Assembly (NCBI GenBank): GCA_963803145.1
Contig: CAWDLW010000044.1
Coordinates: 1-48,226 of the forward strand
DNA length: 48,226 nucleotides
Reading direction: 5' to 3'
From: Methanotrichaceae archaeon
Lineage (GTDB): Archaea > Halobacteriota > Methanosarcinia > Methanotrichales > Methanotrichaceae
Position 1 is the stretch's first letter; every line of letters begins with the position of its first letter. Shown one piece after another: positions 1 through 48,226 of this stretch. Under the pieces are notes generated by a model. The model saw only the letters and a list, made by a program, of their open reading frames with translations, had not been told where the DNA came from and made no database searches. The position numbers and the translations under genes are program-made.

Positions 1-156
1 ATAGCTCCGTATTTAACATCTATCCAAGTAGAGCGAAAATAATTATAACTGATTTAAGCCTGCTATAGATAATCAAACTATTTAACTAAACTTTATTGAT
101 CTCTAAGCAAGAAAACTTTATATGGCATAGTTACCTTCCCGTCCGATGGTGTTATC

Positions 157-852
157 ATGCACATAATGGAGGGGTTCCTGCCTCTGCCCTGGTGCGCATT
201 TTGGTTTGCGCTCTCGCTGCCAGTAGTGGCTTATGGAGCTTACAAAATGAACAAAATGGTCAAAGACAACCGTGAGATTTTGCCCTTGCTGGCCGTATCA
301 GGCGCCTTTGTTTTCGTCTTATCTTCCCTGAAGATACCATCTGTGACAGGAAGCTGCTCTCACCCTACTGGAACAGGCATGGGTACGATACTATTCGGCC
401 CGTGGATTACTTCAGTTCTATCAATCATAGTCCTGATCTTTCAGGCTCTCTTCCTCGCTCATGGCGGCCTAACTACACTGGGAGCCAATACATTCTCCAT
501 GGGCATAGCGGGTCCAATCGTGGGTTACCTGGTCTATAAAGGGGCCATGAAATCCGGTATTAATATGTACATAGCCGTATTTCTGGCCGCATTGCTCGCA
601 GATTGGGCTACATATGTTATCACATCACTCCAGCTTGCACTAGCGTTCCCTGCGGCCTCCGGCGGGGTGATGGCATCTTTCCAGGCATTCCTAGCAGTCT
701 TTGCCATAACGCAGGTTCCTCTGGCCATAGTTGAAGGAGCTGTAACTATGCTCATGTTCAAGTACATCATCCAGCTCAGGAGCGATGTTCTGCTGAAGCT
801 CAACGTGGCGCCCCCCAGCATTATCAATAAGCTGAAGGAGGCGTCGGTATGA
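157..852 (+). CDS. cbiM: ECF cobalt transporter substrate-binding component CbiM
   Basis: N-terminal [18 protein letters not shown] and [11 protein letters not shown] motifs; first gene of an overlapping 4-gene operon. Confidence 0.95.
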
Positions 853-1184
853 AGATGGAACTCATTGTTATTGCAATTCTCGTAGTATTCATCGGTGCAT
901 TTGCTTATGTCAACTCAACAGGAAATCACAAATGGAGCGGGTCCGACAATCAGGCCGGGAATGTAATCGATAAATTAACTGGAGGAACCTACCAGCCATG
1001 GTTCCATAGCGTATGGGTGCCACCTAGCCCTGAGATAGAGAGCCTGCTTTTCGCCTTACAGGCATCCATCGGCAGCATCATCATCGGCTATTTCCTCGGC
1101 TACTATCGGGCCATGGCAAAGATGAAGGCTTCAGCAACTTCAGAGGAGAAAGATGGAGAAGTGAATGCACGACCTGCTAGATGA
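849..1184 (+). CDS. cbiN: cobalt transport protein CbiN
   Basis: W-x-[24 protein letters not shown] motifs; ATGA overlap with cbiM. Confidence 0.93.
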
Positions 1185-1938
1185 CTACGCCCATTCCAAT
1201 GCTCTGAAGGATGCCAGTCCGAGACTCAAGTTGCTGCTCGGCCTCGGCACCATTTTGCTCTGCATATCCTCACCCACGCCTACAGCACCGTTATTCATAG
1301 CAATTACCATGAGCCTCATAACTGTAATCTTGGCCAAAATTCCGGTGCGCTTTTATCTCACACTGCTGCTTATACCATTCTCATTCTCCCTGCTAAGCGC
1401 CATCGTAGTGGCCTTTATGCATGGGGGAGGTCATCAGCTATTTGCCTTCACTGCCCACTTAAGCATCCGAGAAGACGGAGCCAACCTGGCGTTACTCTTA
1501 ATCTCCAGGACCTTTGGGGGCATGTGCTCTTTATTCTTCATAGCCTTGACAACTCCTATGATAGAGATCTTCTCGATCCTTAAGTCCCTGGGCCTGCCGG
1601 ACTTCCTGGTCGAGCTTTCCATGTTGATGTACAGATACATCTTTGTCTTTGTAGATCAAGCTGCCATGATACACAGCGCTCAGGTAATGCGGCTTGGAGA
1701 CGCAGGAGTCAAAAACACTCTGAACTCATTCGCCATGCTTTCAAGTGTTCTCTTCCTGAGATCGTGGGAGCAGGGCGAAAGGCTCATCGTTACGATGGAT
1801 GCCAGGTGTTACGATGGAAAACTCGATCTCATGGAGCGGGCCAGTAAGGCAGAGCCAAAGACAATCTTGGCCGTGATGAGTTATATGGCCGCGATTGCCG
1901 CTATTGCCGTTTTGACAAGAGATATTCAATTGTTTTGA
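1165..1938 (+). CDS. cbiQ: ECF transmembrane T component CbiQ
   Basis: Hydrophobic; LMYRYIFVF, AQVMRLG, MDARCYDG motifs. Confidence 0.93.
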   Translation: MHDLLDDYAHSNALKDASPRLKLLLGLGTILLCISSPTPTAPLFIAITMSLITVILAKIPVRFYLTLLLIPFSFSLLSAIVVAFMHGGGHQLFAFTAHLSIREDGANLALLLISRTFGGMCSLFFIALTTPMIEIFSILKSLGLPDFLVELSMLMYRYIFVFVDQAAMIHSAQVMRLGDAGVKNTLNSFAMLSSVLFLRSWEQGERLIVTMDARCYDGKLDLMERASKAEPKTILAVMSYMAAIAAIAVLTRDIQLF

Positions 1939-1945
1939 GGGTTAT

Positions 1946-3109
1946 ATGACGTCCATCCTTGAAACCAGAAATGTTATTTATTCCTATGGAGACGGGACTG
2001 AGGCGCTGAAAGGGGTTAGCATATCTCTGGAGGATGGCAAAAAAATCGCTTTTGTTGGTCCGAATGGTGCAGGCAAATCAACGCTTATGCTCATGTTCAA
2101 TGGCATCCTGAAGCCAACCAAAGGAGAGATACTTTTCAGAGGCGAGCCGCTAAAGTATAACGCCTCAGCCCTTCGAGATATAAGGCGCAAGGTGGGCATG
2201 GTCTTTCAGAATCCCGATGACCAGCTATTTGCGCCCACAGTGTACCAGGATGTCGCATTTGGCCCGGCAAACCTGGGATTCTCAAAAGAAAAGATCGATA
2301 GATATGTGAGCTATGCTCTGGCCTATGTCGGCCTCGATGGCTACGAGCACAGGCCGCCACACCATCTGAGCGGCGGCGAAAAGAAAAGAGCTGCAATAGC
2401 AGGTGTTCTTGCGATGGAGCCGGAGGTCATGATCCTCGATGAGCCTACATCCAACCTCGACCCTGCAAGCTCAGAGGAGATGATGGAGATGCTCGATGAG
2501 CTCAACTGCGGCGGAAAGACGATCGTCATCTCCACTCATGATGTCGATCTTGCCTACCGATGGGCGGATGAAGTGATGCTCATGGAGAATGGAAGTTTGC
2601 TTTACTCTGGTGAGCCATCCTCAGTGTTCGCAGATAGTGAGCTCATAGCCAGGGCTAGGATGAAGCTTCCTCTGGTAATGGAGATCTATAGGGAGCTAGT
2701 AGACAGAGGGATCATAAACGGCTCAAAGCCACCGAGAAATGTTCTTGATCTGATTGATATCGCAGAGACGATCACACAGGTAAAGATACCAAAGAGACGC
2801 CTGGGGGAGATCTATGTCTGCAATGCCGAGACCACAGATACGGAGATGATAAAATCCCTCAGAGAGAAGGTGGACTATATTGGGGCAATGGGTACAAGCG
2901 CGAAGATAAGGGCTGCCCGTGAAAAGATAAATTTGGATTTCACATATGGCGTTATAGATAAATGTATCCTCAAAGCTCTTGCAGGCAAAAGCTCTCTGAT
3001 ACTGACTTCAGAAGGCATGGTCAATCATACGTTTACAAGGATCAGAGATTATGGCATTGAGGCCGGATTGTACCTGGAAGCCAAACAGATCGGGGCCGAA
3101 GGAATCTAA
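1946..3109 (+). CDS. cbiO: ECF ATPase CbiO with ~110-aa C-terminal extension
   Basis: GPNGAGKST Walker A, FQNPDDQLF, LSGGEKKR signature, LDEPT Walker B. Confidence 0.93.
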   Translation: MTSILETRNVIYSYGDGTEALKGVSISLEDGKKIAFVGPNGAGKSTLMLMFNGILKPTKGEILFRGEPLKYNASALRDIRRKVGMVFQNPDDQLFAPTVYQDVAFGPANLGFSKEKIDRYVSYALAYVGLDGYEHRPPHHLSGGEKKRAAIAGVLAMEPEVMILDEPTSNLDPASSEEMMEMLDELNCGGKTIVISTHDVDLAYRWADEVMLMENGSLLYSGEPSSVFADSELIARARMKLPLVMEIYRELVDRGIINGSKPPRNVLDLIDIAETITQVKIPKRRLGEIYVCNAETTDTEMIKSLREKVDYIGAMGTSAKIRAAREKINLDFTYGVIDKCILKALAGKSSLILTSEGMVNHTFTRIRDYGIEAGLYLEAKQIGAEGI

Positions 3110-3113
3110 GTTT

Positions 3114-3164
3114 TGAGCGGGTAGGGGAGTGGGGGTTAGTAAAAAAGATGAGTGTACCCGCTCA
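3114..3164 (-). ncRNA. candidate small RNA (10-bp stem, 31-nt C/U-rich loop); alternatively a bidirectional terminator hairpin
   Basis: Perfect inverted repeat TGAGCGGGTA (3114-3123) / TACCCGCTCA (3155-3164); minus-strand BRE/TATA CAGAAAAGTATTTATAG at 3201-3185, ~25 nt upstream of the stem. Confidence 0.45.
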
Positions 3165-3261
3165 CGATAACCAGCCTTTTGTTTCTATAAATACTTTTCT
3201 GGAAGGAATTTAGAACTGTTTTTGCATAAAACGGTTCTTGCGTATTAGCTCCTTTCGCGTA

Positions 3262-4029
3262 TTAGCTTTTTGAGCTTTGCATGGCTATTTTGGCTGCATA
3301 GGCTCCAGCTACAAACCCCGCATCGATATTGACGACCGTAAGGATAGAACATGACTGAAGCATGGATAGAAGGGCTGCGATACCTCCTCCGCCGATGCCA
3401 TAACCTGTCGATACAGGCAGCCCGATCACAGGTGCATTCACAAGCCCTGCAACGACAGCAGGGAGAGTTCCTTCTCGACCTGCTGCTACGACGAAGGCAT
3501 CAGCATCTTTCATCCGTTCAATGCTCGGAAAGAGCCTGTGTATTCCTGCCACGCCTACATCGTACTCGTATATGACTTCGCAGCCCATCTCCTCTGCTGC
3601 TACCCTGGCCTCCTCCGCCACAGGGATATCAGCTGTGCCTGCCGCCAGAACTCCCACTTTGCCATGCTTTGGCTTTCTCTCGCCAAGCCTGAGCACAACT
3701 GTTCTGGCACGAGGATTGTGATCAAGGACTGCTCCTTCGGGCAACTTCGCATCCAAAAAGGCCTGAAGCTGCTCGGGCGAGACGCGAGTAACAATAACGC
3801 CTCCAGTCTCATCCAAATGTGCCAGGGATATCTTCACAAGATCTTTTTTATCCTTGCCCTCTGCCAATATGGCCTCGGGTATGCCGATGCGGTCAGATCG
3901 GCCGATATCCAGCTTGGCTATATCGCCTACTGGCCTAAAGCTTAAGAGCTTGAGCTTTTCTAACGCCACATCAAGTGTAGCCTTGCCGCAGGCATAATCA
4001 TTCAAAATGCCCTTCAAACGGTCTTGCAC
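3262..4029 (-). CDS. larB: nickel-pincer cofactor biosynthesis protein LarB (AIR-carboxylase/PurE-like)
   Basis: AGTADIPVAEEA, DVGVAGIHRL, AGREGTLP, PVSTGYG, VVNID motifs; GTG at 4029 preferred because the ORF-track start overlaps the divergent gene. Confidence 0.88.
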   Translation of the reverse strand: MQDRLKGILNDYACGKATLDVALEKLKLLSFRPVGDIAKLDIGRSDRIGIPEAILAEGKDKKDLVKISLAHLDETGGVIVTRVSPEQLQAFLDAKLPEGAVLDHNPRARTVVLRLGERKPKHGKVGVLAAGTADIPVAEEARVAAEEMGCEVIYEYDVGVAGIHRLFPSIERMKDADAFVVAAGREGTLPAVVAGLVNAPVIGLPVSTGYGIGGGGIAALLSMLQSCSILTVVNIDAGFVAGAYAAKIAMQSSKS

Positions 4030-4090
4030 ATAAGGTGATCCGCTGCTGAAGCATAAAGGGTTTATCCTGATGGGCGACAATATTTTAGAG

Positions 4091-5296
4091 ATGAAAGTCA
4101 ACCTGGACCTTCACATCCATTCCAAGTATTCAGCTGCCGTTTCTAAGGATATGGATCTCCCGGAAATCGCAAGGGAGGCCGCGCTGAAAGGCGTGAAGAT
4201 CGTGGGCACAGGAGATTGCTTATTTCCAAAATGGCTTGATGAGATCAAGAAGCTGCCATCCAGCGATGGTCTATTCAAGCTGGAAGATACTTATTTCGTT
4301 CTGACTGTGGAGGTCGAGGATGCCCATAGGGTCCATCATCTGATACTCGTTCCTGATGTAACTAAGGCAGAGGAGCTGAGGGATCGCTTTTCCCCAAAAT
4401 CATCCACTCTTGAGACGGATGGCAGACCGAAGGTCCACATGGAGGGCGCGGAGATTGCAGATAATGTAATAGACGCAGGCTGCATGATAGGGCCGAGCCA
4501 CGCCTTTACACCGTGGACGGGGATTTATGCGCATTATAAATCCATGCCTGATTGCTATGGTGAGCATGCTGACAGCATTCATTACTTGGAGCTTGGCCTC
4601 AGCGCAGACACCGATTATGCAGATAGGATCGCAGAGCTCAGCAGCAAGATGTTCATGTCCAATTCCGACGCCCATTCTCCCCGTTCGAATAAACTTGCTA
4701 GAGAGTTCAACCAGATGGAACTAAAGAACATGAGCTTTAGCGATATCAAAATGGCCATAGATCATCATGCTGGGCGCCATCCTACACTCAATGTCGGATT
4801 TTACCCTGAGGAGGGCAAGTACAACCGAACTGCATGCACGAGCTGCTATACTCAGTACAGCGCAGAACAGATGAAGGAACTCCGAGGGAAATGCACAGTC
4901 TGCGGCGGCATCATCAAGCTGGGTGTCAGGGATAGGGTTGAATCCCTTGCAGACTATCCTGAGCCTGTGCATCCGCCTCATCGGCCGCCTTACCTGCATC
5001 TGGTACCCCTGGCTGAGATCATAGCCAAGGCGATAGGCAACAAAAGCCCTTATACTGCCGGTGTACAGAAGCGCTGGAAGGATCTGGTCGATGGCAGGAC
5101 TGAGATTGATGTCTTGGTTTCTGCCGATCTAACGGAGCTGAAGGCGGAGCCGAAGATAATTCATGCAATTGAAGCATTCAGATCTGGAAAAGTAGTAGTC
5201 AAGCCGGGAGGGGGCGGAAAGTATGGGGAGATTTTGCTGCCGGAGAATCTATCGGGAGAAAGACCTGAAGGCCAGAAATCTCTCCTTGAATTTTAG
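4091..5296 (+). CDS. endonuclease Q-like PHP-domain protein (TIGR00375 type)
   Basis: DLHIHSKYS, HAFTPW, ELGLSAD, SNSDAHS, GKY-x-RTAC..C...C..CGG Zn finger, PGGGGKYG. Confidence 0.88.
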   Translation: MKVNLDLHIHSKYSAAVSKDMDLPEIAREAALKGVKIVGTGDCLFPKWLDEIKKLPSSDGLFKLEDTYFVLTVEVEDAHRVHHLILVPDVTKAEELRDRFSPKSSTLETDGRPKVHMEGAEIADNVIDAGCMIGPSHAFTPWTGIYAHYKSMPDCYGEHADSIHYLELGLSADTDYADRIAELSSKMFMSNSDAHSPRSNKLAREFNQMELKNMSFSDIKMAIDHHAGRHPTLNVGFYPEEGKYNRTACTSCYTQYSAEQMKELRGKCTVCGGIIKLGVRDRVESLADYPEPVHPPHRPPYLHLVPLAEIIAKAIGNKSPYTAGVQKRWKDLVDGRTEIDVLVSADLTELKAEPKIIHAIEAFRSGKVVVKPGGGGKYGEILLPENLSGERPEGQKSLLEF

Positions 5297-5312
5297 CTGA
5301 TCAGATCCATCT

Positions 5313-5528
5313 TCAGCGTCTTCTCTTGGCGTTGTATTTTGGCCAGGAACTAAACTTAGCAGGGCCCTTTTGGGCGAAACTCCTGGCGACACTTTCTGCC
5401 ACAGCGCGCTCTATCCTCTCATCACGTGACCTTCTCTCGGCAGCCATCTTCCTGACGATGATATAGTTGGCGATAAAAAATATTGGTAGTAGTAATATGC
5501 ATATCAATATTATCTGCCAAATTTCCAT
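5313..5528 (-). CDS. small single-pass membrane protein
   Basis: MEIWQIILICILLLPIFFIANYII hydrophobic helix then basic tail; ATG at 5528 avoids overlap with the MutS-like gene. Confidence 0.6.
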   Translation of the reverse strand: MEIWQIILICILLLPIFFIANYIIVRKMAAERRSRDERIERAVAESVARSFAQKGPAKFSSWPKYNAKRRR

Positions 5529-5562
5529 GTTATATGCTATTATAGTCCAAAATATAAAAGTA

Positions 5563-7593
5563 TCATCTAAACTTGGCCAGAAGCCTTGAGTAGAACTCCT
5601 TTTCCTTCCCTTGTGTAGTCCTGACAAGCCGATCCAGTATCAGCTCAGGCGTACTTCGTGCCAGATAGTTATACCTGGGTGTTCTTCGGACAACGAGGTT
5701 GAACTGATCATCCAGACCCTCAGCCTCTATTCCGTCCACGCGAACAGGCGTCTGCGCAAGCCTCTTTACATCCTCTGCCAGATGGCTCACAAATACTGCA
5801 ACAGAGCCCAAACTGTTCAGCTCATCGAGCATGCATGCAATTATCCTTGCAGATGCACCAGGCTCCGTTATCGCCTCAAGCTCATCAGCCATTACGAGCT
5901 TACGCTTGTTGTTCTCCACAACAGCGAACTTGCGCATGGCAGTCTCGAATGCTCCTGCGCTAAGCGTTCCGCGGCTCTTGCTGAAGTAGTATAACTCCTG
6001 GAAAATGCCAAGACTGCAACGCTTGGCCGGAACAGGCAACCCCATATGTGCCAGTATCGCTATCTGAGATATGAGATCTAGAAGAGATGTCTTGCCCCCC
6101 GAGTTCACGCCGCTGAGAATTGCTACTCTTTCAGTGTGCTCGACAAATCCAGTTTCTCCCAATGAGTAGCTTACAGGCTGAGGATCAGCCAGGAACAGAT
6201 TTCTGCCATCGATAAAGCCGAGGCATGGCTTATCCGAGATCTCAGGCATACTCATTTCCTGGGAGAATTTCCCTAGTGCATAAGTAAAATCGAACTCCAT
6301 AAGTGCATTGATTATTCTTTTGACAAGATCCTTTTTATCGGCTAGACCTCTAGCGAGATCGCGTCTTGCTTTAAGACCTTTGGACTCTATTTTACTTCGA
6401 AGATCCTGCTCAAAGGCGTGAAGAGCCTGCATATCCAGCTCCATTGGATATTGTATCTCTGAAGAGAATATCTCATCCAGCCTGATACCATCCGTGGCTG
6501 CAAGTCCGAGCTCTAATGCCACACGCTCCTTTGCCTCTTTCAGGACGCATTGAAAAACACTTTTAAGCTGCATCTCAAAGATATTCCTCGCATCCTCCCC
6601 CCTGCTCAGAACTTGAAGTATATCGCTGCCATCCAGAGTAACAGAGCTTGCCTCTATCCTTCTCTTGAGCTCAGAATTTGCCCACGACGCAGCATCCTTG
6701 ATGCTTCCTTTCAGCCCCGTTAGCTGCTTATGAAGCAAGTCCGATTCAATATCCTCGCTTAGCCTAAGCCTTTCGATTAGCTTCCGTAGATCGCTTAGTC
6801 CATTGAAGGTGTATATCCCTGCTTCCTGAAGAAGCAACGCTCCTTCGATTGCTGAGGTAATGATCTCAAGGTTGTCCTTGTAGTAACTTAAGATAGCCTC
6901 TGGGACCAAGTACCAGTCGTCCAAGGAATCAGCCTGCTCGACAGCCGTAGAGTCCAGATCCCCAATGAGGCTGATATGGCTGTAGCCTTCTGCAAGATTC
7001 ATCAAATCCTCAAGGCTCTCAGTCAGTTGCAAATCTATCAGCTTATCCAGGCCCCGCGACTTAAGCTGCACCAGCATACCTGTATCCGCTACTGCCAGAG
7101 CTCTTTCCCTTATACGTGATGCAGGCCGATCGCGTAGCGGCTTCAATTCACTCAGGTAATTCTCTATGGCGCTGCCAGAGACTTTTTTTGTGGCTGCCAG
7201 GGCATTCTCAGCCATAGCTCTATTTTCATTTATGAGATCTATTGAAGACGATGGAAAGATTGTGCCGATCTTCAGGCGCGCATAATCCGTATGCGTATTG
7301 CTCTCGATCCTGGATACGATCATCTGGTAGATTCGCTTTGCCTCCTCTGTAGCAAGGAAGCCTTCAGGCTTCACGCCGAACTTTACTCCTTTGGCGAAGC
7401 AAGCTAAAGACAAAGCCTGGCGTTCGCTGAGCACGTTCATAAGGTCTAGAACATCTCCCCTCAGAATAGCTTCAAGCGCGCGCTCCTCGCTCCCATAATG
7501 TTCCAAGAGGCGCTCCCTAATTCTAGGGCCAATGCCAGGAATATCTACCAACTTCAAGCAGACGCCATATGGTTCGGAATATAATATATCCAT
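5563..7593 (-). CDS. archaeal MutS-family (MutS2/MutS5-like) ATPase with N-terminal helix-hairpin-helix
   Basis: IPGIGP HhH; ILSGVNSGGKT Walker A, LAHMGLPVPA, DELEAITEP, FVSH motifs of MutS domain V; no mismatch-binding or Smr domain seen. Confidence 0.87.
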   Translation of the reverse strand: MDILYSEPYGVCLKLVDIPGIGPRIRERLLEHYGSEERALEAILRGDVLDLMNVLSERQALSLACFAKGVKFGVKPEGFLATEEAKRIYQMIVSRIESNTHTDYARLKIGTIFPSSSIDLINENRAMAENALAATKKVSGSAIENYLSELKPLRDRPASRIRERALAVADTGMLVQLKSRGLDKLIDLQLTESLEDLMNLAEGYSHISLIGDLDSTAVEQADSLDDWYLVPEAILSYYKDNLEIITSAIEGALLLQEAGIYTFNGLSDLRKLIERLRLSEDIESDLLHKQLTGLKGSIKDAASWANSELKRRIEASSVTLDGSDILQVLSRGEDARNIFEMQLKSVFQCVLKEAKERVALELGLAATDGIRLDEIFSSEIQYPMELDMQALHAFEQDLRSKIESKGLKARRDLARGLADKKDLVKRIINALMEFDFTYALGKFSQEMSMPEISDKPCLGFIDGRNLFLADPQPVSYSLGETGFVEHTERVAILSGVNSGGKTSLLDLISQIAILAHMGLPVPAKRCSLGIFQELYYFSKSRGTLSAGAFETAMRKFAVVENNKRKLVMADELEAITEPGASARIIACMLDELNSLGSVAVFVSHLAEDVKRLAQTPVRVDGIEAEGLDDQFNLVVRRTPRYNYLARSTPELILDRLVRTTQGKEKEFYSRLLAKFR

Positions 7594-7634
7594 TCCGGCA
7601 AGGTTGATATGCAGCCGTTACAAAGAGAGCTACC

Positions 7635-8498
7635 GTGCTTCTACATAGAATACTCCAGCTTGAAGAAAACGAGGAGATCTTTCTTGCAGAGGAGTCTCTG
7701 GAGGATCTCATAAATTTGCCTGTGACAAGGGATATCCTGTCAGGAGGCTTGGATGCAGATAATTACATTGATATCCCTGGCTATGGACTGGCGGCCCATA
7801 TGACTGAGCCTGCAGAGTTCTGGCTGCTGTTAACAGACCGCTATTCACCGGATAAAATTCTAGCGGACTCCAGCCGAAGAGGGCAGAGCCATGACACTGT
7901 TAGCATAGATGAAACAGACTTTACCCAGGCGCTGATCGAATACTATGCCACATTCCTGTGCGGCGAATTTCTTTGCGATAGCTGCAGTGTTGTTGGTCCC
8001 CCGCTTTATAATGAAGATAGAATAAAAAGATTGGTGTCTTTACTGGAACCATTGCCCAATAGGATGAATATTCTTGAAGTCTGCTGCGGCAGCGGCATGG
8101 GAACACAGGCACTTCTCAGACGAGGATATACTCCCTTATCGATGGATTCAGATCGCTGTGATCTCTGCCTCGCCCTGAAGTCAGGATCGGTGGATCCGCG
8201 GAATTCATTCGTACTTGATGCAAAATTGCTTCCATATTTCTTTAAACCTGAATCATTTGATGCAGTCATTGGCTTTATGATGGGACTGATCGATAGATCC
8301 AATTGGTCTCTCTGGAAGGACATAATCCTAATATCCTCAAGCCTCGCAAGGGAGATGGTATTTTATACTGTATACAGCCGTAAAGAGGCCGAGCTCATCG
8401 CGCAGGTTCTGGCCGAAGAAGGCTTCCAAGGGGAGATAATCGACAATCGTGATCCTAAGGGGATCTATGACCAGTGGGCATACCGAGGAAGAAAATAA
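7635..8498 (+). CDS. class I SAM-dependent methyltransferase
   Basis: ILEVCCGSG motif I, FDAVI motif; CxxxxCxxC upstream of the Rossmann fold. Confidence 0.75.
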   Translation: MLLHRILQLEENEEIFLAEESLEDLINLPVTRDILSGGLDADNYIDIPGYGLAAHMTEPAEFWLLLTDRYSPDKILADSSRRGQSHDTVSIDETDFTQALIEYYATFLCGEFLCDSCSVVGPPLYNEDRIKRLVSLLEPLPNRMNILEVCCGSGMGTQALLRRGYTPLSMDSDRCDLCLALKSGSVDPRNSFVLDAKLLPYFFKPESFDAVIGFMMGLIDRSNWSLWKDIILISSSLAREMVFYTVYSRKEAELIAQVLAEEGFQGEIIDNRDPKGIYDQWAYRGRK

Positions 8499-8553
8499 CG
8501 CCGACGGAAAGGTTAATACAATTTCAGATCGGGATTGAATTTGGTGAGAACTT

Positions 8554-8676
8554 ATGTCGGAGTTTAAAAAGCGAGGCGTAGAAAGGAAGGGCAGCAAGAA
8601 GCAGGAGAACCTCAGCAAGAAGCTCATCGAAGAGAACCTCGAAGATCTCAGAGACATAAGCGGCGAGGAGAAGTAA
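8554..8676 (+). CDS. 40-aa charged small protein (MSEFKKRGVERKGSKKQENLSKKLIEENLEDLRDISGEEK)
   Basis: Translated by hand; GGTGA SD upstream of the ATG; AAG/GAG-rich host-like codons. Confidence 0.6.
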   Translation: MSEFKKRGVERKGSKKQENLSKKLIEENLEDLRDISGEEK

Positions 8677-8800
8677 TTAAGGCAATTGAGCCCCAGAGAT
8701 TATGTATCTTACATAACAGGGAGCCTGCAGGACATATCGAAACCTGTTGAAGTGCAGTGGAATCCAATTGGGATTCCCTCCGATGTTTAAACTAATTATT

Positions 8801-9202
8801 TTAGGTTGACGGCACGTCAACGCTCAAACTCTTGCTTAGCTCCTTGAGCTTCTCTATGCTCTCCATAGTCTTCGCAGATTCTTTTCTCTTTTCCTCCTCA
8901 AAGTGCCTAATTATCTCTCCTAGAGATATCGTAAGACGGTATACCTTCATTGGCCTTCCTTTTCCATCCTTCTTTATCTCCCGCTCCTCGACCCAAGAGT
9001 TGTTGCGAAGTGTACGCATGGCAATGCTAACCTCAGGCTGTCTTAGGTTAGAGCCGATCTCAATCTCACGAGAGGTCGCCTCCTCAACGTTAGCCAGGTA
9101 GGTGATCATACTGGCGACATTTCTGGGTATGCCAAGTTCCCTCAGCACTTCTACAAACTCTCTGTCGGTATCATCGAGAACTTTTACTGAGAATTGTCTC
9201 AT
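8801..9202 (-). CDS. winged-helix transcriptional regulator (ArsR/TrmB-like, methanogen family)
   Basis: SREIEIGSNLRQPEVSIAM HTH and GKGRPMKVY wing. Confidence 0.85.
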   Translation of the reverse strand: MRQFSVKVLDDTDREFVEVLRELGIPRNVASMITYLANVEEATSREIEIGSNLRQPEVSIAMRTLRNNSWVEEREIKKDGKGRPMKVYRLTISLGEIIRHFEEEKRKESAKTMESIEKLKELSKSLSVDVPST

Positions 9203-9550
9203 ATTGACCTCATTCTATTTTTGTATATAACAAATACTTTATGATATAAATAGTTTATTTCTGATCCGCGTATTTTTGTGATACCAAGATTAATCATGAA
9301 TTAAACTTCCATTTTGTACAAACATTTCATCAAGTTCGATATTATCGAATACATCATGCCCATAGCAAGCCCATGAGCAGCGCTTAAATTCTTAATATGA
9401 TAAGAGGATTAGAAGTTAATAATAATATAGTATATGAAAAATTGAAGCTATAAGGATAGAGACAATATACCCGTATCTGCGATGCTGGTTGTTATTGGCG
9501 AGCAATGAGAAGATAAATAGATATATCTGCTGCATCACTTCCCAACAGCC

Positions 9551-10852
9551 ATGGAAGTGAAGCTTGATCCCTGGGGCGCAGTTTACGTAGATGATTATTC
9601 AAAGCTCTTCGATGAGTTCGGGATATCGAGCTTCGAGAATATATTGCTGCAAATTGAGAAGCCCCATAAATATATGAAGCGCAAGATCATCTTCGGCCAC
9701 CGGAATTACGACTCTGTTCTTCGCGCGATGATGGAGCACAAGCCCTTTGCAGTCATGAGCGGCTTCATGCCCTCAGGAAGAGCACATTTTGGCCATATGA
9801 TGGTCATGAATGAGATCATCTGGCATCAGAGGCAAGGCGGGGATGCATTCGCAGCTATAGCCGACATGGAGGCTCATGCCGTCAGGGGAATAAGCTGGAG
9901 CAGATGTAAAGAGCTCGGCATTAACGAATATATCCTCAGCCTTATTGCTCTAGGATTCGAGCCCTCAGGCCACATATATTTCCAATCCGAGAACTTCAAA
10001 ATGAGAAACCTCGCATTCGAGCTGGGCATAGAGGCAAACTTTTCAGAGGTCAGCGCTATTTATGGCTTTACAGGAGAGACGCATATATCCCATATGGAAA
10101 GCGTCATGGCGCAGAGTGCAGACATTCTTCACCCACAGCTGAAGGAATATGGCGGCCCAAAGCCTGTTGTTATTCCTGTCGGCGCCGATCAGGATGCCCA
10201 TATAAGGCTCACCCGTGATCTTGCCTATCGGATGCGAAAATTCCTTGTTGAGCCACGTGTTGGGTATACAAGCATACGGGGTAAAGCTGCAGAGCCTGCA
10301 CTTATTGAGGCGGCTGTAGCGAGACTGAAGCAGGCGGGCTATGATGACATAAAGAAGTACGAAGAGCATATAGATGTCCCTGGAACTATGGAAGTTGATG
10401 AGATAGACGAGCTGATACGCGGCGTCGAAGTATGTCACGGGGAATATGGTTTTGTTCCTCCAGCGTCTATTTATCACAGGTTTATGACAGGTCTCACAGG
10501 CGGAAAGATGTCCTCCTCAAAGCCTGAAAGCCATATTGCCTTGACTGAGGATCCAAAAGAGGCTGCCAAGAAGGTTATGAAAGCCATAACCGGCGGTCGT
10601 CAAAGCTTATCCGAGCAGCGTAAACTCGGAGGGGAGCCTGAAAAATGCTCCATCTATGAGTTCCTTTTGTTCCATCTCTCCGAGGATAATCAAGAGATGG
10701 TGGAGCTGAATGAGGAATGCAGAAGTGGAAGACGCATGTGCGGAACATGCAAGAAGGATGTGGCTGAGAGGATTGAACGATTCTTGCGTGAACATCAGAG
10801 GGCACGTGAAGCCGCACGTGAAAGGCTGCCGGAGTTCGGGATAAAGGCATAA
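9551..10852 (+). CDS. trpS: tryptophanyl-tRNA synthetase (archaeal type)
   Basis: LDPWG, IIFGHR, GFMPSG..HFGH (HIGH), PVGADQD, KMSSS motifs. Confidence 0.96.
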   Translation: MEVKLDPWGAVYVDDYSKLFDEFGISSFENILLQIEKPHKYMKRKIIFGHRNYDSVLRAMMEHKPFAVMSGFMPSGRAHFGHMMVMNEIIWHQRQGGDAFAAIADMEAHAVRGISWSRCKELGINEYILSLIALGFEPSGHIYFQSENFKMRNLAFELGIEANFSEVSAIYGFTGETHISHMESVMAQSADILHPQLKEYGGPKPVVIPVGADQDAHIRLTRDLAYRMRKFLVEPRVGYTSIRGKAAEPALIEAAVARLKQAGYDDIKKYEEHIDVPGTMEVDEIDELIRGVEVCHGEYGFVPPASIYHRFMTGLTGGKMSSSKPESHIALTEDPKEAAKKVMKAITGGRQSLSEQRKLGGEPEKCSIYEFLLFHLSEDNQEMVELNEECRSGRRMCGTCKKDVAERIERFLREHQRAREAARERLPEFGIKA

Positions 10853-10958
10853 GGCATAGAGCTTTAAACTTTTTCTTGAAAATAAGCAGGATAAAAATGC
10901 CTCTTAACAGCAGTAACCACTGTATAAAGACGGCAGCCTTCGGTTTGTTCTCAAATAG

Positions 10959-11417
10959 CTAGTGTACTACAACCTTTTCTTTTTTCCAGCACTTTATCTC
11001 CATTATTTCAGTCTCAGGATAGTTCCCGGTCTCATCTTTTTCCAGGTACTTCACCATATCCCAAATGTTCAGCAGGGCCGCTGCCACTCCTGTCAAAGCC
11101 TCCATCTCCACGCCGGTCTTGCCAAAGGAGGTCACTGTAACTGTGGTCTTAACAATCCGATGCTCGATTTGAAAATCAACATCTATGCCCGTGATGGGAA
11201 TTGGATGGCACATAGGAATTATGCGGGGCGTATCCTTGACAGCCAGGATTGCTGCTATCCTGGCTGTTGTGAGTGCATCACCTTTCTTTATCTGTCCAGA
11301 TCTTATCGCCTCAATCGTTGATTCTTTGAGCCTGATCAGGCCCGTGGCTTTGGCTACCCTCTGAACCGGAAGTTTATCTGTTATATTCACCATACCGGAG
11401 ATCTGATCATCGTTCAA
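10959..11417 (-). CDS. moaC: cyclic pyranopterin monophosphate synthase
   Basis: MVNITDK, IPMCHP, GVEMEALTG, IWDMVK motifs. Confidence 0.96.
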   Translation of the reverse strand: MNDDQISGMVNITDKLPVQRVAKATGLIRLKESTIEAIRSGQIKKGDALTTARIAAILAVKDTPRIIPMCHPIPITGIDVDFQIEHRIVKTTVTVTSFGKTGVEMEALTGVAAALLNIWDMVKYLEKDETGNYPETEIMEIKCWKKEKVVVH

Positions 11418-12826
11418 AATTCCAGCCTCATAGCCTCAGGGATCTTCTCTACAACATCTGTCGCGACCATGCCAAAGTCCTTTTCCACATAGACCAGATC
11501 CCCTGCAAGACCATTCACAAAAGCTGCCGCGGTTGCAGCCCTTATTGCTGTAGTCCTCGCATAGAAAGCGGCAGTCACGCCTGCGAGCACGTCGCCCGTT
11601 CCGCCTACAGTCATACCGGGATTTCCTGTTGTATTTCCTCGAACATTCTCGCCATCTGTAATCAGATCGACCCTGCCCTTTAAAAGGACGACAAGGCCTT
11701 TTTCTTTTGCATAACCTTTCACCGGCGCAATACGCTCCTCGTAATATGCCTCGTGGGCTTCAGGCAGCTTTATGCTGCTTATCCTCATGAATTCTCCAGC
11801 GTGAGGCGTAACTATGCCTTTCAAAGGCAGATCAGGCTGCAGTGCATCTGCATCAATCACCGTTTTCTTACAGAGCGGAATGATCTCCGCCAAAGCCTCC
11901 TTTGTTTCAGGGTGACGACCAAGGCCCATTCCCATGACGACCACATCGTGTTTCGGGATTAGATCCTTCAGCACATTTAGATCCGAGGGGGATAGGTGAT
12001 CTTCAGATAGCGCCCTTACAATTAGGTTAGGAGAGTAACTTGAGATTATCTCGGATGCACTCTCTGGTGTGGCTACGGTAGCAATATCTACGCCAGCCCT
12101 GAGAGCCGCCATTGCAGTCAGCGCAGGAGCTCCCGTATAAGGTCCGCCGCCTATCACCAGAATCCTGCCGCTATCGCCTTTATGGGCTTCAGGCGATCTC
12201 TTTCCTATAAGCCATAGATCCCCGGGGCCCACAAGAAATTCGGCCTCTGAAGGTATGCCTATATCCACAACCTTTACCTTCCCAATCATGCTGGGCTTAG
12301 GCTTGTGGAAAGTGACTGTAAGATCAGAGTTGACTGTTTTATTTGTTCCTAAACCGCTAGGAACATCCACAGATATGACCGGCCTTGAGCAGGAATTGAT
12401 GGCATCTATAGCCATAGCCTCGATCCCTTTGATAGTACCTCTTACGCCAGTTCCAAATATCGCATCTACAATAAGATCGTATTCTCTTAGAGACAAATCA
12501 TCGGGATCTTCAACTTCCATCAAGTTAAAGCCGAGCCTTTCCAATATCTTCCAGTTCCTTCTGGCCTCCTCAGTAGAGATATCCCTTGATTTTCCGATAA
12601 GATAAACTGTCGTTTTAAAGCCGCTGAGGTGACGTGCGGCCACGAATGCATCACCGCCATTATTTCCCCTGCCGGCAACTATGGCTATCCTTTTACCGGA
12701 GGCCATTGCCTCGATCTCACCTGCCAGAGTAGCGCCAGCATTCTCCATAAGCTGTAGGGGAAGAAGCCCGAAATATTTACAATTAATATCAAGAGCCTTC
12801 ATTTCTTCAGCTGTTATCTGAACCAT
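11414..12826 (-). CDS. nnr: bifunctional NAD(P)HX epimerase/dehydratase
   Basis: LMENAG, GNNGGD, DAIFGTG, VDVPSG (YjeF_N); HKG, IDADAL, TPHAGEF, GGTGDVLAG (YjeF_C). Confidence 0.94.
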   Translation of the reverse strand: MVQITAEEMKALDINCKYFGLLPLQLMENAGATLAGEIEAMASGKRIAIVAGRGNNGGDAFVAARHLSGFKTTVYLIGKSRDISTEEARRNWKILERLGFNLMEVEDPDDLSLREYDLIVDAIFGTGVRGTIKGIEAMAIDAINSCSRPVISVDVPSGLGTNKTVNSDLTVTFHKPKPSMIGKVKVVDIGIPSEAEFLVGPGDLWLIGKRSPEAHKGDSGRILVIGGGPYTGAPALTAMAALRAGVDIATVATPESASEIISSYSPNLIVRALSEDHLSPSDLNVLKDLIPKHDVVVMGMGLGRHPETKEALAEIIPLCKKTVIDADALQPDLPLKGIVTPHAGEFMRISSIKLPEAHEAYYEERIAPVKGYAKEKGLVVLLKGRVDLITDGENVRGNTTGNPGMTVGGTGDVLAGVTAAFYARTTAIRAATAAAFVNGLAGDLVYVEKDFGMVATDVVEKIPEAMRLEF

Positions 12827-13288
12827 AATAGGAACTATACCTTAAAATGGATAAAGCTTCTTGGCTGATATCAGAATATCAGAGATCAATACAGCATAAT
12901 ATATAACATAATTCTTAATATATGGCATAATTCCCATCTACGCAATCTCATTTTCGAACATAAGAAGGCGATTGTACAGTGATCATTATTGATAGAGCTT
13001 TGAAGGCTGACCACTAGATAGCCTCCTTAAGCGTGATATCTAAATCGCTCGCTTATGATCGTTTCTTAGTCTAAGTTCATTGAAATAGATCTTATGGATC
13101 GATCTATGATTATAGTACTAATATATTTTTAGCATTCAAGTTTCATGATAACTTATTAACTATCAATCAGAAAATTAGAAGGAGGCTCTCAAATATAAAT
13201 CACAATCTCTTCGAGATTATCAATGAGGGCGGATGATGTTACCAAAATAGGTAACTATCGGCAAGTTACCAAAAGGAGGAATAAATAT

Positions 13289-13792
13289 ATGAAGAAAATC
13301 TTATCCGTGATCGCAGTATGTCTTTTTATACTGCTAACAAATATTCCGGCGGTCTTGGCTTGTAGCGTGCCCGAGACGCCTGTAGTTCCAACTCAGACGT
13401 GTCCAACACCTGGAATTCCCACTACCCCTGCTCCAAACTGTCCAACGCCCGGAATCCCGACCACGCCTGCTCCAAACTGTCCAACACCTGGAATTCCCAC
13501 TACGCCTGCTTCAAACTGTCCAACACCTGGAATCCCGACCACGCCTGCTCCAAACTGTCCAACACCTGGAATTCCCACTACCCCTGCTCCAAACTGTCCA
13601 ACACCTGGAATCCCGACCACGCCTGCTTCAAACTGTCCAACGCCCGGAATTCCCACTACCCCTGCTCCAAACTGTCCAACGCCCGGAATTCCCACTACCC
13701 CTGCTCCAAACTGTCCAACACCCGGAATTCCCACTACGCCAACTCTAAACTGTCCAATACCTGAAACACCTGCGGTTCCCACAAACTGCTGA
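13289..13792 (+). CDS. secreted (possibly lipid-anchored) Cys/Pro/Thr tandem-repeat protein
   Basis: AGGAGG SD before ATG 13289; signal peptide MKKILSVIAVCLFILLTNIPAVLA/C; mature part entirely 13-aa repeats; variation between repeats mostly synonymous in this frame. Confidence 0.85.
   Translation: MKKILSVIAVCLFILLTNIPAVLACSVPETPVVPTQTCPTPGIPTTPAPNCPTPGIPTTPAPNCPTPGIPTTPASNCPTPGIPTTPAPNCPTPGIPTTPAPNCPTPGIPTTPASNCPTPGIPTTPAPNCPTPGIPTTPAPNCPTPGIPTTPTLNCPIPETPAVPTNC
13361..13789 (+). repeat. 39-bp coding tandem repeat: 9 near-identical CPTPGIPTTPAPN-type units (13400-13750) plus 2 divergent flanking units
   Basis: TGTCCAAC(A/G)CC(T/C)GGAAT(T/C)CC..AC..AC..CC.. recurs every 39 nt. Confidence 0.97.
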
Positions 13793-13951
13793 GATAACAT
13801 AGATTAAACCAGAAAATCAGATTAATCAGTAATCTGATAATAATTTTTGATTTTTTAATCCAACTATTGATGATGTTCTCATTTCAGGATGAAATAGAGT
13901 TCGCTAATAACGTAGGTGAGGATTAACTACAAACACAAAAAAGGTTCATAA

Positions 13952-13985
13952 CTGTTATCTCGAAATAACAATCTCGGAATAACAG
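13952..13985. terminator. hairpin between convergent genes (putative terminator)
   Basis: CTGTTAT...ATAACAG inverted repeat immediately past the stop of 13988..14914. Confidence 0.35.
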
Positions 13986-13987
13986 CT

Positions 13988-14914
13988 CTATTTAATTAAA
14001 TTGGGGAGGGGGTTATATGAATCAAAGAAAGACCTGTAATCCCCATATCCAGGCTCAATGAACTGCGTAGCAGGATTACAACCGCACCCTAGCCAATCAT
14101 CATCTCCTCTAGAGAAGTTAAATGTGCTGCGCCTTGAAATCCTCCTATCTATCGTGAATTTGCCCACATACTCTTCAGATGAGACTGAATTTCCAGATTT
14201 ATATTTAAGCTTGGTAGATTTATCTGAGATAGATTGCAGGCGGAAGGCAGTAGCAGAATTCTGCAGATCAAGCTCGTCTATATTTCCAGGGGTTACATCG
14301 GTTATTATCATCGCATTTGAATACACGCCGGCAAATCTAGCTGCTTTGGAGAGATTAGTTGCATAATAATCGGTGTATAACTGGTCCTGATCACTCTTAT
14401 AGTTATTTCTCGTATAGATTCCAAGTCCGCTATAATAGGTCTCATCCTCGCTTCTCACAAGAGTGGGTATGCTTTCGTTGATCTCAGCATAGTATTCAGA
14501 TTGAGCCTGTACAGGGACATTAATGATTGTGCCATTTGCCAAAGTAATCGTTCTGTTAGTCGCTGGTTGGTCGTCGATATTTTCATTTATATAAATCCAA
14601 TTCAATAAAGCTGTTACATTGAGGCTGTTTGTGTTTGAGAGTTTTCCTTGCTTAGCATAGGTAGTTTCCTTAACGCCGATGCCGGCGAACCCAGGGATAT
14701 TCACATACTTTGAGGAGTTTCCAGTGCCAGTACATTGGCCGTCTTCTCTGAAGTTCATTACCTCGGTGGATTGGCTTCTGCTCCACTTAGTGCCACTTAC
14801 ATCAACATTGATATTGTAGCCAATTTTCGCATCAGAATTAACAAGAACAATGAATAAAACTAGCAAGGATACTGCGGCAGGCAGCAGTATCCTACGGCTT
14901 CTAGAACAGCCCAT
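13988..14914 (-). CDS. secreted/membrane-anchored hypothetical beta-rich protein
   Basis: RSRR + hydrophobic N-terminus; Ser/Thr/Asn/Tyr rich; several N-x-S/T sequons; C-terminal DDDWLGCGC motif. Confidence 0.8.
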   Translation of the reverse strand: MGCSRSRRILLPAAVSLLVLFIVLVNSDAKIGYNINVDVSGTKWSRSQSTEVMNFREDGQCTGTGNSSKYVNIPGFAGIGVKETTYAKQGKLSNTNSLNVTALLNWIYINENIDDQPATNRTITLANGTIINVPVQAQSEYYAEINESIPTLVRSEDETYYSGLGIYTRNNYKSDQDQLYTDYYATNLSKAARFAGVYSNAMIITDVTPGNIDELDLQNSATAFRLQSISDKSTKLKYKSGNSVSSEEYVGKFTIDRRISRRSTFNFSRGDDDWLGCGCNPATQFIEPGYGDYRSFFDSYNPLPNLIK

Positions 14915-14932
14915 CTCATCAGACCTCTCGAA

Positions 14933-16096
14933 TTATCTATTAATCTCATAAGACATATATAACTCTTTTGAGACCCCTATAAACCCGAAAGGTGATAGAT
15001 ACAGCGGTCCAGCATACTTATCAGTTAACCCCTGTGCCTTGCCGACTATCCTCATATCCGTATTCCTATTTCCATTGTACGCTGTAACGGCTATCGTATC
15101 TTTTGAAGAGTCAACATTGCTGTCCACGAAGGTATTCCATGTATACATCACAGGGACATCGGTTCTGCTTCCATACTTTCCTTCCCCAGTTGTTAAGTTT
15201 GCATCAATTACTGAAGACTTTCCGCCATAAGTCATCGTGATCTCATCAACAAACCCACTTGGGGAATCCCTTGCAACTTTGCCTTGGCCATTAGAATCCA
15301 AAACATCCGCTGTATTCTTTATCAGATCTTTATACATGCAAGCATCGGTAACTACAGCCTCATTTATCAAGGTGCTCGGATTGAAGTAGTTGACATTGGC
15401 AAGTCCTGTCTCAATCGTATATGATACATCCGCCTTATCATCTACCTGCCGACCTGCGTTGAAGCTCTTTTCGTAGTTCAATTTATCTTTAGCAACTCCA
15501 TTGAATCCTGTTCCAAAGGTGCCATCCTTAGAATCAACAAGGATGTCATCTTCTAAATGTCCAATACCCCCAACTAGATCACCATCTCCTGCTCCGGCTA
15601 ATGAGTAAGGTTGCACTTTAGCACCATGTACATATTTTACGTTATCTGCAGCGATATTCTCAAATACAGTTCCACCATCGGTGAAGTAATTAGCTGCCGT
15701 TTGACCTGATTGCAAAGTGTAAGAGATTGCTGTTGCATCTGTTGCCTGAGCACCGGCTGCAAGACTCCGTTGGTAATCGAACTGTTTATCGGAAACTGCC
15801 TTGATATTTGCTCCGAAGCCGCCGCCTTCCCCGGTCGTTAGAATATGATCCTCAAACGAACCGAGTATGGATTCATTAGCCAGGACTGCATTCGCAGCTG
15901 CAAAAAGAGAGTCCCGATATATGCTCACCTGGTTAGCATAGCTCATATTGCTCAAGGCCATATCCTCAGTTACACTGCCTCCATCTGTATAATAGCTGTT
16001 ATATGTATGAACGTATCCCGAGGCGATAGATGTGATAGAGGCGATAGATGTAATTAATATGACGATAGAGATTAGGATTAATCTAATACAAACCAC
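14933..16096 (-). CDS. secreted hypothetical protein with ~100-aa internal repeats
   Basis: Signal peptide; repeats starting YYTDGG (aa 35), YFTDGG (aa 137), YFNPST (aa 237) with conserved ED-x-IL, FG and SYT elements. Confidence 0.82.
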   Translation of the reverse strand: MVCIRLILISIVILITSIASITSIASGYVHTYNSYYTDGGSVTEDMALSNMSYANQVSIYRDSLFAAANAVLANESILGSFEDHILTTGEGGGFGANIKAVSDKQFDYQRSLAAGAQATDATAISYTLQSGQTAANYFTDGGTVFENIAADNVKYVHGAKVQPYSLAGAGDGDLVGGIGHLEDDILVDSKDGTFGTGFNGVAKDKLNYEKSFNAGRQVDDKADVSYTIETGLANVNYFNPSTLINEAVVTDACMYKDLIKNTADVLDSNGQGKVARDSPSGFVDEITMTYGGKSSVIDANLTTGEGKYGSRTDVPVMYTWNTFVDSNVDSSKDTIAVTAYNGNRNTDMRIVGKAQGLTDKYAGPLYLSPFGFIGVSKELYMSYEINR

Positions 16097-16126
16097 CTGC
16101 CGATATTATTTCACTTATCTCCAAGC

Positions 16127-16759
16127 TCACTCAGCTCCAGTGCCGACTACTATCTTCTCGCCTTCACCCCACCTACAAGTGACGCCGAGATCCTGATTGC
16201 TATCGGTGAAATATGCATCATTTTCTGTAGTATAGCCGATTCCATGATCAGTACAATAATCGCTTAGTGCCTCAAGATCCTGTGTGGGAATATTCTCCAG
16301 TGAAGAGTTGAGATTAACCGCTGTTAGATTCAGGTTATCCGGAAATTCCAAACTGCTTTTCCAGTCAGCATTGGGTGAGCCGGGATTGTTCGAATCTACA
16401 CTGATATCACAACCATTTTTCATAACAACATTTGATTCAGCAGGTAGATGTAGTGTATTTGCTGTCGTTAAGACTGTAGGATATTTCCGTCCATCCTGAT
16501 CGGTTACGACCAAATAAGCAGTGCTGTTCATTGATATATCTTTAACATCTACAACGGCTAGCCCAGCACCATAAGCCACATTTAATTGATTGGCATGATA
16601 ATAAGGTTCTTGAATTAGGCCATTTACTGATTTCAGGTCTGATCCGCCGGATAATGTAGCGTTCAATTTGTTAGTACTGTAGAAGGTATCTATAGCAGAA
16701 TGCCCCAAGCTACAGAATATCATCAAGATCAGCCCCATAAACAAGAGTGCTCTTTTCAT
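16127..16759 (-). CDS. secreted hypothetical acidic Asn/Ser/Thr-rich protein
   Basis: GGAGG SD before ATG 16759; signal peptide MKRALLFMGLILMIFCSLGHSA. Confidence 0.8.
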   Translation of the reverse strand: MKRALLFMGLILMIFCSLGHSAIDTFYSTNKLNATLSGGSDLKSVNGLIQEPYYHANQLNVAYGAGLAVVDVKDISMNSTAYLVVTDQDGRKYPTVLTTANTLHLPAESNVVMKNGCDISVDSNNPGSPNADWKSSLEFPDNLNLTAVNLNSSLENIPTQDLEALSDYCTDHGIGYTTENDAYFTDSNQDLGVTCRWGEGEKIVVGTGAE

Positions 16760-16832
16760 ATAGTTCCTCCGAATTGACATATAAGGAAAGGCGAGATTTG
16801 GAATCTCGTCTTTCTGACATAGCAATGCATGT

Positions 16833-17759
16833 TTATATATCAGTCGTTATTTTTGATTGCTGTAACACTGAGCCGCCTACTACACGGTTATTGTCTCCGT
16901 TCAAAGTTATATCATGTGTTATAGAATTGCCACACCCAAGAGCATTTGCATTCTCATTGATCGTCTGATATTCTACTGCTTCAGTCAGGCTGGCATCATC
17001 TGAGCTGATCGTAGCAAGCTGATTTATGCTATTGGCACTGCCTTCTGCCGCGGATATTTGATCAATTGTCTGCTTTAATGATGAACCATATAAGCTAGTT
17101 CCATCGGTATTTTGATTGGTTTCCTGGTATGCATTGTTGTTACCGCCGTAAAGGTTAGCGCTGCCTACCATCAGCTGCCATATCTTTGAACTGACCAAGC
17201 AGCTATAGTTCACACTTTGATTAACACGCTGGTCCAAGCTATTATCACTACCCACTAAACAGGAAGCCTTTAGTAGTGAGAACTGACTTAAATTGCTCGT
17301 AGTGAGCATATTATTATATGAATCCACAGAAGTCGTCTGAGATGCACTATTATTTGAGCCTACAATTTCAGCCATTTGAGTGGCTCCCTGAGATAAATTG
17401 CTTCCGACAAGGTTGTTGTATTTCGAATTAAAATCTATGTTCTGCCCTAGATAGTTATCATTGCCGGTCACGTTGCCTACAATACTGCAAACTTGTGTCA
17501 TGCCAGTTGGAGCATCCTCGGTACCTGTCAAGGTATTGTCATTGGCATAAGCATCAATATCCTGGCTAACATAGTTGTTGTTTCCCTGAACATAAGCAAT
17601 TGCATAAGTCTCCTGTGCGATATAGACATCGCCAGTAACGCAATTTCCTTGCGCCTCTTGATAGATGTCAACAGAGATCTGGTTGTCATTGCCTGTTGCA
17701 GCAGCTAATGATATCAGCAGCATCAAGCCAACGACGAGCATTGCTATATAATCATTCAT
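16833..17759 (-). CDS. secreted Asn/Gln-ladder repeat protein (curlin-like/beta-solenoid candidate)
   Basis: GGAGG SD before ATG 17759; signal peptide ending LAAA; eight ~35-aa repeats G-x-x-N-x3-Q...N-x-L-x-G...Q. Confidence 0.82.
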   Translation of the reverse strand: MNDYIAMLVVGLMLLISLAAATGNDNQISVDIYQEAQGNCVTGDVYIAQETYAIAYVQGNNNYVSQDIDAYANDNTLTGTEDAPTGMTQVCSIVGNVTGNDNYLGQNIDFNSKYNNLVGSNLSQGATQMAEIVGSNNSASQTTSVDSYNNMLTTSNLSQFSLLKASCLVGSDNSLDQRVNQSVNYSCLVSSKIWQLMVGSANLYGGNNNAYQETNQNTDGTSLYGSSLKQTIDQISAAEGSANSINQLATISSDDASLTEAVEYQTINENANALGCGNSITHDITLNGDNNRVVGGSVLQQSKITTDI

Positions 17760-18800
17760 AACTTGCCTCCTAATGGCTTTCCCCAACATCCCTCAAGAGG
17801 ACAAGCCCTTTCAGGAATGTTACAATAAGTTTGTATTTATCTTTAATAAAATGTTGCGAAATGTAATTTAGAAAACATAATCAATAGCGAAGTTAAGGAT
17901 GTTCGTTTTGTAGCTCTGATGCTGAATAATCATACTTATTTAAATCGATTGATTGGGCTTGATTCGAGCTTAAAATAGCCACAAATCTGGGATATTGATA
18001 ATAATACACGTACAATTCTTATACGAATAAATTTTTATTGTTATGAGATTTATAACAAAAAACATCCAAAATTAATCATGCAGAGTTTGAACCTAACTAT
18101 TTGAATAAAATATATCAGATTGCCTGATAGTCTGTTCAGCATTAATTATCTTGAACTATTCTGTCAAACCCTTATCAAACCATACCAAAAGCATCTAAAA
18201 TTATAGCTTGAATACTGCCCGTAAACCGTAAACTTTAATTACTATTAGTCAATTCCCAGATCAAGGATAGATATCAAAGGATTAAGACTTGCCTCCTTAT
18301 GAGTCTATCCTCCCCAACACTAAATAAATGTATTCAAGAAACACTTGGGAGGGCCTATTAGGCAAATAAGGAAATTTTTTATCACCCTTTCCTGCGCGAA
18401 ATTATAGTACAGTTGATAGTCAATGCTCTTCAATCATTATACCGAGATATGTACATAATCTAGAACTATAGGGGACTAGCCGATATTAGTTTAATAGATC
18501 ATAGACAAAAATTGCTTACAAATAGGGTGCTATCGCGACTGTAAGATTTTGTAAGAGATAATATAGATAGTCAGTATAGAGATATATGCACAAGCGGTTA
18601 ATCTGCCATAGTATAGAAAGCCTTTTTTGTATCATGCCGAATAAAATCTAACAAATTCACTATATGTGTAGGTCAAAGCAATTAATAATGGATAATATCC
18701 CACTTGTCCATGTGACTACCATACATCCCTATTTATTGATAAAATTAATTTGTGTTTTATTAATATAGTTGATTTTCATGTGCTAAGATCCTTATTATAC

Positions 18801-18846
18801 ATCCGATAAACTTTTATTGTTTGATGAATCTAAAGAATATTGCTGA
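18801..18846 (+). promoter_or_regulatory. promoter of regulator 1 (BRE/TATA plus conserved downstream element)
   Basis: ATCCGATAAACTTTTATTG...ATTGCTGA; 35/46 ungapped identity (hand-aligned) to 19974-20019. Confidence 0.65.
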
Positions 18847-18925
18847 GTCTCAACTACGGCATATCCGATTATCTGAGCGGTTTATGAGAGTTCGAGAAGC
18901 GAAGGTTTGACACGGGAGGAAATTT

Positions 18926-19174
18926 ATGAAACGAAGCCGACATAAGATAATATCACAGATACTAGATATATGTGTTACTGGTGCAAGCAAGACGAGAATA
19001 GTATATCAAGCAAACCTAAACTTCAGAACTGTAAATCCTTACATAGATCTTCTAATGAAAAATGATCTATTGAAAGTAAAGCAGGGACAAACAGTACTAT
19101 ATGAAACAACCGAAAGAGGAATAAATCTTCTCGAGAGCTTTAAGCAAATACATAGCGAATTATCAGAACTGTGA
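18926..19174 (+). CDS. small winged-helix transcriptional regulator (COG3432-like)
   Basis: MKRS..II..IL..C..GA.KT.IVYQANLNF..V..Y...L...YETT.RG pattern; GGAGG SD. Confidence 0.88.
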   Translation: MKRSRHKIISQILDICVTGASKTRIVYQANLNFRTVNPYIDLLMKNDLLKVKQGQTVLYETTERGINLLESFKQIHSELSEL

Positions 19175-19408
19175 GGACTTAGAGAGGCCATTGGATGTAG
19201 AATGCTTCTATTGTATATTAGGATATGATAGGAGATATAAGGACCCTATACTTTAGACAGCTATATCTTTTAAATCTAGAGCAATGAAACTATATAATGA
19301 ACAATATATTTAATTGATATTTATTTATCGATTAGCTGATATAGTCTTTCACTCATATTTTGAAACCAATATTTGTCCTTTAAGCTCAATTGAGACGTTT
19401 ATTAACTA

Positions 19409-19876
19409 GTGAACTCCTCTCACGGCCTGAAGGCCGGAGCTTCCCGCTCGTACTTCCTGATCGTGGATCATCGCCCTCTGGCTTCTCGACCGTTTTGCGG
19501 GAATTTTCGGTTTCCGCTTCATCGGGATCAACTTGATCTCTTCTTACGAAGGGGTACAGAGGTTGTTCGCTCGACGGACAGACTTTCGGGGTGTTCCCTC
19601 CCTACTTTGTAGAGTTGTCTTGCAACTCCAAAATCTCCCCTGGGGAGAAGTGATCGATCATCCAAGTAGCACTTGAAGCCTGCATGGAATCATGTCTTAG
19701 GATATTGAAGAAATCGATGAAATTTATAGATAATCCAAGCGCTGCGAAAGTAATCAGGGCAAAGGACTCCGCTCTCATCCTGTTACGACTACGTCGTAAC
19801 TCCCATTAACTCCCCGAGTTAATGAGACCACCATGAAGGATGGTGACTTCCCGCTTCGTCCTTCGCAATCCTACAC
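19409..19876 (-). mobile_element. non-autonomous IS200/IS605-family derivative (PATE/MITE-like) retaining a TnpB tail and omega-RNA-like right end
   Basis: Minus strand ends GAAGCTCCGGCCTTCAGGCCGTGAGAGGAGTTCAC (IS605-type RE hairpin, TCAC terminus); TnpB-tail-like VGREHPESLSVER remnant; other end has the related GCGGGAAGTCACCATCCTTCATGGTGG hairpin; no tnpA/tnpB ORF. Confidence 0.75.
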
Positions 19877-19973
19877 GTTAAACGCTAATAGCATTCATTG
19901 AATAAGCTTTGACTACTGGTTTTGCCCATTTAGATACCGTATGTTTAGTCCGTAAGATAATACCTTAACCGCG

Positions 19974-20019
19974 ATCCGATAGATTTATATGGTCATATGG
20001 ATCTTAACAAAATTGCTGA
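19974..20019 (+). promoter_or_regulatory. promoter of regulator 2 (BRE/TATA plus conserved downstream element)
   Basis: ATCCGATAGATTTATATGG...ATTGCTGA, paralogous to 18801-18846. Confidence 0.65.
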
Positions 20020-20093
20020 TTTAAGGAAAAAATGCTCGAATATAGCTAATAGAGCTGATAAAAGGAACTTGGAGATCTATAAGGAGACAAAAA

Positions 20094-20384
20094 ATGAAAC
20101 GAAGCAAGGATGTAATCATCTCCCAGATACTCGATATATGTGCCATAGGCGCAAGTAAAACAAAGATAGTATATCAGGCTAACCTTAACTTCAGGACTGT
20201 GAACCCTTATATAGAGCTACTTTCTAAAAATGGGCTGATAGAGGCTGCCCATGGGCAGACCGTGTATTATAAAACAACGCCCAAAGGAATTAAAATATTG
20301 AAAGAATTTAAACATATTCAGAACGAACTGCCAGAGCTATACAATAGTGCTCCTGCTCCAGCAGACGAGGGTCAGCAAGCGTAA
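20094..20384 (+). CDS. small winged-helix transcriptional regulator (COG3432-like), paralog of 18926..19174
   Basis: Shares ISQILDIC, GASKT, IVYQANLNFRTVNPYI with the upstream copy. Confidence 0.88.
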   Translation: MKRSKDVIISQILDICAIGASKTKIVYQANLNFRTVNPYIELLSKNGLIEAAHGQTVYYKTTPKGIKILKEFKHIQNELPELYNSAPAPADEGQQA

Positions 20385-20508
20385 TATTGCCTAGCTATAT
20401 GCACATCGTCTATCCCTCGCCAGAAGTTTTTTGATTTTCAGCTATTCCATAAAGCACCTAATATCAGCTAAACATAAAATAGATTATATTTTCAGCCTGG
20501 ATAACACT

Positions 20509-21756
20509 TTACCAAGATATCTTCTTCCGGTAATGGTTCCTGACGAGAATTGAGAGCATATTTGTCCCCAGCACCAAAATTAAAAGCACTAGGGCCGTTC
20601 CCCAGGCCCTCGACTCAACATCCCAGGCACCCAGGAAGTAAATAAGATTGAGAAGATGATAATCGAGGTTGTTCACAGGCTGCAAGACATTTGGCACAAT
20701 GCCATAGATCATCTGTACTGGCGTTGCAGTGAAGGTGACTGCAGTCCACATTATAGGCGCGGTCTCTCCTGATGCCTTGGCTACGCCCATAATTATGCCT
20801 GTCAGAACTCCTGGCATGGCAGATGGCAGAACAACCTTCCTTATTGTCTGCCACTTGGTCGCGCCTAATGCAAAGCTGCCCTCCCGAAGGGAGTTCGGAA
20901 CACTCTTCAGCGCCTCTTGGCTCGTCAGGATTATAGTTGGAATGTTTATTAGTCCCAGGATTATAGAGCCTGATAGCAGAGATACTCCAAAGAATGTAAC
21001 CAAAAATGCGAGGCCGAATAGGCCGAAAACAACTGATGGCACGCCATTTAGGCAACTAACTGCAATAGTTATCAAGCGATTAAATGCTACATTTTTGGAG
21101 TATTCGTTCAGATATATCGCAGCTCCTATGCCGAGAGGTGCTGATACGACCATCGCCCCAAGAACCATCCATATCGTGCCGACTATAGCAGTACTGATAC
21201 CCCCGGCCTGTCCAAGATTCCTATGGGGCTGGGTCAGAAAACCCCAGCTTATTATCCCTGCGCCTTTATAGATTATGATAAATAGAATTCCGCCCAATAT
21301 CAACAGAGCGATGATTGCAGACAGCCTGATTGCCAGGAATGCCAGTTCCTCTCTGGCCTTTTGGCTATAGCCATATAGAATATTGATAGAATCCTTAAGG
21401 CTCAGTATACTTGCGATCAATACCAGTGCAGGAAGAATGAAGCTATATCCGAAGGACGCTCCTATTCCCAAGGGCCTGTCAATAACATAATCTGAACGGA
21501 GTATTCCCGTGAATACCAAGAGGATTATAGCTATGATAAATGCCAAATCAACTCCGATTGCAGCAAGATTACCTGGAGAATTGTTTCTTCTGGAGAAGAC
21601 AGAAGCTAAGATAATAAGAATCGAAACTAAAAGGGCTATTTGCCATATCGACGCAATAGCTGTCAGATCAGGCTGAAGAAGAAGGCATACTACAGATGAT
21701 ATGAACATGAACGCAGATGTCGCCATCGATACTGCAAGAATATGCTTAACATCCAT
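20509..21756 (-). CDS. pstA: phosphate ABC transporter permease PstA with extra N-terminal TM domain
   Basis: AAIYLNEY, GVPSVVFGLFG, LREGSFALGATKWQT, GETAP motifs. Confidence 0.92.
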   Translation of the reverse strand: MDVKHILAVSMATSAFMFISSVVCLLLQPDLTAIASIWQIALLVSILIILASVFSRRNNSPGNLAAIGVDLAFIIAIILLVFTGILRSDYVIDRPLGIGASFGYSFILPALVLIASILSLKDSINILYGYSQKAREELAFLAIRLSAIIALLILGGILFIIIYKGAGIISWGFLTQPHRNLGQAGGISTAIVGTIWMVLGAMVVSAPLGIGAAIYLNEYSKNVAFNRLITIAVSCLNGVPSVVFGLFGLAFLVTFFGVSLLSGSIILGLINIPTIILTSQEALKSVPNSLREGSFALGATKWQTIRKVVLPSAMPGVLTGIIMGVAKASGETAPIMWTAVTFTATPVQMIYGIVPNVLQPVNNLDYHLLNLIYFLGAWDVESRAWGTALVLLILVLGTNMLSILVRNHYRKKISW

Positions 21757-21758
21757 CG

Positions 21759-22661
21759 TTAGTATCCTCCAAACCGTCTTCTTATCCTAGCCCTGATTAG
21801 ATCTGCCGCAATACTCAAGATCGAGACAATCAGGAGGAGGATAAATCCTACTGCGAAAAGGACATGGTAATGTGTAGACCCTCTAGCAACCTCGCCCATC
21901 TCGCCTGCTATTACTGAGGTAAATGTTGCGCCCTGGTCAAAGATATTGAAGATAGGCGACGGAATCCTTGAGACATTTCCGACAACGAGAAGTACTGCCA
22001 TCGTCTCGCCGATTATGCTCCCTATGTTTAGCAGCACCGCTGCGGTTATGCCTGAAGATGCCGCAGGTATAGTCACATGCCTTATCGTCTGCCACCTGTT
22101 AGCGCCCAAAGCTAATGAGCCTTCCTTGAACTCCTTTGGAACCGCCCGAAGAGCATCCTCACATATGGTCGTAATATATGGGATGAACATTATTCCGAGA
22201 AGGATCGAACCTGCGAGTATTGATCTGCCAGTTAGCATATTGAAGCTATTCTGCAGGTAGGATACCAGTATTATCACACCTAAAAATCCATAGACGATCG
22301 AGGGAACTCCTGCCAGAAGCTCTATAGATGGCTTAAGTATGGTCCTAGCAGTAGGATTTGCGAGCTCAGCCAGATATATGGCTAAAGGTATACCTATAGC
22401 TATATTGATGATTAGCGCTAATATAGTTACAAGCAGCGAATCAGCAATAAGCGGCATCATGCCGTATATATCGCCAGCTGCATGCCATTTCTGACCGAAA
22501 ATGAGCTGGATGACGCCTACATCGATAAAGGCAGGAAAGCTCTCATGTATAAGAAAGTAGAATATCAGAAGCATCACGATGATTGAAGCAGTGGCACAAA
22601 GGGACAGAGCTACCTCAACAAACCGCTCGCTATATTTTCGCCGTAATCGCATACTCTGCAT
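21759..22661 (-). CDS. pstC: phosphate ABC transporter permease PstC
   Basis: ELLAGVPSIVYG, EGSLALGA, GETMAV motifs. Confidence 0.93.
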   Translation of the reverse strand: MQSMRLRRKYSERFVEVALSLCATASIIVMLLIFYFLIHESFPAFIDVGVIQLIFGQKWHAAGDIYGMMPLIADSLLVTILALIINIAIGIPLAIYLAELANPTARTILKPSIELLAGVPSIVYGFLGVIILVSYLQNSFNMLTGRSILAGSILLGIMFIPYITTICEDALRAVPKEFKEGSLALGANRWQTIRHVTIPAASSGITAAVLLNIGSIIGETMAVLLVVGNVSRIPSPIFNIFDQGATFTSVIAGEMGEVARGSTHYHVLFAVGFILLLIVSILSIAADLIRARIRRRFGGY

Positions 22662-22772
22662 GCTGATATGTGCACATGCAATTCTTAGTTAAAGCCCTTA
22701 TCTATATTATCTATATAGAGGGGTTACTAAATACGAGTCTATATAGGAGTTGCTTAACGAATCTGAAAAGAT

Positions 22773-23900
22773 TCAAGCTTGCGTTCTGCTTAGGATCTCT
22801 GCAGGCTCATAGCGCATTTTGATGACACGGCTTCGCCCGCGTGTGCCCGATCCGCTGAAATCAGTATCTATGAGCCGAATAGCGTCCAGCTTATTGAGTA
22901 TCTCATGAAACCTCGTGTAGCCTGCGCCCGTCTCTGCATGGAATTTGCGATAAAGGTCGCCTGCACGGCTGGCATCGTTCTCAGCCGCAAGTCTGAGCAC
23001 CTTCAGCTCATCCTCCTTGAGAGATTTCAGAGCGTAAGTGAGATGCACGAGCCTAGAACGCTCATAGGAGCGATCTACATCATCAGAAGAGATAACTTTG
23101 GATGCACGCCTCTCTGCAGACATGCCTGATCTCTTGAGAAGATCAATTCCAACCCTAAGATCTCCAGATAGCTCTGTATAGTCCACTATACTTTCAAGAA
23201 CCTCATCAGGCAGCACTCCTGGGTAAAAACCGAGCTGCGCCCTCTTGCCCAAAATATCCTTCAGTTCGGCTTTTGTATAAAGGGGGAATGTAATTTCCTC
23301 TGCCTGAAAGACAGATGCGACCCTGGGATCGAGGACATAACGCATCGCAGGCTCGCTTAGCGCAGCTATCACGCCCATCTTAGCACCGGGGCAGGTTTCA
23401 TGCGCCCTGAGCAGAGAGTAAAGAATATGATCAATTTCCTTCTCATGGAAAAGATAGTTCACATCATCCAGTGCAACAACCAATACCACACCGTTATTCG
23501 CGGAGTATTCGGCCACCTTTTCAAAGATACGCTTGAAGGATATTCCGCTCGAAGGAGGAGCATGCCCTACTATTTTCCTGTAAAGCTGGTAAAAAACCGC
23601 GTACCTAGTTGAATCGATCTGGCAGTTGACGTAGACGGGAACTACCTTAGAGGAGTGCGCTTCGATCTCCTCAAAAAGCTTGAATAATGCTGTTGTCTTT
23701 CCGGTTCCGGGAGGACCAAGGCATAGAGCATTTACAGATCTTGCACCATGTAATGCAGGACTTATACAGAACTTGAGGCTGTTCATCTGCGACTCACGGT
23801 GGGCAAAGTGCTCAGGCAGATGATCGAGCTCAAAGAGATCCCTGTTTTTAAATAGGGTCTCCTCCCATAGGAGCATATCAGGCTTCATCCCGGGGTTCAC
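22773..23900 (-). CDS. cdc6: ORC1/Cdc6-type replication protein
   Basis: HRESQ, GPPGTGKT Walker A, LDD Walker B, GDLRVGIDLL, C-terminal wHTH ending GTRGRSR. Confidence 0.93.
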   Translation of the reverse strand: MNPGMKPDMLLWEETLFKNRDLFELDHLPEHFAHRESQMNSLKFCISPALHGARSVNALCLGPPGTGKTTALFKLFEEIEAHSSKVVPVYVNCQIDSTRYAVFYQLYRKIVGHAPPSSGISFKRIFEKVAEYSANNGVVLVVALDDVNYLFHEKEIDHILYSLLRAHETCPGAKMGVIAALSEPAMRYVLDPRVASVFQAEEITFPLYTKAELKDILGKRAQLGFYPGVLPDEVLESIVDYTELSGDLRVGIDLLKRSGMSAERRASKVISSDDVDRSYERSRLVHLTYALKSLKEDELKVLRLAAENDASRAGDLYRKFHAETGAGYTRFHEILNKLDAIRLIDTDFSGSGTRGRSRVIKMRYEPAEILSRTQA

Positions 23901-25801
23901 TCATTCTGTATATTTTGTATCTCCTTCTTCAATATGGCGCTCACCAGTGCCCCATCAGCCTTACCCCGCAGCTCCTTCATGACCAGGCCCATAAGAGGAC
24001 CTATCGATCTATCTCCCTTAGATCTGATGAGATCTGCCTTGCTTGCCACTATATCATGTATAACCGATTCCACTCCGACAGAATCCATTCCAATTATGCC
24101 TGCTTTGCCAGCAGCCTCCGCAGCACCGGTGTCAGGGTGCTCTGCAAGATATCTGAGCAGCTCAGTGAGGCCTTCCTTTGCTATCTTACTCTCGTATACA
24201 AGAGCGATAGATTCTGTATAATGCCGATCTGTTAGGTTAGAAACAGGAACACCATCTCTGACTAATTCAATAGGTATAGTTTCCAGTGCCCTGATGAGGA
24301 TCGATGGAGAAACCTGGTAATTCTTCAATATATCCTCGAAGAGCTGGTAGTTAGGTGAGGAGGCAATGACCTTAGATAATTCTGAGTTGAGGCCATATTG
24401 GCGCTCGAAACGTTCCGCTCTCTCTACAAACAGCTCAGGCAGAACCAGCGTATCCAGCATCTCTTTGGTTATTACGACAGAAGGAACATCAGTCTCAGGA
24501 TACATCCTGGCAGATCCCGGCAGCGGTCTCATGTACTCCGACGCGCCATCGGGCAAAGCACGCCTGGTCTCCTCAGGAACGCCCTTCAAGGCCTCAGAAG
24601 CGCGCGTGATTACTGCCTGCAGCGCCTTCTCAGCCCTGTCCTTAGGTCCTGTGACCATGACAACGCAGTCATCACTTCCCGCACCTAGGATCTCGCGTAC
24701 CTTTGCCACATCATCCTCGGTTATGCCGTACGCTGGAAGCTCATCAGTGTGGAATATGCCGCCAACGCCAGCTCTTTTGGCGCGATCTGACAATTCAGTC
24801 CCGAATCGTCGGTCGGGCTGGACCTCTTTGCCGACAATACCATCAAATCCTTTAAGCAAACAGGCCATCACAACTCCGCCGCTCTTCAGGGATCTTAGGA
24901 TAACTTTAGAGCTTGATGATGAAAAAAGCTGGCTTACATCCACGTGGCTCAAGTCAGCGCTTGCCCCGCGATTCTCAAGCTCTTTTTTTATCTCCAGCAG
25001 CCGAACTTGTCTAAGTACCTCAAGCTCGACGATCTTATCTATGAGATTCAGCTCCTGTACACCTTTGACCTCAACGCGAGCTCCGCCTTTTATGGATACG
25101 TTCACATCCTGCCTGATCGTCCCAAGGCCGCGCTTTACTCGCCCAGTAGATCGCAAAATCATCCCCAGATGCTGAGCCACCTCACGAGCATGGGCAGGGG
25201 AAATTATGTCTGGAGCTGTGCCAATTTCAACCAGCGGTATGCCCAGCCGGTCCAGAGAGTAGATAAGCTCGTCTCCGCGATCATCGATTATGCGTGCAGC
25301 CTCCTCTTCAAGACAGAGGATGCCTATGCCGACCCGTCCCTGCGATGTCTCAATATAGCCGTTAGAGCCTACGTATGCAGTGCGCTGAAAGCCAGATGTG
25401 TTGGAGCCATCTATCACAGTCTTTCTCATAGTGTGGAGTTCATCCACAATCTTCATTCTCAAGAGCTTGGCTATCACCAGCGAGATCTCAAGAGCTTCTG
25501 GATTAATTTCGCTTGGCGGCTCCTCATCCGCTTCCACTAGACAGGTCGTATCGTACGTTTTATAAAGGAACCGTCGTGAGACAAGTACCTCTTCAAGTGC
25601 TGCTCTATCAATCTCGCCGAGTTCGCTTCTTGCAGGTCTCAAGTATCTAAAAAACTCGAAGTTGGAATCGGCAGATTCTCTAATCCTTGTAGGGCAGCCG
25701 CAGAAAAGTTTTGTTGCAGTATCAAGCTGCTGGTGGATTTCTATCCCACAGATCAGCCCCAATGAGCTGTAATCGAGCTTTTCAGACATATCGTTTGGCA
25801 T
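23897..25801 (-). CDS. gatE: Glu-tRNA(Gln) amidotransferase subunit E
   Basis: GIEIHQQL, DGSNTSGFQRT, LDRLGIPLVEI, RGLGTIRQDVN, FHTDELP, RMYPETD. Confidence 0.96.
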   Translation of the reverse strand: MPNDMSEKLDYSSLGLICGIEIHQQLDTATKLFCGCPTRIRESADSNFEFFRYLRPARSELGEIDRAALEEVLVSRRFLYKTYDTTCLVEADEEPPSEINPEALEISLVIAKLLRMKIVDELHTMRKTVIDGSNTSGFQRTAYVGSNGYIETSQGRVGIGILCLEEEAARIIDDRGDELIYSLDRLGIPLVEIGTAPDIISPAHAREVAQHLGMILRSTGRVKRGLGTIRQDVNVSIKGGARVEVKGVQELNLIDKIVELEVLRQVRLLEIKKELENRGASADLSHVDVSQLFSSSSSKVILRSLKSGGVVMACLLKGFDGIVGKEVQPDRRFGTELSDRAKRAGVGGIFHTDELPAYGITEDDVAKVREILGAGSDDCVVMVTGPKDRAEKALQAVITRASEALKGVPEETRRALPDGASEYMRPLPGSARMYPETDVPSVVITKEMLDTLVLPELFVERAERFERQYGLNSELSKVIASSPNYQLFEDILKNYQVSPSILIRALETIPIELVRDGVPVSNLTDRHYTESIALVYESKIAKEGLTELLRYLAEHPDTGAAEAAGKAGIIGMDSVGVESVIHDIVASKADLIRSKGDRSIGPLMGLVMKELRGKADGALVSAILKKEIQNIQNE

Positions 25802-25804
25802 CGA

Positions 25805-26035
25805 TCACCTATCAGGGAGTATGGGTGGTTTAACTCTTTTGACTGCCTCCCTAATATCTTCAGCCTTGACGGTTTTTCTTTTCGCATGGCTCGCCCAGCC
25901 CACAGCCTCACGAGCCACCTCAAGGCCATAGCTTTCAAGAACCTCTGCCAGCGCATCCCTTGCGCCTTCGCTGACCCTCTTAGCTCCTGCCTCACGGATG
26001 AGCCTGCTCACAGGGGCGACGGGAAGTATCGGCAT
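25805..26035 (-). CDS. archaeal histone (HMf family) with short C-terminal tail
   Basis: LPVAPVSRLIREAGAKRVS...HAKRKTVKAEDI histone fold; GAGGTGA SD before ATG 26035. Confidence 0.93.
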   Translation of the reverse strand: MPILPVAPVSRLIREAGAKRVSEGARDALAEVLESYGLEVAREAVGWASHAKRKTVKAEDIREAVKRVKPPILPDR

Positions 26036-26348
26036 TCTAAGATCACCTCTTCTAATCCTGATTCGTAGCTGCAAAAGCCAAAAAATTAGGCCTTCGTGGT
26101 CTACAAACATAAATATGCACTATTATGCTCCTAAAACTCCATATATATATCTTTCGTAGCGTAAAAGTTCATAATATTACCATGGAAGCCTTATTGATGC
26201 TTCGATTAAGCTCGCGTTCCTGCAAAGTCCTTTTATTCCGACCTTTTTTGAATCCAACATGGTACCAGGGGATAAATACAATTTTTGCCAATAGGATAGA
26301 AGGGCTGATTGAAGAACTGAAGAGTAAGGATTATTAGGCCGTAAGACT

Positions 26349-26708
26349 ATGACAGCCAAGAAGGAGCCAAGAATGAGCGAGCATGTACATAAAGCAATTA
26401 TACATAAAGATTTTGAGGATGTCTATGGCCCTTGCGGATGCGGTATGGACATGGCGATATTGCCTGTCCTTCTGCCGAGAGTATGGCTCATAGAAGAGAA
26501 ACCTGCTGATGTTGAGGATCATGGATTTTGCATCGGTTTTGATTACAGGCGTGTCTCAGGGTTCGCTTGCAACAATGTATTTGAGCACGAGATGAACGGA
26601 ACTGAGTACCTCGCTAACTTCTCCTGTTGCCGTGAATGCGCTGAGCGGGCTGTCAAATGCGGATATGCAGTGTGGGCAGATAAAGAATATCCTATAACAT
26701 TGAGGTAG
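26349..26708 (+). CDS. hypothetical Cys/His-rich protein
   Basis: 119-aa ORF with GPCGCG and SCCREC motifs; co-oriented with downstream redoxin. Confidence 0.65.
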   Translation: MTAKKEPRMSEHVHKAIIHKDFEDVYGPCGCGMDMAILPVLLPRVWLIEEKPADVEDHGFCIGFDYRRVSGFACNNVFEHEMNGTEYLANFSCCRECAERAVKCGYAVWADKEYPITLR

Positions 26709-26754
26709 TCTGAGCCTAATGTTTTAAGGGTAATTGAATGTGGGAGGTTTAGCT

Positions 26755-27009
26755 TTGAATTATACAGTCTATTCAACCAAAGCATGTCCCAAATGCGAGC
26801 AATTAAAGAAGGCGCTCGCAAACTCAGATATACACTTCGAGACCATAGATATGGCTACCCCTGAGGCTCTAACGGAGCTTCGGATCAATGGAGTCTTCAC
26901 GCTCTCTGCGCCCGTTCTCCAGGTGGGCGATTCATTTTACACAACTGATGATCTCTTCGATGGGGAGAAGATAAAGAACCTCAGATCTATGGAAATTATC
27001 AAGGGCTAG
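26755..27009 (+). CDS. glutaredoxin/NrdH-like redoxin
   Basis: VYSTKACPKC active site, SAPVLQVG cis-Pro motif; GGAGG SD before TTG. Confidence 0.85.
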   Translation: MNYTVYSTKACPKCEQLKKALANSDIHFETIDMATPEALTELRINGVFTLSAPVLQVGDSFYTTDDLFDGEKIKNLRSMEIIKG

Positions 27010-27017
27010 AATTTAGG

Positions 27018-27674
27018 TTAAAATTCCCTGCCCCTGACACGGTTAATATCAAAGACCGCCGTTTTGGCGATATGCATCACAGCAAAGGTACCTGCTTGGA
27101 TTGGGTCAGTTACTACTAAATCCGCCTGCTGCGGCACTGAACCTGCCATCTTCAGAGCGATGACGGGTATCCCCACCTCCTGAAGCTTCTTCACCTCTTC
27201 TGTAATGCGGCCCCCCATGAGTGCACCTGCGAGCACAAGTATAGAGGCACGGTGCAGCCTGCCAACAGCGCTCACTGCATCTGCAATTGCTTCCTCGCCT
27301 ACAAGGGGAATTGTATCAATGCTAATGCGCTCGCCTCTGAGGTTATGTCTATCCGCTTCATTTACTGCGCCTACAGCAACCTGGGCCACTTGGGCACCAC
27401 CGCCGATTATTATCACTCTTGAGCCATAGATCCTTTCAAAGGGCTGATGGATGGTGACCTCAAAAACGGACTGCATAGATTGAAGATCTTTAACTATCCC
27501 ATCAGAAGGTCCATCGAGCTCTATATACATCGATGCTCGGCCCTTATTGATGCCGCGCTCAAGGATAAATGACTGAACATAGGTGATATTGCCGCCCCTA
27601 TTTGCTACAACTCCGGCTACATCGCGCAGCATTCCAGGCTTATCTGCACAGATAACGTTTATGGCAGCGTTCAT
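27018..27674 (-). CDS. ACT-domain methanogen conserved protein (DUF5612-like)
   Basis: DKPGML ACT motif; GGGAQVAQVA.GA.NEADRHN.RGERIS.DT conserved block. Confidence 0.85.
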   Translation of the reverse strand: MNAAINVICADKPGMLRDVAGVVANRGGNITYVQSFILERGINKGRASMYIELDGPSDGIVKDLQSMQSVFEVTIHQPFERIYGSRVIIIGGGAQVAQVAVGAVNEADRHNLRGERISIDTIPLVGEEAIADAVSAVGRLHRASILVLAGALMGGRITEEVKKLQEVGIPVIALKMAGSVPQQADLVVTDPIQAGTFAVMHIAKTAVFDINRVRGREF

Positions 27675-27733
27675 ATGCGAGACTGGTATAGCATTGGTAA
27701 ACTTTAATATGGCGAGTGAATAACTCACTCGCG

Positions 27734-28042
27734 ATGGAATTTTGTCCCAGTTGTAAAAGCATTATGTTGCCCAAAGAAGGCATGATGGTCTGCAGGAAGT
27801 GTGGACATAAGATACCCAAGCCCCCAAAGGAATCAATGGTCAGCAAGACCAAGCAGCTTGATCGCGCTGTGCCTGTGCTCGAAGAGGAGTCAGCAGGACT
27901 TCCCACGACCAATGCAAGATGCTCCGACTGCGGGAACAACCTCGCCTACTGGTGGCTGCGCCAGCTACGATCCGCAGACGAGAGTGAGGTCAGGTTCTTC
28001 AGGTGCACTAAATGCGGCAAAACGTGGAGAGAGTACGATTAA
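27734..28042 (+). CDS. tfs: transcription elongation factor TFS
   Basis: MEFCPSC...CRKCG; C..CG...QLRSADE...FFRCTKCG.TWREY. Confidence 0.95.
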   Translation: MEFCPSCKSIMLPKEGMMVCRKCGHKIPKPPKESMVSKTKQLDRAVPVLEEESAGLPTTNARCSDCGNNLAYWWLRQLRSADESEVRFFRCTKCGKTWREYD

Positions 28043-28089
28043 ACTAAAGAAAATATGACTAAAGTAAACTAGAGAAAATACGACTAAGG
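28040..28089 (+). repeat. 25-bp imperfect tandem repeat upstream of pcn
   Basis: TAAACTAAAGAAAATATGACTAAAG / TAAACTAGAGAAAATACGACTAAGG. Confidence 0.7.
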
Positions 28090-28136
28090 ATAAACTATAT
28101 TAAATATTAAATTCTCACCTTCCAGGAGGCTCTAGG

Positions 28137-28871
28137 ATGTTCAAGGCAGTAATTAACGCAGAAACTTTACGCGATGCAATTGAAGCCGTATCCTCTTTAG
28201 TCGACGAGGTAAAGTTCTCTATATCTGAAAACGGTGTGGAACTGAAGGCTGTTGATCCCGCTAACGTCGCAATGGTATCATTGAAGATCGGCGCAGATGC
28301 GTTTGAATATTTCAAAGCAGATCAAAGAGAGATTGGAGTAGACTTGGTGCGCCTGAGCGATGTCTTGAGCATGGCGGACAAGGGCGAGAACGTGCAGCTT
28401 GAGCTGGACGAGGAAGGCCATAAGCTCAAGATAGGAGTTGGATCATTATCATACACGCTAAGCCTGATCGATCCGACGGCGATCAGAAAGGAGCCGAGGA
28501 TACCTGAACTTGATCTGCCCGCACATGTAACATTGCCGGGTGGAGAGTTCAGAAGAGCTGTAAAAGCCGCTGAGAAGGTCAGCGATCATGTCATCCTAGG
28601 AGTCTCGGATGAGGGCTTTTACATGGAGGCTAAAGGGGATATCGATTCACTCAAGCTTAATATTCCAAGCACAGAGCTCTTAGGTATAAAGCCGGGCGAG
28701 GCTAGATCGCTATTCTCGCTGGATTACCTGGAGGATATGAGCAAATCCATTGGAAAAGCACAAGAGGTCACATTGGAACTTGGGATAGATTATCCTCTCA
28801 GAGTCGGCTTTAAGATCGGCCAGTCTATCGAGATCAATTACCTTCTAGCTCCGCGCATTGAGCAGGAATGA
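28137..28871 (+). CDS. pcn: DNA polymerase sliding clamp PCNA
   Basis: AVDPANVAMV, SLFSLDYL, YLLAPRIE. Confidence 0.96.
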   Translation: MFKAVINAETLRDAIEAVSSLVDEVKFSISENGVELKAVDPANVAMVSLKIGADAFEYFKADQREIGVDLVRLSDVLSMADKGENVQLELDEEGHKLKIGVGSLSYTLSLIDPTAIRKEPRIPELDLPAHVTLPGGEFRRAVKAAEKVSDHVILGVSDEGFYMEAKGDIDSLKLNIPSTELLGIKPGEARSLFSLDYLEDMSKSIGKAQEVTLELGIDYPLRVGFKIGQSIEINYLLAPRIEQE

Positions 28872-29926
28872 AGATATCGGACTATCCTTTTACTCAAGAG
28901 GCAGCAGAATATGTTCGAGGGACCGGCTACTCGCTAACGAGCCTGCTCGAAAAAAATTCTTTTAAACCAATCAGAAGTAGAGCATTTGAGCGTGTAGAGG
29001 GCGCAATAAGCGGCGAAATCCAAGATAGGCAGACAAGCAAGGACGCCGAGATTCTGGCAGAACTGCTGTCATATCCAATGGCAAGGGTCATCATTTCATG
29101 CCTTGGAGATCAGCTTCTTGTGAGAAGATATGCTCTGGCTGAGGCAAAGCTTGCCTACAGCAGAATGAGGAGAGATCAAGAAGGCATTCTGCCAATAGCC
29201 GAGGATCTAGGGATTCATCCACATGGGCAGAATGATCCACTAAAAATTCACTTTTCAGAGTATATCCATGCAGCCCACAGGATGCGGAGTCCAAGATGGA
29301 AGCTGGTAAATAGAGATCTCGATGAGGGCTATCTGACAATTACCAGAGAGGAATTGATGCGCCTCATGGAGGAGATGGTAAGGGACAGGGTCATAAAGAG
29401 CCTTCCGTTAGAGGTCGATGAGACTGTCTGCAAAAAGCTTGCCGAATATATTAAGCCCATTAAATCAGAGCTCGATGTCTTAAAGGCGAGGCAGAAGGTG
29501 GATCTTGGAAAGATTGAGGAGGGAGCATTTCCACCATGCATAAAGAGTATGCTATCTCAGGTCTCTGCAGGCACAAACCTAGGCCATTCGGCTCGTTTTG
29601 CGCTTACGAGCTTTCTTCTTCAGATCAACATGTCAGTTGAGGATGTGATCGCGCTCTTCAACACAAGCCCCGATTTCGATGAGGAGAGAACACGCTACCA
29701 GGTAGAACATATTGCAGGGGCGAGCGGAACTAAGTATAAGCCTCCATCTTGCTCTACAATGACAACGTATGGGAACTGCCCCGGCGAGGATGAACTTTGC
29801 AAAAGGATACGCCATCCTCTGAGCTACTATGAACGCAGAATAAAACAAGGCTTGGAGAAGAATGTAAATAGAAGTCATCTCGAGCATCCTGAGCAACAAT
29901 CAGTTAGCCCTTTAAAAAGAAAATAA
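28868..29926 (+). CDS. priL: DNA primase large subunit
   Basis: YPF, WKLVNR, FPPCI, H.ARFAL, PDFDE..TRYQVEHI, Y.PPSC Fe-S motifs. Confidence 0.94.
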   Translation: MKISDYPFTQEAAEYVRGTGYSLTSLLEKNSFKPIRSRAFERVEGAISGEIQDRQTSKDAEILAELLSYPMARVIISCLGDQLLVRRYALAEAKLAYSRMRRDQEGILPIAEDLGIHPHGQNDPLKIHFSEYIHAAHRMRSPRWKLVNRDLDEGYLTITREELMRLMEEMVRDRVIKSLPLEVDETVCKKLAEYIKPIKSELDVLKARQKVDLGKIEEGAFPPCIKSMLSQVSAGTNLGHSARFALTSFLLQINMSVEDVIALFNTSPDFDEERTRYQVEHIAGASGTKYKPPSCSTMTTYGNCPGEDELCKRIRHPLSYYERRIKQGLEKNVNRSHLEHPEQQSVSPLKRK

Positions 29927-29951
29927 AAAATAGGTGGAAAGGCCAAGCGGC

Positions 29952-30089
29952 TCACTTGATCTTTTTCTCAAGCTTCTTGAGCCTCTTCTTGGCGAATTTG
30001 CTACCCGCAGCTGCCTCCTTCGCAAGCTCTTCTGCTTTGGCTTTCTTTACCTTGTTCAGCTTCTCCAGCTGTTTCTTACTCGTTGGCAT
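29952..30089 (-). CDS. 45-aa highly basic small protein (MPTSKKQLEKLNKVKKAKAEELAKEAAAGSKFAKKRLKKLEKKIK)
   Basis: Translated by hand; GGAAGGTGA SD; AAG-rich codons; downstream T-tracts. Confidence 0.75.
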   Translation of the reverse strand: MPTSKKQLEKLNKVKKAKAEELAKEAAAGSKFAKKRLKKLEKKIK

Positions 30090-30163
30090 AAAGTCACCTT
30101 CCTAAGCATTTAGCGGATTCTCTTAAGCCTTTTTCCCTCTTAGAAATCATCACTATCAAAATA

Positions 30164-32020
30164 CTATCGCGATAAATCCTCCAGTACCTCTCCTGCCGAC
30201 TCATCCACCGATATTCCAACAGTAGTGATACTTCTAAACTCATCGGATTTCAGATAAGCGATGAAGGACTTCACAGCATCATTCTTCATTCCTGCTTCTG
30301 TAGCCAAAAAGTCTATTCTGTCCGATGCTGTCGCCTTAAAGAATAGCCCTCTTGATTCAGCTGCAGCCATCGCCCCGAAGCCTATATCAGCTTTTTCCAA
30401 AGCGACTGCTGTTGCCACAGCCGAATGAGTCCTGGCCTGGCCGATGATCTCCAGATCCTTTGGATCTAAGCATAGTTCAATCAATGATCTCTGAAGCAAG
30501 CGGTTCATCTCAGAGTCTTTCGACCATCCGAAGATTTTCGCCTCTTTAATCTTCTCAGGTTCAAAAGACGAAGAATCCTTCGCCATCAAGCCGAGATTTC
30601 GGATATAGCCTCGTATCCAAATCAATCCATCTCGATGGGTTAGAGCTTCATCCTTCTGATGAGAAATGGATGATATATCAGCTATGCCATCCTCAGCCAT
30701 GATTATGCCGCGCCTGCTGCCGTTTGATATAAATCTGGTCTGATAGGGCAGCTTCTCGATTAGGGCCTCAAGGATAGGGCAATCTTCGCCTGTTATCGTC
30801 AGGTCAGGCACCTCTGGACCAACAAAGAGTCGTACCTCGACAGGCTCACCTTTCTCAATGTACTCAACTCCAAAGGGTATTTCAATCGTCCCATCTGCAA
30901 GGGCGAGTGTCGTTATCGAGCCACTTCCCTTGTCCATTGGGTATATAACATCGTTTGAAACGCCAACTGCCAGCATCTGATGGCGGCCTTCGGATCTTAC
31001 CGGCTGCGCCAGCCTACCACTGATAGTGTTCTCTCGTTTCTTGAGGCCAAGGGCCTTTCTGATTGCGGGAGCTGCCAGAAGCTCAAAAACGGTCAGAGCG
31101 CTCGTAGGATAGCCTGGGAGACCGATACATGGCTTGCCTTCGATAATGCCAAAGATCGTCGGCTTGCCAGGTTTCAGGTTCACTCCGTGAAAAATAGTTT
31201 CTCCTACTTCATCCAGTACCTGATACATCATGTCTCCAACACCGGCAGATGTGCTGCCGCTGATAAGGAGCATTGAGCACTCCTCTGCCATCCTTCGCAG
31301 AGCTTCCGTCATAGAATGCTTATCGTCAGGCAGAATGCTATACCTGATAGGCGTAGCCCCGCATTCCCTAACGGCAGCAGCTATAGAATAAGAGTTGATA
31401 TCAGAGAGCTTTCCAGGCAGCAGATCCTGGCCAGGATTTACCAGCTCATTGCCGGTTGAGGCTACTCCCACCAACAAATCCCTCACAAGTACGCTAACTT
31501 TTCCAACAGCTGCAAGAACCCCTATCTCACGCGCCGTGAGCCTTGTTCCAGGGCGGAGCACTGTCTCGCCCACCATTATATCGCTGCCTGCAGCAGCTAC
31601 ATTCTCGCCTCGATGAACCGGCCTGAATATCAAAACAGAGTCGGCCTTTGCCTCAGAGTACTCGACCATAGCTACAGCATCGGCTCCATTCGGCATCATA
31701 GAGCCTGTCGACACCTCGGCAGCAGTCCCAAAAGCTACCTCGATCTTTGGAGCAGTGCCCATCGGCACGCTGCCTACAAGCTTGAGAACTACAGGCTGAT
31801 CATCTCTGGCATGGAAAGAGTCCGTGGAGAGGATGGCATACCCATCCATAGAAGCTCTGCGAAAGCCAGGAACATCAAACTCAGAGATTATCTTCTCTGC
31901 GAGGACTTGCCCAAATGCAGAATCCAGAGGGACTCTCCGCTCTTCAGGCACGGGAATACGGCTGAGAACTTGAGACCTGGCTTCATCGAGCGTTAGAAGG
32001 CTCCGGAACTCCTTTCGCAT
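30164..32020 (-). CDS. moeA: molybdopterin molybdotransferase MoeA fused to C-terminal periplasmic-binding-like domain
   Basis: ASMDGYA, STGSMMP.GADAV, STGNEL, KPGKPT, GLPGYPTS; C-terminal TH..VA..V....AD.G.G. Confidence 0.9.
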   Translation of the reverse strand: MRKEFRSLLTLDEARSQVLSRIPVPEERRVPLDSAFGQVLAEKIISEFDVPGFRRASMDGYAILSTDSFHARDDQPVVLKLVGSVPMGTAPKIEVAFGTAAEVSTGSMMPNGADAVAMVEYSEAKADSVLIFRPVHRGENVAAAGSDIMVGETVLRPGTRLTAREIGVLAAVGKVSVLVRDLLVGVASTGNELVNPGQDLLPGKLSDINSYSIAAAVRECGATPIRYSILPDDKHSMTEALRRMAEECSMLLISGSTSAGVGDMMYQVLDEVGETIFHGVNLKPGKPTIFGIIEGKPCIGLPGYPTSALTVFELLAAPAIRKALGLKKRENTISGRLAQPVRSEGRHQMLAVGVSNDVIYPMDKGSGSITTLALADGTIEIPFGVEYIEKGEPVEVRLFVGPEVPDLTITGEDCPILEALIEKLPYQTRFISNGSRRGIIMAEDGIADISSISHQKDEALTHRDGLIWIRGYIRNLGLMAKDSSSFEPEKIKEAKIFGWSKDSEMNRLLQRSLIELCLDPKDLEIIGQARTHSAVATAVALEKADIGFGAMAAAESRGLFFKATASDRIDFLATEAGMKNDAVKSFIAYLKSDEFRSITTVGISVDESAGEVLEDLSR

Positions 32021-32068
32021 ATTTTTAACTTCGGCCTCAAAAGTTATAAAATCTGGCCTATATCTGGC

Positions 32069-33157
32069 CTATAGCTTAGCCGACCTGTCTCTAAGCAGGT
32101 GATCTGCAAGCACTAGGGCCACCATTGCCTCTGCGACTGGGACAATTCTCGGGGGTATTGCAGGATCATGCCTTCCCTTTATTGAAATTTGAGCATCATC
32201 TAGCAGAGATATATCCACAGTTCGTTGTACCAAGGAGATCGATGGAGTAGGCTTGACCGCGATTCTGCAAATTATTGGAGCACCAGTGGATATACCGCCA
32301 AGGATGCCTCCTGCATTATTCGTCTCGAAATCGATCTTGCCATCCTTAAAAATTAGTGGATCATTCATTTCGCTTCCGCGCATGCGGGCGCTATCAATAC
32401 CTGCCCCTATTTCCACAGCCTTAACAGCGCCGAGACTCATAAGTGCCTTCGCCAGATCTGCATCTAACTTATCGAAGACAGGTTCGCCGAGTCCAGGGGG
32501 AACACCCTTGGCAATTGCGACTACAATTCCGCCGAGGCTATCACCCTGCCGTCTGACATCATCAAGAAGCTGAAGCATCTTCTCTGCTGCCTTCTGGTCC
32601 GGGCAACGAATGGGGTTAGATTCTGCAAGGGATCTAAGTTCGGAGAGTTCCAAATTTGGAATCGATGCCTCTATTCCTCCAAGCTCTGACACATAGCCTG
32701 CGATCTCGACTCCATTTATGGCCAGAAGTTTTTTTGCTATTGCACCTGCCGCCACACGACCGACGGTCTCACGGGCCGATGCCCTACCTCCGCCACGGTG
32801 ATCTCGGATTCCATACTTCGCCTGGTAGGCGTAATCGGCATGCCCTGGGCGAGGAGTGTTCTTGATGGCATCATAAGCGCTTGAATCTGCATCCTTGTTC
32901 CAGACAACCATGGAGATCGGAGTTCCTGTCGTATTTCCCTCAAATATGCCGCTCAAAATCTCCACACGATCCTCCTCTTTGCGCTGTGTGGATGCTCTGC
33001 TCTGGCCTGGACGCCTGCGATCCAGCTCCTTCTGTATATCAGCAGATGAGAGCTCAAGTCCTGCCGGGCAGCCGTCCACAACGACGCCCACGGCTCGACC
33101 GTGCGATTCGCCCCAGGTAGTTGTTTTAAAGATAACGCCAAATGTGTTGCTTGACAT
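32069..33157 (-). CDS. aroC: chorismate synthase
   Basis: [39 protein letters not shown]. Confidence 0.97.
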
Positions 33158-33379
33158 GTGAGAATTCCAATCCTTAGTAAATTAAAATAACATTAATAGA
33201 TTGTGATAGGATTTCAATGGAGTTCATTACTAAATTAATTCTTTTAAGGTTTCAGAAGTATTATCTCAATAGAAATAATTGTTGTGCCAACTATTACTCT
33301 GTATAATTATCGATATTCAGGAAATCGTTATATGTCACCATAAAACGAAAACTTTATAAAAATGCAAATGGATTGGAGA

Positions 33380-33556
33380 GTAACCCTACGTGAGGAAAAG
33401 TCACGCCTCCCGCCCTGCGGCAAATGCGGATCAGGCGTCACTGCAGAATATGAGAGGGTTGGAAGATAGGGGAAGCGGAAGAAACAGCAGGTCAGAAAGC
33501 TGAAGCGAGGAGAAGAGGTCGTTAGGTCGTTCCTAAAGACGGCCTCTATTGGATCC
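33380..33556 (+). ncRNA. candidate structured non-coding RNA
   Basis: BRE/TATA CGAAAACTTTATAAA at ~33346-33360; nested helices AACCCT/AGGGTT, GTGA/TCAC, GCCT/AGGC, CCGC/GCGG; 3' hairpin 33514-33547. Confidence 0.4.
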
Positions 33557-33562
33557 AACAGT

Positions 33563-34426
33563 TCAACGCACAGTATTTTTTAAGGCATTCGCTATCATCG
33601 GCGCTACCGATACTGTAGAAACGCCTTTGTCCAGAGTATCTGTTGCAAAAACGGCTTCCACGCCAGAGCGGTAAAGCTTGAGGATTGCAGAGCCTGTCAG
33701 GACAGGATGGACTGCCGCTAGATATACTCTCTTTGCCCCCTGATTGCGCAGCATTGTGATTACAGTAGCCATTGTTCCGCCTGTTGCAATCATATCATCA
33801 AATATGACCACATCCCTGCCCAAGACATCTATCTCCTTCGGGGCCATCGAGACCTCAGTCCCGCTTAGCCTCGTCTTCTGCAAATAATCACACTCAGCCC
33901 CCATTCGTGAGGCTGCAGTCTGTGCCATTGCCACCGCCCCTTTATCAGGGGATATAACTACGGGATTCTTAAGGCCAAGGGAGTGGATCTTATCTGCCAG
34001 TAGCGCTGTTGCGTCCAAATTCTTCGATCCACACTTGAAATGAGAAAGTATCGATTTCGCATGAATGTTAATAAGATAAACATATCCGTTTTCAAGAAAT
34101 GGGTTGAGTGCAAAGGCTATTGCTCTTGCAGTCATCGCCTCACCAGGGCGGAAGATTTTATCCTGGCGGGCATAGCCAAAATATGGTATCACAAGGGAGA
34201 CTTTCCTATCCTGACAGATATCTAAGAGCTGAAGCAAACAGGTTATATCGCGGTCTGAAGGGGTTGATTGAATTATTACAACATCGTCATCCAGCTCAGA
34301 AACTACCTGAGTGTATGTCTCTCCATCCGGAAATGTCCTATAATCGCAAAGGGCAATCTCTTCGCCCAGAATAGCCGCAACTTTGCAGGCCAGAAGCTGT
34401 GAAGCCGGCCCTCCAATGATCACCAA
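33563..34426 (-). CDS. prs: ribose-phosphate pyrophosphokinase
   Basis: FPDGE, PYFGYARQD, SPDKGA, DDMIATGGT. Confidence 0.95.
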   Translation of the reverse strand: MVIIGGPASQLLACKVAAILGEEIALCDYRTFPDGETYTQVVSELDDDVVIIQSTPSDRDITCLLQLLDICQDRKVSLVIPYFGYARQDKIFRPGEAMTARAIAFALNPFLENGYVYLINIHAKSILSHFKCGSKNLDATALLADKIHSLGLKNPVVISPDKGAVAMAQTAASRMGAECDYLQKTRLSGTEVSMAPKEIDVLGRDVVIFDDMIATGGTMATVITMLRNQGAKRVYLAAVHPVLTGSAILKLYRSGVEAVFATDTLDKGVSTVSVAPMIANALKNTVR

Positions 34427-34442
34427 AACACCTCTGCTGTCC

Positions 34443-35777
34443 TTAGCTGCCTACGACCTTCATCTTTACTCTAACAGTTGGAGTGACTATTGCTCCGACT
34501 GCACGCACGTCTTTGCCCACATCAATATCCTTCAGAAGATCAAAGATGTTTCCTGCAAGCATCAGGGATCGTATCGGTCTCGCAGCCTCGCCCGGGGACA
34601 CATAAAACGAGTTCCTGGCCTCGACAGAGAAGTCGCCGGAGATAGGATTGGCTGTATGCGCGCCGATTAAGCTATTAACCAATATACCTTTTGTCTCCGA
34701 TAGGAGATCAAATGGCTCGCTAGAGCTTACAATGAGGTTTCTTATGCTTACCCTCGGAATCTCCGAGTATCCAGAGCGTGCGGCATTGCCTGTGGACTTC
34801 ACGCCTGCTTTGCCTGCAGTGTAGCTGTCGTAAAGGAATTGCACCAGCTGGCCATTCTTGACCAAGGGCGTTATCTGAGATGGAACGCCCTCGCCATCGA
34901 AGGCTGACGAGCCCATTCCGCCCTGCAGCAGGCCATCATCGATCATGCTCAGCCTTTCAGAGGCTATATTTTCGCCAATCTTGCTTACTAAGGATGATCT
35001 GCCCTTCTGTATGTTATCTGCAGAGATCGACGGCACAAAGGTATATTCGAGGATCTCCGCAAAAGCAATCGGTTTAAGAAGAATATAAGAAGTACCGGTC
35101 TCTGCCTTTATACCGCCCAAAGAATCTCTTGCCATCTCTGCTGCAGATCTACCGACCTCCTGAAGATCCGCTTTCATAAGACGCGAGTTGTGGAATTCGC
35201 CACCAGTGGCAACATCGGCATCTTTGGCTATCGCCTCGAAAGATGCGTGCATAACTGTGCTCTTCTCTGAAAGCTCGACTCCCCTGGAGTTCAATACGAA
35301 CTCTGTTCCTGCGACGCAAGTGATTCCACCAGAAAGAGGCTCTATATCATTAATCTGAGAGCATCCTTGGAGTATGCTCATTGAAATGTCAATACATTCC
35401 TCAGGGGTAATCTTCTCAAGGTTCAGGTCAAAGATGTTTTCAGGCTTCTGGATCTTCTCCGGAAGGGGAAGGGAGCGCCAGGACTCATCAGCGCCTCTGG
35501 CACGTGCAGATCTTACAGCACTGCGGGCAACAGACTCGAGCCTTGCCATATCGCTTGTGCTGGAGAAACCGACAGCCCCATTCACTACCGCCCTCAGACC
35601 AAGGCCGCGATGGAAGCTCTCGCTAGCAAGCTCAATCTCATTTTTCCTAAGATCAATATCTACTGAGCGCCCGCTGATGCCAAAGATCTCTGCCTCCTCT
35701 GCACCCTCGCGCTCGGCTATTGCCATAAGCTTATGGCCATAGCCTATAAGGTCACCCGATATACCTGAGATCCTCAT
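34443..35777 (-). CDS. TldD/PmbA (TldE) family protein
   Basis: FDGEGVP, STGNAAR, AN.ISGDFS motifs; start codon uncertain. Confidence 0.88.
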   Translation of the reverse strand: MRISGISGDLIGYGHKLMAIAEREGAEEAEIFGISGRSVDIDLRKNEIELASESFHRGLGLRAVVNGAVGFSSTSDMARLESVARSAVRSARARGADESWRSLPLPEKIQKPENIFDLNLEKITPEECIDISMSILQGCSQINDIEPLSGGITCVAGTEFVLNSRGVELSEKSTVMHASFEAIAKDADVATGGEFHNSRLMKADLQEVGRSAAEMARDSLGGIKAETGTSYILLKPIAFAEILEYTFVPSISADNIQKGRSSLVSKIGENIASERLSMIDDGLLQGGMGSSAFDGEGVPSQITPLVKNGQLVQFLYDSYTAGKAGVKSTGNAARSGYSEIPRVSIRNLIVSSSEPFDLLSETKGILVNSLIGAHTANPISGDFSVEARNSFYVSPGEAARPIRSLMLAGNIFDLLKDIDVGKDVRAVGAIVTPTVRVKMKVVGS

Positions 35778-36522
35778 CGCCCCCACATTCATAAGGTGCC
35801 TGGGCCTTCTCCATCTCCTGGAGCTTGCCTATAATCTTCTCCATCTCCTTCGCACGCTCCTCCAGTGCCTGCATTCCTACCTCGATCTTTAAGACCTTTG
35901 ATAGTACTCTGAGGACCTCCTGGGCCGCCTTAGGATCTACAAGGTAGCCGCTTGTAACCCCCATAAGACAAACAGCATCGATTGCGCGAAGACTGCCGAG
36001 GCCCAGCAGCAGACCTGAGACGCCTATGATCCCTCCGCCAGGTTCGTTCTCATGGAAGATTATGCCATGCCCCTTCATTTCCTCAACGAGTTCTAGTTTA
36101 TTCGTGGCACCAAGAACCGATGGCTTGTCCACGAACTGGCCGGTGCCATAGCCTCCCAGGGCATAGATTCTTGTAACACCGAAGCTCTCGGCGATATCGA
36201 GGAAAATGCCTGTCAGCTCGTAATGCCCTTCATTTGTTGCGCTCTGATAATCTCCGATAAGAAGCAGTAAGTCCGGCTGACCATCTTTTCCCTTATAAGC
36301 ATAAATTTCATTTCTGACCTGCTTGATGGTTCCGTTCTCACTGACCATTACCTGCGGAGGAAAATGAGGAGAGTAGATCTCTATGATCTTCTCAGCCTTA
36401 AGCTCCTCGACCATATGATCTGCAACAAGCTTACCGACATGACCTACGCCAGGCAGCCCTTCTACCAGTATTGGATCTTTCAGCGATACATCCTTAATCT
36501 TGCGAACTAGTGTCTCCTTCAT
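35752..36522 (-). CDS. proteasome assembly chaperone (PAC2 family)
   Basis: EGLPGVGHVGKL, FPPQV, ALGGY, G.SGLLL, GYLVDP; follows nop10. Confidence 0.9.
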   Translation of the reverse strand: MKETLVRKIKDVSLKDPILVEGLPGVGHVGKLVADHMVEELKAEKIIEIYSPHFPPQVMVSENGTIKQVRNEIYAYKGKDGQPDLLLLIGDYQSATNEGHYELTGIFLDIAESFGVTRIYALGGYGTGQFVDKPSVLGATNKLELVEEMKGHGIIFHENEPGGGIIGVSGLLLGLGSLRAIDAVCLMGVTSGYLVDPKAAQEVLRVLSKVLKIEVGMQALEERAKEMEKIIGKLQEMEKAQAPYECGGDEDLRYIG

Positions 36523-36686
36523 TTGGCCGTCCTCTCCTGGCTTAATGCTCTCCTGTATTTACCATAATGATCTTCAGGAGAGAATCTAGCGGGCTTAGTG
36601 GTAATTGTAGGGCCCCCACATGCAGAGCACACCGCTTTAAGTGTATAACTGCAGCAGGCAGGGCACTTCATTATTTTGGATCTCAT
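36519..36686 (-). CDS. nop10: H/ACA RNP protein Nop10
   Basis: Hand translation MRSKIMKCPACCSYTLKAVCSACGG...PARFSPEDHYGKYRR; ATGA overlaps at both ends. Confidence 0.95.
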   Translation of the reverse strand: MRSKIMKCPACCSYTLKAVCSACGGPTITTKPARFSPEDHYGKYRRALSQERTAK

Positions 36687-37465
36687 GCTTCCCTATGGAA
36701 GGTGCCCTCGCCGCCATGTTGTTCGATGTACTTCACTGCAGATTGAGCTGCTTTCTTCAGAACAGACTCCGCGTGCTTATAATCGGGGGCAACGACATGG
36801 ATGCGGTATCTCGGCGCTCCAATGTATGATATATCAAGAGTTGCATCTTTATCTTTGATGCGCTTGGCCTGCTTCAGCGCTTTACGTATGACTTCAACTC
36901 CATCGGGTGCAGGAGAAGTGATATCTACGTAGCCACTGATCTCGACTGAGGGTATCTTGACGTTATCCTTTGAGAGCATTTCAAGGATCTTGATATCTTC
37001 TTCAGGTAAGCCAATGCCGGATAATGCCTCTACTCCTGTGATCGCAGTCTCCTCAAGAGCTATGTAGAGGCTTTCATAGGTGCCTACGACCGCACTTGCT
37101 ACACGCTGCATATCCTCAGGTTTGTCTTTGTAGGCCATCTCCAGCCATTTCCAGGCCTTCTGGTCTGCCTTCCACTCCTGGATCTTCTCCCTTCTTTGAT
37201 GCTCGTTTACATCCTTCAGAGATAGATCGATATGGTGCCTGGATTTATCTACATTCAGAACTTTGCAGACGATCTTTTGGCCCTCGCGAACGTGATCCCT
37301 TATGTACTTTATCCAGCCGCTGGCTACCTCGGATATGTGGATCAGCCCTTGCTTGCCCTCATATTCATCCAGCGAAACGAAGGCCCCAAAGTCTACCACT
37401 TGAGTTACAGTGCAAACAACGAGGTCGCCAGGCTCGGGCCAATCCTTACCCTGCATTTGGATCAC
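36683..37465 (-). CDS. eif2a: translation initiation factor aIF2 subunit alpha
   Basis: S1 domain GAFV.LDEY, IHISEVASGWI, IDLSLK; YIGAPRY. Confidence 0.96.
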   Translation of the reverse strand: MIQMQGKDWPEPGDLVVCTVTQVVDFGAFVSLDEYEGKQGLIHISEVASGWIKYIRDHVREGQKIVCKVLNVDKSRHHIDLSLKDVNEHQRREKIQEWKADQKAWKWLEMAYKDKPEDMQRVASAVVGTYESLYIALEETAITGVEALSGIGLPEEDIKILEMLSKDNVKIPSVEISGYVDITSPAPDGVEVIRKALKQAKRIKDKDATLDISYIGAPRYRIHVVAPDYKHAESVLKKAAQSAVKYIEQHGGEGTFHREA

Positions 37466-37633
37466 TCACTCTAGCACTTCTACCACTTGGGTCTTGATCT
37501 CTGCCTTGCCGCCCTTGGGCTCAGCAATAGTTCTTCCACAGACAAGGCATTTTACAGTCGTTGAGGCAGCGCTAAAGATTATCTGCTCGTTCTCGCAATC
37601 ATTACACTTTACTTTAATGAACTTGGATGGCAG
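37466..37633 (-). CDS. rps27e: 30S ribosomal protein S27e (CTG start)
   Basis: [19 protein letters not shown]...[18 protein letters not shown]; only near-cognate starts are available in frame. Confidence 0.95.
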
Positions 37634-37635
37634 GT

Positions 37636-37917
37636 TTATCCCTCCACCAGATCGAATTTGCCAGCCCTAATGCCGGCACGGTTATGGGCTTTCTTACATA
37701 CTGTGCAGCGGTACCTTAAGTTCAGCCTCTTCGTGGGCTTATCGCCGCCGGGAACTTTGGAGAACTTGCCTTGGTTCCCAATTCCATTTGCTCTGAGCTT
37801 CTGCCTCGCTATGTGAGTCATTGATGAGGCCCTGCCCTTCCTAACACGCTCCACATTTTGGAGTGTGTGCTTGTTGCAGAATGGACAGTGAGCTCTGATC
37901 TGCTTTGGCATCTTCAC
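37636..37917 (-). CDS. rpl44e: 50S ribosomal protein L44e
   Basis: [19 protein letters not shown]. Confidence 0.96.
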
Positions 37918-37923
37918 TTGAAA

Positions 37924-38508
37924 TCATCTCTCAATCTTCACTTGTACAGCTAAATTTTTATTGCGTAGGTTTCTGGCATGAACCGCCGGGAGCGCGACAA
38001 CATCATCCTTGGAGAGGAGATAGTTTCTCCCATTCACTCCTACAAACATAGGAATACTATCCAGTAACCTCACGGTCTCGTATTCCGGAGTTATATCTTT
38101 TTTGCCCATTAAAGGCCTTTCGGTGCGAGATACATGGACGAGAATTGTCTCGCGACCTTGGATGACCGCAGAGAGCATCTGAGAGTAAATCTGCTCCTCC
38201 TCATTGGTCATTCCCGGTAAGGCCGCATCCTGGGAGGCAGAGCGAGCATTTCTCACTACCTTGCGAACGATCTTCTTAAGCCGGTGGTCGATCAGCTTGT
38301 TTAAGCTGCTTCTCTCGCTCTTGAGGGCATCCTGGAGTATCTGCGCCTCGACGCTATAGGGGTCACTGATCTTCGAGAGCTCCTGTTCAAGGCCGGTCAG
38401 ATAAGCGCCAACATGCTCGTAGAAGTTTTTATCGAGCTCCAGGAGTTCCGCGCCCTTCCGCTCCTCACGGAGAGTATTTGCAAGATCCACATTCCCCTCC
38501 TCAATCAT
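37924..38508 (-). CDS. GINS complex subunit (Gins51/Gins15)
   Basis: L..L..NFY, R..KI, FVGVNGRNY.L..DDVV.LP...A..L B-domain; conserved position between priS and rpl44e. Confidence 0.85.
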   Translation of the reverse strand: MIEEGNVDLANTLREERKGAELLELDKNFYEHVGAYLTGLEQELSKISDPYSVEAQILQDALKSERSSLNKLIDHRLKKIVRKVVRNARSASQDAALPGMTNEEEQIYSQMLSAVIQGRETILVHVSRTERPLMGKKDITPEYETVRLLDSIPMFVGVNGRNYLLSKDDVVALPAVHARNLRNKNLAVQVKIER

Positions 38509-38567
38509 TAGTAGCCTTTAAAGCGGGATTATTATCATCAATCAAATAGTATATAGAGTTATCACCA

Positions 38568-39749
38568 TCAAAAACTTTGCCCAAGCTCCGCCACCCCACG
38601 TGCCATCAGGAAAACTGCTGCACATGCGGGCACCTCTGTTCTGCCCTCCTCTAGCTTGTAGCTTTCGCCACGAATCTCAGTGCTGAAAGGCCTAGTGATC
38701 TCAACTGGAACAGGCTCATCCCCGAAGATAACTGCATCCATGAGAGGTTCAAAGCTCTCCAGGCTTTTCAAATTCAAAGGCGTTACCCTGAACCCAGATC
38801 CGCCATGAAGACTGCCTGGGCAGCGAATTAGCCTGCGAATGTCTGCTGTTACAGGCTCATCTGTCTCTCCCAAACCTTCAACGAATAATTCCTTGATATA
38901 TGGCATGACCATTTTCCACGAAGTTGAACTGCCATAAAATGCATCAAGATTGCCAGCGCGAATATCTCTGGGCGCTTGCTCTGCCATAAGATACTCGTAG
39001 AGTTTAACGGCACGAACCTTCTTTATTCCCTTAATTTCCATGAGCTGCTCTATCGCATGCTCTTCATCCATATGACGAATGTCTTCTAAAAACTGCAAAA
39101 TTGCTTTATTAAACCTGCCTGCCCATCCGGCTGCACCTTCCTGTGGGCATCTGAGGGCGAGAACTTTGCCTACGCCCAAATCGCCTGTAACTACATCTTT
39201 TTTAAAGAATTTATCGAAATCCAGTCCTCTGCCGGTAAGGTAGTCCACGATCTCCCTGCGCTCATCGCTTCCTAAACCTAGGACTCTACGGTCTCGGACA
39301 TGAATATGATACCCTCTACCGCCAGAGAAGACGATGCTGATATTGTTCTCTGAGAATCCGAGGTCTGCTGTGAGATAATTCAGAAGCTTCAAGGTCTCTT
39401 CTTTTACAAGATTAAGCATTTCGCTGTAAGATTTTGGAGCGTTTCTTAGGTGATCTGCATCAAGATCGAAGATTAGATCAGCGCCCTGCCAGTCCTTCTC
39501 CTTCATCGTTGGCGCAGCAGGACGCTTGTAATAAGCTGCTGAATGGTAAAGGTGTGCCGGAACCATGCTCCTGACATAATCTATAATCTCGCCCCGGTTC
39601 ATGTATGATTTATGACGGCGCATGCCTACATCATCAAATAGTATGAAACCCCATTCACGGGATTCGAACCCTGGAGGCAAGTCTAAGGACGTCGAGAGGT
39701 AGTATTCTCTGAATTTGGATATCAGGAAATTCCTGGTCAAGATCTTCAT
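38568..39749 (-). CDS. priS: DNA primase catalytic subunit
   Basis: REWGF, DLIFDLDADH, FSGGRGYHIH, DE.VT.DI.RLIR.PGSLHG. Confidence 0.96.
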   Translation of the reverse strand: MKILTRNFLISKFREYYLSTSLDLPPGFESREWGFILFDDVGMRRHKSYMNRGEIIDYVRSMVPAHLYHSAAYYKRPAAPTMKEKDWQGADLIFDLDADHLRNAPKSYSEMLNLVKEETLKLLNYLTADLGFSENNISIVFSGGRGYHIHVRDRRVLGLGSDERREIVDYLTGRGLDFDKFFKKDVVTGDLGVGKVLALRCPQEGAAGWAGRFNKAILQFLEDIRHMDEEHAIEQLMEIKGIKKVRAVKLYEYLMAEQAPRDIRAGNLDAFYGSSTSWKMVMPYIKELFVEGLGETDEPVTADIRRLIRCPGSLHGGSGFRVTPLNLKSLESFEPLMDAVIFGDEPVPVEITRPFSTEIRGESYKLEEGRTEVPACAAVFLMARGVAELGQSF

Positions 39750-39780
39750 GTTCTACCTCCGGCAGGTTTATGGCACCTTA

Positions 39781-39871
39781 ATATCTAGACCATGATATCT
39801 AAATATCTCGATGCCTAGATATATCGTTGCCTCAATACCCAATATCTCAATCCCTATATCTCAATATATCT
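39781..39871. repeat. degenerate ~8-bp-period repeat tract (ATATCT/ATGCCT/ATACCC units) upstream of priS
   Basis: GATATCTA AATATCTC GATGCCTA GATATATC GTTGCCTC AATACCC AATATCTC AATCCC TATATCTC. Confidence 0.55.
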
Positions 39872-40583
39872 CCGGCCTTCTATCTTCGAAGCATGTTACC
39901 TCTTGCCTAAATTGGTCACGCCTCTCCAGATCTATCTTGCCTACAATTGCCGCCTCATCCTGCCCTGCCTCAGCCAGTACATTTCCACATGCATCGATGA
40001 TTATCGAGCCGCCGGCCAAAGACCAGTTGCAAGCGATATGAGGAATTTGATTCTCTATTGCTCTTGCGATGCATAGTGTACGCCAATGTGCCTTTCGAAC
40101 TGCAGGGAATTGGGCTACGGTAACAAGAAAATCCGCACCCTGAATGGCTAGGGAGCACGCTACTTCAGGAAAGCGAAGGTCGTAGCAGACTTCGAGGCCG
40201 ATCTTTCCCCACGGAGTTGTTACTGGAGCTATGAAATCTCCGCCCCTGAAATGCTCCTTTTCCTTGTTGAATGGATGTACTTTCGGCCGGAACTGAATTC
40301 CCCCGGAATCCAGGCAGAAGCCAAGGTTGTATTCGCCGCTGATTACTGATCCGATTATAAGGCAGTCTCGCTCTTTGGCAAATGCTCTGAAGGGCTCCAG
40401 AAAGGGATCCGGCGTAGAGTACTGCGCGAATTGCTCATAGCAAAAGCCTGTTAGGAAAAGCTCTGGAAATACAAGGATCTCTGCTCCTAGCTCCATAGCA
40501 GATTCCGCGAGCTTTAGTGCTCTTCTAGCGTTGTCCTCCCGCAGACATTGATCGACCCTAAGCTGAAGACAGGCTGCATTCAT
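39861..40583 (-). CDS. carbon-nitrogen hydrolase (nitrilase/omega-amidase family)
   Basis: FPELF (E), KVH (K), VCYDLRFPE (C) triad, ARAIENQ. Confidence 0.92.
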   Translation of the reverse strand: MNAACLQLRVDQCLREDNARRALKLAESAMELGAEILVFPELFLTGFCYEQFAQYSTPDPFLEPFRAFAKERDCLIIGSVISGEYNLGFCLDSGGIQFRPKVHPFNKEKEHFRGGDFIAPVTTPWGKIGLEVCYDLRFPEVACSLAIQGADFLVTVAQFPAVRKAHWRTLCIARAIENQIPHIACNWSLAGGSIIIDACGNVLAEAGQDEAAIVGKIDLERRDQFRQEVTCFEDRRPEIY

Positions 40584-40634
40584 ATCAAAAAGAGGGCAAG
40601 TTCGTATATATCAAGATAGATACATCATAATTGA

Positions 40635-41435
40635 ATGGATCAGAGCTATAAGCGGCACGTCTATGATATCCTTGAACTCTCCGATCCTGAGAACAGGGCA
40701 ACGGAGATCATAAACTTCTTTCTGCTGGCGCTGGTCGTTCTCAATGTAATTACTGTCATACTTGAGTCTGTAGAAAGCATTGATCGCGCTTATAGAGATA
40801 TATTTCAATTATTCAGCGACGTCTCCATAATCGTATTCACTATAGAGTATCTTCTTAGGGTCTGGGCGTGCGACGTGGATAAGAAGTATAGCCGCCCGAT
40901 CCTTGGAAGACTGAAATACGCTCTGACGCCGCTGATGCTGATAGATCTAATGGTCTTGCTGCCTTTTTATGCAGTATTCATCTTCCCAAGAAGTAGATTC
41001 CTCAGAAGCCTGAGAATCCTGTGGACGTTCAGGCTGATCAAAGTAAGCAGATATTCAAAGTCGCTGCAGACTATTATTGATGTTGTCAAAGCCCAAAGGG
41101 ACCAGCTGGCGATGAGCTTCACTGCGATAATATTTTTTATGGTGCTGTCATCAACCCTTGTCTACTTCCTGGAGCATAACGCCCAGCCCAAGAATTTTCC
41201 TGATATCCCTGCAACAATGTGGTGGGCGGTACTAACAATGACCACTATCGGAGAGAATGTGTATCCGATAACGCCTCTAGGAAAGGTCATTGGTGCGCTG
41301 ATAATAATATTGGGGGTTGCTACATTCGCGCTTCCTACATCCATATTGACATCAGGCTTTGTAGATGAGCTTGAGAGACAGCGCGAGGATGCTCGAAAGA
41401 AAGAAGAAAAAGATGAGCAAGAAAGAGATTTCTGA
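40635..41435 (+). CDS. 6-TM voltage-gated ion channel homolog with non-canonical filter
   Basis: FTIEYLLR, IDL..LLPFY, S4 RFLRSLRILWTFRLIK, WWAVLTMTTIGENVYP pore region. Confidence 0.88.
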   Translation: MDQSYKRHVYDILELSDPENRATEIINFFLLALVVLNVITVILESVESIDRAYRDIFQLFSDVSIIVFTIEYLLRVWACDVDKKYSRPILGRLKYALTPLMLIDLMVLLPFYAVFIFPRSRFLRSLRILWTFRLIKVSRYSKSLQTIIDVVKAQRDQLAMSFTAIIFFMVLSSTLVYFLEHNAQPKNFPDIPATMWWAVLTMTTIGENVYPITPLGKVIGALIIILGVATFALPTSILTSGFVDELERQREDARKKEEKDEQERDF

Positions 41436-41553
41436 TGATAGAGAAGCTTGATTTTGGACAGTAGCATATATCACATCAAGACAATATCTTTGAGAATCCC
41501 TTCCTTGATGCTTTGGCTGAATGGAAATCAATCTGCTGTTTTGAGCGTTTCGC

Positions 41554-41591
41554 TTTTATTCGAGAAAGCAATTTTTATTCGAGAAAGCAAT
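41554..41591 (+). repeat. 19-bp perfect tandem duplication
   Basis: TTTTATTCGAGAAAGCAAT x2. Confidence 0.85.
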
Positions 41592-41617
41592 ATAACAAGA
41601 TGGTCGGAGAATTGAGC

Positions 41618-42466
41618 ATGATCGGGAGGAATGCGGCTGCCGCTGTGGTGGTTGTTGTCATTGTTTTATTCTCTATTGCATATTATACATCTTTGAACAA
41701 CTACCAGAGCGAGAGCGATGATATTGACACCCTTTTTGTAACAGGTGACACGCACAACCCAGACCGCGTGGACATAGTTGTCTATATTCTTTCTTTGGAT
41801 CCTCAGCAAGATGAGGCCAGATTTCGTCTAACCCTGTATCCTAAGGGGAATCTCAGCAAAGACGGGCTGAGCAGCATATGGAACCTCAAGCTCATCGCTC
41901 CAGAAGCCTTACGCTCTAGCTCAGGAGGAGATGTCTTTGAGAAGGGATTGCCGCTTGCTTCTGTGGATCTATCCTATGTTTTAATGGGACAGGTCAACGA
42001 TTATCCCTTCGACAAGCATTTAGCGCAGCTGATCTTGGCCATCAACCGCACGGACCCCGATCTTCGCATTCCGTCCGCGGTTTATATAAAGGGCGGCGTT
42101 CATGGATATCACATTGAGCTGGAGCCCATCGCGGGCTTCTCCAAGTCGATGAATGCCATGAATATGACTGTAACCCGCTCCTCGACGGTTCAGGATGCAG
42201 CCATTGTCAGCATTGTGGTAATGTGGGCCATAGGAATTGGGATTTTTGCACTGATCTTCCGGATGCTTTTCGGATGGTACAACGCTAGCTTGCCGGAGTT
42301 GTTTGCCGGGCTGCTCTTCGGCTTGTACGGCCTGCGCAACTCCCTGCCCGACACGCCGCCCATCGGGGCCTACAGCGATTTTTTATCCTTCTTATGGGTG
42401 GAGGGATTAGTGGCTCTGGCTTTAGTGGTATCGATAATCGCCACATTCAAGCGCCGACCGACTTAG
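41618..42466 (+). CDS. membrane protein (DUF4436-like)
   Basis: N-terminal TM, YPFD motif, C-terminal TMs with LRN.LP..PPIG...D...F.WVE. Confidence 0.75.
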   Translation: MIGRNAAAAVVVVVIVLFSIAYYTSLNNYQSESDDIDTLFVTGDTHNPDRVDIVVYILSLDPQQDEARFRLTLYPKGNLSKDGLSSIWNLKLIAPEALRSSSGGDVFEKGLPLASVDLSYVLMGQVNDYPFDKHLAQLILAINRTDPDLRIPSAVYIKGGVHGYHIELEPIAGFSKSMNAMNMTVTRSSTVQDAAIVSIVVMWAIGIGIFALIFRMLFGWYNASLPELFAGLLFGLYGLRNSLPDTPPIGAYSDFLSFLWVEGLVALALVVSIIATFKRRPT

Positions 42467-42515
42467 GGTGGTGTACTCGAATCATTGAAAAGTCGCGGGA
42501 GTTCTCTGCATCCTC

Positions 42516-43226
42516 TTATTTCACCATCGCCTTCTTTCTCATGTCCTCGGGCATCTTTTCAATGGCATACCGAAGCGCGGTCCTGGGCATTTCTCCCTTT
42601 CGTTTCATTATGTAGTCATAGACCTCGCCCTGATGGCTTTTGCTTGCCTCCTTCAGCATCCAGCCATAGCCCTTCTGCACAAGATCGTCCTCATCATTCA
42701 GCAAGATATCCGAGATCTCAAACACATCTTCCAGGAACTTTCCTTTTCTTGCAGGAAGAATCAAAGTTACCGCCGAGGCGCGCCGAAGCCACCTGTTCTC
42801 AGATCTGGCCCAGCTCTTCAGATTTTTTATGTAATCAGGATACTGCTCGACGAATGCGCCGATGGTGTGGTTGCATAGGGTGTCGCATTTCGCCCAGTTG
42901 TCTACATAATCCTGGACCCACCGCTCGAATATCTGGAAATCATCCGGCTCGTAATCTTTCCTGATGGCGTAGGACCACTCAGAGGCGATGGCGGCCTCCT
43001 CGCCGAAGCCCGATTCCAGGAGCCTTTGGCATAAGGAGAAGATCTCTTGTTTCTCTTTGCCCTTTATTTCCCTGAAGTGTCTCTTAGCTATGTTTCTTAC
43101 AGCATCGGTCTTGACCCCGTAAAATTTCACCTCTTCTTTGAAGAAGCGATGAGCGCTATCCTTTGTCGTCTCATCCGCATTCTGCGCCAGCTCTTCCCTT
43201 ATTGCCTTCAGGACTTCAATTTCCAT
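42516..43226 (-). CDS. DNA alkylation repair protein (AlkD-like HEAT repeat)
   Basis: FYGV, NWAKCD, W.RRAS, VQKGYGWMLKE, RTALRYAIEK. Confidence 0.9.
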   Translation of the reverse strand: MEIEVLKAIREELAQNADETTKDSAHRFFKEEVKFYGVKTDAVRNIAKRHFREIKGKEKQEIFSLCQRLLESGFGEEAAIASEWSYAIRKDYEPDDFQIFERWVQDYVDNWAKCDTLCNHTIGAFVEQYPDYIKNLKSWARSENRWLRRASAVTLILPARKGKFLEDVFEISDILLNDEDDLVQKGYGWMLKEASKSHQGEVYDYIMKRKGEMPRTALRYAIEKMPEDMRKKAMVK

Positions 43227-43464
43227 TTTTGCACCAACGCATGATATTTTCTCACGGCCAAAAACTTTCGCTGTATGATCGCTGCCAAACGGGCATGATT
43301 GTGCTACTATCGATGATTATCGATGGTTATCGATAGTTATTCTTTCGCCATAATATCCATTTATCGCTCTCGGACGCTATCGCTCAGCCATAATATCTTA
43401 AATAATACTTCCTTCAACTCTGGTGAAAGCGGCACTTTCTGTAGTTTGGAGATGAGAAGTTCCC

Positions 43465-44232
43465 ATGAAACAATTCGTCTTAACCACTGCAGCGGGCAAA
43501 CGCTTAATTGCCAAAGCCATTGTCACTCACCCTGCCGTCCAGTCTGCGTTAAAATCCGGCACTGTTGCCGTCATCGCTGGAACCACTAACGGCTATGTTG
43601 CCGAGGAGATCCTGAAAAGCATAGACCAGGCGGATGGATTCTCCAGAAGACGGTTCTTCCGTGGAATTACCCTGCCGCCCTGGCGGCCAGCGACTGAGGC
43701 AGGACGGCTAACGGATGAGAGCGGATTTCCCGGCGATGTAATAATAGTAAACGGCATCTGGCAAAAGGGCAAGACGATCTTCGATGTAGTTGATGATCTG
43801 AAGGAGGGCGATGTCATTCTAAAGGGCGCAAATGCGCTCGACCTGCAGCGTCGCCAGGCCGCCATCCTCATCGGCCATCCTAAAGGCGGCACGATAGGCG
43901 CTGCTCTGCAGGCTGTGGTGGGGCGCCGTGTTCGTCTGATTCTACCAGTAGGATTGGAGAAGCGAGTTTACTGCGATCTGATGGAGCTGGCGATAAGGCT
44001 TGATGCGCCCGGAGCTCATGGGCCGAGGCTGCTGCCAGTGCCAGGAGAGGTCTTCACGGAGATCGATGCCATCTCTCTGTTAACGGGCGCAAAGGCTGAG
44101 CTGATAGCTGCGGGCGGCGTGGGCGGGGCTGAGGGCAGCGTGTGGCTGGCTGTCAGCGGTAGTGAGGAGCAGATGGATGCTGCGGAGATGCTGCTTAAAT
44201 CAGTTGTTTTAGAGCCTACATTTAAGTTGTAA
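43465..44232 (+). CDS. conserved hypothetical protein
   Basis: Long ORF with [39 protein letters not shown] glycine-rich blocks. Confidence 0.8.
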
Positions 44233-44416
44233 GTAGCTAGAACTATCAAAAAGATTGCACCAGCAAATAGGGAGACCCGCATATCAACTTGCCCTGACAT
44301 CTTAGCATCGGAAACAAGCAAAAATGCTTTAGGACGGAGGCAGAATAGGATAGCTGAACGAACTCTGTACCATCAAGGCCTGGTTAAGCAATATGATTCA
44401 ATAAGAGGGAAACGTT

Positions 44417-45148
44417 GTGGATATCAAAATCCTTTACAAAATGGTCCAAGCTACAGCAGGTGCAGCTTCGAAAGCGCTGGATCCCAGCATTGGTTCAAAC
44501 CATGAATTTTATGATTATGGCGGCTACCCGATTTATATAGAACAGTATAATAAGTACCAGCATCTAACCGTCGAGCTCTTTGGCGATGAAGCACAAGCGC
44601 TATTCCCCCCATTGCTCCAAGGAGATTGGACACATCCTTCTGAAGAAAATGGCAGATTATGGCGCACGCATTTGGAAAACGTTTCAGTGCGTCTTGGACA
44701 ACTCGAAGCCTATTTACGATTAAAACTTGGAGATACAGAGGAACATGTGCAGGCCATCGTCGACTTAATCGAGGCTAATCTTCGTCCATCAATTTATAAC
44801 GACCCGGATAAAGAAAAAGCCGTTCAGGATGTTCTTGAAACTATATTCCGTGCACGATCTCTCCCTTACCTCAGGGAAAAAGTCCATATCAAGTACTCGT
44901 CTAAGACTTTCGTACCGGATTTCACGTTTGATCCCTTGCACCTAGTGGCAGAAGCCAAACTTTGCAATCGAGAAGGAAGGGAGAAAGAGATCATTGATGA
45001 AGTCAATGCGGACATCCTGGCTTATCAAACGAAGTATAAGAGCCTTATATTTGTTATCTATGATCTGGGCTTCATTCGAGATGTAGCTCAATTTAGATCA
45101 GACATTGAGAAAAACCTAGATGTTCATGCAATTGTGATTAAAAAATAA
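44417..45148 (+). CDS. PD-(D/E)xK restriction-endonuclease-like protein (DpnII/MboI-like C-terminal domain)
   Basis: E..VQD, RE, PDF...EAK, D...Y, LIFVIYD pattern. Confidence 0.65.
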   Translation: MDIKILYKMVQATAGAASKALDPSIGSNHEFYDYGGYPIYIEQYNKYQHLTVELFGDEAQALFPPLLQGDWTHPSEENGRLWRTHLENVSVRLGQLEAYLRLKLGDTEEHVQAIVDLIEANLRPSIYNDPDKEKAVQDVLETIFRARSLPYLREKVHIKYSSKTFVPDFTFDPLHLVAEAKLCNREGREKEIIDEVNADILAYQTKYKSLIFVIYDLGFIRDVAQFRSDIEKNLDVHAIVIKK

Positions 45149-45167
45149 AATATCGATGTAATGAAAA

Positions 45168-45659
45168 CTATACTATCCTCTGCATCCACACCACATCAAA
45201 CTCCCGCCCATTCTTCCTCCCGATCCCTACAAAGCGCCCGCACTCCACAAATCCATTCCTCTTGTGGAATGCCAAGCTGCCTGAGTTTAGGGATGAGATG
45301 CTCGCCAGAATAGAAGTAATGCCTTTTTCCCTGGCCCAGCCCAGGAAGCAATCCAAAATCTGGCTGCCAATTCCCTGACCAATGTACTCTGGAGCGATGA
45401 AATAGGTTATCTCTGCTACCTGCGAGAAAACTGACATATGATCATGCGGATGGAGAAATCCAAAACCTAAGACTTTCCCGAAGCCATCTCTGGCCACCAG
45501 GAAGGGATATCCCTTGGCCATCTCCAAAAAGAGCGGGAAAAGCTCGTAAGGAACCTCGTTTTCAGGATATGCAGCGAAGCTGTTCTTCACATAGTGGTTG
45601 TAGATATCGATTATCGCTTTTCCATCTTCGACTGAGACTGGCATAAGCCTGTAATCCAT
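45168..45659 (-). CDS. GNAT N-acetyltransferase (phosphinothricin acetyltransferase-like)
   Basis: IYNHYV, GQGIGS, N..S..FH...GF, G.K.G..FDV.WMQ. Confidence 0.9.
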   Translation of the reverse strand: MDYRLMPVSVEDGKAIIDIYNHYVKNSFAAYPENEVPYELFPLFLEMAKGYPFLVARDGFGKVLGFGFLHPHDHMSVFSQVAEITYFIAPEYIGQGIGSQILDCFLGWAREKGITSILASISSLNSGSLAFHKRNGFVECGRFVGIGRKNGREFDVVWMQRIV

Positions 45660-45820
45660 AACTCCTTCCTCGTATCTTAATAGCATCTCGTTCATTGAAT
45701 AAATGAACCTATTTATCCAACACTGGCGCTTTGGCAGACGATCAATTGATAACGCTGAATGATTATGCGGAAAAAAAGTTATCTACTTCGATTCTAAAGG
45801 AGAAAAGGGGAAAATGAAAC

Positions 45821-46124
45821 GTGACTGTCTACATGATCATCGAGTCCAAGGTCAAAGACCCTGAGAAGTACGGCCAATACATCTCCAAGGTGCCGAGCAT
45901 TGTGGCGAAATATAGTGGACGATATCTTTGTGCGAGGCGGCAAAATTACAGCACTATTAGGAGGCGAATGGGCTCCTGAAAGGATGATTGTCCTGGAGTT
46001 TCCATCTGAGGCACATATCAGAGAGTGGCTTTCATCTCCCGAATATCAGGCAATTGCGCCGCTGCGTGAAGCTGGAGCGGAGATCAAAGCTGTGCTGCTG
46101 GAAGGATGCCAGCAGGAAGACTAG
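45821..46124 (+). pseudogene. DUF1330-family gene with +1 frameshift
   Basis: GTG-start frame VTVYMIIESKVKDPEKYGQY...KYSGRYL continues in the next frame as VRGG...VLEFPS...W..SPEYQ; extra T at 45927-45929. Confidence 0.8.
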
Positions 46125-46303
46125 ACATTGGATGGCTTTAGATTACGACCGCATTTAGAGCACAAACTCGCAGAAGCTTCATTTTCTGTGCCGCAATCAG
46201 GGCACTTTGTTGATGATATTAGTGATTTGCCGCATTGCAGGCAAAATTTTGAACCTAACATTAATGCCGCTCCACAAGAGGGGCAGCGATCCGATAAACC
46301 CAT
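46121..46303 (-). CDS. double zinc ribbon protein
   Basis: Four CxxC motifs (CPSCG, CLQCG, CPDCG, CSKCG). Confidence 0.8.
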   Translation of the reverse strand: MGLSDRCPSCGAALMLGSKFCLQCGKSLISSTKCPDCGTENEASASLCSKCGRNLKPSNV

Positions 46304-46562
46304 GATACCGCCTCGAAAAATAGGATTGTGGTGAAGCTTAAGCTATTTGCGGTCGTATGGGGAGTAAGGAAAATCATCACAGAACCGACTGAGGATGCAA
46401 AGCAACAGCATTCCGAAGCAATTTAACTGTGATTGAAAATAACTGAAGATCTCTGAAGGGATAAGATCACTAAAAGACACTGCTGAGAATCCAATTCTGA
46501 TGGAAAAAGATAAATACCGTAGAAGCTTTTTTAGCTGTGCTTGAATCGGGGATGGATAATTA

Positions 46563-47252
46563 ATGCCAGTTACCTTGAATAAGATAATTATTTGGGGCCG
46601 ACCCTTTGACGAATATGTGGAAATGTTTGGTTTATCGGGGGAAGACCTTGAAAAGCGATTCCTGGATTGTGCCAGTGGCCCAGCAAGCTTTAATGCAAGT
46701 CTTACAATGCATGGCGGCCGCATAATCTCAGTCGATCCCATTTATTGCCTCAGCTCTGATGAGATAACAAGCCAAATAAATGAAGCATATAATATGCTCA
46801 TTGGCCAGCTCAAAGAGAACATCGGAGATTTTTCAATGGGCCAGTATAACAACTCCGCCGATGAATATTGTCAGGTTCACATAAATGCGATGAAGGAATT
46901 CTTATACGACTACAATGATGGTCTGAGGGAAGGTCGCTATATACACGGAAGTTTGCCTACACTACCATTCAAGGAGGATGAATTCGATATTGCTCTGGTT
47001 GGAAATCTGCTTTTTGTCTACAGCCAGCAGCTATCTGAGGAGTTTCACCTCCAATCAATAATGGAGCTTTGCCGAGTTTCACCAGAAGTGAGAATATATC
47101 CCTTAATGGAAGTAGGAATTAGGAAGCCGTCAAGATACCTCGAATCGGTTTTAGATAAATTGAGGAAAGAGGGTTATAAGGCCAAAATAGTAAAAATACC
47201 TTTTGAATTCAAAAAAGGTGCAAACGAAATGCTTCAGATTACGGCGGTATAA
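46563..47252 (+). CDS. SAM-dependent methyltransferase-like protein
   Basis: LDCASGPASF, VDPIY, LP.LPF....FD. Confidence 0.8.
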   Translation: MPVTLNKIIIWGRPFDEYVEMFGLSGEDLEKRFLDCASGPASFNASLTMHGGRIISVDPIYCLSSDEITSQINEAYNMLIGQLKENIGDFSMGQYNNSADEYCQVHINAMKEFLYDYNDGLREGRYIHGSLPTLPFKEDEFDIALVGNLLFVYSQQLSEEFHLQSIMELCRVSPEVRIYPLMEVGIRKPSRYLESVLDKLRKEGYKAKIVKIPFEFKKGANEMLQITAV

Positions 47253-47355
47253 CTGGCCGTAGTCGTCAAGTCATCATTATTTCTCACATACATAAGAAAA
47301 GCTAAATAGAATGCAATTGATAACAGTAATCCAGTTTTTACCAGAGGTGAAGTAT

Positions 47356-47970
47356 TTGGCTGATAAGAAATTTTACGTACTTCCGGATTTGCCCTATGCA
47401 TATAATGCCCTTGAGCCGTATACATCTGAGACGCAGCTCAAGATCCATCACGACAAGCACCATGCGGCCTATGTCAAGGGCGCGAACACAATACTTGAGA
47501 AGCTGGATAAGGCTCATCAGGACGGCACCGATCTGGATATGAAGGCCACGCTGAAGGAGCTTTCATTCAACATAGGCGGCCATAAGCTCCACGGCCTGTT
47601 CTGGAAGAACATGATGCCCGCGGATAAGGCATCGAAGGAACCGGGCGGAGCGATAGCCGATCTGCTGAAGAAAGAGTTCGGCACATTCGAGCGCTTCAAG
47701 AAGGAGTTCTCTGCAGCAGCCAGCAGCGTAGAAGGCTCTGGTTGGGGAGCTCTTGCCTACTCCACGCAGACAAACAGACCACTATTAATGCAGATCGAGA
47801 AGCACAACGTGAACGTATACCCCAACTTCAAAATCATGATGGTTCTCGACGTATGGGAGCACGCCTACTACCTGGATTACAAGAATGAGAGACCCAAGTT
47901 CGTTGAAGCCTTCTGGAATATAGTGAATTGGGATGAGGTAGATAAGAGGCTTGAGGCGATAGTGAAGTAG
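47356..47970 (+). CDS. sod: Fe/Mn superoxide dismutase
   Basis: [29 protein letters not shown]; GAGGTGA SD before TTG. Confidence 0.97.
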
Positions 47971-48037
47971 ACCTTAATCAATTAGACTTTAAGCGTATAC
48001 TTAATCTCAATTTTTAATATTTATTTAAAGGATCCTC

Positions 48038-48226
48038 TCAGCTTGATGCTGGCTGTATGGGCTCTGATGAAGAGGATAAAGATATCCCCATAAGCGACTG
48101 TGCTATTGCCGAAGAATAATCGAGCGTATACTCCTCAAACGCTAGTGTATTTTTAGCCTGCATAAGATCGCGCAACAAAAGTGTAGATGTGAATAATCCC
48201 AATATAGATCCATTTGGATCCATTTA
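48038..48226 (-). CDS. possible 3' end of a gene running off the window
   Basis: Frame open to the window edge, converging on sod across a T/A-rich gap. Confidence 0.35.

Follow-up and report, generated by a model that had tools for sequence, protein, structure and literature searches.

We describe a previously undescribed archaeal family of putatively secreted repeat proteins, which are predicted to be β-solenoids built of a 35-aa three-stranded rung, are candidate functional amyloids and come with a putative operon and regulon of their own. The member studied here is encoded in the window, i.e., the whole 48,226-nt stretch of DNA from a Methanotrichaceae archaeon that was analyzed. We posit, with a probability of about 0.45, that this protein is a subunit of an extracellular fiber or matrix that would polymerize via the open ends seen in its structural models, in a manner like that of curli and Fap while being unrelated to them. 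Stacked-repeat functional amyloid fibers such as these are well known in bacteria, and, to our knowledge, the ring-forming sheath proteins are the only characterized archaeal cross-β polymers. If the proposal is true, a capless parallel solenoid would constitute a second, structurally distinct archaeal route to cross-β polymers. The Methanotrichaceae account for much of the acetoclastic methane production worldwide and are drivers of granulation in anaerobic reactors. As the family is small, repeat-modular and confidently folded in silico, it is easily tested and might be useful as a fiber scaffold.

Gene start, N-terminus and repeats

The solenoid gene occupies positions 16833..17759 on the minus strand and codes for 308 aa followed by a stop codon. 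The longest ORF over the gene extends from 16833 to 17789 (minus strand; 318 aa, designated P0001); all residue numbers for the protein given below follow this longer frame, where the genuine initiator Met is residue 11. The ten codons that open this frame (‘MLGKAIRRQV’; 17761-17789, minus) are a non-coding Shine-Dalgarno leader, AGGAGGCAAGTT, which is followed by the ATG. The same leader and ATG are common to all ten paralogs of the source genome, and two of these have no start codon upstream of it. Hence, the true start is at 17759, where an earlier note on this DNA, made from the sequence alone, had placed it. The Shine-Dalgarno motif GGAGG itself lies at 17766..17770 (minus), 6 nt before the ATG, and GGAGGCAaGtTATG is retained in the leaders of 10 out of 10 paralogs. 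The ‘IRRQV’ of the 318-aa frame was considered as a twin-arginine signal and rejected, the stretch being the Shine-Dalgarno leader; gene callers that favor the longest ORF would add to the protein a false ‘RR’ N-terminus mimicking such a signal.

The N-terminus proper is signal-peptide-like (17697..17759, minus): residues 11-31, MNDYIAMLVVGLMLLISLAAA, are followed by TG, forming an A-A-A|TG site. The hydrophobic core and the A-A-A motif are conserved in the family, with a mean majority fraction of 0.71 over residues 11-32. On the strength of this pattern and its conservation, the protein is probably exported and cleaved at AAA|TG. Alternatively, the hydrophobic stretch at the N-terminus could stay uncleaved and anchor the protein in the membrane, in which case polymerization would be limited.

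The remainder of the protein, residues 33-318 (16836..17693, minus), comprises eight rungs of ~35 aa, which are directly apparent as sequence repeats and are also delineated in the AlphaFold2 model described below. The repeats start at residues 33, 69, 109, 144, 180, 215, 250 and 285, i.e., at spacings of 36, 40, 35, 36, 35, 35 and 35; all eight repeat heads given in the earlier note are thus present. A BLOSUM62 autocorrelation of the mature part places the period at 35 aa, with peaks of z 6.68 at offset 35 and z 4.9 at offset 36 relative to 200 shuffles, along with harmonics at 71 and 106. The overall repeat pattern takes the form G-x-x-N-x3-Q ... N-x-L-T-x-S-x3-Q, and the consensus within the protein reads G-x-x-N-s-x-x-Q-x-i-x6-N-x-L-t-G-s-x4-Q-x5-A. 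The second element that had been noticed earlier, N-x-L-T/V-x-S ... Q, is likewise present, as are its SNLSQ, SNLSQ and SSLKQ instances. The mean pairwise identity among the eight repeats is 24% and TRF detects no tandem repeat at the DNA level in the gene, which together indicate that the repeats are ancient.

The count of five cysteines in the mature part was also right; they are located at residues 50, 101, 177, 197 and 286 and might, as suggested there, permit cross-linking. Moreover, the protein consists of repeats only, as had been proposed, with no other domain: a Pfam scan of P0001 at E up to 1 returns only sub-threshold noise.

Predicted fold, stacking and structural neighbors

AlphaFold2, run on a 15-row family alignment, models the monomer with a pLDDT of 90 and a pTM of 0.84 (the five models span 82.8-90). 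Residues 33-317 are modeled as β only, with no helix, extra domain or cap. The three-stranded rung and the lack of capping domains, both of which had been suggested from the repeat period and the bare repeat architecture, are thus borne out at the level of the prediction. In each modeled rung, a first strand of 15-16 residues leads, by way of a two-residue turn at the x-N of G-x-x-N, into a second strand of 11 residues; a D/N-N turn connects the latter to a third strand of 3 residues, after which comes a further turn (for example, strands E56-70/E73-83/E86-88 and E95-110/E113-123/E126-128). The turns are of 2 residues and the only insertion in the model is in rung 2. One additional modeled strand, residues 20-31, is the core of the signal peptide and would vanish upon cleavage. 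Given the i/i+2 alternation, the invariant positions of each long strand (Gln, Ser, Leu, Ala and Gly) point to a single side, which we take, from the residue pattern, to be the probable interior of the solenoid.

The earlier note had suggested that the solenoid ends could stack into fibers and had proposed AlphaFold as a check. In a two-copy model of residues 32-318 the copies stack in the register of the repeats: the three runs scored 0.52, 0.43 and 0.51 (median 0.51) as against 0.00 in all three controls. At least 87% of contacts are common to the runs, and the partner has a pLDDT of 78 or more. The score mark is attained by 20 of 30 solved homo-pairs versus 1 of 23 solved single chains in the calibration of the tool, which applies only approximately here given that a custom alignment was used. 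At the modeled interface, residues 283-318 of one copy meet residues 33-68 and 72 of its partner, with the best contact pairs being 296:44, 294:42, 291:40, 290:38 and 288:36. These correspond to an offset of 250-253, mostly 252, which is exactly how far rung 8 (starting at 285) lies from rung 1 (starting at 33). Accordingly, the modeled contact can propagate, with the second subunit taking the place of a ‘rung 9’, subject to the caveat that predictors may stack any free β edge. Both terminal rungs are conserved across members and unlike the internal ones, and could act as built-in caps.

A Foldseek search of the PDB with the solenoid model gave no match at E up to 1e-3. The exhaustive fold search VIA-align, among the 50 matches listed, is topped by four β-helices of the SufD/SufB type, namely 1vh4_A (Z 20.5, rmsd 2.7 Å over 235 residues), 9h78_B (Z 20.1, 2.6 Å over 235 residues), 4dn7_B (Z 20.1, 2.8 Å over 234 residues) and 5awf_A (Z 18.4, 3.5 Å over 240 residues). 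They stand well above a next group at Z 11-14, which includes the curli subunit CsgA (8c50_A), pectate/alginate lyases, tailspikes and adhesins. Structural Z scores of 11-14 are typical of any β-helix.

The curlin repeat is a strand-turn-strand unit of about 19-23 aa. The resemblance of the G-x-x-N-x3-Q core to this repeat had led to the protein being described as curlin-like in the earlier note; membership in the curlin family is not supported by sequence, with 0 of 15 family members matching the curlin repeat HMM and a period of 35 aa, not ~22. As in CsgA and CsgB of the curli system, the protein is made of imperfect repeats only, with Gly/Asn turns, Gln/Asn/Ser ladders and a signal-like N-terminus. 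Further likenesses are the two opposed sheets and open ends of the model, the predicted head-to-tail stacking, and a structural gene located beside regulator genes. In contrast to the ~22-aa, two-stranded unit of curli, the modeled rung has 35 aa and three strands; moreover, unlike curli, the host of the solenoid gene is an archaeon. CsgA of Pontibacter korlensis (8c50_A) superposes on the model with Z 14.3 and an rmsd of 8.2 Å over 195 residues in VIA-align, and has E 4.6e-3 with a TM of 0.09 in Foldseek. No CsgE/F/G-like Pfam match was found among the three genes downstream of the solenoid gene and the 22 other proteins of the window.

FapC of Pseudomonas offers a second comparison. According to the cryo-EM report, FapC has one cross-β layer per imperfect repeat, with conserved arrays of Asn/Gln lending it stability; this layer exceeds that of curli in length and is of the Greek-key type, and three repeats alternate with linkers (PMC12392863). 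Going by this description of FapC, the solenoid protein is like it in having one imperfect repeat per layer and Asn/Gln arrays, and unlike it in having eight contiguous rungs without linkers. FapC gave no sequence match and is absent among the 50 fold matches listed, which is compatible with a likeness.

Distribution of the family and candidate roles

The family matches no curated family. A Pfam scan of the 15 aligned members at E up to 0.1 gave only noise below the cut-offs, NCBIfam matches neither the four proteins of the gene cluster nor three other family members, and a sequence-profile search of the PDB with the family gave 0 matches at E up to 10. The family is likewise absent from the limited collection of literature that was searched. 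A word-indexed search of 5.8 billion proteins recovered 5 relatives, and a HMMER profile search of 1.84 billion representatives recovered 71 clusters at E up to 1e-3 (34 of them at E up to 1e-30). Scanning the genomes of Methanotrichaceae with the profile, we observed a match in 21 of 105, spanning 11 of the 16 genera, with only 1 of 59 genomes positive in the largest genus. In a sample of 301 genomes from the phylum, none of the 292 from outside the Methanotrichaceae has a match; the other nine are the source genome and eight genomes of its own family, five of which match. A search of genome contigs returned only two loci in one MAG, including an 83%-identical copy, and no relatives were present among 51 matches in viral contigs to two peptide patterns of the close subfamily. 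Ten genomes of other Methanotrichaceae genera have distant matches of ~247-295 aa (E 1e-5 to 1e-8), which may represent a shorter sister family of solenoid proteins.

The source genome (4.13 Mb, 51 contigs) codes for ten paralogs with protein identities of 34-71%; the nine other than the window copy are on contigs 8, 16, 27 and 42. All members examined display a signal-like N-terminus and rungs only, with no anchor, and the mature proteins are acidic and nearly free of proline. Their length varies from 273 to 648 aa via the loss or gain of internal rungs (7 to about 17), with members of 273-283 aa being one rung short and P0007 reaching 648 aa, and the first and last rungs are retained across this range. 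Five paralogs on contigs 16 and 27 possess 18-25 cysteines, and almost all of their rungs have one in the N-C-L-T element. Within a solenoid, such cysteines would stack as a ladder, which may serve disulfides, metal binding or only packing. Contig 27 carries five paralogs in tandem at 60889-67290, most of them with 20-25 cysteines.

The fiber proposal may be spelled out as follows. The chain would be exported, with its signal peptide probably being cleaved at AAA|TG, and would fold into eight parallel 35-residue rungs. These are predicted to form two long opposed sheets, one of ~16 residues and the other of 11 + 3, that would be held together by the Gly/Asn of the turns and by inward-pointing ladders of Gln, Ser, Ala and Leu. 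As neither end carries a cap in the model, the last rung could hydrogen-bond the first rung of the next molecule in the same register as an internal rung. The product would be an open-ended extracellular cross-β filament, which might serve as a matrix, as an aggregation fiber or as a sheath-associated fiber. Points in favor of this proposal include a family in which internal rungs vary in number while the terminal ones are kept, the recurrence of the gene block described below in three relatives, and a lineage whose envelope already consists of cross-β polymers (PMC11576556, PMC10593813).

A rival view, which we hold to be somewhat unlikely, is that the protein is a monomeric or partner-capped secreted β-helix acting as a rigid surface scaffold or adhesin and forming no fiber. 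Its targets would be partner cells, polysaccharide or mineral, and the paralogs would offer alternative exposed faces. Such a role would account for the strong variation of the exposed positions among paralogs (34-71% identity) against a background of fixed ladder residues, and for first and last rungs with their own conserved sequence. Likewise, many of the β-helices at Z 12-14 are adhesins or autotransporter passengers (e.g., EtpA, UpaB, PfbA, Awp1/3), and P0001, which has only matches under 0.8 in the ESM Atlas, has among the nearest one cluster auto-named ‘Adhesin’, at 0.77 and hence below the usable level. However, no rung harbors a cap domain, an anchor or a ligand-binding insertion, and the two-copy model passes its controls with an interface that propagates. 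The fold matches could also be read as pointing to a carbohydrate-active β-helix enzyme (a lyase or hydrolase) or to a secreted derivative of the SufBD iron-sulfur scaffold, given the SufD/SufB neighbors at Z 18-20 and the pectate/alginate lyases and tailspikes at Z 11-14. We consider either to be highly improbable. The SufD/SufB/SmsB core (1vh4, 5awf, 9h78, 4dn7; SUFBD_core PF01458) is indeed the best structural match, with both it and the solenoid model being flattened parallel β-helices of about 30-35 residues per turn, but the likeness is one of fold only. The Suf chains, of 289-410 residues and matched over about 235, have flanking domains, whereas the solenoid protein has the β-helix only; SufBD proteins are cytoplasmic with helical end domains, in contrast to the signal-like N-terminus seen here. 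A sequence relationship to SufBD was rejected, with hhalign assigning a probability of 0.05% to the comparison of the family profile with the SufBD of the same genome, and Pfam and the PDB profile search (E up to 10) returning no match. A right-handed β-helix enzyme of the pectate-lyase type is likewise not supported: there is no match to an enzyme family in Pfam or NCBIfam, and the minimal rungs with their 2-residue turns have no loops to form the groove of a substrate-binding active site.

The tubular sheath of these archaea provides the third alternative, namely that the solenoid contributes to the sheath or to its spacer plugs in a minor or accessory capacity, inserted in an existing cross-β lattice instead of making a fiber of its own, which we regard as decidedly unlikely. 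According to two reports, the tubular sheaths of Methanotrichaceae are built of cross-β polymers, and the SH sheath protein has at its core a pair of six-stranded antiparallel sheets that run on across subunit boundaries, with cap domains and closed rings (PMC10593813, PMC11576556). Like the SH proteins of Methanospirillum and Methanothrix as they are described there, the solenoid proteins are multi-copy and, by prediction, exported and cross-β-forming, with β-sheets that would carry on from subunit to subunit in a polymer; they too are putative envelope proteins. An accessory role would sit well with the confinement of the family to a sheathed lineage and with the Cys-rich paralogs (18-25 Cys), which suit a disulfide-held envelope. 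It would also accommodate two statements of PMC11576556, by which the plug and accessory proteins of the sheath are unidentified and the first-reported Methanothrix MspA (ABK14853.1) is present in few strains only and is possibly a secondary component. On the other hand, compared with SH by its published description (PMC11576556, PMC10593813), the solenoid model is unlike it in being parallel, eight-runged and capless, and a straight filament would be expected from it rather than a ring. Furthermore, with a match in only 21 of 105 genomes, and in 1 of 59 in one large genus, the solenoid cannot be a general part of the sheath.

Putative operon, promoter and candidate partners

Downstream of the solenoid gene, on the same minus strand, are three genes without a family match in Pfam or NCBIfam. 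The first, n232 (16127..16759), codes for ~210 aa from an ATG preceded by its own AGGAGG and has a signal-peptide-like N-terminus, MKRALLFMGLILMIFCSLGHSA. It is followed by n387 (14933..16096), a predicted secreted all-β protein with 22 homologues, and by n308 (13988..14914), the N-terminus of which is hydrophobic and for which weak paralogs are present at other sites of the genome. AlphaFold2 models n387 with a pLDDT of 81 as ~22 antiparallel strands of ~10 residues and leaves unmodeled an invariant C-terminal tail (..GP..P.GFIG.SKELYMSYEI.., residues about 358-387) that could be a strand-donation or docking motif. Fold searches with n387 retrieved no convincing solved fold (best Z 9.0 at an rmsd of 16 Å), with a loose similarity to porin and LptA sheets (LptA: Z 7.4, rmsd 3.8 Å over 126 residues), and the ESM Atlas gave no usable match for it. 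If the solenoid does form a fiber, these three putatively secreted and β-rich proteins would be candidates for anchor, nucleator or terminator partners.

On the other side of the solenoid gene, in divergent orientation, are two genes for winged-helix regulators of the HTH_45 family (Pfam PF14947), at 18926..19174 (plus; E 1.8e-23) and 20094..20384 (plus; E 5.5e-23). The other genes of the window, among them those for Cdc6, PCNA, GatE and the primase large subunit, are archaeal. The block of solenoid, n232, n387 and n308 together with the HTH_45 pair recurs in three relatives, one congeneric and two from other genera, whose solenoid orthologues are 83% (the congeneric one), 49% and 48% identical. 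In 4 of 4 genomes the block is flanked by yjeF and pst permease genes; as these flanks are the same in all four, shared ancestry of the gene order cannot be separated from functional linkage. The three partner genes are missing beside nine of the ten paralogs, and the paralog on contig 8 also adjoins a divergent HTH_45-like gene.

Upstream of the solenoid gene, at 17840..17897 (minus), is a family-specific promoter block of the form CTTAAC-N6-TA-TTGAT-N8-TTCTAA, which is followed by the TATA-like TTTTATTAAAGA. In an alignment of upstream regions, the ten paralogs share CTTAAY-N6-TA-TTGAT-N8-TTCTWA ... TTTTATTAAAGA along with the Shine-Dalgarno leader, even though the proteins are only 34-71% identical. 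A regular expression derived from these regions matches 7 of the paralog promoters and, across the 4.13-Mb genome, 2 further sites, as compared to 0.33 expected in shuffles; with respect to the paralogs the count is circular, and it carries information only about the remainder of the genome. A promoter that is shared by the paralogs and nearly absent elsewhere in the genome suggests a family-specific regulon. Thus, the ten paralogs probably form a single promoter-defined regulon, and the adjacent HTH_45 proteins are perhaps what controls it.

A more far-reaching version of the fiber proposal would make the solenoid the major subunit of an independently evolved archaeal counterpart of curli and Fap, i.e., a dedicated and regulated amyloid-fiber system of the Methanotrichaceae. 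Its parts would be the subunit, the three secreted accessory proteins, the two HTH_45 proteins and nine variants of the subunit, some with Cys ladders, and its fibers would serve to bundle filaments, to form granules or to make contact with syntrophic partners. We offer this version as a doubtful one.

Several smaller features of the locus may be recorded. The HTH_45 pair represents a tandem duplication that has since diverged, with 74% identity over 150 nt between 18915-19064 and 20083-20232, 1168 nt apart. Rfam has no matches in the window. In the 73 nt that separate the solenoid gene from n232 lies a hairpin with a 7-bp stem at 16792-16808 (minus), a weak match to the consensus that is possibly an attenuator favoring the first gene. 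Finally, a second copy of the leader, CATAAGGAGGCAAGT, is found at 18287-18301 (minus), 526 nt upstream of the real one. Neither an ATG nor an ORF follows this copy, which resembles a remnant left by a lost paralog or by duplication of the leader.
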